Source: an uncultured Candidatus Rokubacteria bacterium (GTDB taxonomy: Bacteria > Methylomirabilota > Methylomirabilia > Rokubacteriales > CSP1-6). Taken from it: a DNA stretch of 64,000 nt. The stretch spans positions 768,001 through 832,000 of the forward strand of contig CAWBMV010000001.1 in the NCBI GenBank assembly GCA_963789955.1, read 5' to 3'. The notes under the pieces were generated by a model. The model searched no databases. It was given only the letters and a program-made list of their open reading frames with translations, and was not told the origin of the DNA. How positions within the stretch are numbered: the stretch's first letter is position 1; every line of letters begins with the position of its first letter. Shown here one piece after another: positions 1-64,000 of this stretch. The position numbers and the translations under genes were made by a program.

Positions 1-222
1 CAGACCGCGCTGCGCGACAACTCGACGCGAATTCTCGGTGCCGACGCGCCGGTGATGCGCGGCGTCGGCGGCGACGAGGCTGCCATACGCGCGATCACGC
101 CGGCGGGCCGGCGCGGCACGCTCGAGGAGATCGCGGCCGCCGCCTGCTACCTCGCCAGCTCAGAAGCGGACTATGTCACGGGCTCGACGCTCGTGGTCGA
201 TGGAGGATGGACAGCGAGATGA
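1..222 (+). CDS. SDR family oxidoreductase, 3' end (partial)
   Basis: Frame 1 reads ...[41 protein letters not shown], a typical SDR C-terminus. Its TGA overlaps the next ATG (ATGA). Confidence 0.9.
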
Positions 223-1361
223 TCAAGCGATTCCACGTGCTCTATGTCGGCCAGGTGGATCTGGAAAATATCGGACTGCAGGGGACCCCGGCCAATTCCC
301 GGCGCTACGACAACGACAAGCTGAGCGAGCCCTTCTTCGCGGCGCGCGACGTCGCGCAGCTGATGGACGATCTCGGCTACTACGCCCTGTGGACGGCGGA
401 GCATCACTTCCAGCGCGAAGGCTACGAGGTCTTTCCGAACCTCGTCCAGCTCTCGCTGTGGCTCGCCACGCAGACCCGGCGCTTGAAGCTCGGGTGCGCC
501 TTCAACGTGCTCCCGATGTGGCATCCGATCCGGCTGGCCGAAGACTACGCGATGGCCGACATCGTCACCGACGGCCGGGTGATCATGGGCGTCGGCCGTG
601 GCTATCACTCTCGTGAAGTCGAGTCGTTCGGCGCGCCCGTCATCGACCAGGCGGCCAACCGGGAGATGTTCGAGGAGCAGGTCGACCTGATGCTGAAGTG
701 CTTCAACGACGACTCGTTCAACCACCACGGCAAGCGCTACGAGGCTCCGCCGCCCGTGGAGTATCGCGGCTATCAGCTCAGCGACATCACCTGCGTGCCG
801 CGGCCCAAGCACCTGCCGGTCGAGGTCTGGATGCCGATCGCCAGCAGCAAGTCCATCGACTACATGGCGAGCAAGAACTTCAAGGCGATGGTGACGCTGA
901 ACGGCGAGAAGATCCTGGACGACGTGGTGAAGGCCTATCGCGACGCCTGCGCCAAGTACGGACGCCGCAAGCAGCTCGGCGAGGACATGATCTGGGGCGC
1001 CGGGCTCTATCTGGCCGACACGCCCGAGGAGGCCAAGCGCCGGGTCGAGCCGTCGCACGACGAGCGCTACAAGTGGTTCGCGCCGTTCGGCTTCGTGCGC
1101 TACGCCGACGAGCAGGGGCGCACGTGGGGTACGCCGGGCGCGCCCGCCCGCACCCCGTCGCTCGCCGACGGAATCCAGCAGAAGGCGTGGTTCTGCGGTC
1201 CGCCGTCGCACGTCATCGACGGGATCAAGTCGATGGCGGCCAAGTATCCCGGGCTCGAGGACTTCATGATCCACTGGGCCGAGGGCCTGTCGGCGAAGGA
1301 GTTCAAGGAGCAGCTCCGCTGGTTCGCGCGCGACGTGATGCCTGCGTTTCAGGCGCGCTAG
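219..1361 (+). CDS. LLM-class (luciferase-like) flavin-dependent oxidoreductase
   Basis: [29 protein letters not shown] motifs and a C-terminal FARDVMP. Start set by the ATGA overlap with the SDR gene. Confidence 0.9.
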
Positions 1362-1387
1362 CAGGGCCGAGCGCGCCCCTGCGCGCC

Positions 1388-1489
1388 AATACCCCACCCG
1401 GGTATTCTTCCCTCGGGGGAAACCCCCTAGGGATGGTATTTTCTCTTTTCACGCCCTCGTGCCTGTGGTAGGAATACCCCCGAGGGAAG
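1388..1489. promoter_or_regulatory. Array of repeated pseudo-palindromic boxes upstream of the SWIB-like gene
   Basis: Three copies of WWWCCCCC(G/T)AGGGA(A/T)G (1407-1422 reverse, 1420-1435, 1474-1489), plus AATACCC-N5-GGGTATT at 1388-1406. Confidence 0.5.
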
Positions 1490-1527
1490 TAAACGGCCGA
1501 ACCACCATTACGAGGTAAGGAGGCACT

Positions 1528-1689
1528 ATGGCGAAGGGCAAGAAGGCGTTCGGGGGCTATTCGATCAATTTCAAGGGCTGTAAGGATTCGGCCGAGGCGA
1601 TCTTCGGCGGCTCGCCGATCGGGCCGTCCGAGATGACGAAGAAGATCTGGGCCTATGTGAAGCGCAAGAAGCTCGCCGGCAAGAAGTAG
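1528..1689 (+). CDS. 53-aa basic protein with a SWIB/MDM2-like motif (not in the ORF track)
   Basis: Strong SD TAAGGAGG. Translation MAKGKKAFGGYSINFKGCKDSAEAIFGGSPIGPSEMTKKIWAYVKRKKLAGKK*. EMTKKIWAYVK matches the SWIB core helix. Confidence 0.8.
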   Translation: MAKGKKAFGGYSINFKGCKDSAEAIFGGSPIGPSEMTKKIWAYVKRKKLAGKK

Positions 1690-1783
1690 TCTCGGCGCTT
1701 CTTCGTGTCGTCACGGGCGGCTTGCGCTCTGCGAGCCGCCCTTCGCTTTTTCAGTCCCGGCTCGCGCGCGTCGCGGGAAGGTC

Positions 1784-2438
1784 TTACCGCGGGAGCTTGT
1801 CGAGGGAGCCGACGACCAGATCGGGGCTGACGCCGAGCGCTTCTTCCGGCGCGCCCGTTCGATTGCACCAGGCGACCTGATAGCCGAACGACTTCGCCCC
1901 GGCGACGTCCCAGCCGTTCGACGACACGAACAGCAGCTCCCCGGCCGCAATCCCCAGGACTTGAGGACCAAGCGCGTACACCAGCGGCGAGGGCTTGTAC
2001 GTCTTCACGCGGTCGACCGAGATGACGTGCTCGAGCAGCGACGCCGAGCCCGCTCGCGGTGACCGCGGCAGCCAGCATGGCCGGCGAACCGTTCGAGAGG
2101 ACCGCGCGCGGCCGGCCCGCGAGGCGCCCCAGCGCGGCCTTCACCTCGGGGAAGCAGGCGAGCGAGAGGTACGCGTCCATCAGGCGCTGCACCTGCGCCT
2201 CCGTCGCGCCGAGGCCGAGCCGCCTGATCGAGTAGCGAAGCGCCGCCTCGGTCACGACCCAGAAGTCGGCGTAGGTGCCCATGAGCGCGCGCAGCCACGT
2301 GTACTCGAGCTGCTTCTGGCGCCACGTGGTCGAGAGCGCCGCCGGATCGCTCGTGATCTCGCGGCCGGCCTCGACAACCGAGTGCACGTCGAAGAGGGTG
2401 CCGTAGGCGTCGAAGACGTAGCCGCGGATCGGGCTCAA
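1784..2438 (-). CDS. Haloacid dehalogenase type II (HAD); one frameshift near 2040
   Basis: FDAYGTLFD, WRQKQLEY and LSNG in one frame; YKPSP and VSSNGWDVAGA in the next. TTG start overlaps the upstream stop. Confidence 0.88.
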
Positions 2439-3346
2439 CGCGTGTACGACATACGTCGCGCGCGCGCCGGCCGCCTCGGCGCCGGGCTCGGCTCGGGCGC
2501 CGCGTCGAGGCCCGCCTCGACGAAGCCGTACTTCAGGAGCTTCTTCGCGTCGAGGAACGACGACGTGCGGGTGCGCGAGCCGAGCACGATCATGATGAAC
2601 TGCTGCCCGTCGCGCCAGGCCGAGACGGCCAGGTTGTAGCCGGCCTCGAGGGTGAATCCGGTCTTGAGCGCCTGCACGCCCAGGGGATCGTTGAAGAGGG
2701 GGATGTGTCGCGCGTAGACGCGGCCGCGATAGACGAACGTCTGCCCGCCCAGCATCGGCCGCGCGGCGGGATGGTCCTGGAGCAGCCGGATGATGAGGTG
2801 AGCGAGATCGCGGGCGTTGCTTCGCTGGGCCGGGTCGGGCAGGCCGTGCGGGTTCGCGAAGCGGGTGGCGTGAAGCTCGAGCTCCTGCGCCTTGGAGTTC
2901 ATCCGACCGACGAAGCTCCACTCGTCTCCCGCCAGGCGCTCGGCCAGGGCGGTGGCCGCGTCGTTCGCCGAGGCGATCGCCACGCCTTCGAGCAGGACGT
3001 GGAGCGGCACGAGCTCACCCGCCCGGAGGCCCATCCGGGCCTTCGGCGTCAGGGACGCGTACTTGCTCACCGGCACCAGCTCGTCGAGCTCCGCGCGCCC
3101 GGCTTCGATGTCCTCGAACGCGAGATAGAGGGTCATCAGCTTCACGAGGCTGGCGGGTGCGCGCTCCTCTTCCGGATTCTTGGCGAAGAGTGTCTTCCCC
3201 TCGGGATCGAGCAGCAGGACGGCTTCAGCCGTGAGCACCGGCGGACGTCCGTCGGCAGCGAGCCGCGCCGGCTGACCGTTCGCAGCGAGGGGAACTAGGG
3301 CGGTTATCAGCACCGCCAGGACGGCGAGCATACGGCCTGGATGCAC
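2435..3346 (-). CDS. D-alanyl-D-alanine carboxypeptidase (peptidase S11)
   Basis: Signal peptide; SxxK (SLVK), SxN (SAN), NPHGL and KTG motifs. Confidence 0.92.
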   Translation of the reverse strand: MHPGRMLAVLAVLITALVPLAANGQPARLAADGRPPVLTAEAVLLLDPEGKTLFAKNPEEERAPASLVKLMTLYLAFEDIEAGRAELDELVPVSKYASLTPKARMGLRAGELVPLHVLLEGVAIASANDAATALAERLAGDEWSFVGRMNSKAQELELHATRFANPHGLPDPAQRSNARDLAHLIIRLLQDHPAARPMLGGQTFVYRGRVYARHIPLFNDPLGVQALKTGFTLEAGYNLAVSAWRDGQQFIMIVLGSRTRTSSFLDAKKLLKYGFVEAGLDAAPEPSPAPRRPARARRMSYTR

Positions 3347-3395
3347 TGCGTCTGATTCTAGCGACCGCCCGAAGCGAGCGGCAAGGAAAAACCGG

Positions 3396-3677
3396 TCAGC
3401 GGACCGCCTGCTTCAGCTCTTTCGACGGCTTGAAGCGTGGGATGCGCCCGGCGACCGTCACCGCCTGACCCGTGCGAGGGTTCTTCAGGGTGCGGGGCTT
3501 TCGTCGCGCCACTGAGAAAGTTCCGAATCCGACGAGGGTGACCGCGTCACCTCGCTTCAGCGAGGCGCGAATACCGCCGAGCGCGGCCCGGAGCGCGCGC
3601 TCGGTGCCGGCCTTTGGCCAGCCCGCCGCCACTGCCATTCGCGCCACGATGTCGGCCTTCGTCATTGTTTCAGTCAC
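3396..3677 (-). CDS. HU family DNA-binding protein
   Basis: MTKADIV, VTLVGFGTF, NPRTG, PRFKPSKELK. The ATG at 3665 is an alternative start. Confidence 0.92.
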   Translation of the reverse strand: MTETMTKADIVARMAVAAGWPKAGTERALRAALGGIRASLKRGDAVTLVGFGTFSVARRKPRTLKNPRTGQAVTVAGRIPRFKPSKELKQAVR

Positions 3678-3722
3678 GATTCGCGCCTGGCCGGCGGAAC
3701 CCCCGCCGGCCCGCGGCGCGCC

Positions 3723-4235
3723 CTACATACCGAACGCGCCCCGCGCTTCGTCCATGACGGTCTCGTCGATGGTCGCGTACCCGTGTTCGGCCGCGAATCG
3801 CTCGATCGCGCGGCGCGCCATGGGCCGGATGAACGAGGGGATCCGCTCCACGCGCGCCTCCGCCTCGGACGTCCAGGGCACCGCGGACGGCGTCACGGCC
3901 GCGCCCTCGTTGACCATGGCCGCGAACGGACAGCCGCCCGCCTCGGTCCCGGTCTCCGCCTGACTCTCGCCGATCTTGGCGACGTCACCTTCGAAGGCGT
4001 CGGCCCGCGGGTTGGCCATCATCGTGCGCACGTGCTCGAACGGGGCCGGCGGCGTGGCCCCGCCCACCTTGACGCCGAGACTCCTGACCATCTGCGTCTC
4101 GAACGGATTGGTGAGCATCGCGACGCGAAAACCGCACTCGGGGCACCGGAACGTGACGGCCAGCGAGCCTTCGTCGGGTCCTTCGGTCGAATGGAGCTTC
4201 ATCGGCTCGTCGCAGTCGAGACACAGGAACTTCAT
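3723..4235 (-). CDS. Zn-ribbon plus PCP_red (BchB C-terminal-like) domain protein
   Basis: N-terminal CLDC...CPEC; C-terminal WTSEAEARVERIPSFIRPMARRAIERFA. Confidence 0.75.
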   Translation of the reverse strand: MKFLCLDCDEPMKLHSTEGPDEGSLAVTFRCPECGFRVAMLTNPFETQMVRSLGVKVGGATPPAPFEHVRTMMANPRADAFEGDVAKIGESQAETGTEAGGCPFAAMVNEGAAVTPSAVPWTSEAEARVERIPSFIRPMARRAIERFAAEHGYATIDETVMDEARGAFGM

Positions 4236-4319
4236 GGCTCGGCATTCTATCACTCCCTCGCGCGCCGCGGCCCGGAGGCTCGCTCGCAACGGGGAGTTGT
4301 GCTAGCGTGAATCCCCGGC

Positions 4320-4394
4320 GCCGGTGTAGCTCAGTGGCAGAGCAGCTGATTCGTAATCAGCAGGTCGCGGGTTCAAGTCCCGCCGCCGGCTCCA
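4320..4394 (+). tRNA. tRNA-Thr(CGT)
   Basis: Acceptor stem GCCGGTG/CGCCGGC, anticodon arm GCTGA-TTCGTAA-TCAGC, T-loop GGTTCAAGTCC, encoded CCA. Confidence 0.97.
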
Positions 4395-4509
4395 GTTACC
4401 AAGGACTTCTAAGGCACCTCTGCCAGGTAGACAGGCTCTTCGGTTGATCCTTGCGTTGAAACTTCGGCGGACTGAGCGTTGCGCTCCGACGCTCGTGAGG
4501 ACGACAACC

Positions 4510-6654
4510 ATGACGGCCGACCACCGCGCTCACGCTCGAGGCGATCCGTCGACGCCGAATGCTCAGCCATCTGAGCGCGCGCAGCGCGATCAGCACGGGT
4601 CGGTGCCGACTGTACCGACCGGCCAGGGATCATCCCAGCACGCTACGCACGGCGCTCCCGAGGGCGACAACGTCCACGCCGGCCACGACAAGCACGCCGG
4701 CCACTCCGTCGAGATGTTCCGTCAGAAGTTCTGGGGCACGCTAGCGCTCGCGATCCCCACCCTCGTGTGGGCGCCGATGATCCAGCACTGGCTCGGCTAT
4801 TCGGCGCCCGGCGGGCCCGGTGCATCGCGCTGGATCTCGGCGATCTTCGGGGCGCTCGTGTTCGCGTACGGCGGGTGGGTCTTCATCAAAGGTGCGGTCC
4901 GGGAGCTCGCCGACCGCCGCCCTGGGATGATGACGCTCATCGCGCTCGCGATCAGCGTCTCATTCCTCTTCAGCCTTGCGGTCACCCTCGGCTTCCCCGG
5001 CATGGACTTCTGGTGGGAGCTAGCGACCCTCGTCACCATCATGGTCCTCGGCCACTGGATCGAAATGCGCTCGATCGCCCAGGCCCAGGGAGCACTGAAG
5101 GAGCTCGCCAAGCTCCTCCCCGATGTCGCGGTACGTCTTGTCGACGAAAGGACCGAGGACGTGTCCGTCGCCGATCTCCGCGGCGGAGACGTGGTGCTCG
5201 TTCGTCCGGGCGCGAGCATCCCGGCCGACGGCGTCGTGCGTGAGGGGACGAGCGAGGTGAACGAGTCCATGATCACCGGCGAGTCACGACCCGTCGGGAA
5301 GGGCCCCGGCGGCGCGGTGGTCGCTGGGACGGTCAATGGCTCCGGCTCCCTTCGGGTCGAGGTCACGGGCACGGGAGAGCGCACGGCACTCGCCGGCATC
5401 ATGCGCCTCGTCGAACAGGCGCAGAGCTCACGTTCCCGGACGCAGGCTCTGGCCGATCGGGCTGCACTCGCGCTCACGATCATTGCGGTCGTGGCGGCGG
5501 CGCTCACGCTCGTGGGCTGGTCCGCGGCCGGAGCCGAGGCCTCGTTCGTGATCGAGCGTGTGGTCACGGTCCTGGTCATCGCGTGTCCCCACGCGCTTGG
5601 TCTCGCCATCCCGCTCGTGGTCGCAATCTCCATCACGCTCGGCGCCCGCAACGGATTCCTGGTGCGTGACCGGCGTGGACTCGAGGAGGCGCGCAACGTG
5701 AACGCCGTCTTCTTCGACAAGACCGGCACGCTCACGCGTGGAGAGTTCCGGGTTGTGGAGATCACCAGCCGCGAGCGGTTGGCCCAGGACGACGTGCTGG
5801 CGCTGGCTGCGGCGGCGGAGCGCGACTCGGAACACACGATCGCCCGCGGCATCGTCAAGAGCGCGGAGGAGCGCGGCCTCGCGATCCCGCAGGCCGAGCG
5901 CTTCCAGGCCATTCCCGGACAGGGTGTGGAGGCAATGGTCGGCGGCAGGCAGTTCCTGATCGGCGGTCCCGCACTGCTGCGCCGGCTCGCGGTGGAGCCG
6001 GAGCCAGCGCTCCGTGCGGCCATCGACCGTGCGGCGGTCCGCGGTCAGGCGGCGGTCACGCTGCTCGAGAAGACGACACCGCTGGCCGTGTTTGCGGTGG
6101 CGGACGCCGTACGCGGCGAGTCCCGCGAGGCGGTGTCGCGCCTTCAAGAGCAAGGTATCGAAGTGATCATGATGACCGGCGACGCGCAGGCGGTCGGCAC
6201 AGCGGTCGCCGAGGATCTGGGTATCGACCGCGTGTTCGCCGAGGTCCTGCCGGAGCAGAAGGCGTCGAAGATCAAGGACGTACAGCGGCAGGGCAAGCGC
6301 GTCGCGATGGTCGGCGACGGGGTCAACGACGCCCCCGCGCTTTTGACAGCTGACGTCGGAATCGCCATCGGCGCGGGGACCGACGTCGCCGTCGAGGCCG
6401 GCGACGTGGTGCTCGTGAGGAGCGACCCCCGTGACGTGGCGCGGCTCATCGCGCTGAGCAAGGCGACGTACCGCAAAATGGTCCAGAACCTCTGGTGGGC
6501 GACCGGCTACAACATCGTGGCCATTCCCCTCGCGGCCGGCGTGCTGGCGCCGTGGGGGATCGTGCTCTCCCCCGCCGTCGGTGCGGTATTGATGTCGCTG
6601 AGCACCGTCATCGTAGCTGCCAACGCCCAGCTCCTTCGTGGCGTCCGCGTGTAA
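4510..6654 (+). CDS. copB: Copper-translocating P1B-3 ATPase (CopB-like) with His-rich N-terminus
   Basis: TGES, CPH, DKTGT, GDGVND, YN and MSLS motifs. GAGG SD precedes ATG 4510. Confidence 0.9.
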   Translation: MTADHRAHARGDPSTPNAQPSERAQRDQHGSVPTVPTGQGSSQHATHGAPEGDNVHAGHDKHAGHSVEMFRQKFWGTLALAIPTLVWAPMIQHWLGYSAPGGPGASRWISAIFGALVFAYGGWVFIKGAVRELADRRPGMMTLIALAISVSFLFSLAVTLGFPGMDFWWELATLVTIMVLGHWIEMRSIAQAQGALKELAKLLPDVAVRLVDERTEDVSVADLRGGDVVLVRPGASIPADGVVREGTSEVNESMITGESRPVGKGPGGAVVAGTVNGSGSLRVEVTGTGERTALAGIMRLVEQAQSSRSRTQALADRAALALTIIAVVAAALTLVGWSAAGAEASFVIERVVTVLVIACPHALGLAIPLVVAISITLGARNGFLVRDRRGLEEARNVNAVFFDKTGTLTRGEFRVVEITSRERLAQDDVLALAAAAERDSEHTIARGIVKSAEERGLAIPQAERFQAIPGQGVEAMVGGRQFLIGGPALLRRLAVEPEPALRAAIDRAAVRGQAAVTLLEKTTPLAVFAVADAVRGESREAVSRLQEQGIEVIMMTGDAQAVGTAVAEDLGIDRVFAEVLPEQKASKIKDVQRQGKRVAMVGDGVNDAPALLTADVGIAIGAGTDVAVEAGDVVLVRSDPRDVARLIALSKATYRKMVQNLWWATGYNIVAIPLAAGVLAPWGIVLSPAVGAVLMSLSTVIVAANAQLLRGVRV

Positions 6655-6842
6655 GCGGGTCCTTACGAGCGACCGCCGCCGGCGGCGCCGGCCGTTGACG
6701 CGCTCTTGTCTTTCAGGGGACGCGCGTCTTGATATACAGTTACGACGTCGACGCGGGAGTCCGGAAAGCTGAGCGCGGACAGCACGTTCGATCGCGCCTC
6801 GTCTCTCCGAGCCGACCGGTCGAACTACGAGACGAGGTGGCC

Positions 6843-7244
6843 ATGCCCGCAAGTGGTCGACGTGAAGAGATTCGCGTTCCCGGGATGCCCGAGCCGATCA
6901 GCCATTTCACCAACGTCGTGCGCGCCGGCCGCCTCGTGTTCGTGTCGGGCTGCGTCGCGTCCGACGCCGACGGGCGCACCATCGGTGGCAACGACGCGAC
7001 CGCGCAGGCCCGACAGGTCCACGAGAATCTGAAGAAGTGCCTGGCGGCCGCCGGCGCGACGTTCGCCGACGTCTGCAAGGTCACGGTGTTCCTCAAGAAC
7101 ATCGCCGATCGCGAGAAGGTCAACGTGGCCCGCAAGGAATACTTCGGAGCTCATCGCCCTGCCAGCACGCTCGTCGAGATCTCGCGTCTGGTCCGCGAAG
7201 ACCTGCTCGTCGAGATCGAGGCGATCGCGGTGTTGCCCGAGTAG
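6843..7244 (+). CDS. RidA/YjgF family protein
   Basis: LVFVSG, AQARQV, RPAST and LVEIEAIA motifs. SD GAGGTGG. Confidence 0.92.
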   Translation: MPASGRREEIRVPGMPEPISHFTNVVRAGRLVFVSGCVASDADGRTIGGNDATAQARQVHENLKKCLAAAGATFADVCKVTVFLKNIADREKVNVARKEYFGAHRPASTLVEISRLVREDLLVEIEAIAVLPE

Positions 7245-7247
7245 CAG

Positions 7248-9140
7248 GTGGCCAACGCGGAGTCTCTCTGCGAGCGCGCTCATGTGTGGGTCCGGCAGGG
7301 GCGCTACCGCGAGGCCGAGGCGGCGTACCGTGAGGCGGTTCGAAACGACCCCGGCCGGCTGAGAGCCTACCTCGGGCTCGGTCTGGTCCTGCGCCGCCAG
7401 CGCCGGTCGGCGGAAGCCGAGGCCGTCTTCAAGCAGGCGATCCTCCTCCAGCCCGACGGCGTGTCGGCGCATCTCGAGCTCGGCGGCGCGCTCTTCGAGC
7501 AGACCCGCTACGCCGAGGCGGCCGCGGCGTTTCGCGAAGCGATCCGGCTCCGGCCCGACTCTCCTCAGGCGTACGTGAGCCTGGGTCTCTCGCTGACCCG
7601 TCGCGGCGACTACGCGGGCGCTGAGTCCGCGTTCCGCGACGCGTTGACCCTGAAGCCGAACGACGCAATCGCCGGCGCAAACCTGGCGACGGTGCTGCGG
7701 CGGCAACGCAAGGTCACGGCGGCCGAGGCCGTGCACCGCGAGGCGCTGACACGCGCCACGGCGCCCACGACGGTTCGACGCGACCTCGCCGACACGCTCT
7801 ACGAGCAGGCGAAGTATGCCGAGGCCGCGACGGCGTTTCGCGAGGCGCTCTCGCTCACGCCGAGCGACGCGAAGGCGTGGCGGGGTCTGGCCCTGTCGCT
7901 CGAGCGATTGGGTCGACTCGCCGAGGCGACCAGCGCGTATCGCGACGCGATCCGACTGCGGCCCGACGACGCCGACCTGCGCGAGCGGCTCGGCGCCGTG
8001 CTCCGGCGCCGGCATCGCGACGTCGAGGCGGCCGCTGCGTTCCGCGAGTCGCTGCGCCTGCGCCCCGATGCCGCGCGCGCGCACCATCATCTGGCGGTCA
8101 CACTCGAGCGCCTCGGCCGCTACGACGACGCCGCGGCGGCGTTTCGCGAGGCGATCCGGCTGCGGCCGACGTATCTGCACGCGCACCTCGGTCTGGCCGC
8201 GACGTTGCGACGGCAAGGCCGATGGGCGGAGGAAGCCGCGGCGTACGCCGATGCGCTGCAGGTCAGTCCGGACGACGCCGATCTTCACAGCGGCCGAGGC
8301 CTGGCACTCGGCGCCCTCGGCGACTACGCCGAGGCCGCGGCCGCGTTCCGGCGGGCGCTGGCGCTCCGTCCCGACGATGCCGACCTGCACTACGAGCTCG
8401 GGGTCGCGCTCGGGCGACAGGGAAGACATGCCGACGCCGAGATCGCGCTACGCTCTGCGATCCGCGTTCGCCCCGACTCCGTCAAGGCGCGCGCGAATCT
8501 GGCGCTCGGCCTGGGCCGGCAGGGCAAGCACCTCGAAGCCGAGTCGTCGTACCGCGAGGCACTCGCGCTGCGGCCGAACCACGCGACCTTGCGCCGCGGC
8601 CTCGGCGTCGCGCTGTACTGGCAGGGGCGATACGCGGAGGCCGAAACTTCGTTCCGCGAGGCGGTGCGCATCAAGCCCGAGTACGCGCGGGCGCACAGCG
8701 ATCTGGGCGAGATGCTGGCCGAGCAGCACCGCTATCGCGAGTCCGAGGCGGCGTATCGCGCCGTCATCCGGATCACACCCGACTCGCCCGCGCCGCACAC
8801 CGCGCTCGCGGGCGTGCTCCTGGCCCAGCGCCGGTACGCCGATGCCGCGGCCGAGTGTCGCGAGGCGATCCGGCTCAACTTCGACGAGCCGCGGGCGCAC
8901 ATCAACCTGTGGGATTCCCTCGAGTACCTCGGCCACTACGACGAGCTCGAGACCGCGGCGCGCGCGCTCATCGAGCGCAGGCCCGATCACGCCGACGCCC
9001 ATGCGCGGCTCGGGCGCGCGCTGTTCGCCCGCGGACGCTACGCCGAGGCCGCGGCCGCCTACCAGACGGCAGTCGGGCTCCATCCAGAAGTCGCGCGCTT
9101 CCGCGACGGGCTCGCCGCGGCGCTATCGAAGGTCGAGTAG
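7248..9140 (+). CDS. All-TPR repeat protein (about 17-18 repeats)
   Basis: Periodic A-x-x-x-LG...GRYAEAAAAFREAIRLRPD units along the whole 630 aa. Confidence 0.92.
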   Translation: MANAESLCERAHVWVRQGRYREAEAAYREAVRNDPGRLRAYLGLGLVLRRQRRSAEAEAVFKQAILLQPDGVSAHLELGGALFEQTRYAEAAAAFREAIRLRPDSPQAYVSLGLSLTRRGDYAGAESAFRDALTLKPNDAIAGANLATVLRRQRKVTAAEAVHREALTRATAPTTVRRDLADTLYEQAKYAEAATAFREALSLTPSDAKAWRGLALSLERLGRLAEATSAYRDAIRLRPDDADLRERLGAVLRRRHRDVEAAAAFRESLRLRPDAARAHHHLAVTLERLGRYDDAAAAFREAIRLRPTYLHAHLGLAATLRRQGRWAEEAAAYADALQVSPDDADLHSGRGLALGALGDYAEAAAAFRRALALRPDDADLHYELGVALGRQGRHADAEIALRSAIRVRPDSVKARANLALGLGRQGKHLEAESSYREALALRPNHATLRRGLGVALYWQGRYAEAETSFREAVRIKPEYARAHSDLGEMLAEQHRYRESEAAYRAVIRITPDSPAPHTALAGVLLAQRRYADAAAECREAIRLNFDEPRAHINLWDSLEYLGHYDELETAARALIERRPDHADAHARLGRALFARGRYAEAAAAYQTAVGLHPEVARFRDGLAAALSKVE

Positions 9141-9854
9141 GCGCCGGAACTCTTCGAGATCGGCGGCCGGGACGTCGGGCCGCTGCCGCACGGCCTCGTG
9201 GACGTGCGCGGGATTGTCCTCGATCGCCCGGCTGACGCGGGCGAACAGCTTGACGAACCGCTTCGCTTCCTTTTCCGCCTTGGCCGTCGCGACCGAGCTC
9301 GCCAGCATGCCGGCGAGGGCGATGATCTTGCTGTCCAGCCTGACGAAGCCTTTCACGGCCGGTGAGATCAGGCTCCGGCGATCCGCGCCGGGGGCGAAGG
9401 CGTACTCGATCACGACGACCGCCTGGCCGCTGATGCTTGGAAGCAGCCCCGACTGGTACTGGCCGTGCGCGAACACCACGCGCGTGCCGCTGCTCGCGTA
9501 GACCACCGAGAACTGCCCGACGACGCCCCAGCCGTCGTCGAGCCAGAGCCCCCCCTCGGGGCCGCGCCAGATGCGATAGCGGGCCAGCTTCAGGGCGCGG
9601 GTGATGTGGGTGGCGAACTCCGGATGGTCCAGCAGGAACTCGAAGACGTCCGACCGCGCGAGGAACGGCTCGCCGGCCGCCTGTGCGCTCACCGAGGCTC
9701 CCTCGGCGACCTCCTGTAGACGCGTTCGCTCTTGAGCGGGAATCTGGGCGGGAAGGATGGGTGACGGCTTGGCCGCGAGCGCGCTCGACACCAGCAGGAC
9801 TGCCGTAATACCGGCAACGGCGCATGTCGATCCGCGGCGGTGCCTGGACAACAC
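9123..9854 (-). CDS. Hypothetical exported protein
   Basis: Signal-like hydrophobic N-terminus, coding-like codon bias, TATAAT 9 nt upstream of the GTG. Confidence 0.7.
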   Translation of the reverse strand: MLSRHRRGSTCAVAGITAVLLVSSALAAKPSPILPAQIPAQERTRLQEVAEGASVSAQAAGEPFLARSDVFEFLLDHPEFATHITRALKLARYRIWRGPEGGLWLDDGWGVVGQFSVVYASSGTRVVFAHGQYQSGLLPSISGQAVVVIEYAFAPGADRRSLISPAVKGFVRLDSKIIALAGMLASSVATAKAEKEAKRFVKLFARVSRAIEDNPAHVHEAVRQRPDVPAADLEEFRRLLDLR

Positions 9855-9935
9855 GACCGCGCCATTATACCCTCGCCCCTACCAACGTAATTCGCCCCGA
9901 ACTTGCGGCGCCCCGTCCGGGGCGCGGGGGGCAGC

Positions 9936-10628
9936 ATGTACCAATACCTTTACGCGATCGCCGACCGGCTCCCGGCGGCGTGGCGTCCGCCGACCGCGAG
10001 CGTCGGAGGCCCCGTCGAGCTCCGGCGCCTGGGTGACCTCGTGGTCCTCGTCAGCCGGCTCGATCGACTCCCCGAGGCCAACGCGCGGACGCTCGCGCTT
10101 CACCATGACGTCGTGGCGACGACCCTCGATGCCTCCGGGACCGTGCCGTTCAGGTTCGGGATGGTCGTCGACGCGCAGGACCTCGACGCCTGGCTCGCCG
10201 CCCACGCGCCGCTCGTCAACACGACCCTCGCCCAGCTTCGGGGCTCCGTCGAGATGAACGTGAAGCTCTTGCGTCTTCACTGCGGCCACTCGATCGATCG
10301 CACATGTCGCGAGTGCGCCGACGGCGCGCCCGGCGTCGTCCAGCTCCGCGAGCTCGGCGAGCGGCTCGTGACGCAGGCCGGGATCGAGCGCTGGCGCTAT
10401 CGGTCGCCCGGGGGCGGGAGCAACGTCGCGGGATCGGTCGCGTTCCTGGTCGCGCGCTCCGAGGTCGACGGATTTCTCGCGCGCATCGCGCCGATCGCAT
10501 CGCGCGCGACCGGGATCGCCGTCGTGCCGACCGGCCCGTGGCCACCGTACTCGTTCGTGCCAAACTTCGACCGTTTTCCGCTGGCGCGGCATCGAGAACC
10601 CGATCGTCCGGTCGGCCGCCCGGCCTGA
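9936..10628 (+). CDS. GvpL/GvpF family protein (orphan)
   Basis: YLYAI, HHDVV...TVPFRFG, VEMNVK, AFLV and TGPWPPYSFV signatures. Confidence 0.85.
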   Translation: MYQYLYAIADRLPAAWRPPTASVGGPVELRRLGDLVVLVSRLDRLPEANARTLALHHDVVATTLDASGTVPFRFGMVVDAQDLDAWLAAHAPLVNTTLAQLRGSVEMNVKLLRLHCGHSIDRTCRECADGAPGVVQLRELGERLVTQAGIERWRYRSPGGGSNVAGSVAFLVARSEVDGFLARIAPIASRATGIAVVPTGPWPPYSFVPNFDRFPLARHREPDRPVGRPA

Positions 10629-10713
10629 TTCGTCCATTTCCGGACGCGCCCAGGTCCCCGCTTGCTCCGGCTGAGGGTTTGGAATAGGCTTACCGCCACC
10701 TCGAGGAGGCTCA

Positions 10714-10911
10714 ATGCAGCGACTCCAGCGCTCCGCGGTCGAGCAGCTGATGGACGGACGCCCGGACACGACGCTGGAGGTCGCGCTCGAAGTCTTCGAG
10801 GTCTTTGCCAGCGGCTCGCTGACGGACGAGGTGTACATCCTGGACGACGTCGCCGGCAAGCGCATCGCGATCGCTCCGACCACGCTCAAGGACAAGTATC
10901 GGCGGGGGTGA
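10714..10911 (+). CDS. 65-aa hypothetical protein
   Basis: SD GAGGAGG, strong GC3 bias, 3 nt from the next gene. Confidence 0.75.
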   Translation: MQRLQRSAVEQLMDGRPDTTLEVALEVFEVFASGSLTDEVYILDDVAGKRIAIAPTTLKDKYRRG

Positions 10912-10914
10912 TCT

Positions 10915-11742
10915 ATGGCCATCATCGTTGTGTCGCATCAGATGGGAGCGGGCGGCCCGGAGATCGGTATGTCGCTGGCACAGCGACTCGGGTACCGCTA
11001 CGTGAACCAGGAGCTCCTGCTCGACGCGGCCCGTCGCTACGGGCTCGCGGAGGACAAGCTCTCCCACCTCGATGAGTCGAAGCCGACGTTGTTCGAGCGT
11101 TTCGACACCGAGACCCGCCACCACATCACCGTGCTGCAGACGACCTGTCTCGAGTTCGCCGAGGACGACAACTGCGTCCTGATGCGCGGCGGCGGCCAGT
11201 GGCTGCTGCGCGGCGTGCCGCACGTGCTGCGCGCTCGCGTCATCGCGCCGTTCGAGCATCGCGTGAAGCAGTGGGTCAAGCGCACCGCCGAGATGACGGG
11301 TGAGACGCCCAACTATCGCGCGGCCGCCGAGCTCGTGCGCCGCGACGACCTCGAGAAATCCGGGAGAATGCGGTACCTCTACGAGGTCGACATCGCGGAT
11401 CCCACGCTCTACGAGCTGACCGTGAACACCGAGAAGATGAAATACGACGCGGTGGTCGCGGTCCTCGAGGCGCTCACGCGCCGGCCCGACATGGCCACGA
11501 CCGAGGCCGGCAAGCAGATGGTCGCCTCGCGCGCGCTCGCGTCGCGCGTGCAGGTGGCGCTCGCGACTCATCCGGAGACGCGGCGCTATCGGATCACCGT
11601 CGAGGCTCATAGCGGCGTGGTCACGCTCGAGGGAACGGCGGCGCTCGAGCGCGCCGTCGAAGTTGCTCGCTCTGTGCCTGGGGTTCGCGAAGTCAAGACC
11701 CAGCAGGTCGAGATTCCTCCGATTCCTCCCTTCGTCGCTTAG
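10915..11742 (+). CDS. Cytidylate kinase-like family protein with C-terminal BON domain
   Basis: IIVVSHQMGAGGPEIG, DPTLYELTVNT; BON-like ITVEAHSGVVTLEG...VPGVREV. Confidence 0.85.
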   Translation: MAIIVVSHQMGAGGPEIGMSLAQRLGYRYVNQELLLDAARRYGLAEDKLSHLDESKPTLFERFDTETRHHITVLQTTCLEFAEDDNCVLMRGGGQWLLRGVPHVLRARVIAPFEHRVKQWVKRTAEMTGETPNYRAAAELVRRDDLEKSGRMRYLYEVDIADPTLYELTVNTEKMKYDAVVAVLEALTRRPDMATTEAGKQMVASRALASRVQVALATHPETRRYRITVEAHSGVVTLEGTAALERAVEVARSVPGVREVKTQQVEIPPIPPFVA

Positions 11743-11750
11743 CTGGGAGG

Positions 11751-11899
11751 CTGGGGGCGGGCGGAGTCGGGCTCGGGGGGTCCCCCGCGACCCGACTGCT
11801 TTCCTGCGCGACGCGGCGACATCTCGCGCGCTTCGTGCTGGCTATGCTGCCTACACGGGTCGCGGGGAACCCCCCGAGCCCGAGTCCGCCCGCCCCCAG
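11751..11899 (-). repeat. Long inverted-repeat element E1 (REPIN/MITE-like)
   Basis: 44-bp arms at 11751-11794 and 11856-11899 with 2 mismatches. On the minus strand the loop starts GACCCGTGTAGGCAGC, like E4. Confidence 0.85.
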
Positions 11900-12132
11900 G
11901 TTCCGCTCTGACGATGCGGAAGGATTGGTGGGACACGACTGCTGTGCTTGGGCTTGGCTCACTGCGATTTCCGGGCACCGGTACGATCGCGAGCTTGCGA
12001 TCCGTCGCGCGCTAGGGCTGCCGGGCTTAGCGATCGAGCGGATCGGATCGCGGAGTTGTGGCGTAGTTGGTTTCGACGGCGTGAGTTGTCGAGACCGACT
12101 GACGTCGGCTGGGCGTGGTGGGCCGCGGGGGG

Positions 12133-13327
12133 TTAGCGGTCGCGGGGTGGGGTGGGGCGGTCGGGGGTTGTGCGGTCGGGGGCTTCGGCGACGCGGAGCT
12201 CGATCGTCTTCTTTGCGCGGTTCCTGACGATCTCGATCTTGACGGTCTTGCCCACCTCGGCGTCGGCCGAGAGGCGCTGGAGCTGGCGGTAGTCGTCGAC
12301 GGGTACGCCTTCGAACGTCACCACGACGTCGTTCTTCTCGAGACCCGCCGCTGCCGCGGGCCCGCCGGGGTACACGCGCGCCACGACCGCGCCGCGCGCC
12401 TCCGAGAGCCCGAACGATTGCGCCAGCTCGCTGGTCAGCGGCTCCATCGCGATGCCGATCCATCCGCGGGTGACCTTACCGCGGTCCATCAGCTGACCCG
12501 TCACACGCTTGACCATGTTGGCGGGAATCGCGAAGCCAATGCCCTGGCCGGTCGCCACGATGGCCGTGTTGATCCCGATGACTTCGCCGCGCAGGTTCAC
12601 GAGCGGCCCACCCGAGTTGCCCGGATTGATCGACGCGTCGGTCTGGATGAAATTCTCGTACGTGGCGATCCCGACGTCGGCGCGGCCGGTCGCGCTCACC
12701 ACGCCGACCGTGACGGTGTTGTCGAGCCCGAACGGATTGCCGATCGCGATCGCCCATTCGCCGACGCGCAGCGAGTCTGAGTTGCCGAGCGTCGCCACCG
12801 GCACGGGCGCCGTCCGGATCGAACTGGATCACCGCGAGGTCCGTCGTCACGTCGGCGCCGATGATCCGGCCCTGATATTCCCGCTTCGAGGCCAGGCGCA
12901 GCAGCACGCCGTCGGCGCCCCGCACGACATGGTTGTTCGTGAGGACGAAGCCGCGCTTGTCGATGATGACGCCCGAGCCGAGCCCCGGCAGCTGGAACTC
13001 TTCGCGCTGGCGAGGGCCCCGCGGACCCAGGAACTGGTCGAAAAAGTCCTTGTACGCCGGGTCGTCGGCGTACGGGCCCGGCGCGATCGGTGGACGACGA
13101 CGCCTGGCGACCTGGACCGGGCTGATGTGAACGACGGCGGGTCGAACGTGCTCGGCGACGCTCACGAATGCCGACTGGAGCGCCTCGGCCGCGTTCTGGG
13201 GCTGTGCCGGCGCCGCCACGATGGTGGACGATCGCGAGAAGAACAGCGCGTGAGTCCAGAAGCCCGCGCCGAGAAAGGCAAAAATCGCACAGGCTGCCAG
13301 GGCGATGCGGACACTGCTCGGCACCAT
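12133..13327 (-). CDS. HtrA/DegQ serine protease with one PDZ domain; frameshift near 12810
   Basis: [33 protein letters not shown] and a PDZ domain. Confidence 0.92.
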
Positions 13328-13378
13328 CAGGAACGCCTCGGGCCTCGGATCTCCGCTCTCGCCGAAATAGCGAAGCGG

Positions 13379-13466
13379 ATCGTACCGAGCGGACACCCCG
13401 GTGTCAAGGAAACTATTGCAATACTATGCATTTTCCTTGACCTCCCCAATTCCGAAAAGAGACAAT
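13379..13466. promoter_or_regulatory. Back-to-back sigma70-type promoters
   Basis: Minus strand: TTGACA (13407-13402)-N17-TACGAT (13384-13379) toward htrA. Plus strand: TTGACC (13437)-N18-GACAAT toward the polysaccharide locus. The spacer is AT-rich. Confidence 0.7.
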
Positions 13467-13503
13467 GCCAATAATTTCTATATTTGGTGTCGTGGACGAC
13501 CGT

Positions 13504-15078
13504 ATGAAGGCCGGTAGTCTACGCAGGTGCCTCAGCCTGCTTCTCGTGGTGTCCCTGCTGGCGCCAGGTCCGGGGTTCGCTCAAATTCCGAGCACTCCCC
13601 AGTCGCCGCAACCTGGACCGCCCGCGCGGCCGACCCCGAGTCCAACCGAGCCAACCCCGAGCCCAACCCCGGCCCCGGCCGCACCGTCGGCGTCGCGCGG
13701 GCTGACACCCGGGCCCGATTATCGACTGGCGCCCGGAGATCTGCTGGACGTCCAGATCGCGGGCCGCCTCGAGGTGATCCGCCAGCAGACCGTCGTCGAT
13801 CTCGAGGGTGTGATCAACGTGCCGCCGCTCGGGGCGCTTCCGGTCGCCGGCCTGACCTTGCTGGAGGCGCATCGCAAAGTGTCCGAGCGCGCGCGCGACG
13901 TGTTCAAGTTCGCGGACGCGACCATCACGGTCGTGGCGCCGCGCACGTTCGAGGTGACCGTGTCGGGCGAGGTGGAGCGTCCGGGCACCGTGCAGACCAC
14001 GGCGATGCGCCGCGTGTACGACGTCATCCTCGAGGCCGGCGGCATCACGTCTCGCGGGAGCATGCGCAACATCGTCCTGACGCGCCGGAGCGGCGAGCGC
14101 CGGGCCGACCTGCTCGCGTTCCAGATGCGCGGTGATCTCGCGCAGAACCCGTTCGTCGAGGAGGGGCTTCGCATCCACGTGCCGCCGCGCTCGGGCTCGG
14201 TCACGCTGTCCGGCGCGGTGCGCCGCCCCGGTGAGTACGAGATCGGATCGACGCCGTCGCTGCGCGATCTGCTGGAGCTGGTGGGCGGCTTGAGCCAGAC
14301 CGCGGCCCTCGCGGATGCGCGGATGACGCGCGTCGGCGCCGGCGATCGCCGGGAAGCGATGCCGCTCGATCTGCGCGTGGCGCTCACGCCTCCGGCCGAC
14401 GTCACGTTGCGCCCGGGCGACGCGATCTTCGTGCCCGGGACGTCGTCGCTCCAGGACATCATCGAGGTCCGCGGCGCGTTCAACGGCACGGCCGAGAGCA
14501 CCAAGGCCACGGTCAGCGGCAAGTCGACCATCCTGCAGCGGTTCGAGCTCGCGCAGGGCGAGCGCGTGCGTGACGTGCTCGAGCGAGCGGGCGGCGCGTC
14601 GGTCTACGCCGATCTGAGGCTGGCGCTCGTCGAGCGGAGTAGCGCGACGGGCCCGCGACAGCGTATCCCGATCGACCTCTACCGCATGCTGGTCGAGAAG
14701 GACGACACGCCGAACATCGTGCTCCAGAACGGCGACGTGTTCACGTTGCCGATCGTCGAGGACAAGATCTTCATTCTCGGCGAGGTCAAGACGCCGGGCC
14801 CCCAGGACTTCCGGCCGGACCTGACGCCGCGAGAGTACGTCGCGCTCGCCGGGGGCCCTTCGAACCGCGCGCGGCTGGTCAACACGCTGGTCACGTTCCG
14901 CAACGGCAAAACCTACGTGATGGCCGATGCGCCGCCGCTCGAGCCCGGCGCGGTGGTGACGGTGCCCGAGGTCGCGGTCAAGTGGTGGCAGGACTACGTC
15001 ACGATCCTGACGGCGGTCGCCACCCTGGTCACCGCGTACACCGGCCTCTACTTCATCTTCAACGGGCAGGCCAACTGA
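13504..15078 (+). CDS. Wza-like polysaccharide export protein with SLBB repeats
   Basis: Signal peptide, DYRLAPGD, repeated GEV/GAVxxPG SLBB units, C-terminal hydrophobic helix. Confidence 0.85.
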   Translation: MKAGSLRRCLSLLLVVSLLAPGPGFAQIPSTPQSPQPGPPARPTPSPTEPTPSPTPAPAAPSASRGLTPGPDYRLAPGDLLDVQIAGRLEVIRQQTVVDLEGVINVPPLGALPVAGLTLLEAHRKVSERARDVFKFADATITVVAPRTFEVTVSGEVERPGTVQTTAMRRVYDVILEAGGITSRGSMRNIVLTRRSGERRADLLAFQMRGDLAQNPFVEEGLRIHVPPRSGSVTLSGAVRRPGEYEIGSTPSLRDLLELVGGLSQTAALADARMTRVGAGDRREAMPLDLRVALTPPADVTLRPGDAIFVPGTSSLQDIIEVRGAFNGTAESTKATVSGKSTILQRFELAQGERVRDVLERAGGASVYADLRLALVERSSATGPRQRIPIDLYRMLVEKDDTPNIVLQNGDVFTLPIVEDKIFILGEVKTPGPQDFRPDLTPREYVALAGGPSNRARLVNTLVTFRNGKTYVMADAPPLEPGAVVTVPEVAVKWWQDYVTILTAVATLVTAYTGLYFIFNGQAN

Positions 15079-15081
15079 TCC

Positions 15082-15888
15082 ATGTACGAATCGTATTGGG
15101 AGCTGAGCGAGCCGCCCTTCGACAACTCGCCGAACCCGAAGTTTTTCTATCTGTCGCCCGAGCACGAGGAGGCGCTGGTGCGCCTCGTCTACACGGTGCG
15201 GCACCGGAAAGGCTGCGGGATGCTGACCGGAGAGTACGGCTGCGGCAAGACGACCTTGTCGCGCGCGCTCATCCAGCGCCTCGAGGCCGAGCGTTACGAG
15301 ATCGGGCTCTTGACGAACCCGAGCTGGACGCCCGTCGATCTGCTGCGCGAGGTGCTCTATCAGCTCGGTGTCGAGACGCAGGAGACGCGCAAGCCGGAGC
15401 TCCTGCACATGCTCAACGACCTGTTCTTCCGGAACTACCAGGCCGGGCGTGACAGCGTCGTCATCGTCGACGAAGCGCAGCTCATCGAGGACGACGCGGT
15501 GTTCGAGGAGCTTCGGCTCCTGCTGAACTTCCAGACCGACGACCGATTCCTGGTGACGCTCCTGCTCATCGGCTCGCCCGAGCTCGGTGTGAAGGTCCGG
15601 CGTCTCAAGCACCTCGATCAGCGCATCAGCCTCCGCTACCACCTCAACACGCTCGACGACAAGCACACGGCGAGCTACATCGCGCATCGGCTGCGGATGG
15701 CCGGTCAGCCGAATCAGCTCTTCACCGAGGAAGCGATCAAGCTCATCTTCGACTTCACGCGGGGCACGCCGCGCGAGATCAACAACCTCTGCGACGTCGC
15801 CCTCCTGGTCGGGTACTCCAAGCGCGTGAAGGAGATCGGGGAAAAGATCGTCGCCGAGGTGATCAAAGACATGGTGGGGGTCTCCTGA
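15082..15888 (+). CDS. ExeA/GspA-family AAA ATPase
   Basis: PFDNSPNPKFFY, GEYGCGKTT, VIVDEAQ, GTPREINNLCD. Confidence 0.9.
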   Translation: MYESYWELSEPPFDNSPNPKFFYLSPEHEEALVRLVYTVRHRKGCGMLTGEYGCGKTTLSRALIQRLEAERYEIGLLTNPSWTPVDLLREVLYQLGVETQETRKPELLHMLNDLFFRNYQAGRDSVVIVDEAQLIEDDAVFEELRLLLNFQTDDRFLVTLLLIGSPELGVKVRRLKHLDQRISLRYHLNTLDDKHTASYIAHRLRMAGQPNQLFTEEAIKLIFDFTRGTPREINNLCDVALLVGYSKRVKEIGEKIVAEVIKDMVGVS

Positions 15889-17009
15889 TGGTGCGCATGA
15901 GCGACGTCGTGCGCGGTATCGTCCGCGAGAAGTCCGCGGACGCCGTCCAGGACGCGCCGGCGCCGGCCGCGCCGCCGCCGCCACGCCACCTCCGCCGCGT
16001 CCACGCCCGGTCGTGGAGGCGCCGCGGCCCGCGCCGCCGCCGCCCGCCGCCGAGGAGCCACGCGCCGTCGAGCCGGGTCCGAGCCTCGACGCGCTGCCGA
16101 TCGAGCACGAGACGCCTTCGGAGAGCGTGGAGCCGCTCTTTTCCGAGCTCCAGCTCTTCCTCGCCCGCGTCCGCGAGCTGATCCGCACGGGGGACGCGTT
16201 TCCGTGGTCGGAGTACGAGCAGCTCATCGATCGCGGCGCGGTCTCGCTGGAGCGGTCGAGCGAGCTCTTCTGGGTGGCCAACAACACGGCGGCGCTGACC
16301 GGCGTCGACTACCTGGCGTTCCACCAGGCGCGCGTCGCCGTGCTCTCGATGTCGATCGGCGCGAGCGTCGGCTACGACCGCCCGCGTCGGGTCCAGCTCG
16401 GCATGGCCGGCGGCCTGATCGACGTCGGACTCTGGCAGGTTCCCGAGGCGTCTGCTCCGACGGCTCGACGCGCTGTCGGCCGACGAGCAAACGATCTACC
16501 GCTCGCATCCGCGGCTCTCGGTCGAGCTGATTCGCCGCTGGTCGCCCCCGCGCGAAGGCCTCGTCGAGGCCGTGCTCCAGCACCACGAGCGCGAGCAGGG
16601 ACAGGGCTTCCCGCAGGGCCTGCACGGCACCGCCGTGAGTCAGGACGCGAAGATCCTCGGTCTGATCGACACCTACACCGGGCTGACGATGCCGCCGGCG
16701 CCGCGGCCGCGGCTCAGACCGCACGAGGCGATCCGCGAGATCGTACGCTCCAAGCACGAGGCGTTCCCGTCGGCGCTCGTGAAGGCGCTGCTCTCGGAGA
16801 TCTCGGTGTTCCCGCCCGGCACGCTCGTGCGCCTGAACACCGGCGAAGTCGGCCGCGTGATCGCCGTGAATCGCAACCATCCGCTGCGCCCGCGCGTCGA
16901 GATCGTCGCCGACGGCAAGGGCCAGCGGCTCACGTCACCCAAGACCACTGACCTCGCGGAGGCGCCGTTCCTCTACATCACGGGCGCGGTCGCCGAGGGC
17001 GGACATTGA
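15888..17009 (+). CDS. HD-GYP-like protein with degenerate HD motif; two frameshifts (near 15990 and 16450)
   Basis: FHQARVA, LIDVG, HP, QHHEREQGQGFPQGL, FPPGTLVRLNTGE. Confidence 0.8.
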
Positions 17010-17019
17010 GGATTCGCTA

Positions 17020-19401
17020 GTGGCGCAGTACGAGATGAACCTGCGCGACTACTGGCTGATCGTGCGCCGCCGGCGCATGATCATCATCGCCTCGACGGTG
17101 CTGGTCGCGCTGCTGAGCTTCGGCTTCGCGCGCCAGAAAGTTCCGATCTACCAGGCCACCGCCGCGGTCAAGTTCGAGCAGTCCACCCAGCTGTCGGGGC
17201 TCCTGGTCGAGGTCCTGTCGTACTCGAGCGCCGATTCGATCGAGACGCAGGTCACGATCATCAAGAGCTACCCGATCCTCGAGGACGTCGCCAAGCGCCT
17301 CGGCTACCTGAAGGAGATACCGACCGGCGCGGCCGCGCGCGAGGCGAAGGGCTACTGGGGGACGCTGGACTCGATCAACGCCAAGCTCAGGGTGAACCGC
17401 GTGCCCAACACGAGCATCCTCGAGATCACCGCGACCTCGACGAAGCCGCGGGAAGCCCAGGACCTCGCCAACGCCACCGCCGAGTCGTACCGCGACTACA
17501 ACAAGTCCCTGCGGAACTCGCGCGTCACCGAGGCGCGCCGGTTCATCGAGAATCAGCTGAAAGACGTCGAGGCGCGCTCGCGCCGCACCGAAGCGGAGAT
17601 CTGGGCGTTCCGCGAGGCGAACCGGATCGTCGCCCCCGGCGCCGAGTCGTCGGTGCTGATGTCGGTCTTCACCCAGGTCCGCGGGGACATCGAGAAGACC
17701 CGGCAGCAGCGGATCGAGCTCGAGTCGCTCCAGCAGCGCCTGGCCGGGCTCGACGCGGCGGCCCCCACCGACCGGATCTTCATCGAGACGTCCAATCCGG
17801 CGATGCAGAAGCTGCAGGTGACCCTCTCGGAGCTGCAGCTCGAGCGGAACAACCTCTCGCTCGAAGTCACGGACCGGCACCCGCGCCTGCAGGCCATCGA
17901 CGACCGGATCCGCGAGATCCGGGCCGAGATGCGCCGCGAGGTGGCGGCGCAGATCGCGATGCTGCGCAACCGCGAGGAGTTCCTGAATCGCCAGATCGGT
18001 GAGCTGCAGCAGAAGAATCGCGAGCTGCCGACCCTCGAGCTCTCGTTGCAGCGCCTGCAGCGCGAAGCCAAGACCAACGACGACCTCCTGGCCCTCCTGA
18101 AGACGAAGCACCAGGAAGCGCTCATCAAGGAGGCCGAGCAGATCGAGGAGGTCTCGATCGTCCGCCCGGCGACGGAGCCGGACTCGCCGATCGGCGGCGA
18201 GACGGCGAACACGATGCTCGTCGGCGCCGTGCTCGGGCTGGCGCTCGGGCTCGTCCTCGCGTTCGTGCGCGAAACGCTCGACACCTCGATCGGCACGATC
18301 GAGGACGTCGAGGCCTACCTCGGCGTGCCGGTGCTCGGCGTGGTGCCGCACATCGACTCGCGCGAGACCGTGCAGCGAATCCTCGAGCGCCGGCCGGCGC
18401 TGGCCACGATCGATCCCGAGGCGCTCCTGAGCCATTCGCTCCTGATCACGCACTTCGACCCGAAGTCGCCGGTCGCCGAGGCGTACCGCACCCTCCGCAC
18501 GAACATCCAGTTCGCGCGCATGGAACGCTCGGGCAAGGTCCTCGTCGTCTCGAGCCCGACCTTGCAAGAGGGCAAGACCACGACGATCGTGAACCTCGCG
18601 CTCACGATGGCCCAGAGCGGCCAGAAGACCCTGCTGATCGGCGCGAACATGCGGCGGCCGAGCATCCACCGGTTCTTCGGGATCGAGCGCGAGCCCGGGC
18701 TCTCGAACATCCTGGTCGGCAGCGCGCAGTGGCGCGATTGCATCCGGACGGTCGCGGACATCCTCATGGGGCGGTTCGAGATGGAGGACATCATGGCCGC
18801 CCCCGGCCTCGACAACCTCCACATCATCGAGGCCGGTCCGGTGCCCGCGAACCCGTCGGAGCTCCTGTCGACTCCGGCGATGACGGGATTCCTGCACTCG
18901 GTGCGCGACGTGTACGACGTGGTCCTCGTCGACACGCCGCCGATCCTGCCGGTCACCGACTCGGCGATCGTCGCCTCGCAGGCCGACGGGGTGGTCCTCG
19001 TCTATCAGGCGGGCAAGGTCGGACGGCTCGTGCTCAAGCGCGCGAAGGTCCACGTCGAGAACGTCGGCGGCAAGGTCTGGGGCGTGGTCCTGAACGACGT
19101 GAAGACCGAGATCGCGGGCTACGCGTACACGCAGTACTACACGCACTACTACGGCGAAGAGACGGTCGTCGATCCGCGCAAGGAGCGCCTGCAGCGCGTG
19201 GGCGACTTCGTGCGCAACCTCCTGCGCCGCGGGCCCCGCGCCGAGGCCGTCGCAGTCGCCGATCACGAACGCGCCGCACTCGAGCCAGGCGGCCGATTCG
19301 CTCGGCTCTTCGTCCGAGGCCGCGCCCGCCGTCGAGCCGACCGATTTCGACATGCCGACCGCTCCGGATGTTCGGCTCGCCGAAATCGAAGCGCCTCCTG
19401 A
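17020..19401 (+). CDS. wzc: Wzc/GumC polysaccharide co-polymerase and BY-kinase (3' end uncertain)
   Basis: Two TM segments around a coiled coil, AEAYRTLRTN, Walker A QEGKTT, VDTPP, Tyr cluster YAYTQYYTHYY. Confidence 0.9.
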   Translation: MAQYEMNLRDYWLIVRRRRMIIIASTVLVALLSFGFARQKVPIYQATAAVKFEQSTQLSGLLVEVLSYSSADSIETQVTIIKSYPILEDVAKRLGYLKEIPTGAAAREAKGYWGTLDSINAKLRVNRVPNTSILEITATSTKPREAQDLANATAESYRDYNKSLRNSRVTEARRFIENQLKDVEARSRRTEAEIWAFREANRIVAPGAESSVLMSVFTQVRGDIEKTRQQRIELESLQQRLAGLDAAAPTDRIFIETSNPAMQKLQVTLSELQLERNNLSLEVTDRHPRLQAIDDRIREIRAEMRREVAAQIAMLRNREEFLNRQIGELQQKNRELPTLELSLQRLQREAKTNDDLLALLKTKHQEALIKEAEQIEEVSIVRPATEPDSPIGGETANTMLVGAVLGLALGLVLAFVRETLDTSIGTIEDVEAYLGVPVLGVVPHIDSRETVQRILERRPALATIDPEALLSHSLLITHFDPKSPVAEAYRTLRTNIQFARMERSGKVLVVSSPTLQEGKTTTIVNLALTMAQSGQKTLLIGANMRRPSIHRFFGIEREPGLSNILVGSAQWRDCIRTVADILMGRFEMEDIMAAPGLDNLHIIEAGPVPANPSELLSTPAMTGFLHSVRDVYDVVLVDTPPILPVTDSAIVASQADGVVLVYQAGKVGRLVLKRAKVHVENVGGKVWGVVLNDVKTEIAGYAYTQYYTHYYGEETVVDPRKERLQRVGDFVRNLLRRGPRAEAVAVADHERAALEPGGRFARLFVRGRARRRADRFRHADRSGCSARRNRSAS

Positions 19402-20198
19402 TGGGCGCGGTCGTCGTCGCGCTGCTCGCGGCGCTCGGCGGACTCGCCGGCTGGCGTCTGGGCTGGTTCGGGGGCTCGCAACGGCCGAAGGAGATCTTGC
19501 GCCAGCGCCTCGAATCGCCGGCTCCCGGCCCGACCAAGGCGCTTCCGGCGCCACGCTCCGTCACGCCGCCGCCGGGCGCCGCGGCGGTTCCGTCACCCGA
19601 GTCCCCGGCGCCGGCGATGAGCCTGGGCCCCGCCACGGTCCCGCCCGCGCCGGTCGAGCGTCCAGCTCCGGTGGTGTCGGCGACTCCGCCCAAGCCGGCG
19701 ACCCAGCCCGCGCCCCAGCCCAGCTCCAGTCTTCCGGCGGGGGCCCGCTTCGCGGTCGAGTTCGGGCCGTTCATGACGGCGCCCGAGGCCGAGCGCGTCG
19801 AGCGCCAGCTGAGCGAGGCCGGCTACCCGACGGTGCGCTTCCGCCAGCAGACCGGCGCCTCGCTCTACGCCGTGCTGATCGAGAAGCTTCCGAGCGCGCG
19901 CGACGCCCAGGCGCTCGTCGCGGCGCTGCGCCAGCAGGGATTCGCCGAGGCGTTCGTGGTCGGCGAGCGAGAGCCGCTGAGCGTCCAGGTGGGCTTGCCA
20001 CTCCCGTTGCGCGGCGCGGTCCAGGCGGCCGAGCGACTGCGCGCGAGCGGCCATCAGGTGCGCGTCGCCGCCCAGCCGGGCGAGGCGGTGATGTTCGCCC
20101 TCCGGCACGGCAACTTCGCCACGCTAGGGGAAGCGGAGGCGAAAGGTCAGGAGCTGATGCGCCTCGGCCTGGGCAACCAGGTCGTGCGAGTGAAGTAG
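19368..20198 (+). CDS. TM, Pro-rich linker and tandem SPOR-like domains (possibly the C-terminus of Wzc)
   Basis: FAVEFGPF...EAERVERQL, VQVG...A and LRHGNF...EAEA repeats. Confidence 0.7.
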   Translation: MFGSPKSKRLLMGAVVVALLAALGGLAGWRLGWFGGSQRPKEILRQRLESPAPGPTKALPAPRSVTPPPGAAAVPSPESPAPAMSLGPATVPPAPVERPAPVVSATPPKPATQPAPQPSSSLPAGARFAVEFGPFMTAPEAERVERQLSEAGYPTVRFRQQTGASLYAVLIEKLPSARDAQALVAALRQQGFAEAFVVGEREPLSVQVGLPLPLRGAVQAAERLRASGHQVRVAAQPGEAVMFALRHGNFATLGEAEAKGQELMRLGLGNQVVRVK

Positions 20199-20202
20199 CC
20201 GC

Positions 20203-21516
20203 GTGGATTCACCCTTCGTTCTGGCCGCCGCGCTGGCCGTCTTTCTCATCGTCTTCGTCCGGATCGAGTTCGGGCTGTACCTCGTGATCTTCTCCATGCT
20301 GCTCTCGCCGCAGCTCGGCAGCGGTGGCATGGTCGCCGAGGGGCGCCGCATCGTGATCCGGAGCGAGGACATCCTGCTGCTGGTCGTCGCCTTCAGCTGG
20401 CTCGCGAAGACCGCCGTCAACAAGGAGCTCGGGCTCACCCTGAAGACTCCGCTCAATCGGCCGATCCTGGCGTACGTGGCCGCCACCGCGATCGCGACCT
20501 TGATCGGGTACATGACGGGCACGGTCGCCGGCTTCGGCGGCGCGTTCTACGTCCTCAAGTACGTCGAGTACTTCATCGTCTACTACATGGTCGTCAACAA
20601 CCTCATCGATCGGCGTCAGGCGTGGCGTCTGGTCACCGCGGCGTTCCTCACCGCCGTCATCGTGAGCCTGATCGGCATGACCCAGATCCCGAGCGGGCAG
20701 CGCGTGTCGGCGCCGTTCGAGGGCAAGGAGGGCGAGCCCAACACGTTCGGCGGCTACCTCCTGCTGCTGATCGCGGTGGCCGGCGGCATCGCGCTCGAGA
20801 CGGCGCGTCTGCGGACCCGCGCGATCTACCTGGGGCTCGCCGGGCTCATGTCGATCCCGTTCATGTTCACGCTCTCGCGCACGTCCTACGTGGGCGCGAT
20901 CCCGGCGGTCGCGGCCATCGGCGTGCTCACGAGCCGGCGTCGCCTGATGGTCGTCGCGCTCATCGTCGGTCTCGTCGCTTCGCCGGTGGTCCTGACGATC
21001 TTGCCGGAGTCGGTCACCAAGCGCGTGCACTACACGTTCGAGCCGGAGCGCGGCCAGCCGACGATCCGGGTCGGCGCGGTCGGCCTCGATCCGTCGACCT
21101 CCGCCCGACTGATCAGCGTGAAGCAGGCGTTCGAGGGCTTCTCCCATCGTCCGATCTTCGGCTACGGCGTCACCGGCTTCGCGTTCATGGACCAGCAGTT
21201 CGCCCGGACCTTGGTGGAGACGGGCATCGTCGGCCTCGTGACGTTTCTGGCGCTCATCTGGGCGGTGCTGAAGGCCGGCGTCGTCGCGATGCGCAACCTG
21301 ACCATCCCCGAGGATCGCGGGCTCGCACTCGGCTTCGTCGCCGGCACCATCGGCCTGCTGGGCCACGCGCTCGGCGCCAACACCTTCATCATCGTGCGGA
21401 TCATGGAGCCGTTCTGGTTCTTCGCCGCCATCGTGGTCGCGCTGCCCGGCCTGGCCCAGGCGGAGACGGCGGTCGAGCCCGCGCCGGTCGCGCGCTTCTC
21501 CCGGCGCGTCGCGTGA
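20203..21516 (+). CDS. O-antigen ligase/Wzy-like polymerase
   Basis: Multi-pass membrane protein with EPNTFGGY, TLSRTS and PIFGYG. Confidence 0.85.
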   Translation: MDSPFVLAAALAVFLIVFVRIEFGLYLVIFSMLLSPQLGSGGMVAEGRRIVIRSEDILLLVVAFSWLAKTAVNKELGLTLKTPLNRPILAYVAATAIATLIGYMTGTVAGFGGAFYVLKYVEYFIVYYMVVNNLIDRRQAWRLVTAAFLTAVIVSLIGMTQIPSGQRVSAPFEGKEGEPNTFGGYLLLLIAVAGGIALETARLRTRAIYLGLAGLMSIPFMFTLSRTSYVGAIPAVAAIGVLTSRRRLMVVALIVGLVASPVVLTILPESVTKRVHYTFEPERGQPTIRVGAVGLDPSTSARLISVKQAFEGFSHRPIFGYGVTGFAFMDQQFARTLVETGIVGLVTFLALIWAVLKAGVVAMRNLTIPEDRGLALGFVAGTIGLLGHALGANTFIIVRIMEPFWFFAAIVVALPGLAQAETAVEPAPVARFSRRVA

Positions 21517-22061
21517 TGCCGACGCGTGCCGTCGTCGCGCGAGCCCGGAAAATCCGGCTCCTGGTGATGGACGTCGACGGGGTGCTGACGGACGGCCGGA
21601 TGATGCTCTCCGAGCGCGGCGACGAGCTGAAGGCGTTCAACACGCACGACGGCCTGGCCATCGCCCTGGCCAAGCGCGCGGGCATCCGGACCGCGATGGT
21701 CACCGGCGAGTCGAGCCCGATCGCGAAGGCGCGCGGCGCCAAGCTCGGCGTCGACTCGGTCGTGCTCGGCGCCCGCCGCAAGGGCGAGGTGGTCGAGGCG
21801 CTGCGCGTCGAGCACAACGTGCCGGCCGAGGCGGTGGCCTTCATCGGCGACGACCTGATCGATATCCCGGCGATGCAGATCGTCGGGCTGGCGGTTGCGG
21901 TCGCCGACGCGCCGGCGGCCGTGAAGGCGGCCGCGCATCACGTGACGCGCGCGCAGGGTGGACACGGCGCAGTCCGCGAGCTGGTGGAGCTCGTCTTGAC
22001 GTCGCAGCGCTCGTGGCGGAGCATCGTCGCCGCCTACGTGCGCGAGCACGGAGGTCGATGA
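21516..22061 (+). CDS. kdsC: KdsC-family HAD phosphatase
   Basis: LLVMDVDGVLTDG, FIGDDLID, GGHGAVRE. Confidence 0.85.
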   Translation: MPTRAVVARARKIRLLVMDVDGVLTDGRMMLSERGDELKAFNTHDGLAIALAKRAGIRTAMVTGESSPIAKARGAKLGVDSVVLGARRKGEVVEALRVEHNVPAEAVAFIGDDLIDIPAMQIVGLAVAVADAPAAVKAAAHHVTRAQGGHGAVRELVELVLTSQRSWRSIVAAYVREHGGR

Positions 22062-23515
22062 CCACTTCCTCGAGCTCCCCGGGGCTCAGAGGCCGGACGC
22101 TCAGAAGCTTCTTGCTCCTCGGCGCCCAGAAGGTGGTGAGCGTGGTCGTCACGGCCGCCGGCGGCATCGCGCTCGCGCGATTGCTGACGCCGGAGGTCTT
22201 CGGCCTCTACGCCATCCTCATCTTCGTGATCACGCTCGGCGTCCGGTTCAGCGAGCTCGGGCTCGGCGCCGCGTTGATCCAGCGCCGCGACCTCGATCTG
22301 GCGACCGGCTTGAGCGCCGCGTTCACGGCGACGTTCGCGCTGGCGCTCGTGCTGGGCGCGGCGATCATGGCCGCGGCGCCGCTCGTCGCGCGCTGGCCCG
22401 GCGTGTCGAGCGAGGTGACCGCGCCGGTCCGCTGGCTCGCCCTGCTGGTGGTCTTCTCGTCGCTGCGTATGCCGGCGATGGTGCTGCTCGAGCGCCGGCT
22501 CGCCTACCTGCCGCTGACGATCGCCGAGACCGCCGACACCGTGGCGTTCTATCTCGTGGCGATCACCGCCGCGGTCGCCGGCGCCGGCCTCTGGAGCTTC
22601 GTGCTGGGCGCGCTCGCGGCGCGCGCCGCGAACCTGGCGGTGCTCTGGTCCGCGACGCGGTGGCGGCCGACGCTCCGCTGGAATCGCCGCGAGCTGATTC
22701 CGGTGCTGAAGTTCGGGATCCTGTTCCAGGGCAGCGTCCTGATCGGCGTCGCGGGGGACGCGGTGGTGCCGACGTTCGTGACCGCGTGGAGCGGGGTCAC
22801 CGCGGTCGGCTACCTGAACTGGGCGGCGACGCTCGCGTTCCTGCCGCTGCAGATCGTCAGCATCGCCGGCCGCGTGCTGTTTCCGGCGTTGTCGAGTCTC
22901 CAGACCGAGCCCGGCCGGTTCGCCGAGGCGACCGCGCGCGCGATCAATCGGGTCACCACGATCCTGTATCCCGCGGCCGCGCTGCTGCTCGCGGGCGCCG
23001 ATCCCGTCGTCCGGCTGGTCTTCGGCGAGGCGTGGGTGCCGGCGGTGCCCGCGGTGCGCTGCTTCTGTCTCTCCGCGATCATCGGCGGCACCTCGACCAT
23101 CTTCGTCCACGCGCTCTACGGCCTGGGCCGGCCCGATCTCGTGTTCCGGCTGAATCTCGCGAGCGCGGCGCTCCTGTGGATACTCACGGTCGCGCTGGTG
23201 CCGTGGCTCGGCTTCGTGGGCTTCGCCGTCGCCAGCGCGACCCTCGCGTGCGCCGGCGTGTCGTTCACGGCGCTGAGCCTGCGGCGCCTGGTGCCGCTCC
23301 ACGTCCTGACGGCGGTGCGGGTGCCGCTGACGGCGAGTATCGGGAGCGCGGCGGTGCTCGCGGCGCTGGCCGGCTTCTGGATTCACGATCTGCCGTCCTT
23401 GATCGCCGCTGCGGCGGTGTCGGCGGGCGCCTACGTGATCTTCGCCGGCCTCATCGGAGGCGCGGCGTGGCGGGTCGAGTTCCTGGCCGATTGGCGGACG
23501 GTGCTCCAGGGATGA
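22058..23515 (+). CDS. wzx: Wzx oligosaccharide flippase
   Basis: LARLLTPEVFG, ELGLGAALIQ, many TM segments. Confidence 0.9.
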   Translation: MTTSSSSPGLRGRTLRSFLLLGAQKVVSVVVTAAGGIALARLLTPEVFGLYAILIFVITLGVRFSELGLGAALIQRRDLDLATGLSAAFTATFALALVLGAAIMAAAPLVARWPGVSSEVTAPVRWLALLVVFSSLRMPAMVLLERRLAYLPLTIAETADTVAFYLVAITAAVAGAGLWSFVLGALAARAANLAVLWSATRWRPTLRWNRRELIPVLKFGILFQGSVLIGVAGDAVVPTFVTAWSGVTAVGYLNWAATLAFLPLQIVSIAGRVLFPALSSLQTEPGRFAEATARAINRVTTILYPAAALLLAGADPVVRLVFGEAWVPAVPAVRCFCLSAIIGGTSTIFVHALYGLGRPDLVFRLNLASAALLWILTVALVPWLGFVGFAVASATLACAGVSFTALSLRRLVPLHVLTAVRVPLTASIGSAAVLAALAGFWIHDLPSLIAAAAVSAGAYVIFAGLIGGAAWRVEFLADWRTVLQG

Positions 23516-24022
23516 GCCCACGCTTCTCCGCCGTCGTCGTCGCGCGCAACGAGGAGGCGCTGATCCGCGTGGACTATCCGGATCGGCTCCACAGCCATCC
23601 CGAGGTCGACGGCCGCACGATCTTCCTGCCGGCCGAGGAGGATGCCTGGATCCTGCACGAGCGCGACTGACCAGACGATCGGCGATCTCGTGCGCAAATG
23701 GGACGAGTACGCCGACAAGGAAGCGCGCGCGCAGCTCCGCGGCGGCGGCGCGCCGCCGAGCCCGCCGGCGATGCGCTGGGCCGCCGCCTCGGCGTTCCGG
23801 TTCCTCGTCGCGAAGGGCTATCGCGACGGCGTCGCCGGGCTCGTGCTCAGCGTGCTCTTCGCCTTCGACCGCTTCGAGGCCGAGGCCAAGATGTGGGAAG
23901 CGGCGCGCTATCCGCGCGAGGACGACGCGACGGTGCGGCGCCTCGGCTCCGTCCCGCGCCTGGCGGCCGCGCTCACCGGCCACGGGCTCCGCCGGCTGTG
24001 GGCACGACGGAGCGTGCGATGA
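23512..24022 (+). pseudogene. GT2 glycosyltransferase remnant with a large internal deletion and a frameshift
   Basis: N-terminal SAVVVARNEE joins directly to the C-terminal part (LHSHP...KGYRDGVAGL). No DxD core. Confidence 0.65.
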
Positions 24023-24660
24023 GAGTCAAGGAGACGTGGCGACGCTACTCGCCGGCGCAGGTCAAGGACTTCCTCCGCGTGGGCTACGAGGGGCGGGAGC
24101 ATCCCTCTCGACTCCGGACGATCGAGCTCCTCCAGGGGATGAGCTCGGTGCTCGATGTGGGCTGCGGCACCGGTGTCATGTTCGAGCTGCTCCGTGAGCG
24201 CCGGCCCGACATCGACTATCTCGGCATCGACGTCACCGCGCAGTTCGTCGCCGCGGCGCGCGAGAGATTCCCCGCCGACGCGGCGCGGTTCCAGGAGGGC
24301 TCGCTCTACGAGCTCGCGAAGCTGCCCGGCGTCTCCGACGCGGTGCTGTGCCGTCACATCCTCGAGCATCTGCCCGACTTCGAGCCCGCGGTCCAGCGCA
24401 TGTACGAGCGCGCCCGGCGCAAGCTGATCGTCGTCTTCTATCTGCCGCCGCGACCGCTGCGCCTGCGGCGCAAGCGCGACGAGCGGTTCGAGCCGGGCTT
24501 CTACACGCACACGTACGATCTCGGGCGCTTCGTCGACCATCTGCTGAACGGGCTCACGCCGGCGCCGAGCGAGGTCCGCATCCATCCGCGCCAGGGCACG
24601 AGCGATCCGTCGTTTCGCTGGGGCGATCGCGAAAACATCATCTACGAGGTCATCCGGTGA
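24019..24660 (+). CDS. Class I SAM-dependent methyltransferase
   Basis: VLDVGCGTG, YLGID, HILEHL. Confidence 0.88.
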   Translation: MRVKETWRRYSPAQVKDFLRVGYEGREHPSRLRTIELLQGMSSVLDVGCGTGVMFELLRERRPDIDYLGIDVTAQFVAAARERFPADAARFQEGSLYELAKLPGVSDAVLCRHILEHLPDFEPAVQRMYERARRKLIVVFYLPPRPLRLRRKRDERFEPGFYTHTYDLGRFVDHLLNGLTPAPSEVRIHPRQGTSDPSFRWGDRENIIYEVIR

Positions 24661-25586
24661 GCGTGAGTCTGGTGATCGCCACCTACAACCACGCCCGGTT
24701 CCTCGGCGAGGCGCTCGACAGCGCCGTCGCCCAGACGCTCGAGGGCGTCGAGGTCGTGGTGGTCGACGACGGCTCGACCGACGACACGGAGGCCGTGCTC
24801 GCGCGATACGGCGGGCGGCTCCGGGTCATCCGTCAGCCGAATCGAGGTCTGGCCGCCGCGCGCAACACGGGGCTCGCCGCCGCGCGCGGCACCTACGTGA
24901 GCTTCCTCGACGCCGACGACGTCCTGCTGCCGACCAAGCTCGCGGAACAGGCCGCGATCCTCGACCGCGCCCCGACCGTCGGCTGGACCTATTGCGACGT
25001 GCTCATCGAGACCACCGCGACCGGCGCCGAGATGCGAGCCTCGGAGCGGTTCGGCTACGGCGCGCGGATGCTCGAGGGCTGGCTCTTCCCGGAGCTGATC
25101 CACGGCAACTTCATCCCGGCGATCGCGCCGCTCGTGCGCCGCACCGTGCTCGACGCGGCCGGCGGATTCGACGAGCGGCTGACCGCGCTCGAGGACTGGG
25201 ATCTCTGGCTCCGCCTGTCGCTGATCGCCGAGGCGCGCTACAGCCCGGCGGTGCTCGTGCGCTATCGCGTCCATCCCGGGGGCATGAGCGAGGACCGATC
25301 CCGGATGGACCGGAATCGCTTTCGCGTGCTCGACAAGCTCTGCCGCGCGCGGCCGGCGGCGGTCGAGGGGCTGGGGGCCGCGGGACGGCGCATCATCGCC
25401 GACACGCACAACTGGCTCGGCAAGGAGGCGTACGCGCGCGGCGATTGGGCCGAGGCTCGCCGGCGCTTCACCGCCTCGCTCGTGACGGTTCCCTGGCAAC
25501 GACAGGCGCCGATGCTGCTCGGCCTCAGCCTGGTTCGCTCGGGGACACGCGCGCGGGCCGGTGAGTCGACGCCGGGACCGCGGTGA
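24657..25586 (+). CDS. GT2 glycosyltransferase
   Basis: SLVIATYN, VVDDGSTD, FLDADD, EDWDLW. Confidence 0.92.
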   Translation: MSVSLVIATYNHARFLGEALDSAVAQTLEGVEVVVVDDGSTDDTEAVLARYGGRLRVIRQPNRGLAAARNTGLAAARGTYVSFLDADDVLLPTKLAEQAAILDRAPTVGWTYCDVLIETTATGAEMRASERFGYGARMLEGWLFPELIHGNFIPAIAPLVRRTVLDAAGGFDERLTALEDWDLWLRLSLIAEARYSPAVLVRYRVHPGGMSEDRSRMDRNRFRVLDKLCRARPAAVEGLGAAGRRIIADTHNWLGKEAYARGDWAEARRRFTASLVTVPWQRQAPMLLGLSLVRSGTRARAGESTPGPR

Positions 25587-25616
25587 GCCGCGCGACCGAG
25601 GCGCGCCCGTGAGCCC

Positions 25617-26543
25617 ATGACCGACACGCTCGTGATCATCGTCAGCTACAACACGCGGGAGCTGACCCTGCAGGCGGTCGCGGCCGCCCGCAAGGCCGCC
25701 GCCGGGCTCGACGCGCGCGTGGTCGTCGCCGACAACGGCTCCGACGGTACGGCGCAGGCCGTGCGCGCCGCCGATCCCGAGGTCACGGTGCTCGTGAACG
25801 CCGACAATCCGGGCTACGGCGCGGCCGTCAACCGGGCGGCGGCCGCGCAGCGATCGGCGTACGTCTGCGCGATGAACGCCGACGTCGTGCTCGAGCCCGC
25901 GTGCCTCGCGACCTTGCGGCGCTTCCTCGACGCGAACCCTGCCTGCGCGCTCGTCGGGCCGGCGCTCGCGTATCCGGACGGAACGTCGCAGGCCTCGGCC
26001 AAGCGCTTCCCGACGCTCGGAGTAGCGCTCGGGGAAGTCCTCGGCGTCCACCGCATGGCGCCGCGCAACCGCTGGGTCCGGCGGTTCTACTACGGCGGCC
26101 GCGATCTCGCGCGCGACACGCTCGTGGACACCGTCTCGGGGGCGGTGATGCTGCTGCGCGCGGACGCGTTCGACTCCGCGGGACGCTTCGACGAAGGCTT
26201 CCGGATGTACTTCGAGGAGACGGATCTTTGCCGGCGGCTCCTCGAGCTGGGGCACTCCGTGGCCTTCTGCCCCGCCGCGCACGCGACGCACCAGCACGGC
26301 GCCAGCACGCGGCAGACGTCGGTACGGCAGGTCGAGTACTACCTGAGCTACGTGCGCTACTTTCGCAAGCACCGGGGCCGCGGCTCGGCCGCGATCCTGC
26401 GCGCGGCGGTCGCGGCCGCGGCGCTCGTGCGGATGGGGGCGCTCGTCGTGAAGTATCCGCCGGTCAATCAGCAGCGCGCCGCCAGCCTGAGAGAGAAACA
26501 GGCCGCCTGCGCGCGCCTGCTGCGCTCGCTCGCCTCGTCCTGA
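25617..26543 (+). CDS. GT2 glycosyltransferase (WbbL-like)
   Basis: IIVSYNT, DNGS, NPGYGAAVN, FDEGFRMYFEETDLC. Confidence 0.9.
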   Translation: MTDTLVIIVSYNTRELTLQAVAAARKAAAGLDARVVVADNGSDGTAQAVRAADPEVTVLVNADNPGYGAAVNRAAAAQRSAYVCAMNADVVLEPACLATLRRFLDANPACALVGPALAYPDGTSQASAKRFPTLGVALGEVLGVHRMAPRNRWVRRFYYGGRDLARDTLVDTVSGAVMLLRADAFDSAGRFDEGFRMYFEETDLCRRLLELGHSVAFCPAAHATHQHGASTRQTSVRQVEYYLSYVRYFRKHRGRGSAAILRAAVAAAALVRMGALVVKYPPVNQQRAASLREKQAACARLLRSLASS

Positions 26544-26557
26544 GCGATGGGTCCGCG

Positions 26558-27677
26558 ATGAAGGCCTTCATGATCGAGACCGGCGGCTGGGGCGGCATCG
26601 CGCACTACACCTGGAATCTGTGCGCTGCGCTCGCGGGCGCCGGGGTCCAGGTCTCGCTCCTGACCAATCGCGAGTGGGAGCTCGCGCACTTGCCGTCCGC
26701 CTTCGAGGTCGAGCGCTGCTTTTCGGCCGACGCCGGATACCTCGGCAACGTGAAGGCGCTCCGCGCTCGGGTGAACCGCACGCGGCCCGGGGTCGTCCAC
26801 GTGCAGAGCCTGCTCTCGACGCGGTTCGACGCGCTGCTGTGGCCCCTGATCCGACGGCGCGCGCCGGTGGTGATGACGATCCACAACGTGCGCACGCACG
26901 AGCGGATTCGCTGGGACGACTGGACGCTCTGGCGATGCTTTGCCGCGGCCGACGCCGTCGTCGTCCACACCAGGACGGCGGCGGAGATCGCGCGGCGGCG
27001 GCTTCCGGCCGACGCGAGGGTCGAGCTCATTCACCACGGTGACGCGGGCTTCCTGCACGGCGGCGCGCGGCCCGACCGCCTCGCGGCGCGCGCCGCGCTC
27101 GACCTGCCGCGCGTCGGCCTCGATCGTGCTCGTCTTCGGCGCGATCCGCCCCTACAAGGGTATTCACGGCGTCATCGCCTCGATGCCCGAGCTGCGGCGC
27201 CGCCACCCCGCCGCGCGGCTGGTCATCGCGGGCCCGCTGCTGGTCGGCAGTGAGGGGGAGTATCGCGAGGCGATCCGGCGCGCCGGCGTGGACGACGCCG
27301 TGCTGTTCCGTCCCGGCTACGTCCCGGCCGGCGACGTCGCGGCCTATTTCGCCGCCGCCGACGTCGCGGTGTTCAACTACCGGGACATCACGGACAGCGG
27401 ATCGCTCCGGCTGGCGTGCGACCTGGGCACGCCGGTGGTCGCCACCTCGGTCGGAAGCTTTCGCGAGTTCCTCACCGATGGCGTCACCGCTCGCCTGGTC
27501 GAGCCGGGCCACGCCGGGGCGCTGGTCGAGGCACTCGACGACGTGCTCGCACGACCGGAGCACGCGGCGCGCATGGCGCAGGCGGCGCGCACGCTCGCGA
27601 CGACGGCGTGGTCGTGGGCGGAGAGCGCCAAGGCCACCGCGGAGCTCTACGAGACGATCGTGCGAGGTGGCGCGTGA
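26558..27677 (+). CDS. GT4 glycosyltransferase; frameshift near 27120
   Basis: GGIAHY, TIHNV, FGAIRPYKG, PVVATSVG. Confidence 0.88.
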
Positions 27678-29104
27678 TCCTGGCGCTGGCGGTGGCCGCG
27701 CTGGCGTTCGGCATCCGGGTGCTCGTCGCCGAGTTCCTCCAGGTCATCCAGCCCGACGGCGTCGTCTACGTGACGGTCGCGAAGCAGTTCCAGGCGACGG
27801 GCTCGCCCTTCGATCCGCTGTTTCACCCGCTGTATCCGATCTGCATCGCGCTCGCCCAGCCGCTGATCGGCGACTGGGAGATGGCGGGCCGGCTCGTCTC
27901 GGCCTTCTTCGGCGCGCTCGTGATCCTGCCCGCGTTCGCCCTCGCTCGCTCGATCGTCGGGCGTCAAGCCGCGCTGCTCTCCGCGGTGTTCATCGCGGTG
28001 CATCCGCGGCTCGTGCAGAACTCGGCCTCCGTGCTGTGCGAGGCGACCTACACGTTCGTGCTGGTGTCAGGCGTGCTGGCCGCGCGGCGCGGGCTGGTGG
28101 GCGGCCCCAGAGCGCTGATCCCGTTCGCGGGTCTCTGCTTCGGGCTGGCCTACCTGGTGCGGCCCGAGGGCGCGCTCTACCTCGTCGGCCTCGTCGTGAT
28201 CGTCGTGTTCATGATCGTCACCGGACGGGAACGCGCCGGGACGGTCCTGCCGTGGCTGGGCGCCGCCGTCCTGGTGTTCGTCGTCGTCGTCGCGCCGTAC
28301 GTCTGGTACCTCGCCGAGGTGTGGGGGCACTTCACGCTCAGCGGCAAGATCGATCACAACCTGCCGCTGTCGACGGGCGCCGCCGCCGCGCCGAGCCCGC
28401 TGCCGATGCGCGTGCTCGAGAACCTGCTGCTCTTCCAGAAGTACGCGGTGCCGGATCTCTTGCCGTGGGTCTTGCTCCTGCTCGTGCTGCCGGGCGTGCT
28501 GGCGCGCGGCCGGACGACGGGATGGCTCGGTCGCGACGCGGTCCTGCTCGCCGCCGCGCTGCCGCCCTTCGCGTCGCTCGCGTTCCACGTCGAGCCGCGC
28601 ATCTTTCTCCCGATCCTGCCGTTCATTCTGCCGTTCGCCGCGGTCGGCACGCTCTGGGCGGCCGTGACCTTGACCGACGCGCGCCGCGGCTGGCGCTGGT
28701 CGCTCGCCATGGCGCTCCTCGTCGCGCTCGTCCTGGTGCCGTGGACCTTCCAGCCCGTCCTGCGCCCGGACGCCGGCGCGGCGCTCTACCGGCAGGCGGC
28801 GCGCTGGGTCGCCGAGACGCAGCCCCGCGACGCGGTCCTGCTCGACCGCAAGCCGCTCGTCGCGTTCTACAGCGAGCGCCGCTGGGTTCCGCTCCCGCGG
28901 ATCGGGCCGGAGGAATTGCTGGCGGCCGCCCGACAGGCGGGCGCGCGGCTCGTGGTGCTCGACAGCCGCGAGTTCTTCTTCGATCGGCCGGGCCTGATTC
29001 CCTTGCTCTGGGGTCCGCCGCCTCCGGGGCTGGACGTCCTTCGCGACTTCGACGCCGCTCCGGCCGACCGGCTGCGGATCCTGGTGGTCAACGAACGTGG
29101 GTGA
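27674..29104 (+). CDS. GT-C (ArnT/GT39-like) membrane glycosyltransferase
   Basis: PDGVVY, HPLYP, LAYLVRPEG, multiple TM segments and a periplasmic C-terminal domain. Confidence 0.8.
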   Translation: MILALAVAALAFGIRVLVAEFLQVIQPDGVVYVTVAKQFQATGSPFDPLFHPLYPICIALAQPLIGDWEMAGRLVSAFFGALVILPAFALARSIVGRQAALLSAVFIAVHPRLVQNSASVLCEATYTFVLVSGVLAARRGLVGGPRALIPFAGLCFGLAYLVRPEGALYLVGLVVIVVFMIVTGRERAGTVLPWLGAAVLVFVVVVAPYVWYLAEVWGHFTLSGKIDHNLPLSTGAAAAPSPLPMRVLENLLLFQKYAVPDLLPWVLLLLVLPGVLARGRTTGWLGRDAVLLAAALPPFASLAFHVEPRIFLPILPFILPFAAVGTLWAAVTLTDARRGWRWSLAMALLVALVLVPWTFQPVLRPDAGAALYRQAARWVAETQPRDAVLLDRKPLVAFYSERRWVPLPRIGPEELLAAARQAGARLVVLDSREFFFDRPGLIPLLWGPPPPGLDVLRDFDAAPADRLRILVVNERG

Positions 29105-30241
29105 GCGGCCGTCCCGCCCCGCGTCGATCCTCGTCGTGTCGAACCACGGCACCATCGTGGGCGGCGGCGAGCTGAGCCTCATGGATCTCCTGCGCGGTCT
29201 CGACCGCGACCGCTGGGCGCCGATCCTCGTCGTCCCCGAGGACGGTGAGGTCGCGGCGCGCGCGCGCGATCTCGAGCTGCCCGTCCACGTGATTCCGCTG
29301 CCTTCATTGCGCCGGCCGAGCCTCGCCGGCGTCGACAGCGTGCGGGCGCTCGTTCGCCTCATTCGGGTCACCGACGCGGCGCTGGTTCACGCCAACGGGT
29401 CGCGTGCGATGGCCTACGCGGGAGTCGCCGGGCGACTGGCCTCGCGGCCCGACGCTCTGGCACGTTCGCATCGCCGACAGCGACGGCCTCGTCGACCGCG
29501 CCCTGTGCGCGCTCGCCACCGTCGTCGTCGCGACGTCGCGAGCGGTCGCGCGCCGGTTCGCGTCGGCGCCGGCGAAGGTCCGGCTGGTTCCGAACGGGGT
29601 CGACCTGAAGCGGTTCGCTCCGCGGCCACCGTCGGCAACCGTGCGCGCCGAACTTCAGGTTGCGCCGTCCGACGCCGATCGCGGTGTCGATCGGACGGCA
29701 CGTGCCCGAGAAGGGCTACCGGCACCTCCTCGACGGCGCCGCGCTGCTCGAGAGGACGAAGCCCGGTGTGCACTGGATCCTCGTCGGCGACGGCGAGCTC
29801 CGGAGCGAGCTGGAAGCCCAGGCGCGTCGCCTCGGCCTCGCGTCGCACGTGCACTTCACGGGGTGGCGCGACGACGTCGCCGAGCTGCTGACGCTCGCCG
29901 ACGTGTTCGTCCTGCCGTCCGAGAGCGAAGGGTTCGGCCGCGTGCTGGTCGAGGCGATGGCGATGGGCTGTCCGGTCGTCGCGACGAACGTCGGCGGCAT
30001 CCCCGACATCGTGCTCGACGGCGAGACCGGGCTCCTGGTCGAGCCCGCCAATCCGGTCGCGTTCGCGCACGCGGTGCGCACGCTGCTCGACGAGCCGACG
30101 CGCGCCGCCCGTCTGGGCGCCGCCGGGCGCGCACGCGCGGAATCGACCTTCAGTCTGGGCGCCCACGTCGACGCGGTCGAGCGCGTGTACGACGAAGTCC
30201 TCGGGCGTGTCGCGCCGGAGGCGAGGCGCCGGTGGCCGTGA
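29097..30241 (+). CDS. GT4 glycosyltransferase; two frameshifts (near 29450 and 29670)
   Basis: GGGELSL, VPNGVD, PSESEGFGRVLVEAMA. Confidence 0.88.
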
Positions 30242-30255
30242 GCCCGACGAGACCG

Positions 30256-31389
30256 ATGCGACTCGGCGTCGACGGGCGCGAGCTCCGGCCCGGCGTGCGC
30301 ACGGGGATCGGGCGGTATCTGCTCGAGATCCTGCGCGCTGCTTCGCGCGATGGCTGGTCCTGTGTCGTCTACGGCGACCCCGGAGCGGGACTCGACCAGA
30401 CGCTTGCCGGCGTCACGTTCACGACGCTCGACGGCTCGTGGACCCAGTGGTGGGACCAGGTGACCTTGCCGCGCGCGCTCGCCCGCGACGGCATCACGGT
30501 GTTGCTCTCGCCTTATTACAAGGGTCCGGTCCGCGCACCGTGTCCGGTCGTGCTCACGATCCACGATCTGTACTTCATCAACTATCCCGGACGGCACCGG
30601 CCCGTCTACGAGGCGATCGTGACACGCGCGGCTCGAACGTATGCCGGTCGCGCGACGGCGATCATCAGCGACTCGGAATATTCCAAGCGCGAGATCGTGG
30701 CGCGGCTGGGCGTGAGCGCGGCCAAGGTCAGCGTGATCCCGGTCGCGCTGGGCGCCGAGTTCAGGCCCGCGTCGCTGACGGCAGCGGCCCGTGCGCGGTA
30801 CGCGCTGACGTCGCCCTACGTCCTCTACGTCGGGAACTTCAACCCGCACAAGAACATTCCGAGGCTCATCCGCGGTTTCGCGCTGTTGCCCGGCCCGGTG
30901 CGCAGTCGGCACACGCTCGTCCTGGCCGGCGGCTACGGCGAGGGCCGGCCCGAGCTCGCCCGGCTCGCCGAGTCGCTCGGCCTCACGGACCGGGTGATCT
31001 TCTCGGGCCGAGTAGACGACGCGGATCTCCCCGCGCTCTATTCGGAGGCCGCGGTGTACGTCACGCCGTCCCTGGAAGAAGGCTTCGGCTCGACGGTGCT
31101 CGAGGCGATGGCCTGCGGGGCGCCGGTGATCACCTCGAATCGCGCCGCGCTGCCCGAGGTCGTCGGGGACGCGGGTCTCCTCTTCGACGCGGAGCAGGAG
31201 CGAGAGCTCGCGTCGGTGCTCGCGCGCGTGCTGTCCGATCCCGCGCTCGCCGACGATCTCCGGCGCCGTTCGATCGCGCGCGCGGGACTCTACACACCGG
31301 CACGCACCACCGGGCGCATCCTGGCGCTCCTGCGCGACGTGAACGACCGCGTCGTCGCGTCTGAGCCCGCGCCCGTGGGGACACGCTGA
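30256..31389 (+). CDS. GT4 glycosyltransferase (MtfB-like)
   Basis: TGIGRY, LTIHDL, HKNI, PSLEEGFG...EAMACG. Confidence 0.9.
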   Translation: MRLGVDGRELRPGVRTGIGRYLLEILRAASRDGWSCVVYGDPGAGLDQTLAGVTFTTLDGSWTQWWDQVTLPRALARDGITVLLSPYYKGPVRAPCPVVLTIHDLYFINYPGRHRPVYEAIVTRAARTYAGRATAIISDSEYSKREIVARLGVSAAKVSVIPVALGAEFRPASLTAAARARYALTSPYVLYVGNFNPHKNIPRLIRGFALLPGPVRSRHTLVLAGGYGEGRPELARLAESLGLTDRVIFSGRVDDADLPALYSEAAVYVTPSLEEGFGSTVLEAMACGAPVITSNRAALPEVVGDAGLLFDAEQERELASVLARVLSDPALADDLRRRSIARAGLYTPARTTGRILALLRDVNDRVVASEPAPVGTR

Positions 31390-33291
31390 TGTGCGGGATC
31401 GCCGGCCACGTCGGCCCCACGCCGCCGGAGCTCTTGCCCACGATGCTCGGGCTCCTCAAGCACCGCGGGCCCGACGACTCGGGGATCCACGCCGCCGGTG
31501 AGGTCGGGCTCGGAATGACCCGCCTGGCGATCATCGATCTCGTGACCGGACGGCAGCCGATGAGCGACGAGACCGGGCGCTACTGGGTCGTCTTCAACGG
31601 CGAGATCTACAACTTCCGCCAGCTCCGCGCCGAGCTCATGACGGCCGGGCGCCGGTTCCGCACGCGGAGCGACACCGAGGTGATCCTGCACGCGTACGCG
31701 GTCCACGGCGAAGCGTGCGTGGAACGGCTCGCCGGGATGTTCGCCTTCGCCATCTGGGACGACGCCGAGCGCCGCCTGTTCATCGCGCGCGACCGGCTCG
31801 GGAAGAAGCCGCTCTACTACTGGCACCGCGACCGGCTCTTTCTCTTCGCGTCGGAGCCCAAGGCGCTCCTGTGCCATCCGGCCGTCACCCGATCGATCGA
31901 CTGGACGGCGCTCCATCACTACCTCGCCTTCGGCTACACACCGGCGACGCGCTCGATCTTCGACTCGATCCAGAAGCTCCCGCCCGCGCACACGGCGACG
32001 CTCGCGGGCGGCCGCCTCACGCAGCGCCGCTACTGGGATCTGCCCAGGGTGACGGCGTCCGCAGGAGCTCGCGTCACGCGGGAGGAGAGCGTCGTGGCGA
32101 TCCGCGCGGCATTGCGTGACGCGGTCCGCCTCCGCCTCGAGAGCGACGTGCCGCTGGGCGTGTTCCTGTCGGGCGGCGTCGACTCGAGCGCGGTCGTGGC
32201 CAGCATGCGCGAGGTGACGTCGGGCCGAATCGCCACCTTCTCGGTCGGCTTCGGGCGCGCCGCGCCGTCCTACGACGAGCTGCCAGTACGCACGGCTGGT
32301 GGCGCAACGCTTCGCGACCGACCATCACGAGGAGATCCTCGAGCCCGACGTCCGCGCGATCCTGCCGGACATCGTGCGCGCGTTCGACGAGCCGTTCGCC
32401 GACTCCTCGGCGATTCCCACGTACGTCGTCGCGCAGGCGACCGCGCGCCACGTCAAGGTCGCGCTCTCGGGAATCGGCGGCGACGAGACGTTCGGCGGCT
32501 ATCCGCGCTATCTCGGGCTCCGGGTCTCGGCGCTCCACGGCAAGCTCCCGCGCTGGCTGCGTCACGCCGCTCGGGCGCTCGTCGTCCGGCTGCCCGACTC
32601 GGCGTCGAGCCGGAACTGGGCCGACTGGGCCCGGCGCTTCACGGCCGAGCCCGATGCCGCGCCCGGCGATCGCTACATCGGCTGGACCCGGTTCTTCGGC
32701 GACACGGCGCTCGCGCGCCTCGTCACGCCCGCGCTGGCCGCGCATCTCGGCGCCGGCGTGGACGAGCTCCAGCAGCGCGCCTTCGCGACCGGCGGCCACG
32801 GCGACCCGGTGGACGGCGCCTTCCGCGTCGATCTCGCCGCCTACCTCCCGGACGATCTCCTGACGATGGCGGATCGGATGAGCATGGCCAGCTCGCTCGA
32901 GGTGCGCGCGCCCTTCTGCGATCACCGGATCATCGAGGAGAGCCTGCGGCTCTCGCCGCGGAGCAAGATGCCGGGCGGCCGGCTGAAAGGACTCCTGAAG
33001 ACGGCGTTTGCCGGCGTGCTGCCCGACGAGGTGCTCGCGCATCGCAAGCAGGGCTTCATGATTCCGCTCGGCGAGTGGCTCCGCCGCGACCTGCGGCCGA
33101 CCCTCGACGATCTGCTGGCGCCGGACTGTGTCCGCGCGCGAGGCCTGTTCGAGGCGGGCGCCGTCGAAGTCCTGAAGCGCGAGCATCTGAGCGGCGCGCG
33201 CACCCACGCCGATCGGCTCTGGACGCTGATGATGCTCGAGCTGTGGATGCGCGAATACCTCGACGACCGCGGCCGCTGGAGCCTGCGGTGA
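31389..33291 (+). CDS. asnB: Asparagine synthase (glutamine-hydrolysing)-type amidotransferase; frameshift near 32290
   Basis: MCGIAG, HRGPD, FNGEIYN, LSGGVDSS, GGDETFGGY, DRMSMASSLEVRAPF. Confidence 0.93.
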
Positions 33292-33298
33292 CCCGCGC

Positions 33299-35464
33299 AT
33301 GAACGGCCGGCTGCGCGTGCTCATGGTCTCCGACGTCTCACCGTCGCGGCCGCTGGGCGGGGGCGAGCGGATGCTCTGGGAGCAGGCGCGGCGTCTCGCC
33401 GGGCGCGGTCACGACGTGCGGGTGGTCAGCCGCGCCGACCCCGACGCGACCGCGCCGGTCTCGATCGAGCGCGAGGGCGTGAGGATCCGGCAGTTCATCG
33501 CCGACCGGCGCTCGATCGCGCGATTCATCAGGAGCTCGGTCTTCGAAGCGCGTCGTGCCGTGGCGGCGGCGCTGAGCGAAGAGCCGGCCGACGTGCTGCA
33601 CGTCCATCAGCCGCTCGCCGGGTACGGCGCGCTCGCGTCACGCGCCGGCGCTCGGCTCCCGAGCCTCTACAGCTTCTACTCGCCGGCGCCGCTCGAGTAT
33701 CGTTCGCGCCACGGGATGACGGCGCGCCATCGCGCCGGACTGTTCGGCGCGACGGGCACCGCGATGCTCTGGGCGATCGAGCGCGCCTGCCTCAGACGCG
33801 CTCGCCTCGTCCACGTGCTGAGCGACTTCTCCGCCGAGCAGCTCTGGAAGCTCTACGCCGTACCGCGGGAGCGCATCGTGCGAATCCGCGGCGCCGCGGC
33901 GACGGATCGGTTCGCGCCGGCGCCCGACCGCGGAGCGATCCGAGGCGCGCTCGGGCTTCCGACCGATCGCCCGCTGCTCCTGACCGTGCGCAACCTGGAA
34001 GCGCGGATGGGCCTCGACAACCTGATCGAAGCGATGAGTCGTCTGAAAGCCCGCTATCCGAGCGCCGTGTTGCTGATCGGCGGCGCCGGCTCCCTTCGCG
34101 GCGCGCTCGAGGCGCAGAGCCGGGCGCTCGGCCTCGGCGATCACGTGAGGTTCCTGGGCTTCGTGCCCGACGCCGACCTGCCACGGTACTACCAGGCCGC
34201 GGACCTCTTCGTGCTGCCCACGCGCGAGCTCGAGGGATTCGGGCTCGTCACGGTGGAGGCGCTCGCCTGCGGGACGCCCGTTCTCGGCACGCCCGTCGGC
34301 GCCACGCCCGAGATCTTGAGAACCTTGTGCCCGTCGCTCGTGTTCCGCGGGACGACGCCCGAGGTGATGGCCGAGGATCTCGAGCGCTTCCTCGCGGACA
34401 AGCAACGCGATCCGGACGCCTACGCGCGGCTCCGCGCGGCGTGTCGCGAGCACGTCGAGCGCCACTACACCTGGGAGCGCGCCACCGACGAGCTCGACGG
34501 GACGCTCCGGCACCTGGCGAGCGCCGGCGGTGAGGTCATGCCGTCGAAGATGCCGGCGACGCTCTCCGGAGGCGATCCGGCTTCGAGCTGCGCCGCGTGC
34601 GGTAGCGTGACCCGTCGGAGCGCGCTCGTCTATCGAGGCGTGCGCTATCGCCGCTGTCCGAGCTGTCGGAGCTCGCTGTCGACGGAGCTGCCGACAGAAT
34701 CCGAGCTGCGGCACACGTACGAGACGGAGTATCCGCTCCTCTTTGCCCCGGAGCAGGTGACCTCGGAGCGGACGCGCCTGTTCGGCGCGCTCCTCGACCG
34801 GCTCGCGGCGCTGGGCCGCGAGCCGTCCAAGCGCCCACGCCTGATCGACGTGGGATCCGGCGGCGGGCACCTGGCCGGGCTCGCGCACGGCCGTCGCTGG
34901 CTCGCGATCAGCACGGACATCGCGCACCCGGCGTGTGCCGTCGCCCGGCGAGCGGGCGAGACGCCGGCGATCCAGGCCGACGGCGCGCTCCTGCCGTTCC
35001 GCGGCGGGACGGCCGACATGGTGACCCTGGTCAACGTGGTCGATCAGGCGCACGAGCCGCTCACGATCCTGCGCGAGGCCCATCGGGTGCTCGCCACCGG
35101 CGGGCTGCTCGCCCTTCGCGTGCCCAACGCTCGGTTTCACCGGCCGTGGGCGAGACTCCTGATCGCGCTCGGCCCGCTGGTGAGATCTCGCGGCTGGGAT
35201 ACCTACCCGGCGGTCCACCACTTCGCGTTCACGCCGGCGGGTCTCCGGCAGCTCGTGGAACGCGCGGGCTTTCAGGTGCTCGAGATCTCGAATTCCGCGC
35301 CGGCCTCCCGGGAGCCCGTGGCGAAGACCGCGGCCGTCGACACCTTGCCGCACTGGGGCCGCGCGACGATCGCCGCGGGCGCGGCGGCGGTGGCCGAGCT
35401 CTCGCGCGACCGCTGGCTCGTCGGACCGTCGGTGGAGCTCTACGCGCGCAAGGGGCCGCGATGA
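33299..35464 (+). CDS. GT4 glycosyltransferase fused to a Zn-ribbon and SAM methyltransferase
   Basis: EGFGLVTVEALACG, then CAAC...CPSC and LIDVGSGGG in one ORF. Confidence 0.75.
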   Translation: MNGRLRVLMVSDVSPSRPLGGGERMLWEQARRLAGRGHDVRVVSRADPDATAPVSIEREGVRIRQFIADRRSIARFIRSSVFEARRAVAAALSEEPADVLHVHQPLAGYGALASRAGARLPSLYSFYSPAPLEYRSRHGMTARHRAGLFGATGTAMLWAIERACLRRARLVHVLSDFSAEQLWKLYAVPRERIVRIRGAAATDRFAPAPDRGAIRGALGLPTDRPLLLTVRNLEARMGLDNLIEAMSRLKARYPSAVLLIGGAGSLRGALEAQSRALGLGDHVRFLGFVPDADLPRYYQAADLFVLPTRELEGFGLVTVEALACGTPVLGTPVGATPEILRTLCPSLVFRGTTPEVMAEDLERFLADKQRDPDAYARLRAACREHVERHYTWERATDELDGTLRHLASAGGEVMPSKMPATLSGGDPASSCAACGSVTRRSALVYRGVRYRRCPSCRSSLSTELPTESELRHTYETEYPLLFAPEQVTSERTRLFGALLDRLAALGREPSKRPRLIDVGSGGGHLAGLAHGRRWLAISTDIAHPACAVARRAGETPAIQADGALLPFRGGTADMVTLVNVVDQAHEPLTILREAHRVLATGGLLALRVPNARFHRPWARLLIALGPLVRSRGWDTYPAVHHFAFTPAGLRQLVERAGFQVLEISNSAPASREPVAKTAAVDTLPHWGRATIAAGAAAVAELSRDRWLVGPSVELYARKGPR

Positions 35465-36623
35465 GCCTGCGCGTCCTGCACCCGATCACGCGGCTCACGC
35501 TCGGCGGCTCGTCGGAGAACACGATCGCGTCGTGCGTCGCGCTCGATCGCGCCGGCTACGACTGCATCCTGGCGACGTCGTTCCGGGAGTCCGACGCCTC
35601 GTCGCTCGCCGACGCGCGGCGGCGCGGGTGCCGGGTCGTCGACATTCCGGCGCTGGGGCGCGAGGTGGCGCCGCTCGCCGACCTCACCGCGCTCGCCGAG
35701 CTCGTGCGGTTGATCCGGCGCGAGCGGCCGGCGATCGTCCACACGCACACCTCGAAGGCCGGATTCATCGGCCGCCTCGCGGCGGTGATCGCGCGTGTGC
35801 CCGCGGTGATCCACCAGCCGCACGGCCACATCTTCTACGGCTACTACAGCCCGCGCCGGACGGCCGTCTTCACCACGCTCGAGCGCCGGGCGGCGCGCTG
35901 GACCGACCGCATCATCACGTTGACCGATCGCGGCACCCAGGAGCATCTGGCGCGCGATATCGGGCGCGCCGAGCAGTACGTCGCGGTGCCGAGCGGCGTG
36001 CCGACCGACCGAGCTTCGCGCCGCGGCGCCCGCCGCGCGGCGGGGCGCGCGCGCGTCTGGGCCTCGATCCTGACGCGTTCGTCGTGGTGGGCCTCGGTCG
36101 TCTGGTGCCGATCAAGGGCTTCGATCTTCTCGCTCGCGCCCTTCCGGCCGTCGTCGCGCAGATCCCGTCGGCACGGGTGCTGCTCGTGGGTGACGGCGCC
36201 GAGCGGGCGCATCTCGGGGCGATCGCCGCGTCGATGGGAGTGACCGAGCGGCTCCGGATGACGGGCGAGACCACCGATATGGCGTCGTACCTGGCGGCCG
36301 CCGACGTCGTGGCCGTGCCGTCGCGGAATGAAGGGATGGGGCGTGTCATCGTCGAGGCAATGGCGCTCGGGCTGCCGGTCGTCGCGACCGCGGTCGGCGG
36401 GATTCCCGACGTCGTCACCGATGGCGAGTGCGGCCGACTGGTCGAGCCCGAAGACGTCGATGCGCTGGCGGCGGCGCTGATCGAGCTCGGACGGGACCCC
36501 GCGCTACGGCGCAAGCTCGGCGAGGCCGCGGTGCGGCGAGCCGAGGCGTTCTCGACGGCCGTCGCGAGCGAGAAGCTGCTGGCGGTCTACGCGACCTTGG
36601 TTCGCGCCAAGGGGCTTCGGTGA
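35461..36623 (+). CDS. GT4 glycosyltransferase; frameshift near 36010-36040
   Basis: HTHTSKAG, IKGFD, PSRNEGMG...EAMA. Confidence 0.88.
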
Positions 36624-38098
36624 TTCGTCGCGCCGCGTGGCTCGCCGTCGTGGTGTGCGCCCTGGCCGGCGTGGCGATCTCGATCGCCGGCACGGCGGAC
36701 GCGCTCGAGCGGCTGCCGTCGGTGCTCCATCTCCATTCGGATCTCTCCACCGGCGATTTCGCGCTGGAGCAGCTCACCGCGATGGCCGAGAAGCAGGGGA
36801 TCGGGGCGCTCCTCCTCACCGAGAACTATCTCCTGCGCGTCGAGTACGGGCTGCCGCCATTCAGGGCGCTGACTCGCGCGGTTCGCGACGAGCGCTCGGT
36901 GCTCGATCTCGGGATCGATCGCTACCTCGAGCGCGTCGCCCAGGCGCGCGCGGCGAACCCGCGTGTCCTGATCGTCCCCGGCGTGGAGGTGCTGCCGCAC
37001 TACTACTGGACCGGGTCGCCGCTGGCGCTCGACATGGCGGTACACGAGACGCAGAAGAACATGCTGCTCTTCGGTCTCGACGAGGCGGGGCTGCGCGCGC
37101 TGCCGGTCACCGGTCACAGGATCGGCGGGTTCGGCTGGTCGTCGGTGCTCGACGCGCTGCCGGCCCTTCTCGTCATACCCGGCGTCTATCTGCTCATGCG
37201 CAAGCGGCGCGGACTTCGCCGGGTCGGCCGTGTGGTGGTCGTGGTCACGCAGCGCCGATGGGTCGCCGGCGCGATCCTCTGCGGCGTCGCGGTGCTGGCG
37301 GTCGTGCGCGGATGGCCGTTCGCCGAGGATCCGTACCCGCCGTACCACGATCTCGGGCTCGCCCCGCATCAAGATCTCATCGACTACGTCGACCGGCTGG
37401 GCGGCGTCACCGTGTGGTCGTTTCCCGAGGCGCGCGATGCGGGCGAGCAGTGGATGGGACCGGTCAAGGTCTCCTGGTACACGCCGCCGTACCCCGACGA
37501 TCTCCTGAGGACGGCGCGGTACACGGCCTTCGGCGCCGTGTACGAGGACACGACGCGCGTCGAGCGGCCCGGGGGATCCTGGGACCGCTTGCTCGGCGAG
37601 TTCGCGGCCGGAGACCGGAGCCGGCCCGGGTGGGCCGTGGGCGAATCGGGCTTCCACGGATTCACGGCGGGCAAGACCCTCGGGAAGATCCGCACCGTGT
37701 TCCTGGTCGAGGAGCGGACCGAGCGCGCCGTGCTCGACGCGCTGAAGCGCGGACGGTTCTACGCGGTGGAGCAGGACGCCGGGGCGGAGCTGTCGCTGAC
37801 GGAATTCTCGGTCCGCGCCGGGAGCTCCGTCGCGATCTCGGGAGATGTCGCGCGCGCCTCCGAGGCGACGCCGGTCGAGGTCACGATCGCCGTGGAGGCG
37901 ACCGCGGGCACGGCGGCGGCTCGCGACGTGCGCGTGACCCTCGTGCGCAACGGCACGGTCGTCAGAGCGTGGACGGGACCGCCGCCGTTTCGGACCGTTC
38001 ACCGCGACGTCTTCGACGGCTCGCCGACGTTCTACCGGCTCGAGGTGCGCGGGCCCGGACGTCTACTCAGCAACCCGATCTTCGTGAGACGCCTGTGA
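36620..38098 (+). CDS. Membrane-anchored PHP-like domain protein
   Basis: LHLHS, LLTEN, PGVEV, GESGFHG, LKRGRFY, LSNPIFV, with an internal TM hairpin. Confidence 0.7.
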   Translation: MIRRAAWLAVVVCALAGVAISIAGTADALERLPSVLHLHSDLSTGDFALEQLTAMAEKQGIGALLLTENYLLRVEYGLPPFRALTRAVRDERSVLDLGIDRYLERVAQARAANPRVLIVPGVEVLPHYYWTGSPLALDMAVHETQKNMLLFGLDEAGLRALPVTGHRIGGFGWSSVLDALPALLVIPGVYLLMRKRRGLRRVGRVVVVVTQRRWVAGAILCGVAVLAVVRGWPFAEDPYPPYHDLGLAPHQDLIDYVDRLGGVTVWSFPEARDAGEQWMGPVKVSWYTPPYPDDLLRTARYTAFGAVYEDTTRVERPGGSWDRLLGEFAAGDRSRPGWAVGESGFHGFTAGKTLGKIRTVFLVEERTERAVLDALKRGRFYAVEQDAGAELSLTEFSVRAGSSVAISGDVARASEATPVEVTIAVEATAGTAAARDVRVTLVRNGTVVRAWTGPPPFRTVHRDVFDGSPTFYRLEVRGPGRLLSNPIFVRRL

Positions 38099-38114
38099 TC
38101 GCGGCCGGCCGCCG

Positions 38115-38838
38115 ATGAAGATCGCCATCCACCAGCCGCACTACCTGCCGTGGCTCGGCTACTTCGCCAAATGGGCCGCCGCCGACCTGTTCATTTTTCT
38201 CGACACCGTGCAGTACGAGAAGAACGGCTGGCAGAACCGCAACCGGATCAAGACGCGCGAGGGACCACGGTGGCTGACCGTGCCGGTTCGCGCCAAGCTG
38301 GGCACTCCGATCCGCGACGTGCTGGTCGACTCGAGCCAGAACTGGTGCTCCCGCCACCTCGCCACGATCGAGAGCGCGTACAGCGGAGCTCAGGGGTGGC
38401 GCCGATACCGCGACGAGCTCCACGCGTTCTACGGCCGGACGTGGGACCACCTTGCTCCCGTCGCGATCGCCAGTGCCGAATGGCTGGCCGGCAAGCTCGG
38501 AGTCACGACGCCGACCCGGCTCGCATCGGAGCTGGGGCTCCCGGCGGAGGCGCAGGGTGACGCGACTGCCCGATTGGTCGGGCTCTGCCGCGCGGTCGGC
38601 GCCGATACCTATCTAGCCGGCCGGGACGGCGCCCTTTATATGGATATCGCGCAGTTCGAGGCGGCCGGGATCGCCGTCGAAACCCAGCAGTACGAGCACC
38701 CCGTCTATGGCCAGGAACATGGTGAATTTGCTCCGTTTCTTTCGACCCTTGACCTACTATTGAATCACGGCGATGAGGCCCTCGGAGATCCTCAGTGAGG
38801 GCAGCACGTGGTCGCGCCTCTCGCCCGAGACGAAATAA
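38115..38838 (+). CDS. WbqC family protein; probable frameshift near 38785
   Basis: IAIHQPHYLPWLGYF, QNRNRIK, LSTLDLL. The corrected frame ends TAA just before the next GTG. Confidence 0.9.
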
Positions 38839-39453
38839 GTGAACATCCTCGCCCTCGGCGCCCATCCCGACGACATCGAGTACGGCTGCGGCGGCATGCT
38901 CGCCAAGTACGCGCTGCGGGGTCACGCGGTCTACATGTTCGTCGCCTCGGACGGAGCGCTCGGTGGCGAGTCCGAGGTGCGCCGGCGCGAGCAGAAGGAC
39001 GCGGCCCGGATCCTGGGCGTGCGCGAGGTGTTCTGGGGCGACTATCGCGATACCGAGGTGCCGCTGACGCGCGAGCTGATCGTCCGTCTCGAGGCGGTGA
39101 TCCGCAAGACCGACCCGCGCATGATCTTCGTCAACTCGCCCGAGGACACGCACCAGGACCACCGCAACCTGGCCCAGAGCGCGATGTCGGCGACGCGCTA
39201 CGTGCCGAACCTCCTGTTCTTCGAAGTGCCCTCGACGGTGAACTTCACGCCGAACTGCGCCACCGACATCGCCGACGTGCTCGAGACGAAGCTGGCCGGG
39301 CTCGCGGCGCACGAATCCCAGGTGACGAAGACCAACATCGAGGACCTGACGATCCTGGAGCTCGCTCGGTCGTGCGCGAACTTCCGCGGCATCCAGGCGC
39401 GAGTCAAGTTCGCGGAGGCCTTCCAGTCGGTCCGACTGCTCCTGAATCTCTGA
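38839..39453 (+). CDS. PIG-L/LmbE family deacetylase
   Basis: AHPDDIE, HQDH, HESQ. Confidence 0.92.
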   Translation: MNILALGAHPDDIEYGCGGMLAKYALRGHAVYMFVASDGALGGESEVRRREQKDAARILGVREVFWGDYRDTEVPLTRELIVRLEAVIRKTDPRMIFVNSPEDTHQDHRNLAQSAMSATRYVPNLLFFEVPSTVNFTPNCATDIADVLETKLAGLAAHESQVTKTNIEDLTILELARSCANFRGIQARVKFAEAFQSVRLLLNL

Positions 39454-39454
39454 G

Positions 39455-40513
39455 GTGATTGCCGGGGCTGAGCGCATCATTCCCCACTCGCGGCCGACCC
39501 TGAGCGACGACGACGCCGAGCGTGTCGCGCGTGTCGTCCGCGGCGGCCAGCTCGCGCAGGGGCCCGAGGTCGCGGGACTCGAGCACGAGCTCGCACTTCG
39601 GCTAGGCGTTTCCGCCGCGGCGGCCGTCAGCTCCGGTAGCGCGGCCCTCGAGCTCGCGCTCCGTGCCCTGGCAGTGGGCCCGGGCGACGAGGTCATCATC
39701 CCGACCTACGTCTGCGACGCGGTGTACCAGGCGGTCACACGCTGCGGCGGGAGCCCGGTGCTGGCCGATGCCGATCCCGAGACGCTCGGACTCTCCGCCG
39801 AGGACGCGGCCCGCCGGCGCACGCCGCGAACACGCGCGGTCATCGTCGTGCACCCGTTCGGGCTCGCGGTCGACCTCGCCGACTTCCAGCGCCTGGGTGT
39901 CCCGCTCGTCGAGGACTGTGCGCAGACGCTCGGCGCCACCCTCGGAGGGCGACAGGTCGGCGCGCGGGGCGGACTCGCGGTGTGCTCCTTCTACGCGACC
40001 AAGCTCCTCACCACGGGTGAGGGGGGAGCGGTCGTGGGCCCCGCCGATCTCGTCGCGCGCGCGCGGGACACGCGCGACTACGACGAGCGCACCGAGCTGA
40101 CGCCGCGCTTCAACTACAAGATGACCGACATGCAGGCCGCGCTCGGCCGGAGCCAGCTGGCGCGGCTGGACACCTTCATCGCGCGGCGCCGCGCGCTCGC
40201 CGCGCGCTATCGCGCGTCGCTGGCGCGCGCGCCACGCTGCCGCGTGCCGGCCGACGCCGGCGAGCGTCACGTGTACCACCGCTTCGTGATCGCGGTCGAC
40301 ACGCCGCTCGATCCCGTTCTGGCGCACCTCGAGCGCCGGGGGGTCGCGGCTCGGCGTCCGGTCTTTCGTCCGATCCACCGGGCGCTCGGGCTCTCGGGCT
40401 ATCCGAATGCCGAGCGGCTGTGGAGTCAGTGCCTGTCGATTCCGTGCTATCCGCTCCTCACCGATGGCGAGGCCGATACGGTCGCCTCCGCGCTCGCCGA
40501 GGCGCTCGCGTGA
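39455..40513 (+). CDS. DegT/DnrJ/EryC1/StrS aminotransferase
   Basis: SSGSAAL, EDCAQ, SFYATKLLTTGEGG. Confidence 0.92.
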   Translation: MIAGAERIIPHSRPTLSDDDAERVARVVRGGQLAQGPEVAGLEHELALRLGVSAAAAVSSGSAALELALRALAVGPGDEVIIPTYVCDAVYQAVTRCGGSPVLADADPETLGLSAEDAARRRTPRTRAVIVVHPFGLAVDLADFQRLGVPLVEDCAQTLGATLGGRQVGARGGLAVCSFYATKLLTTGEGGAVVGPADLVARARDTRDYDERTELTPRFNYKMTDMQAALGRSQLARLDTFIARRRALAARYRASLARAPRCRVPADAGERHVYHRFVIAVDTPLDPVLAHLERRGVAARRPVFRPIHRALGLSGYPNAERLWSQCLSIPCYPLLTDGEADTVASALAEALA

Positions 40514-41697
40514 TGAACGAGCCGGATCGCTTCCCGCGCGTGTCGACCGCGATTCAATCCGGTCTCGTGACGCCGGGCCCGTCGGCGCCGCACCTCATGA
40601 GGCTGGCGCTGGTGGGTCTGCTCCTGCTGGTGCCGATCTGGGGTCGCGATCACGCGGCGCGCTTGCCGTGGCTCTACCTGGTCATGCTGGCGTTCGCGGT
40701 CGCCTTCTTCGCGACGCCGATGACGCGCATGATCGCGCAGCGGTGGCGCGTGCTCGACATGCCGGCCGCGCGCAAGGTGCACGAGGTCGCGACCCCGCTC
40801 CTGGGCGGCGCCGCGGTCTACTGCGGCTTCGCCGTCACGGTGCTCACGAGCTTCGACTTCTCGCTCCAGCTCAAGGGGGTCGTCGTCGGCGCGACGCTCG
40901 TGGTCGGCATCGGGATCCTGGACGACCTCACCGATCTCCCGGCCTCGCTCAAGCTCGTGGGGCACATCGGCGCCGCGGCGGCCGCGATCGCCTACGGCGT
41001 CGTGCTCAACGTGACGCCGCTCTGGGTGCCCGGGTTCGTGTGGATCAATGTTCTGCTCACGATCCTCTGGTTCGTCACGGTCACCAACGCGGTCCAGTTC
41101 CTCGACGGGATGGACGGCCTGGCCGCGGGCCTCGGCGGGATCGCCGGGATCTTTTTCAGCATCGCGGCGCTGCAGACGGAGCAGCGCTACCTGATGTACC
41201 TGTCGGCCGCGCTGGTCGGAGCTTGTCTAGGGTTTTTACCCTATAACTTCCGTCCGGGACGTGCCCGCATCTTCCTGGGCGACAGCGGCGCGACTTTTAT
41301 CGGGTTCACGCTCGCCGGGCTCGCAGTGATGGGAGAATGGTCTGAGGGGGACCCGATCATCGCGCTGCTGACGCCGTCGTTGATCCTGGGGGTGCCGTTG
41401 TTCGATATCGGATTCGTCGGAGTCGCTCGGATCGTGACGGGCAAGGTGCACTCGCTGCACGAGTGGCTGGCCTACACTGGGCGGGACCACATTCATCACC
41501 GCTTCGAGGCGCTCGGCCTCACGCGCAAGCAGAGCGTGCTGCTGATCTTCTTTCTCGCCTCGACGCTCGGCCTCTCCGCGATCCTCCTGAAGGACGCGAC
41601 CCCGCGCGAGGCGGTGCTCATCCTGGTCCAGGCCGCGTGCGTCCTCGCGATCGTCGCGGTCCTGGAGGGAGTCGGCCGGTGGCGTCCGCGCCCTTGA
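40513..41697 (+). CDS. WecA/MraY-family undecaprenyl-phosphate HexNAc-1-P transferase
   Basis: RKVH..ATPLLGG, GILDD, DGMDGL, IFLGDSG, DHIHHR. Confidence 0.9.
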   Translation: MNEPDRFPRVSTAIQSGLVTPGPSAPHLMRLALVGLLLLVPIWGRDHAARLPWLYLVMLAFAVAFFATPMTRMIAQRWRVLDMPAARKVHEVATPLLGGAAVYCGFAVTVLTSFDFSLQLKGVVVGATLVVGIGILDDLTDLPASLKLVGHIGAAAAAIAYGVVLNVTPLWVPGFVWINVLLTILWFVTVTNAVQFLDGMDGLAAGLGGIAGIFFSIAALQTEQRYLMYLSAALVGACLGFLPYNFRPGRARIFLGDSGATFIGFTLAGLAVMGEWSEGDPIIALLTPSLILGVPLFDIGFVGVARIVTGKVHSLHEWLAYTGRDHIHHRFEALGLTRKQSVLLIFFLASTLGLSAILLKDATPREAVLILVQAACVLAIVAVLEGVGRWRPRP

Positions 41698-42176
41698 ACC
41701 GCCTCCGGGGCGCGATCGTCGCGCGGTTCGGCGCGGTGCTGCGGCTCGACGATCCGCCGTGGCGCGTGGCGCTGGCGCTGGCCGTCGGCGTCTTCATCAG
41801 CTGCACGCCGTTCTACGGTCTCCAGACACTCCTGTCGCTGGCGGTCGCCACGGTCTGCCGCCTGAATCGGGCGGTGACGGTGACGGGAGCCTGGCTCAAC
41901 CTGCCGTGGTTCGCGCCGCTCGTGTACGGCTTCGCGCTGCGGATCGGCGCCCTCGTCCTGCCGGATCTCCACGGGGCCGACGTCGCGGAGATCGCCGAGC
42001 TCTTGCAGTCGTCCTCGGCTCTTTCAGCGGCCGACATGCTCGATCTCTTGCGCAACGTCTCGCTGGCGCTGCTGATCGGCACCGCGGCCGTGGGGACGGT
42101 GGCGGGCGCGTTCACGTACGTCACGGCCTTCGTGCTCTTGCGCCGGCGCCGGACCTCGCGGATGCCGCACGTATAA
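41694..42176 (+). CDS. DUF2062 family membrane protein
   Basis: DDPPWRVALALAVGVFISCTPFYG, WLNLPW. Confidence 0.8.
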   Translation: MNRLRGAIVARFGAVLRLDDPPWRVALALAVGVFISCTPFYGLQTLLSLAVATVCRLNRAVTVTGAWLNLPWFAPLVYGFALRIGALVLPDLHGADVAEIAELLQSSSALSAADMLDLLRNVSLALLIGTAAVGTVAGAFTYVTAFVLLRRRRTSRMPHV

Positions 42177-42183
42177 TGACGCC

Positions 42184-43047
42184 ATGAAGGCGCGCAAGGC
42201 GGTCTTCCCCGCCGCAGGGCTCGGCACCCGGTTCCTCCCCGCGACGAAGGCGCAGCCGAAGGAGATGCTCCCGCTCGTCGACAAGCCGATGATCCAGTAC
42301 GTCGTCGAGGAGGCGGTGGCCTCGGGGCTCTCGGAGATCATCATCGTGACCGGCCGCGGTAAGCGGGCGATCGAGGATCACTTCGATTCAGCCTTCGAGC
42401 TCGAGTACTACCTGAACGACCGCGGCAAGACCGACGAGCTCACCCAGATCAAGACTATCTCGGAGCTCGCGTCGGTCTCGTACGTGCGCCAGCGCGAGCC
42501 GCTCGGGCTCGGCCACGCGATCCTCTGCGCGCGCTCGCTCGTCGGTGACGAGCCCTTCGCCGTGTTCCTGGGCGACGATATCATCGCGGCGCAGGTGCCG
42601 TGCATGCGCCAGCTGCTCGACGTGAGCGCTCGCCAGCAGGCGCCGGTGATCGCGGTCCAGCGCGTGCCGCAGCATCAGATCCATCAGTACGGGGTGATCA
42701 AGGCCCGGCAGGTCGAGAGCCGCGTGTACGAGATCCTCGACCTCGTCGAGAAGCCCAAGGCGAAGGACGCGCCGTCGGATCTGGCCATCATCGGCCGCTA
42801 CGTCCTGCCTCCCGAGATCTTCGAGATCCTCGCCGGCACCAAGCCCGACGCCCGCGGCGAGATCCAGCTGACCGACGCGCTCCGCACCTTGCGCGCGCGC
42901 CGGCCGATGTACGCGGTCGAGTTCGAGGGGCGCCGCTACGACACGGGCGACAAGCTCGGCTTCCTCAAAGCCACCGTCGAATTCGCCCTCGCCCGCCCCG
43001 ACCTCGCCGCCGACTTCCGCACCTACCTAAAATCCCTCAACCTCTAA
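42184..43047 (+). CDS. galU: UTP-glucose-1-phosphate uridylyltransferase
   Basis: KAVFPAAGLGTRFLPATKAQPKEMLP, VEKP, GEIQLTDA. Confidence 0.97.
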   Translation: MKARKAVFPAAGLGTRFLPATKAQPKEMLPLVDKPMIQYVVEEAVASGLSEIIIVTGRGKRAIEDHFDSAFELEYYLNDRGKTDELTQIKTISELASVSYVRQREPLGLGHAILCARSLVGDEPFAVFLGDDIIAAQVPCMRQLLDVSARQQAPVIAVQRVPQHQIHQYGVIKARQVESRVYEILDLVEKPKAKDAPSDLAIIGRYVLPPEIFEILAGTKPDARGEIQLTDALRTLRARRPMYAVEFEGRRYDTGDKLGFLKATVEFALARPDLAADFRTYLKSLNL

Positions 43048-43154
43048 CCCCGCCGGGTGCGGGCCGTCCACCGTTCGAAGCCTCCGATCTCTGCTCATGT
43101 TCGAGGCTTTGCTTCTGCTCTAGGCTCTGACTACCTATGTAAAGACCGCGAACG

Positions 43155-43323
43155 CTCCGGAGGTAGGGGGCGGGGGTGGTGGGAGGGGTCTTGGGACCCG
43201 TTCCCTCCAAGGGCCCATGCGCAAGTCGAGCGCCCAGATGGAGCCCAGCCGCCGCGGGCAGCGCGCAAGCGTGCCGCGTGGTCCCAAGACCCCTCCCACC
43301 ACCCCCGCCCCCTACCTCCGGAG
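43155..43323 (+). repeat. Long inverted-repeat element E2
   Basis: Perfect 44-bp arms at 43155-43198 and 43280-43323. Loop closely similar to E3. Confidence 0.9.
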
Positions 43324-43399
43324 TAGCAAGTTTGACTTGACCTCAAGGTTCTGACACACTTTTCGCCACCTTAGTAGTGACCCGAGGGTCACAGACACT

Positions 43400-44606
43400 A
43401 TGCCGAACGCCCCGAAGCGCCCGTTTCACACCGCTGCCGACGCCGACATCAAGAGCGGCGAAGTCTCCGACGTCTACTTCACGCGCACCGTCCAGATCCT
43501 GACCCATCGGAATGACCGGAAGCGCGTCAAGGCCGAGGTCTACGTGAAGTCCCTTCCCGAGGATTGGCAGTGGGGCATCCTCGCGGGAATCGAGGAGGTT
43601 GCCGCGCTCCTCGAGGGCCAGCCGGTCGACGTCTCCGCGATGGACGAGGGCCTCGTGTTCGAGCCCTACCAGCCCGTCCTCCGCATCGAAGGCACCTACG
43701 TCGAATGGGCGAAGTACGAGACGGCGCTGCTCGGACTGCTGTGCCAGGCCTCGGGCATCGCCACGAAGGCGGCGCGCTGCAAGAAGGCGGCGGGCGAGCG
43801 TCAGGTCATCTCGTTCGGCGCGCGCCGCATGCATCCCACTCTGGCGCCGATGATCGAGCGCAACGCCTTCATCGGCGGGTGCGACGGCGTCGCGGTGACG
43901 AAGTCCGCCGAGCTGATCGACGCCGACCCCATGGGGACGATCCCGCACTCGCTCGTCCTGATGATCGGCGACACGGTGGAGGCGCTTCGGGCCTTCGACA
44001 CGGTCGTCGACCCGAAGGTGCGGCGGGTCGCGCTGATCGACACGCTTGCAGGACGAGAAGTTCGAGGCGATCCGGGTCGCCGAGGCCCTCGGCAAGGACC
44101 TCTACGCGGTCCGCCTGGACACGCCGTCGTCGCGCCGAGGCGACTTCTATCGCATCCTCGAAGAGGTGCGCTGGGAGCTCGACCTGCGCGGCTACAACCA
44201 CGTGAAGATCCTCGCCTCCGGCGGTGTCGACGAGTACGAGATCATGGGCCTCAACCCCGTCGCCGACGGCTACGGTGTCGGGACGTCGATCGCCAACGCG
44301 CCGGTGCTCAACTTCGCCCTCGACATCATGGAGATCGAGGGGAAGCCCATGGCCAAGCGCGGCAAGTGGTCCGGCGCCAAGGAAGTCTACCGACGCCAGG
44401 GCACGCGCGAGACCGTCGTCGTCCCGGCGGGGCAGCGTCCGCCCGACGGCGGCGCCTGGGAGTCCGTGCTCAAGCCGCTCGTCCGCGGCGGACGCATCGT
44501 CCGCGATCTGCCGCCCCCGCGCACGATCCGCGACTTCGTCCTCGAGCAGCTCAGGTCGATCCCGCTCGACACGCTGCGACGGCAGGGGCTCCGGCGCGAT
44601 TTCTAG
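43400..44606 (+). CDS. pncB: Nicotinate phosphoribosyltransferase; frameshift near 44045
   Basis: DVYFTRT, SFGARR, GTIPH, LIDT, VRLDT, ASGG, GVGT. Confidence 0.9.
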
Positions 44607-44615
44607 CGCCGAGCT

Positions 44616-45410
44616 ATGTCGGTCCTCGACGAGATCGTCGCCAACACGCGCGCTGAGGTGGCCCGGCGGAAATCCGCGGTGCCGCGCGCGACGCTCGAGC
44701 GCCACTGCGATGCGGCACCCGCCACGCGCGACTTCGAAGGCGCGCTCCGTCCGTCACCGGGCACGGTGCGACTGATCGCCGAGGTGAAGAAGGCCTCGCC
44801 GTCGCGGGGCGTGCTCTCCAGCGGCCTGGATCCGGTGGCCCTCGCCACGACGTACGCGACGCACGGCGCGCACGCGATCTCGGTCCTCACCGATGAGAAA
44901 TACTTCCGGGGAAGCCTCGACGACCTGCGCCGCGTGCGCGCGGCGGTCGACGTCCCGCTCCTGCGCAAGGACTTCACGATCGACGACTACCAGCTCTGGG
45001 AGTCGCGCGCGGCCGGCGCCGATGCGGTGCTCCTGATCGTCTCGATTCTCGAGCCGGCGCGACTCGCCGAGCTGCTCGCCGCGGCGAAAGGCCTCGGGCT
45101 CGCGGCGCTGGTCGAATGCCACACCGCCGCCGAGCTCGACCAGGCGCTCGCGGTCGGGAGCCGCATCGTCGGGATCAACAACCGCGATCTCGCCACCTTC
45201 GAGACCCACATCACGACGACGCTCGAGCTCCTCCCGCTGATCCCGCCCGGTCCGATCGTGGTCAGCGAGAGCGGCTTCTTCACCGCCGCCGACGTCCGCC
45301 GCGTGGTCTCCGCCGGCGCCCACGCAGTCCTCGTCGGCGAAGGCCTCGTCCGCGCCCCAGACATCCCCGCGAAGCTCCGGGAGCTGACGCTGGTGGACGA
45401 TGCGAGCTGA
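44616..45410 (+). CDS. trpC: Indole-3-glycerol phosphate synthase
   Basis: IAEVKKASPS, LRKDF, GINNRDL, SESG. Confidence 0.96.
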   Translation: MSVLDEIVANTRAEVARRKSAVPRATLERHCDAAPATRDFEGALRPSPGTVRLIAEVKKASPSRGVLSSGLDPVALATTYATHGAHAISVLTDEKYFRGSLDDLRRVRAAVDVPLLRKDFTIDDYQLWESRAAGADAVLLIVSILEPARLAELLAAAKGLGLAALVECHTAAELDQALAVGSRIVGINNRDLATFETHITTTLELLPLIPPGPIVVSESGFFTAADVRRVVSAGAHAVLVGEGLVRAPDIPAKLRELTLVDDAS

Positions 45411-45536
45411 GGCGCAAGCAGTACGCGCTGACCGGGCGCCGCGCCAGCAGGCGCGCACCGCGGCGCAAGCAGTACCCAGTGCGCCGTCGCAACGCGAGCC
45501 GGGGGGGAAATGGGGGGGCGTCCCGCCCCACCCATT
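45411..45536 (+). repeat. trpC-trpF spacer element: 14-bp direct repeat plus hairpin
   Basis: GGCGCAAGCAGTAC at 45411 and 45462; hairpin AATGGGGGGGCG-TCC-CGCCCC(A)CCCATT at 45509-45536. Confidence 0.6.
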
Positions 45537-45541
45537 CAACA

Positions 45542-46194
45542 ATGACCGAGTAAAAATCTGCGGCATCACCAACCTCGAGGACGCGAAGACGGCGGTCGAG
45601 GCCGGCGCCGACGCGCTCGGCTTCATCTTCGTCGAGAACACGCCGCGCTTCGTGACACCCGCGCAGGTGGCCCCGATCGTTCGCGCGCTGCCGCCGTTCG
45701 TGACGACGGTCGGCATCTTCTGGGATCACTCGGCCGGTCATATCAAGTCGATCGTGGATGCGTGCGGCCTCGGCGCCTTGCAGTTCCACGGCGACGAGAA
45801 GCCGGAGGACCTCGAAGGCTACTCGGTGCCGGTGATCAAGACGATCAAGCTCCCGGCGCCGTCGGATGATCTCGGCGGCATGCCGCCGTTCACCCCGAGC
45901 GTGAAGTTCTTGCAGTATCGCAACCACGCGGCCGCCCTCCTGCTCGACAGCGCCGCGCGCTGGAGCGAAGGCGAGGCGCGACAGCCGATCGAGTGGTCGA
46001 TCGCGCGCGACCTGGCGAATGCGCGGTGGCGGATCATCCTGTCGGCCGGCCTCACGCCCGAGAACGTCGCCCGCGCGATCGCGACCGCGCACCCGTACGC
46101 GGTGGACGTGAACTCGGGGGTCGAGGCGCAGCCGGGCCGCAAGGATCCGGACAAGGTGTGGCGGTTCGTGGCCGAGGCCAAGGGCGCCCGATGA
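45542..46194 (+). CDS. trpF: Phosphoribosylanthranilate isomerase (start needs a 1-nt correction, or uses ATG 45400)
   Basis: [30 protein letters not shown]. Confidence 0.93.
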
Positions 46195-47390
46195 AGCGGA
46201 CGCTTCCGGACGCGAGCGGACACTTCGGCCGCTTCGGCGGGCGCTTCGTCCCCGAGACGCTCATGGCGCCGCTGATCGAGCTCGAGCAGGCGTGGGCGTC
46301 GGCGAAGCGCGATCGCAAGTTCCAGCGCCGCCTCGCCGGCCTGCTCCAGGACTATGCCGGGCGGCCGACGCCGCTCTACTTCGCCGAGCGGCTCAGCGAG
46401 CAGTGCGGCGGGGCGCGCATCTACCTCAAGCGCGAGGACCTCTGTCATACCGGCGCTCACAAGATCAACAACGTGCTCGGTCAGGCGCTCCTGGCCGCGC
46501 GGATGAACAAGCGGCGGGTGATCGCCGAGACCGGCGCCGGCCAGCACGGCGTGGCGACCGCGACCGCCGCGGCGCTGCTCGGGCTCGAGTGCGAGGTGTA
46601 CATGGGCGCCGAGGACGTCGAGCGCCAGGCGCTCAACGTGTTCCGCATGCGCCTGCTCGGGGCGCGCGTGATCTCGGTCGAGTCCGGCAGCCGCACCTTG
46701 AAGGACGCGATCAACGAGGCGCTGCGCGACTGGGTCACCAACGTGCGGACGACGTACTACCTGCTCGGCTCGGCGCTCGGCCCGCATCCGTACCCGGTGA
46801 TGGTGCGCGACCTCCACTCGGTGATCGGCCGAGAGGCGCGCCGGCAGGCGCGCGCGCGCTTGAAGAAGCTCCCGGACGTGCTGGTCGCGTGCGTCGGCGG
46901 CGGGTCGAACGCCATCGGGCTCTTTCATCCGTTCATCGACGACCGCAAGGTGCGGATCATCGGTGTCGAGCCGGGCGGGGAAGGGATCTCGACCGGCCGG
47001 CACGGCGCGTCGATGAGCGCCGGCGCCGTCGGCGTGCTCCACGGCTGCATGAGCTATCTGCTCCAGAGCGACGACGGGCAGATCGCGACCGCGCACTCCA
47101 TCTCGGCGGGTCTCGACTATCCCGGGGTCGGACCCGAGCACGCCTACTATCGTGACGCGGGCCGTTTCGAGTTCGTCTCGGTCACCGACGCCGAGGCGCT
47201 CGAGGGATTCGAGTCGCTGACGCGGCTCGAGGGGATCATGCCGGCGCTCGAGTCGGCCCACGCCGTCGCCCACGCGATGAAGCTGGCGAAGACCCTGCCG
47301 CGCACGAAGGCGATCGTGATCGGTCTCTCGGGCCGGGGAGACAAGGACGTTCACGTGGTCGCCAAGGCGCTCGGGAAGCAGATCGGATGA
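46191..47390 (+). CDS. trpB: Tryptophan synthase beta chain
   Basis: [31 protein letters not shown]. Confidence 0.98.
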
Positions 47391-48217
47391 GCCGCCTCGA
47401 CGAGACCTTCGCCCGGCTCCGCGCCCGCGGCGAGCGCGCGCTCTTGCCCTACTTCACGGCCGGGGACCCGTCGCTCGCCGACACGCGGCGGCTCGTGATC
47501 GAGGCCGCGCGCCGTGGAGCGGACGTCGTCGAGCTCGGGGTGCCGTTCTCGGACCCGCTGGCCGACGGGCCGGTGATCCAGCGCGCCGGTACGCGCGCCC
47601 TCGCCGGCGGCGCGACGGTGGCGCGGGTGCTCGAGACCGTCGCGGGGCTGCGCGCCGAGATCGACGTGCCCATCGTGCTGCTCACGTACTACAACCCCGT
47701 GCTCGCGTTCGGCTTGAAGGCGTTCGCCCGCACGGCCGTCGACGCGGGTGTCGACGGCGCGATCGTCGCGGACATGCCGCCCGAGGAGAGCGATCCGCTC
47801 GGAACCGAGGCGACCGCGGCCGGCCTCGACCTGGTCTACATGGTCGCGCCGACCTCGACCCTGGCGCGCGTGCGCCTGATCGCGCGGAAGAGCCGCGGGT
47901 TCATCTACGTCGTGTCGCTCACCGGCGTGACCGGCGAGCGCCAGCAGCTGCCGGCCGACATGGCGACGCAGATCGCGGCCATCCGCCGCGAGACGGCGAT
48001 GCCGGTGTGCGTCGGCTTCGGGATCAGCACGCCCGCGCAGGTGGCGACGGTGGGGCGCGTCGCCGACGGCGCGGCCGTCGGCTCGGCGATCGTTCGTCTC
48101 GTCGAGTCGCGCGCCGGCTCGCCCACCCTCGTCGAGGACGTGGGCAAGTTCATCGCCGAGCTCAAGGCGCCGCTGCGCGAGCCTCTCCCGACGTCTCCCA
48201 TCCAGGCGAGGAGGTAG
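47387..48217 (+). CDS. trpA: Tryptophan synthase alpha chain
   Basis: [26 protein letters not shown]. Confidence 0.98.
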
Positions 48218-48223
48218 GTCACG

Positions 48224-49075
48224 GTGGCCTGGTTCAAGCGCAAAGAGGAGTCGAGCGGCAGCAAGGTCATCATCGCCGAAGGCCTGTGGATCAAGTGCGA
48301 CTCGTGCAAGGAGATCATCTACCGGGCCGAGGTGGAGCGCGGCGGGCGCGTGTGCCCGAAGTGCCACTATCCGTTCCGGATCTCCGCCCGCGAGCGGATC
48401 AGCCAGCTGGCCGATGCCGGATCGTTCGAGGAGCGCGAGACCGCGCTGACGACGACCGATCCGCTGAACTTCAAGGACACCAAGAAGTACCGCGAGCGCG
48501 TCCGCGCCGCCGCCCAGAAAACGTCGACCGACGAGGCGGTCGTCTGCGGCATCGCGTCGATCGGCGGTCAGCCGGCCGTGCTCGCCGTGTTCGAGTTCGG
48601 CTTCCTCGGCGGCAGCATGGGCTCGGTCGTCGGCGAGAAGCTCGCCCGCGCGATCGAGCTCGCCATCGACAAGCACCTGCCGGTCCTGATCGTCTCGGCC
48701 TCCGGCGGCGCGCGGATGCAGGAAGGCATCCTCTCGCTGATGCAGATGGCCAAGACGTCGGCCGCGCTCGAGCGGCTGGCCGCGGCGGGGCTGCCGTACA
48801 TCTCGATCCTGACCGATCCGACGACCGGCGGTGTCACCGCGAGCTTCGCGATGCTCGGCGACGTCATCATGGCCGAGCCGCGCGCGCTGATCGGCTTCGC
48901 CGGACCTCGGGTCATCGCCGAGACGATCCGGCAGCCGCTGCCGGAAGGATTTCAGCGCTCGGAGTTCCTGCTGGCGCACGGGCAGCTCGACATGATCGTC
49001 GAGCGCCGCGACCTCAAGGAGACGCTCCGCCGCGTCCTCGCCTTCTTCGCCGCCGAGCCACCCCGATCGGGGTAG
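48224..49075 (+). CDS. accD: Acetyl-CoA carboxylase carboxyltransferase beta subunit
   Basis: Zn finger CDSC...CPKC, GGSMG, SGGARMQEG, GFAGPRVI. Confidence 0.97.
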   Translation: MAWFKRKEESSGSKVIIAEGLWIKCDSCKEIIYRAEVERGGRVCPKCHYPFRISARERISQLADAGSFEERETALTTTDPLNFKDTKKYRERVRAAAQKTSTDEAVVCGIASIGGQPAVLAVFEFGFLGGSMGSVVGEKLARAIELAIDKHLPVLIVSASGGARMQEGILSLMQMAKTSAALERLAAAGLPYISILTDPTTGGVTASFAMLGDVIMAEPRALIGFAGPRVIAETIRQPLPEGFQRSEFLLAHGQLDMIVERRDLKETLRRVLAFFAAEPPRSG

Positions 49076-49082
49076 CCTCTTC

Positions 49083-50400
49083 GTGACGTACGCCGAGGCC
49101 GTCGCCCGGCTGCAGGCACTCCGGGGCGGCGAGCACGCGGGCATGCGCCAGGGCCTCGAGCGGATCGAGGGGCTTCTCGACGCGCTGGGCCGCCCCGAGC
49201 AGCGCTACCGGCTGCGTCCAGGTCGGCGGCACCAACGGCAAAGGCTCCGTGTCGGCGATGCTCGCCGCGATCCTGAAATCCGCCGGGCACCGGGTCGGCC
49301 TCTACACCTCGCCGCATCTGGTGTCGTTCCGCGAGCGCATCCGCGTCGACGGCGAGGCGATCCCGGAAGACGGCGTGGTCGACGGCGTCGAGGCGCTCGG
49401 GACTCTCGTCGCGCGTCTCGACGCGTCGACGTTCGAGGCGACGACGGCGCTCGCGCTCGACCACTTCGCGCGCGAGGCCGTCGACGTCGCCGTCCTCGAG
49501 GTCGGCCTCGGCGGTCGTCTCGATGCGACGACGGTGGGAAATCCTGAGGTCGCCGTGCTCGCGCCGATCGACCTCGACCATCAGGCGGTGCTCGGCAACA
49601 CCATCGAGGCGATCGCGACCGAGAAGGCGGCGATCATCCGCAGCGGCATCGCGATCTCCGCCGCGCAGGCGCCGGCGGCCGCGCGCGTGATCGCGGCGCG
49701 CGCCGGCGCAGTCGGCGTTCCGCTCTTGCTCGAGGGCCGCGACCTGTCGGTCTCCGTGGAAGGTCGCGGGCCCGACGGCCAGCGGCTGACGTGCGCCGGG
49801 CCGGGCTGGTCGCTGACCGGGCTCGAGCTCGCCATGCCCGGGAGCTATCAGCCGTCCAACGCGCTGCTCGCGGTCGCTGCCGCGCGCGAGCTCGGCGCCG
49901 GCGAAGCCGCGATTCGCGACGGGCTGGCGCGCGCATGGTGGCCGGGCCGCTTTCAGGTCGTGCGACGCCGGCAGGGCTTTCTGGTACTGGACGGCGCGCA
50001 CAATCCGGCCGGCGCGCACGCGCTCGCCGTCTCGCTGCGCGACGTCTTCGGCCAGGCGCCGATCACATTCGTCCTGGGCATTCTGGCCGACAAGGACGCC
50101 GCGGGCATCGTCGCCGCGCTCGCGCCGCTCGCGGACCGCTTCATCCTCGTCGCGCCTCCGAGCCCGCGCGCCACCACGCCCGACACGCTCAGAGCCCTCG
50201 TGCCGGCCGCGGTCCGGAACGTCGAGATCGCCGGCTCGCCGGTCGAGGCGCTCGAGCGCGCGGGGCGAGCCGCGACGACTCCGGTGATCTGTGTCGCGGG
50301 CTCGCTGTTCTTGATCGGCGACGTGCTGCGCTATCTGGCCGGGAGCGATAAACCTTGCTCGCTGGAAAAGGGGACTGCTAGCATGAGTCTTCCCTTCTGA
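49083..50400 (+). CDS. folC: Folylpolyglutamate/dihydrofolate synthase; frameshift near 49215
   Basis: GTNGKGS, YTSPHL, EVGLGGRLDAT, DGAHN, GSLF. Confidence 0.95.
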
Positions 50401-50420
50401 CGGGGGCGCTCCCGACTTTC

Positions 50421-52695
50421 ATGACGCGGGCTCGGGCTTCGATCGTCCTTCTCTTGCTCGCGAGCGTCGCGTCGGTGGTCCCCTCCAAGCCCGCCCGCGC
50501 TCAGACGCAGACTCCGACTCCCGCTCAGAGTCAGCCCGCTCCGGCTCAGAGCCAAAGGAAAGTTCAGATATCGGGCAACGAAGTCTCGGTCGTCGCGGAT
50601 CACTTCGAGCAAATCGGCCCCGACAACCTGCTGGTGGCGACCGGCAACGTCGAGGTCACGCGCGGCACGGGACGGCTGCTCGCCGATCGTGTCGAGATCA
50701 ATCGCGAGTCGGGCGACGCCGTGGCGGTCGGGCGGGCGATCTTCTACGACGGCGACGATCGACTCACCGGCCAGCGTATCGAGTACAACATCAAGACCGG
50801 CACGGGCGTCATCTACCAGGGTGAGGTGCACGCGGCGCCCTACTACCGTCTCACGGGCGAGCGCCTGGAGCGCGTGGGCGATAGCGTGTATCAGGTCCGC
50901 CACGGCGTCTTCACGACCTGCGAGGACGAGCCCCCGTCGTGGTCGTTTCACCTGGGTGACGGAACGGCCGACCTCGAGGATTTCGTCTACGGCTGGCACG
51001 TCTCGTTCTGGGTCAAGTCGATCCCGGTCATCCCGTACTTTCCGTTCTTCGCGGGAGCCATCCGAAAGGATCGGCAGTCGGGCTTTCTCCCGCCGCAGTT
51101 CGGGACCTCGACCAAGAAGGGGTTCTTCGCCGAGATCCCGTTCTTCTGGGCGATCTCGGACAGCCAGGACGCCACCGCGCACCTTCGATGCCTACGAGAA
51201 GCGCGGTTTCGGCGGACAGCTCGAGTATCGCTACGTGATGTCGCAGGACCAGCGCGGCAAGCTCAACGGGTTCTTCGTCGACGAGGTTTTCAAGGACGGC
51301 GAGCTTCGAGGATTCGGGAGCATCAAGCACGACTGGCAGATCGCGCCGGGGTTCTCGCTCCGCGGCGACCTCAACGCCGTGTCGGATGACCTCGTGCTCC
51401 GAGACTACGAGACCTCGCTGGAGACGCGCTCAGCCCAGCGCGCGGAGTCGAATCTGTTTCTCACCAAGACGTGGACGAACTGGAACTTCGTGAGCCGCCT
51501 CTACTGGTATCAGGACCTGACGACCGTGCGCCCCATCGAGCTGCAGCGGGTACCGGAGCTCACGCTCACCGGAGTCCGGCAGAACGTGCCAGGGGCGCCG
51601 GGCGCTCTCTATCAGGTGGACACGAGTTTCGTGGAGTTCTTCCGCTGGGTCGGCTCCGATGGGGCCCGTTTCGATCTCCATCCAGTGGTCTCGCGGCCCG
51701 TCCCGATCGCGGGCTACGCGACCGTCACGCCCTTCGTGGGTGGACGCGTCACCGCCTACAGCACGACGGTCACCGACGTTCACGCCCCGGTGGCCGGCGG
51801 CCCCGCGATCGAGGACACCAACGGCGAGCCGCGCGTCCGCGAGCTGTTCGAGTACGGAGCCGACGCCGAGAGCCGCGCCTCGCGCGTCTACGAGGTCGGC
51901 GGCTGGAATGGTCTGGACCGACTCCTGCACACGATCGAGCCGCACGTGCACTACATCCGCATCGTCGGGAATAACTTCTACAGCCTGCCGCTCTGGACGA
52001 ATCAAACGGACCGGATTCCCGAGGCGAACTGGTTCGAGTATTCTTTGACCAACCGGATCCGGGGACGCACGGTCGCTCCCGAGGGCACGGAAGCGGACCG
52101 CCTCGACCTGTTCAAGTTCGTGGTGGCCAGCGCCTATGACATGGAGAACCAGAGCTTCGGCAACGTCGCCGGCGAGCTCACGATCCAGCCGAGCAAGATG
52201 CTGAGGTTTCACAGCGACGCGAGCTACAACGTCCTCGGCGACGGGCTGCAGGCGTATACCACCGACCTGACCCTCGACATCCCGCGACTCGTGGGGAGCG
52301 TCGGCACGCGCTACAGTCGTATGCCCCAGGTGATCGTCCCGTACTTCGTGCAGATCCCGGGCACGTTCAATCCGGGCGACGCGATGCCGTCGAACCAGGC
52401 CACCAACTTTCTCCAGGGGGCGGCCACGGTGGAGCTCTGGCGCAATTTCTTGTTCGGCCGCGTGAAGACGAACTGGGACATCAAGTCGACCAGCGTCGTC
52501 GAGAGTCGCTTCGGCCTGGACATCAGGTTCGACTGCTGGGCGCTGAGCCTCGACTACGTCCGGCGCGCCCCCGATCGACCCGGCCAGAACCCAGACAACG
52601 AGTTCCGCTTCTCGCTCAACCTGCTCGGGCTCGGGAACGTCCTGAGCACCCGGGTCGGAGCGGGGGGGACGGACTCGAACCCGGGGTTCAGATGA
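50421..52695 (+). CDS. lptD: LPS-assembly protein LptD; frameshift near 51180
   Basis: Signal peptide, beta-jellyroll, FTTC, RQSGFLPP, barrel strands and a late DCW. Confidence 0.88.
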
Positions 52696-53790
52696 TTCCG
52701 TTCATCGACCTGACCCGCCAGCACGCGGCGCTCCGAGCGGAGCTGCTCGCCGCCTCCGCGCGTGTGATCGACTCGAGCCAGTTCGTGCTCGGCGCCGAGG
52801 GCAAGGCGCTCGAGCAGGAGCTGGCGGCACTCTGCGGCGTGCCCTGGGCGCTCGGCGTCGGCTCCGGGACGGACGCGCTGCGCCTGACCCTGAGCGCGCT
52901 CGGTGTCGGCCCCGGACACGAGGTCATCACGCCGGCGTTCTCGTTCGTCGCGTCAGCGACCACGATCATGATGACCGGCGCCACGCCGGTCTTCGTCGAT
53001 ATCGATCCGGCGACGTACACGCTCGATCTCGCCGCCACCGAGCGCGCGATCACACCGCGGACGCGCGCGATCATGCCCGTCCATCTCTACGGCCAGTCGG
53101 CGCCGATGGACCGCGTGCTCGAGCTGGCCCGCGCGCATCGGCTGGCCGTGGTCGAGGACGCGGCTCAGGCCGTCGGCGGCGCGTGGGCCGAAAAGCCCGT
53201 CGGAGCCTGGGGCGATGCCGCCTGCCTGTCGTTCTATCCGACCAAGAACCTCGGGGCGTGCGGCGACGGCGGCATGGTGGTGACCGGACGCCAGGACGTG
53301 GCCGAGCGCGTCGCGAAGCTCCGGCACCATGGGGACAGCGGCCGCTACGAGCACGTCGAGCTCGGCTACTGCAGCCGCCTCGACGAGCTGCAGGCGGCGT
53401 TCTTGCGCGTGAAGCTCCGGCGTCTGGCGGAGTGGACGACGGCGCGCCGGCGGATCGCCGGTATGTACCACAAGGGGCTGGCGGGCCTCGATCTCACGCT
53501 GCCGGCCGAGGCGGCGAAGGCGCGTCACGTGTACCATCTCTTCACGGTGCGACACTCGCAGCGAGACGCGCTCGCGAAGCTCCTGGCCGACGACGGGAAT
53601 CTCGACTGCGGTGTATTACCCCCGATCGGTCCCGGATCAGCCGATGTTCGGCGGCGGCGCCGAGCGGCGCTGGCCCGAAGCCTGGCGCGCGTCGCGCGAG
53701 GTCCTGTCGTTGCCCTGCTTCGCGGAGCTCTCCGACGAGGAGGTCGAACGCGTCGTGGCGGGTGTGCGTCGCGCGTGCGAGCGTCTGTGA
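52692..53790 (+). CDS. DegT-family aminotransferase (WbpE-like); frameshift near 53600
   Basis: SGTDAL, VHLYGQ, EDAAQA, SFYPTKNLG. The corrected frame ends at TGA 53790. Confidence 0.9.
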
Positions 53791-55097
53791 CCTCCGCCGC
53801 CGCGACGCTCAAGCAGCGCCTGGCCACGAGCCCGATCGTGGGACTGATCGGCCTCGGATACGTCGGCTTGCCCCTGGCCGTCGCGTTCGCCGAGTCGGGC
53901 GCGACCGTGATCGGCGTCGATCTCGACGCGCGTCGCGTCGCCGCCATCCGCGCCGGCACGAGCTTCATCGAGGACGTGCCGGCCGAGCCCTTGGCGCGTC
54001 TGGTGCGAGACGGTCGCCTCAGCGCCCACGACGACGTGGGAGCGCTGAAGGACGCTGACGCGATCGTCATTTGCGTGCCGACGCCGCTCGGCAAGTCGAA
54101 GGAGCCGGATATCTCCTTCATCGTGGCGGCGGCCGACGCCGTCGCCGCCATCATCCGGCCGGGTCAGCTGGTCGTGCTCGAGTCGACGACCTACCCGGGC
54201 ACGACGCGGGAGGTGCTGGCGCCGCGCTTCCAGGCGAAGGGCGTCGTCGTGGGGCGCGACGTCTTCCTGGCCTTCTCGCCCGAGCGGATCGACCCGGGCA
54301 ATCGGCGCTTCACCTTGCGCGACATTCCCAAGGTGGTCGGCGGCGTGACCGAGGCGTGCCGTGAGCTCGCGATGATGCTGTATGCGCGCGTCGCACCGCA
54401 GGTGGTTCCCGTCTCGGGGCCGGAGACGGCCGAGATGGTGAAGCTCTTCGAGAACACGTTCCGCTCGGTCAACATCGCGCTCGTCAACGAGTTCGCGATC
54501 ATGTGCCGCCGCCTCGGCCTCTCGGTGTGGGAAGTGATCGCCGCCGCGTCGACGAAGCCCTTCGGCTTCATGCCGTTCTATCCCGGTCCCGGCCTCGGCG
54601 GTCACTGCCTGCCTTCCGATCCGCACTACCTGTCGTGGAAGGTGCGACTCGAAGGATACGAGCCGCGCTTCATCACGTTCGCGGACGAGATCAACCGGCG
54701 GATGCCCGAGTACGTCGTGCAGTTGGTGGCCGACGCGCTCAACGATCGGAGCCGGGCCCTGCGCGGCGCGCGCATCCTGGTACTGGGCGTCGCCTACAAG
54801 GCCGGCGTCGCCGACGTGCGTGACTCGCCCGCGCTCGAGATCATCGAGGGCCTCCTGGCCAAAGGCGCGGCCGCCGAGTACCACGACCCCTACGTGGCGT
54901 CGGTGACGGTGGGCACTCGCGCGATGAAGTCGGTCGCCTGGGAAGCGGCCGCGCTCGCGTCGCGCGACGTCGTCTTGATCCTGACCGCCCACGCCAGCTA
55001 CGACTGGGCGACGATCGTCCGCGAAGCCCCCCTCGTGATCGACACGCGCAACGCGACCGGCTCTTTGCCTCCCGCGCCTCACATCATCCGCCTCTAA
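53787..55097 (+). CDS. Nucleotide-sugar (UDP-HexNAc) 6-dehydrogenase
   Basis: GLGYVG, CVPTP, ESTTYPG, GGHC. GTG overlaps the upstream TGA. Confidence 0.92.
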   Translation: MTSAAATLKQRLATSPIVGLIGLGYVGLPLAVAFAESGATVIGVDLDARRVAAIRAGTSFIEDVPAEPLARLVRDGRLSAHDDVGALKDADAIVICVPTPLGKSKEPDISFIVAAADAVAAIIRPGQLVVLESTTYPGTTREVLAPRFQAKGVVVGRDVFLAFSPERIDPGNRRFTLRDIPKVVGGVTEACRELAMMLYARVAPQVVPVSGPETAEMVKLFENTFRSVNIALVNEFAIMCRRLGLSVWEVIAAASTKPFGFMPFYPGPGLGGHCLPSDPHYLSWKVRLEGYEPRFITFADEINRRMPEYVVQLVADALNDRSRALRGARILVLGVAYKAGVADVRDSPALEIIEGLLAKGAAAEYHDPYVASVTVGTRAMKSVAWEAAALASRDVVLILTAHASYDWATIVREAPLVIDTRNATGSLPPAPHIIRL

Positions 55098-55194
55098 GTG
55101 CCAGAACCGCCCGAACAGCGCATCGTCCGTGGGCCGGGCATCACCGCGCACTACGTCGCGTGCAGCGCCTCGCCGTGCTCCGAAGTCGCGAAAC

Positions 55195-55368
55195 CGGGGG
55201 CACCGGGGGAGGCGGAGGCGAGCGGGAGGGGTCGAAGGGACCCGTTCCCTTCAAGTGTCAGCGGACGTCGCGCGCCCGGATGGAGCCCAGCCGCCGCGGA
55301 GCAGCGCACGCGTGCCGCGTGGTCCTCTCGACCCCTCCCGCTCGCCTCCGCCTCCCCCGGTGCCCCCG
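55195..55368 (+). repeat. Long inverted-repeat element E3
   Basis: Perfect 41-bp outer arms at 55195-55235 and 55328-55368, plus an inner GGACC/GGTCC pair. Loop similar to E2. Confidence 0.9.
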
Positions 55369-55396
55369 CCTCCCGCGGCCTCGAGCATGAAGTGAG

Positions 55397-56275
55397 ATGC
55401 TGAGAGCGATCGTGGTCTCGATGCGCCCGCGCCAGTGGGTGAAGAATCTGTTCGTCTTCGCGGGCCTGATCTTCGCGCAGCGTCTGTTCACCGGCGCAGC
55501 GTGGACCGCGCTCGCGGCGTTCGCGATCTTCTGCGGGCTGTCGGGCGCGATCTATCTGGTCAACGACGTCGCCGACCGCGAGCGGGATGGCCTGGATCCG
55601 CGCAAGCGGACGCGGCCGATCGCCGCCGGGCGGCTCCCGGTCGGGGTGGCCATCGCGGCGGCCGTCGTGCTCGTCGTCGTCGGCCTCGTACTCTCGGCGC
55701 TGCTGTCGCGCGCGTTCTTCGTCACCGCGCTCGCCTACGTCATCTTGTTGACCGCCTACTCGGCCTGGCTCAAGCACATCGTCATCGTCGACGCGATCGT
55801 CGTCGCCGGCGGGTTCGTGCTGCGCGCGGTCGCGGGCGCCGTGGCCATCGATGTCGAGATGTCGGGCTGGTTGCTCATCTGCACGATCCTGCTCGCGCTC
55901 TTCCTGGCCCTCGGCAAGCGCCGTTACGAGTACGTGGCCCTGGACCAGGACGCCGTGCGGCACCGGCCGATCCTCGCCGAATACAGCCCGGCGCTGCTGG
56001 ACCAGATGATCGCCGTCGTGACCGCGTCCACCGTGACCGCCTATGCGCTCTACACGATGTCGCCGGAGACCGTGGCCAAGTTCCACACGCACTGGCTGCC
56101 GGCGACGTTGCCCTTCGTGCTGTACGGGATCTTTCGATATCTCTACCTGTTGTATCAGCGGCGCCTCGGGGGCAACCCGTCGGAGCTCCTGTTGAGCGAC
56201 CGCGCGCTCCTGATCAATACGATCTGCTGGATCTGCGCGGTTCTACTGATCATTTACGGCGCGCGCCTAGAGTAA
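55397..56275 (+). CDS. UbiA-family decaprenyl-phosphate phosphoribosyltransferase-like protein
   Basis: RPRQWVKN, YLVNDVAD, KRTRPIAAG, LKH, ALGKR. Confidence 0.88.
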   Translation: MLRAIVVSMRPRQWVKNLFVFAGLIFAQRLFTGAAWTALAAFAIFCGLSGAIYLVNDVADRERDGLDPRKRTRPIAAGRLPVGVAIAAAVVLVVVGLVLSALLSRAFFVTALAYVILLTAYSAWLKHIVIVDAIVVAGGFVLRAVAGAVAIDVEMSGWLLICTILLALFLALGKRRYEYVALDQDAVRHRPILAEYSPALLDQMIAVVTASTVTAYALYTMSPETVAKFHTHWLPATLPFVLYGIFRYLYLLYQRRLGGNPSELLLSDRALLINTICWICAVLLIIYGARLE

Positions 56276-56287
56276 ACTATCGATAGC

Positions 56288-57366
56288 ATGCCCAGCGTAG
56301 TCGCCCTCCTCCGCACCCGTCCCGAGACCGTGGTGGAGGACTACGGGCGGCTCATGCGGCTGGTGAAGTACGGCGAGGTCCTGCCCCGTGATCAGGACCT
56401 GATCCTCAAGCTCAACCTCTCGTGGACCAAGTACTTTCCGGCGTGCTCGAGTCAGCCCTGGCAGGTCGACGGCGTCCTGACGGCGCTCGCCGAAGACGGC
56501 TACGACCGGCGGCGGATCTTCCCGGTCGAGAACAAGACCGTGGTCACCAACCCCGTCGCCGGCTGCCGCAACAACAAGTGGCGGCCGGTGCTCGATCGTC
56601 ACGGCGTGCCGTTCATCCCGCTGCCGGACGTCGAGTGGACCGTCTACAAGTTCCAGTCGCCGCTGCTCAAGCTGAACGCGATCTTCCCCGAGGGCATCGA
56701 GATCCCGAAGATGTACGTCGGCAAGAACGTCCTGCATGTCGCCCACCGTGTAAAGTTCACGGGCACTCGACGACCACCGGCGCGATCAAGAACGCCTTCG
56801 GCGGCCTCTTGAAGGAAGTCCGGCACTACGCGCACGAGTACATCCACGAGGTGATGGTCGATCTCATGTACATGCAGCGCGAGCTGCACCCGTCCGTGTT
56901 CGCGGTGATGGACGGCACCGTGATGGGCGACGGCGCCGGCCCGCGCACGATGGTGCCGCGCATGGGGAACTTGATCCTCGCGTCGGCGGATCAGGTGGCG
57001 ATCGACGCGATCGCGGCGAAGATCATGGGGTTCGATCCGCTGTCGATCCCGTACCTCCGGATGTGCCAGGAGCGAGGGCTCGGCGTCGCGGATCCGCGGA
57101 AGATCGAGCTCGTCGGCGACACGGATCTCGCGTCGTCGTCGATGGGGTTCAAGACCAGCCGGAGCCTCGTCATCTGGGGTGACCAGCTGATCCGCCGCGG
57201 CCCGCTGCGGCCGCTCAAGCGGCTGCTCCTGCATTCGCCGCTCGTGGTCTGGGCGCCATTCGCCTCGAACGTCTATCACGACATGCTCTGGTATCCGACC
57301 GTCGGCCGCTCGCGCATCCGGGCGTTCGCGAGCACGCCGTGGGGCCGGCTCTTCGAGAAATACTGA
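56288..57366 (+). CDS. DUF362 family protein; frameshift near 56745
   Basis: ILKLNLSW, KxHGH...TGAIKNAFG, DQVAIDA. Confidence 0.8.
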
Positions 57367-57367
57367 G

Positions 57368-58780
57368 ATGTCAGCACCGGTCCGCGTCCGGTTCGCGCCG
57401 AGTCCGACGGGTCACCTCCACGTCGGCGGCGCCCGCACCGCGCTCTTCAACTGGCTCTACGCGCGCCATCATCGCGGCACCTTCATCCTCAGAATCGAGG
57501 ACACCGACCGCTCGCGGTCGACCGACGAGAACATCGTCGCGATCGTCGACGCGCTCAGCTGGCTCGGGCTCGACTGGGACGAAGGCCCGCCGACCGCCGG
57601 CTATCGGCAGACCGAGCGGTTCGCGATCTACCGCGAGCACGCGCAGCGCATGCTCGCCGCCGGGCGCGCCTACTACTGCGATTGCCCGCCGGAGCTCCTC
57701 GATCAGGAGCGCGAGGCGGCCCAGAAGCGGAACGAGACGTTCCGCTACTCCGGGCGTTGCCGCGACCGCGGGCTCACCGCCGGCGCGCTGCGCCTGCGGA
57801 TCCCGACCGAGGGCGCGACGGTGGTCAACGACATGATCCACGGGCCGGTGACCTTCGAGCACACGCAGCTCGACGACTGGATCCTCGTTCGCACCGACGG
57901 CACGCCGACCTACAACTTTTGCGTCGTCGTCGACGACGTCACGATGCGGATCACGCACGTCATCCGCGGCGACGACCATCTGTCGAACACGCCGAAGCAG
58001 ATTCTGTGCTACGAGGCGCTCGACTATGCCGTGCCCGAGTTCGCGCACGTGTCGCTGATCCTGGGCAAGGACAAGAGCCGCCTCTCGAAGCGCCACGGCG
58101 CCACGTCGGTCCAGGCCTTCCGCGACGCCGGCTTCCCGGCCGACGCGCTCGTGAACTACCTGGCGCGGCTCGGCTGGTCGCACGGCGACCAGGAAGTCTT
58201 CTCGCGCGCCGAGCTCGTCGAGCTCTTCGACATCAAGAACGTCGCCACCTCGGCCGCGGTCTTCGACGTGACCAAGCTCGAATGGCTCTCGCAGCACTAT
58301 CTGAAGACGATGCCCGGGAGCCGGCTCGCCGAGCTCGCGACGCCGTTCATCCGCGCCGCCGGACTCGTGCCGCCCGAGGATCCGACGCGCTTCATCGGGA
58401 TGCTGGACACACTCCGCGAGCGCGCGAAGACCCTGGTCGAGCTGGTGGAGCAGGGGCGGTTCTATTTCGAGCGCCCGTCGGCGTACGAGCCCAAGGCGGC
58501 GCAGAAGCTCCTGACCGCCGAGGGCGCCCGGCGTCTCGGCCTGATGATCGAGCGCCTCGAGGCCGAGCGCGAGTTCACGGTGGCCGCGATCGAGCCGGTC
58601 GTGCGCGCGCTCACCGAAGAGCTCGGCCTGAAGCTCGTCGATCTCGCCCAGCTCGCGCGTCTCGCCGTGACGGGCCGCACGGCATCGCCGCCGATCTTCG
58701 ACGTGCTGGCGCTGATCGGCCGCGACGAATCGCTGACGCGCCTGCGCCGAGCGCGCGAGATCGCGGGACGCGCGGCGTGA
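57368..58780 (+). CDS. gltX: Glutamate-tRNA ligase
   Basis: RFAPSPTG-HVGG, IRGDDH, LSKR. Confidence 0.97.
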   Translation: MSAPVRVRFAPSPTGHLHVGGARTALFNWLYARHHRGTFILRIEDTDRSRSTDENIVAIVDALSWLGLDWDEGPPTAGYRQTERFAIYREHAQRMLAAGRAYYCDCPPELLDQEREAAQKRNETFRYSGRCRDRGLTAGALRLRIPTEGATVVNDMIHGPVTFEHTQLDDWILVRTDGTPTYNFCVVVDDVTMRITHVIRGDDHLSNTPKQILCYEALDYAVPEFAHVSLILGKDKSRLSKRHGATSVQAFRDAGFPADALVNYLARLGWSHGDQEVFSRAELVELFDIKNVATSAAVFDVTKLEWLSQHYLKTMPGSRLAELATPFIRAAGLVPPEDPTRFIGMLDTLRERAKTLVELVEQGRFYFERPSAYEPKAAQKLLTAEGARRLGLMIERLEAEREFTVAAIEPVVRALTEELGLKLVDLAQLARLAVTGRTASPPIFDVLALIGRDESLTRLRRAREIAGRAA

Positions 58781-59505
58781 GACTCCTGCTCGCGCGTCAC
58801 GGACAGTCCCTGTGGAACGAGGTGCGCAAGTTCCAGGGCGCCAACGACGTGGGCCTGTCCGATCTCGGCCGAACGCAGGCCGCCGCCCTCGGGAGTGCCT
58901 TGCGCAGCGGCTATCGCGTGGCGGCCGCGTACGTGAGCCCGATGTGCCGCGCGCGCGACACGGCGGAGATCGCGCTGAAGGGGACGGGGATTCCGCTGAC
59001 GGCGATTCACGAGCTGCGCGAGCTCTCGCTCGGCGAGTGGGAGGGCTTCACCGTCGACGAGGTGCGCTCCCGCGAGGGTAATCCGTATCTCACGTGGGTC
59101 CGCTCACCGCTCGACTATCCGCCGCCCGGCGGCGAGCCGCTGCCCGACGTCTGCGCCCGCGTGCTGCAGGCGATCGATCGCATCGCCGCGAACCATCGCA
59201 ACGGTGAAGACGTCCTCGTCGTGGCCCACGGCGGCGTGATCAGCGTCTATCTCTGTCACCTCCTCGGCATCTCGTTCAACTCCCTCTGGCGCATGCGCAT
59301 CGACAACTGCTCCCTCACGATCGCCCGCCCCCCCCGCCTCGTGTCCGTGAACGACACCGCGCACCTCCCTCCGATGCACGGAACTAGGTGGTTTGAGGTG
59401 TCCGAGAGCGGGGGGCGGCCGGTGGGGGTGCCCCCCTCGACCCGTGTAGTCAGCGTCGACCCGGCGCCCCGCGCCCGGAAAAGAAACGCCGCGAGTCGTG
59501 GCTAG
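58777..59505 (+). CDS. Histidine phosphatase family protein (as read, the tail runs into element E4)
   Basis: ARHGQS, GEWEG, GGE, VAHGG, NDTAHL. Confidence 0.88.
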   Translation: MRLLLARHGQSLWNEVRKFQGANDVGLSDLGRTQAAALGSALRSGYRVAAAYVSPMCRARDTAEIALKGTGIPLTAIHELRELSLGEWEGFTVDEVRSREGNPYLTWVRSPLDYPPPGGEPLPDVCARVLQAIDRIAANHRNGEDVLVVAHGGVISVYLCHLLGISFNSLWRMRIDNCSLTIARPPRLVSVNDTAHLPPMHGTRWFEVSESGGRPVGVPPSTRVVSVDPAPRARKRNAASRG

Positions 59506-59552
59506 CGTGGTCGAGGGGGGCACCCCCACCGGCCGCCCCCCGCCTCCGACAC
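59398..59552 (+). repeat. Long inverted-repeat element E4
   Basis: Perfect 35-bp arms at 59408-59442 and 59509-59543, with imperfect extension to GTGTC/GACAC. Confidence 0.88.
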
Positions 59553-59564
59553 AGAGCGAGCTCA

Positions 59565-64000
<4,436 letters not shown>

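Follow-up and report, generated by a model that had tools for sequence, protein, structure and literature searches.

Long hairpins with copy-specific arms and a conserved loop in a Candidatus Rokubacteria genome: plausible aged relatives of IS630-type MITEs

MITEs of the RUP (Streptococcus pneumoniae, IS630-Spn1), Correia/NEMIS and ERIC kinds are, according to excerpts of PMC2229807, short, non-coding, intergenic and multicopy, and the RUP/Correia kind combines cognate-IS630-like ends and a TA/CTAG target with a long stem near gene ends; the family of hairpin elements analysed here likewise displays these traits, with CTAG as its probable target. The target of IS630 is CTAG, with a 2-bp duplication (PMC2577343). 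REP/REPIN sequences, GTAG/CGTC repeats (PMC3733652) and NTS/SRM sequences (PMC11893778) are also palindromic, are also found just behind stop codons and also carry strand-specific hairpin motifs. A further likeness is to hairpins shaped by template switching, for which excerpts of PMC8794818 and PMC8604942 describe compensated changes spanning several bases, stems that become more perfect, and inverted loops, as seen in the present elements.

The stretch of DNA analysed (the window, 64,000 nucleotides) contains four long hairpins, E1 to E4, of which E2 and E3 are the main subject here. These elements, their parts and the adjoining genes are located as follows.

11746..11904, minus strand: E1, same stem architecture with core B; loop starts TGTAGGCAG (minus strand)
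42184..43047, plus strand: GalU-like nucleotidyl transferase, host gene upstream of E2, outside the element
43115..43147, plus strand: possible decayed left IS630-type end of E2, weak, with CTAG at 43120-43123
43155..43198, plus strand: E2 left arm, G-rich, 44 bp
43199..43279, plus strand: E2 core A, the conserved loop; the folded strand is the plus strand
43280..43323, plus strand: E2 right arm, C-rich
43328..43360, minus strand: possible decayed right IS630-type end of E2 (p=0.011)
43400..44606, plus strand: nicotinate phosphoribosyltransferase, host gene downstream of E2, in two frames in the assembly
52692..55097, plus strand: protein with DegT aminotransferase and UDP-glucose dehydrogenase domains, host gene upstream of E3
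55195..55242, plus strand: E3 left arm, 48 bp, outer 41 perfect
55243..55320, plus strand: E3 core A
55321..55368, plus strand: E3 right arm; terminal-repeat remnant on neither side of the element
55397..56275, plus strand: UbiA prenyltransferase, host gene downstream of E3
59408..59543, plus strand: E4, same stem architecture with core B; loop starts CGTGTAGTCAG

The arms of E2 are 44 bp long and 100% complementary, and those of E3 extend over 48 bp with two mismatches, both adjoining the loop, and a perfect outer 41 bp, confirming the long perfect arms described in the initial annotation. The conserved interior reported for the two elements is borne out as well: a 21-mer is common to E2 (43237) and E3 (55279), GACCCGTTCCCT lies at 43195 and 55239, and GCGTGCCGCGTGGTCC at 43269 and 55310. 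The small GGGTC-loop-GACCC hairpins are present in both, although they are built from, and share, the bases of the long stem's inner end. Folding z-scores are -14.9 for E2 and -11.6 for E3, with equally good folding in 0 of 200 shuffles. E1 and E4 had been counted as further copies; the G-rich long stem is indeed common to them, but their loop is a different one (core B). E1 is located directly behind the stop codon of a gene ending at 11742.

Further copies were sought in the genome and 36 with core A were recovered, E2 and E3 included (35-37 by search), and the 6.77-Mb genome holds about 68 elements when all four cores are counted, which does not reach the hundreds per genome that had been extrapolated. 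The element family is present in 40 of 251 genomes. Among 35 copies of this genome, 36 of 85 core-A columns are invariant where 0.8 would be expected, and the core search of this genome returned no decayed core in the range from E=3e-13 to E=1.8. GTAG stands at the start of core B and CGTC at that of the opposite strand of core C, and core A is untagged; a C-GNA-G three-base loop is found in 125 of 138 core-C copies, among those listed. Viral contigs gave no matches to core A, core C or the IS630-type end, and two matches to the IS1380-type end, both without a core. The neighbours, with contexts taken from protein matches, are unrelated host genes, many of them for ABC transporters, and TAG terminates 49 of 93 convergent neighbours versus 31% of genes. 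A replication-strand bias was rejected, the orientation of elements relative to approximate gene calls being mixed along contig C1. A protein-coding remnant was also rejected, the synonymous excess falling in inconsistent frames and third positions being invariant.

Young core-A copies in other genomes are MITEs of about 250 bp with ends that match an IS630 transposon end, specifically the downstream end as found in IS630 elements from the same order, and the cognate transposase matches NF033545 at 241 bits (cut-off 100). IS630-type ends are carried by 32 of 170 core-A elements. Ends of IS1380 type occur on 24 of 141 core-C elements and on three core-A elements; those of core C match an IS1380 element from the same genus at its ends (CTAG and about 16 terminal bases), the transposase of which scores 263 bits with NF033539 (cut-off 180). 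Among core-B elements, 49 of 50 are without known ends, and a search for an outer end found none. Of 30 copies fetched from five genomes of other genera, 16 bear IS630-type ends, and the median arm divergence between loci of the same genome is 0.09 there versus 0.32 here. CTAG flanks most young copies at both ends. Empty orthologous sites, the search for which had been proposed initially, were found in relatives, with a single CTAG in three of six readable comparisons and TA in one more; the duplication is not base-exact, since the empty-site flanks are only 77-93% identical. Measured against IS630-type MITEs, the elements are short, non-coding with no consistent coding frame, multicopy and represented by filled and empty alleles, and the terminal inverted repeats of young relatives match those of a cognate IS630; the arms, at 81% G+C, depart from the A+T richness of such MITEs.

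Not one of this genome's 35-37 core-A copies has a recognisable terminal end, and the cognate IS630 and IS1380 transposases were not found in the genome, which is 87% complete; the IS630 query was found in three of four congeners. End-less copies as a group retain a faint end trace at the expected spacing (p 0.001-0.04 versus intergenic DNA; p 0.02-0.19 versus shifted flanks). The score of the E2 left-end remnant at the expected spacing gives p=0.006 versus element-free intergenic windows, and the right-end remnant is ambiguous because it coincides in part with a promoter-like stretch that hairpin-less alleles retain as well. E3 has no terminal-repeat remnant at the expected spacing on either side (p=0.93 and 0.11), and it is presumed to be a descendant of an IS630-type MITE, not a complete MITE. 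At one core-C locus, ends at several stages of decay are found with the core intact.

These elements are, in our judgement, probably aged MITEs, with E2 and E3 having had their arms repaired from each other in place and their single-strand core held under selection. In the young form, core A lies between an imperfect G-rich arm and a C-rich arm, and this unit is enclosed by two IS630-type ends, the first of about 30 bp, and outside these by CTAG on either side; judging from these sequence features, an IS630 transposase would move it in trans into the TA within CTAG. Because CTAG is an uncommon sequence here, with a TAG stop codon at one in three of its sites, such insertion would leave elements positioned behind genes. 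Core C would spread likewise on IS1380-type ends. The ends would then decay after insertion, a step apparent at the one core-C locus, weak for E2 and unseen for E3. The arms would keep mutating at about the neutral rate, with mismatches fixed by arm-to-arm copying (template switching or hairpin repair), and this would render the arms copy-specific yet better paired, with occasional inversion or deletion of the loop. Selection on the one-strand fold may be what maintains the observed constraint on the core, which would most likely be a putative protein-binding tip atop a long stem. The near-unchanged loop beside a changing but paired stem suggests a leftover with its own function, and it is probably as an intergenic RNA-end or insulator structure that the host retains the hairpin. 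Of the two options first offered, a mobile element with arms re-templated from each other is the better-fitting one. The reversal of the usual MITE pattern that had been noted, with variable arms and a kept loop, stands for E2 and E3, but age accounts for most of this contrast: in young relatives the arms are near-identical, and outside the G-rich arms lie terminal repeats of IS630 or IS1380 type that are conserved.

Core-A arm pairing is 0.95 here, 0.89 in other end-less copies and 0.84 in young copies (p=6e-4); for core C, the gain in pairing with age is weak. Across 64 independent orthologous pairs, arm divergence is about that of third codon positions, and the compensated changes number 216 transversions, 118 transitions and 36 indels, next to 136 one-sided changes. 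The compensated counts are inflated and leave one-step copying unproven, since the seven closest pairs (>=97.7%) have one-sided arm changes only and two pairs at 95-97% are poorly aligned. At orthologous sites the element can be lost, inverted or found with another core, and core-less arms, loop inversions and one nested inversion were observed, the inversions being seen in short-read assemblies, where they may be artefacts. G·T versus A·C mismatches stand at 27:3 on one strand in this genome, and the G·T bias follows the element rather than the neighbour mRNA (53:25 for convergent and 32:9 for co-directional neighbours). Core A contains a 5-bp helix tolerating wobble changes only, on the folded strand; its consensus fold is weak (-2.6 kcal/mol), and core B is without a consensus fold.

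It seems unlikely that the elements are instead a REP/REPIN-like module in their own right, spread as ssDNA by a putative HUH- or Ssn-type enzyme, some subfamilies having gained IS630 and IS1380 ends afterwards and the majority of copies here having been end-less throughout. Such a module would accommodate the finding of core A with both kinds of ends (32 IS630-type, 3 IS1380-type), the core swaps at orthologous sites, the C-GNA-G loop of core C, a motif especially stable in DNA (PMC13037366), and the resemblance of the core-B start and of the other strand of core C to the tagged REPs of PMC3733652. It would also suit the asymmetry of end-less copies, for which the median gene distance is 10 nt on one side and 99 nt on the other, so lopsided that plain end decay is an insufficient explanation; end-bearing copies lie 44 and 43 nt from the genes on their two sides. 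However, Y1/RAYT (PF01797) is absent from all 17 genomes of the genus (this genome and 16 of 16 congeners) and NF047646 from five of five, no element is present at 10 Y1 loci of other genera, GIY-YIG (Ssn) matches are mostly UvrC-sized with three short ones lacking an element nearby, no element is adjoined by an Ssn-like gene, and the published Ssn motif (the SRM pattern of PMC11893778) occurs in 0 of 361 elements. End-bearing copies moreover belong to several lineages and have one spacing in common (7 changes, on a core tree that is weak and poorly resolved), end-less copies are inherited vertically at orthologous sites, and no recurring unexplained gene lies beside 90 core-A or about 100 core-B/C loci. 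IS110, proposed as a partner alongside RAYT/IS200-Y1, proved equally unlinked to the elements, with none at the non-coding end of 30 loci and one chance neighbour (L283). In this genome, PF00078 reverse transcriptase (retron) was not found, PF02371 and DUF559 were not found linked, and ten integrase matches were obtained, six of which were fetched and had no new long hairpin; IS91 was found in one of five genomes with no element nearby. An integron attC identity was rejected, as there are no GTT/AAC ends and the neighbours are syntenic host genes.

A multicopy host ncRNA family, with a promoter for each copy on the folded strand, often antisense to the abutting gene, and a stem under compensatory selection, appears quite improbable. 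In favour of it, and of the structured-RNA option of the initial annotation, one strand clearly matters: the mismatch bias tracks the element strand and not the neighbour mRNA, the core-A helix admits only wobble changes on the folded strand, and cores are conserved at orthologous sites. On the other side, core A has no double-sided covariation, its fold is weak and that of core B is missing; compensated transversions exceed transitions, contrary to a G·U route, frequent loss and core swaps fit single RNA genes poorly, and the IS ends are left unexplained. An oriented, -10-box-like CTA(G/A)GC motif lies upstream in 299 end-less copies 69 times forward and 11 times reverse, but intergenic DNA remote from any element contains it another 185 times, and a sigma-70 consensus promoter was looked for at E2 and not found. 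Rfam 15 gave no real match to a described family, with only a tRNA above the gathering threshold in the window and, at four other loci, one core-B hairpin matching an Epstein-Barr virus intron hairpin (42.5 vs 41.8 bits), which was read as a generic long-stem match. A hammerhead was rejected, one subfamily having a GATGA/GAA loop on the stem but not the catalytic positions, and resemblances to SRP, HDV, group II intron D5 and riboswitches were dropped. Four of 21 RNA runs were compared, all as assembled contigs, which yield neither strand nor ends nor level; in one run, seven contigs part from the window at 55324 and continue into different C-rich sequence, as would be expected of other element copies. 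That the perfect arms arose artificially during assembly or library preparation, through fold-back chimeras or polishing, is scarcely credible: some relatives do have half elements and contig breaks at elements, one 92-bp inverted flank duplication was seen (L025) and at least one likely indel error lies near E2/E3 in the assembly, yet the family occurs across 40 of 251 genomes with separately paired arms at orthologous sites and strand-specific mismatches.

It is conceivable, though doubtful, that the cores are swappable recognition tips for a candidate single-strand-acting enzyme, which would nick the hairpin, copy arm to arm and invert or exchange cores. If so, the system would have two tiers, with DDE ends from two unrelated families serving long-range spread and a self-repairing, swappable hairpin cassette outliving the ends and being taken over by the host.

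Several features set the elements here apart from MITEs of the RUP/Correia kind: they are GC-rich, their two ends both resemble one and the same IS end, the downstream one, most copies have lost these ends yet retain the inner stem and core, the inner arms are copy-specific, and several cores and two transposase families share one architecture. Young core-C copies share CTAG and about 16 terminal bases with one IS1380-family element (NF033539) and have no internal similarity to it beyond chance; by term search, IS1380 goes unmentioned in the main text of a 2024 MITE review (PMC10969869). Compared with REP/REPIN and NTS/SRM sequences, the elements are much longer and have variable arms around a conserved loop, no RAYT or Ssn partner was found, and GTAG- or CGTC-like tags are confined to cores B and C. 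The template-switch cases in the excerpts are rRNA, microRNA and yeast genes, whereas the present hairpins are repeats dispersed in bacterial genomes, their stems 40-48 bp long and their loop 80 nt. The comparative data give the whole life history of a bacterial MITE from young end-bearing to old end-less copies, making testable both the maintenance of long hairpins by template switching versus two-step compensation and the conversion of MITE interiors into functional elements once mobility is lost, and they warn against taking every conserved loop on a covarying stem that a scan turns up for an RNA gene.

The long-hairpin elements of the window share a G-rich stem and differ in their loops (cores A to D):

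11746..11904, minus strand: element E1, core B
43155..43323: element E2, core A
55195..55368: element E3, core A
59408..59543, plus strand: element E4, core B

The initial annotation assigned perfect arms of 41-44 bp to E2 and E3, which holds for E2 (44 bp, perfectly paired) and for the outer 41 bp of E3, whose full arms span 48 bp with two mismatches adjoining the loop. The interior words said to be shared by the two were found in place, and both elements, with host genes on either side, fold far better than shuffled sequences. The Rfam search of the window that it had proposed returned tRNA only, with no match for the hairpins. A profile of the loop identified 36 copies of core A in the 6.77 Mb of this genome, and a scan for long inverted repeats revealed a common architecture, in which the left arm is G-rich and about 40 bp long, around three further loops: core B (17 copies, E1 and E4 among them), core C (9) and core D (4); two additional elements lie beyond these counts. 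E1 and E4 thus belong with E2 and E3 by stem architecture but not by loop, and the density, about one element for every 100 kb, falls short of the hundreds of copies extrapolated earlier.

Within the phylum, core A was present in 40 of 251 genomes, which all belong to one family, and in 16/16 congeners at 6-43 copies each; among 41 genomes, cores B and C were confined to the genus, in 16/16 and 10/16 congeners, respectively. Among the matches listed in a GTDB pattern scan (at least 80 records), 71 had Rokubacteria or Methylomirabilota in the title, 7 Binatia and 2 uncultured bacterium. Viral contigs searched for cores A and C held neither; one carries a 190-bp IS1380-type MITE without these cores (L466:2501-2691). 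Elements frequently lie back to back, 60-170 nt apart with their 5′ sides always facing (C16:55452, C23:27813, C34:274768, C34:1056957 and C6:254691 in this genome, and in many relatives). Two other repeat families are present in this genome, one of paired 18-24 bp palindromic motifs about 175 nt apart and apparently intragenic (C1:23279, C4:37281, C8:45024, C13:38422), the other MITE-like, of about 125 bp with terminal repeats of 18-27 bp (C12:279676, C20:112782, C32:4221, C34:899130).

The hairpins are real, and we regard them as an aged MITE family whose ends have been lost, whose arms are self-matched and whose cores are conserved and swappable. The family very likely spread on IS630 and IS1380 ends; E2 and E3 would, with reasonable probability, descend from end-bearing copies. 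When the flanks of copies from other genomes were aligned copy against copy, an outer inverted repeat bounded by CTAG appeared beyond the G-rich stem. The 30-bp end of core A matches 1.14-kb IS630 elements of the same order at their downstream end (protein NF033545), and an IS1380 element from the same genus has ends that match the core-C end (NF033539). Among 361 distinct elements, IS630-type ends occur in 32 of 170 core-A copies and IS1380-type ends in 3, IS1380-type ends occur in 24/141 core-C copies, and 49/50 core-B copies have neither; similarity between element interiors and the insertion sequences is no greater than chance. IS630 is described as targeting CTAG with a 2-bp duplication in the consulted part of PMC2577343, and in 3 of the 6 comparisons with this genome that could be read, the empty site is marked by one CTAG. 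CTAG occurs at about one-tenth of its expected frequency, with 710 of 2114 sites at predicted stops, and convergent neighbours end in TAG in 49 of 93 non-independent rows versus 31% of genes. No copy in this genome has recognisable ends, and no match to either of the two cognate transposases, IS630 or IS1380, was found in it. Weak end remnants flank E2 on both sides at the expected spacing (p=0.006, 0.011); none was found there for E3, and end-less copies as a group give a faint remnant signal at that spacing. L478:1500-1745 is an element of 245 bp in which IS630-type ends and a G-rich stem of the same kind enclose a fifth, unrelated core. An IS110 element lies directly beside a core-C hairpin element (L283:2510-3900) and another interrupts an end-bearing core-A copy (L489); IS110 may possibly target the hairpin repeats.

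The comparison of orthologous sites proposed in the initial annotation revealed empty sites; the upstream gene was confirmed at some but not all of the loci counted here. At the E2 site (15 loci), core A is forward in 5 and inverted in 1, core C and a B-like core occupy 1 each, 3 loci are empty, and in 4 the element is partial or truncated by the end of a contig; at the E3 site (16 loci), core A is forward in 5 and inverted in 1, while 6 loci are partial and 4 are empty or unclear, in 2 of which the genes abut. Swaps of B with C and of A with C occur at other sites. Orthologous copies group together in the core tree with weak support, which indicates inheritance in place.

Orthologous copies were compared in 64 independent pairs totalling 2297 aligned bp, and arm divergence follows the third-position divergence of the neighbouring gene, at 0.08/0.05, 0.17/0.18, 0.20/0.23 and 0.24/0.31 (arm/gene) in four identity bands. 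Compensated arm changes comprise 216 transversions, 118 transitions and 36 indels, alongside 136 changes on one side only, counts to be read with the poor alignment of G-rich arms in mind. Since transversions and indels lack a G·U intermediate, they favour copying between arms, one of two options in the initial annotation, and loop inversions, one nested inversion and core deletions point in the same direction; however, the seven closest pairs have one-sided changes only, which counts against it. The nested inversion is a core-C element in which the inner part is flipped with respect to the outer (C1:189416-189563 versus L347), and the long G-rich hairpins at C26:5366-5421, whose homologous site holds a core-A copy, and C34:374453-374545 have lost their cores. 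Template switching has been described with compensated arm changes and loop inversions in the consulted portions of PMC8794818 and PMC8604942, and repair of the arms from each other after insertion is a fairly likely mechanism.

In five genomes of four other genera, 16 of 30 fetched copies (from 47 matches) bear IS630-type ends. Their median arm divergence between loci of one genome is 0.09, versus 0.32 here, so the copy-specific arms of the initial annotation develop after insertion. Core-A arm pairing is 0.95 here (old, end-less copies), 0.89 in old copies elsewhere and 0.84 in young, end-bearing copies, with longest perfect runs of 35, 23 and 14 bp, and G-skew is greater in old copies; core C shows these trends in pairing and skew weakly or not at all. 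At one core-C locus the ends are intact, eroded or nearly gone with the core unchanged throughout.

That the core itself is held by selection we consider highly probable. Of 85 columns compared across 35 core-A copies in this genome, 36 are invariant (0.8 expected at a uniform rate) and 19 vary in at least a quarter of copies; no partly decayed core was found in this genome. Isolated stem mismatches here favour G·T over A·C by 27:3 on the strand reading ATGGAGCCCAG, in both gene contexts, and constraint on the core acts on a single strand. Coding potential was not supported. In core A, a possible helix of 5 bp and a short hairpin on the 3′ side have wobble-only changes, and no double-sided covariation was found. 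Core C has real covariation and carries a C-GNA-G loop in 125/138 copies, a motif whose stability in DNA greatly exceeds that in RNA (PMC13037366).

End-less copies are lopsided, at a median of 10 and 99 nt from neighbouring gene ends versus 44 and 43, and have an oriented CTA(G/A)GC upstream. Decay alone cannot explain this, which keeps two rivals alive, a REP/REPIN-like element spread by an HUH- or Ssn-type enzyme and a multicopy host non-coding RNA family; Ssn was tested as a partner with a negative result. The account combining spread on transposon ends, descent, arm repair and core selection is, taken whole, somewhat better than an even bet. The most likely role is a putative protein-bound single-strand tip on a stem tolerated or used by the host at gene ends, and a comparable role has been reported for the RNAs of Correia and ERIC elements (PMC2229807, consulted in part). 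A less likely possibility is that a new enzyme acting on single strands uses the cores as substrates.

Beside E2, positions 43328-43375 hold a promoter-like TTGACT, 17 nt and CACACT, kept in orthologues and similar to a decayed IS630 end; this stretch may represent a promoter derived from the end of a transposon. The nicotinate phosphoribosyltransferase gene (43400-44606) is split into two frames near 44048, probably by an assembly indel, because relatives have a single frame and assembled contigs from three RNA runs, the form of all RNA evidence here, are one base shorter there. A single 801-aa ORF (52692-55097) is an apparent fusion of DegT aminotransferase and UDP-glucose dehydrogenase, and a gene at 7284-9140 has at least 10 repeat units of 102 bp, TPR-like by spacing.

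Mostly open-access articles, without supplements, yielded nothing relevant on Rokubacteria with inverted repeats or MITEs, and in similarly open general MITE literature neither titles nor abstract openings named an element of this kind. Cores B and C show a likeness to REP/RAYT, CGTC repeats and Ssn motifs (PMC3733652, PMC11893778), but the defining tests of those systems, as given in the consulted parts of these reports, failed. Of the systems described, RUP with IS630-Spn1 comes closest, as portrayed in the consulted part of PMC2229807.
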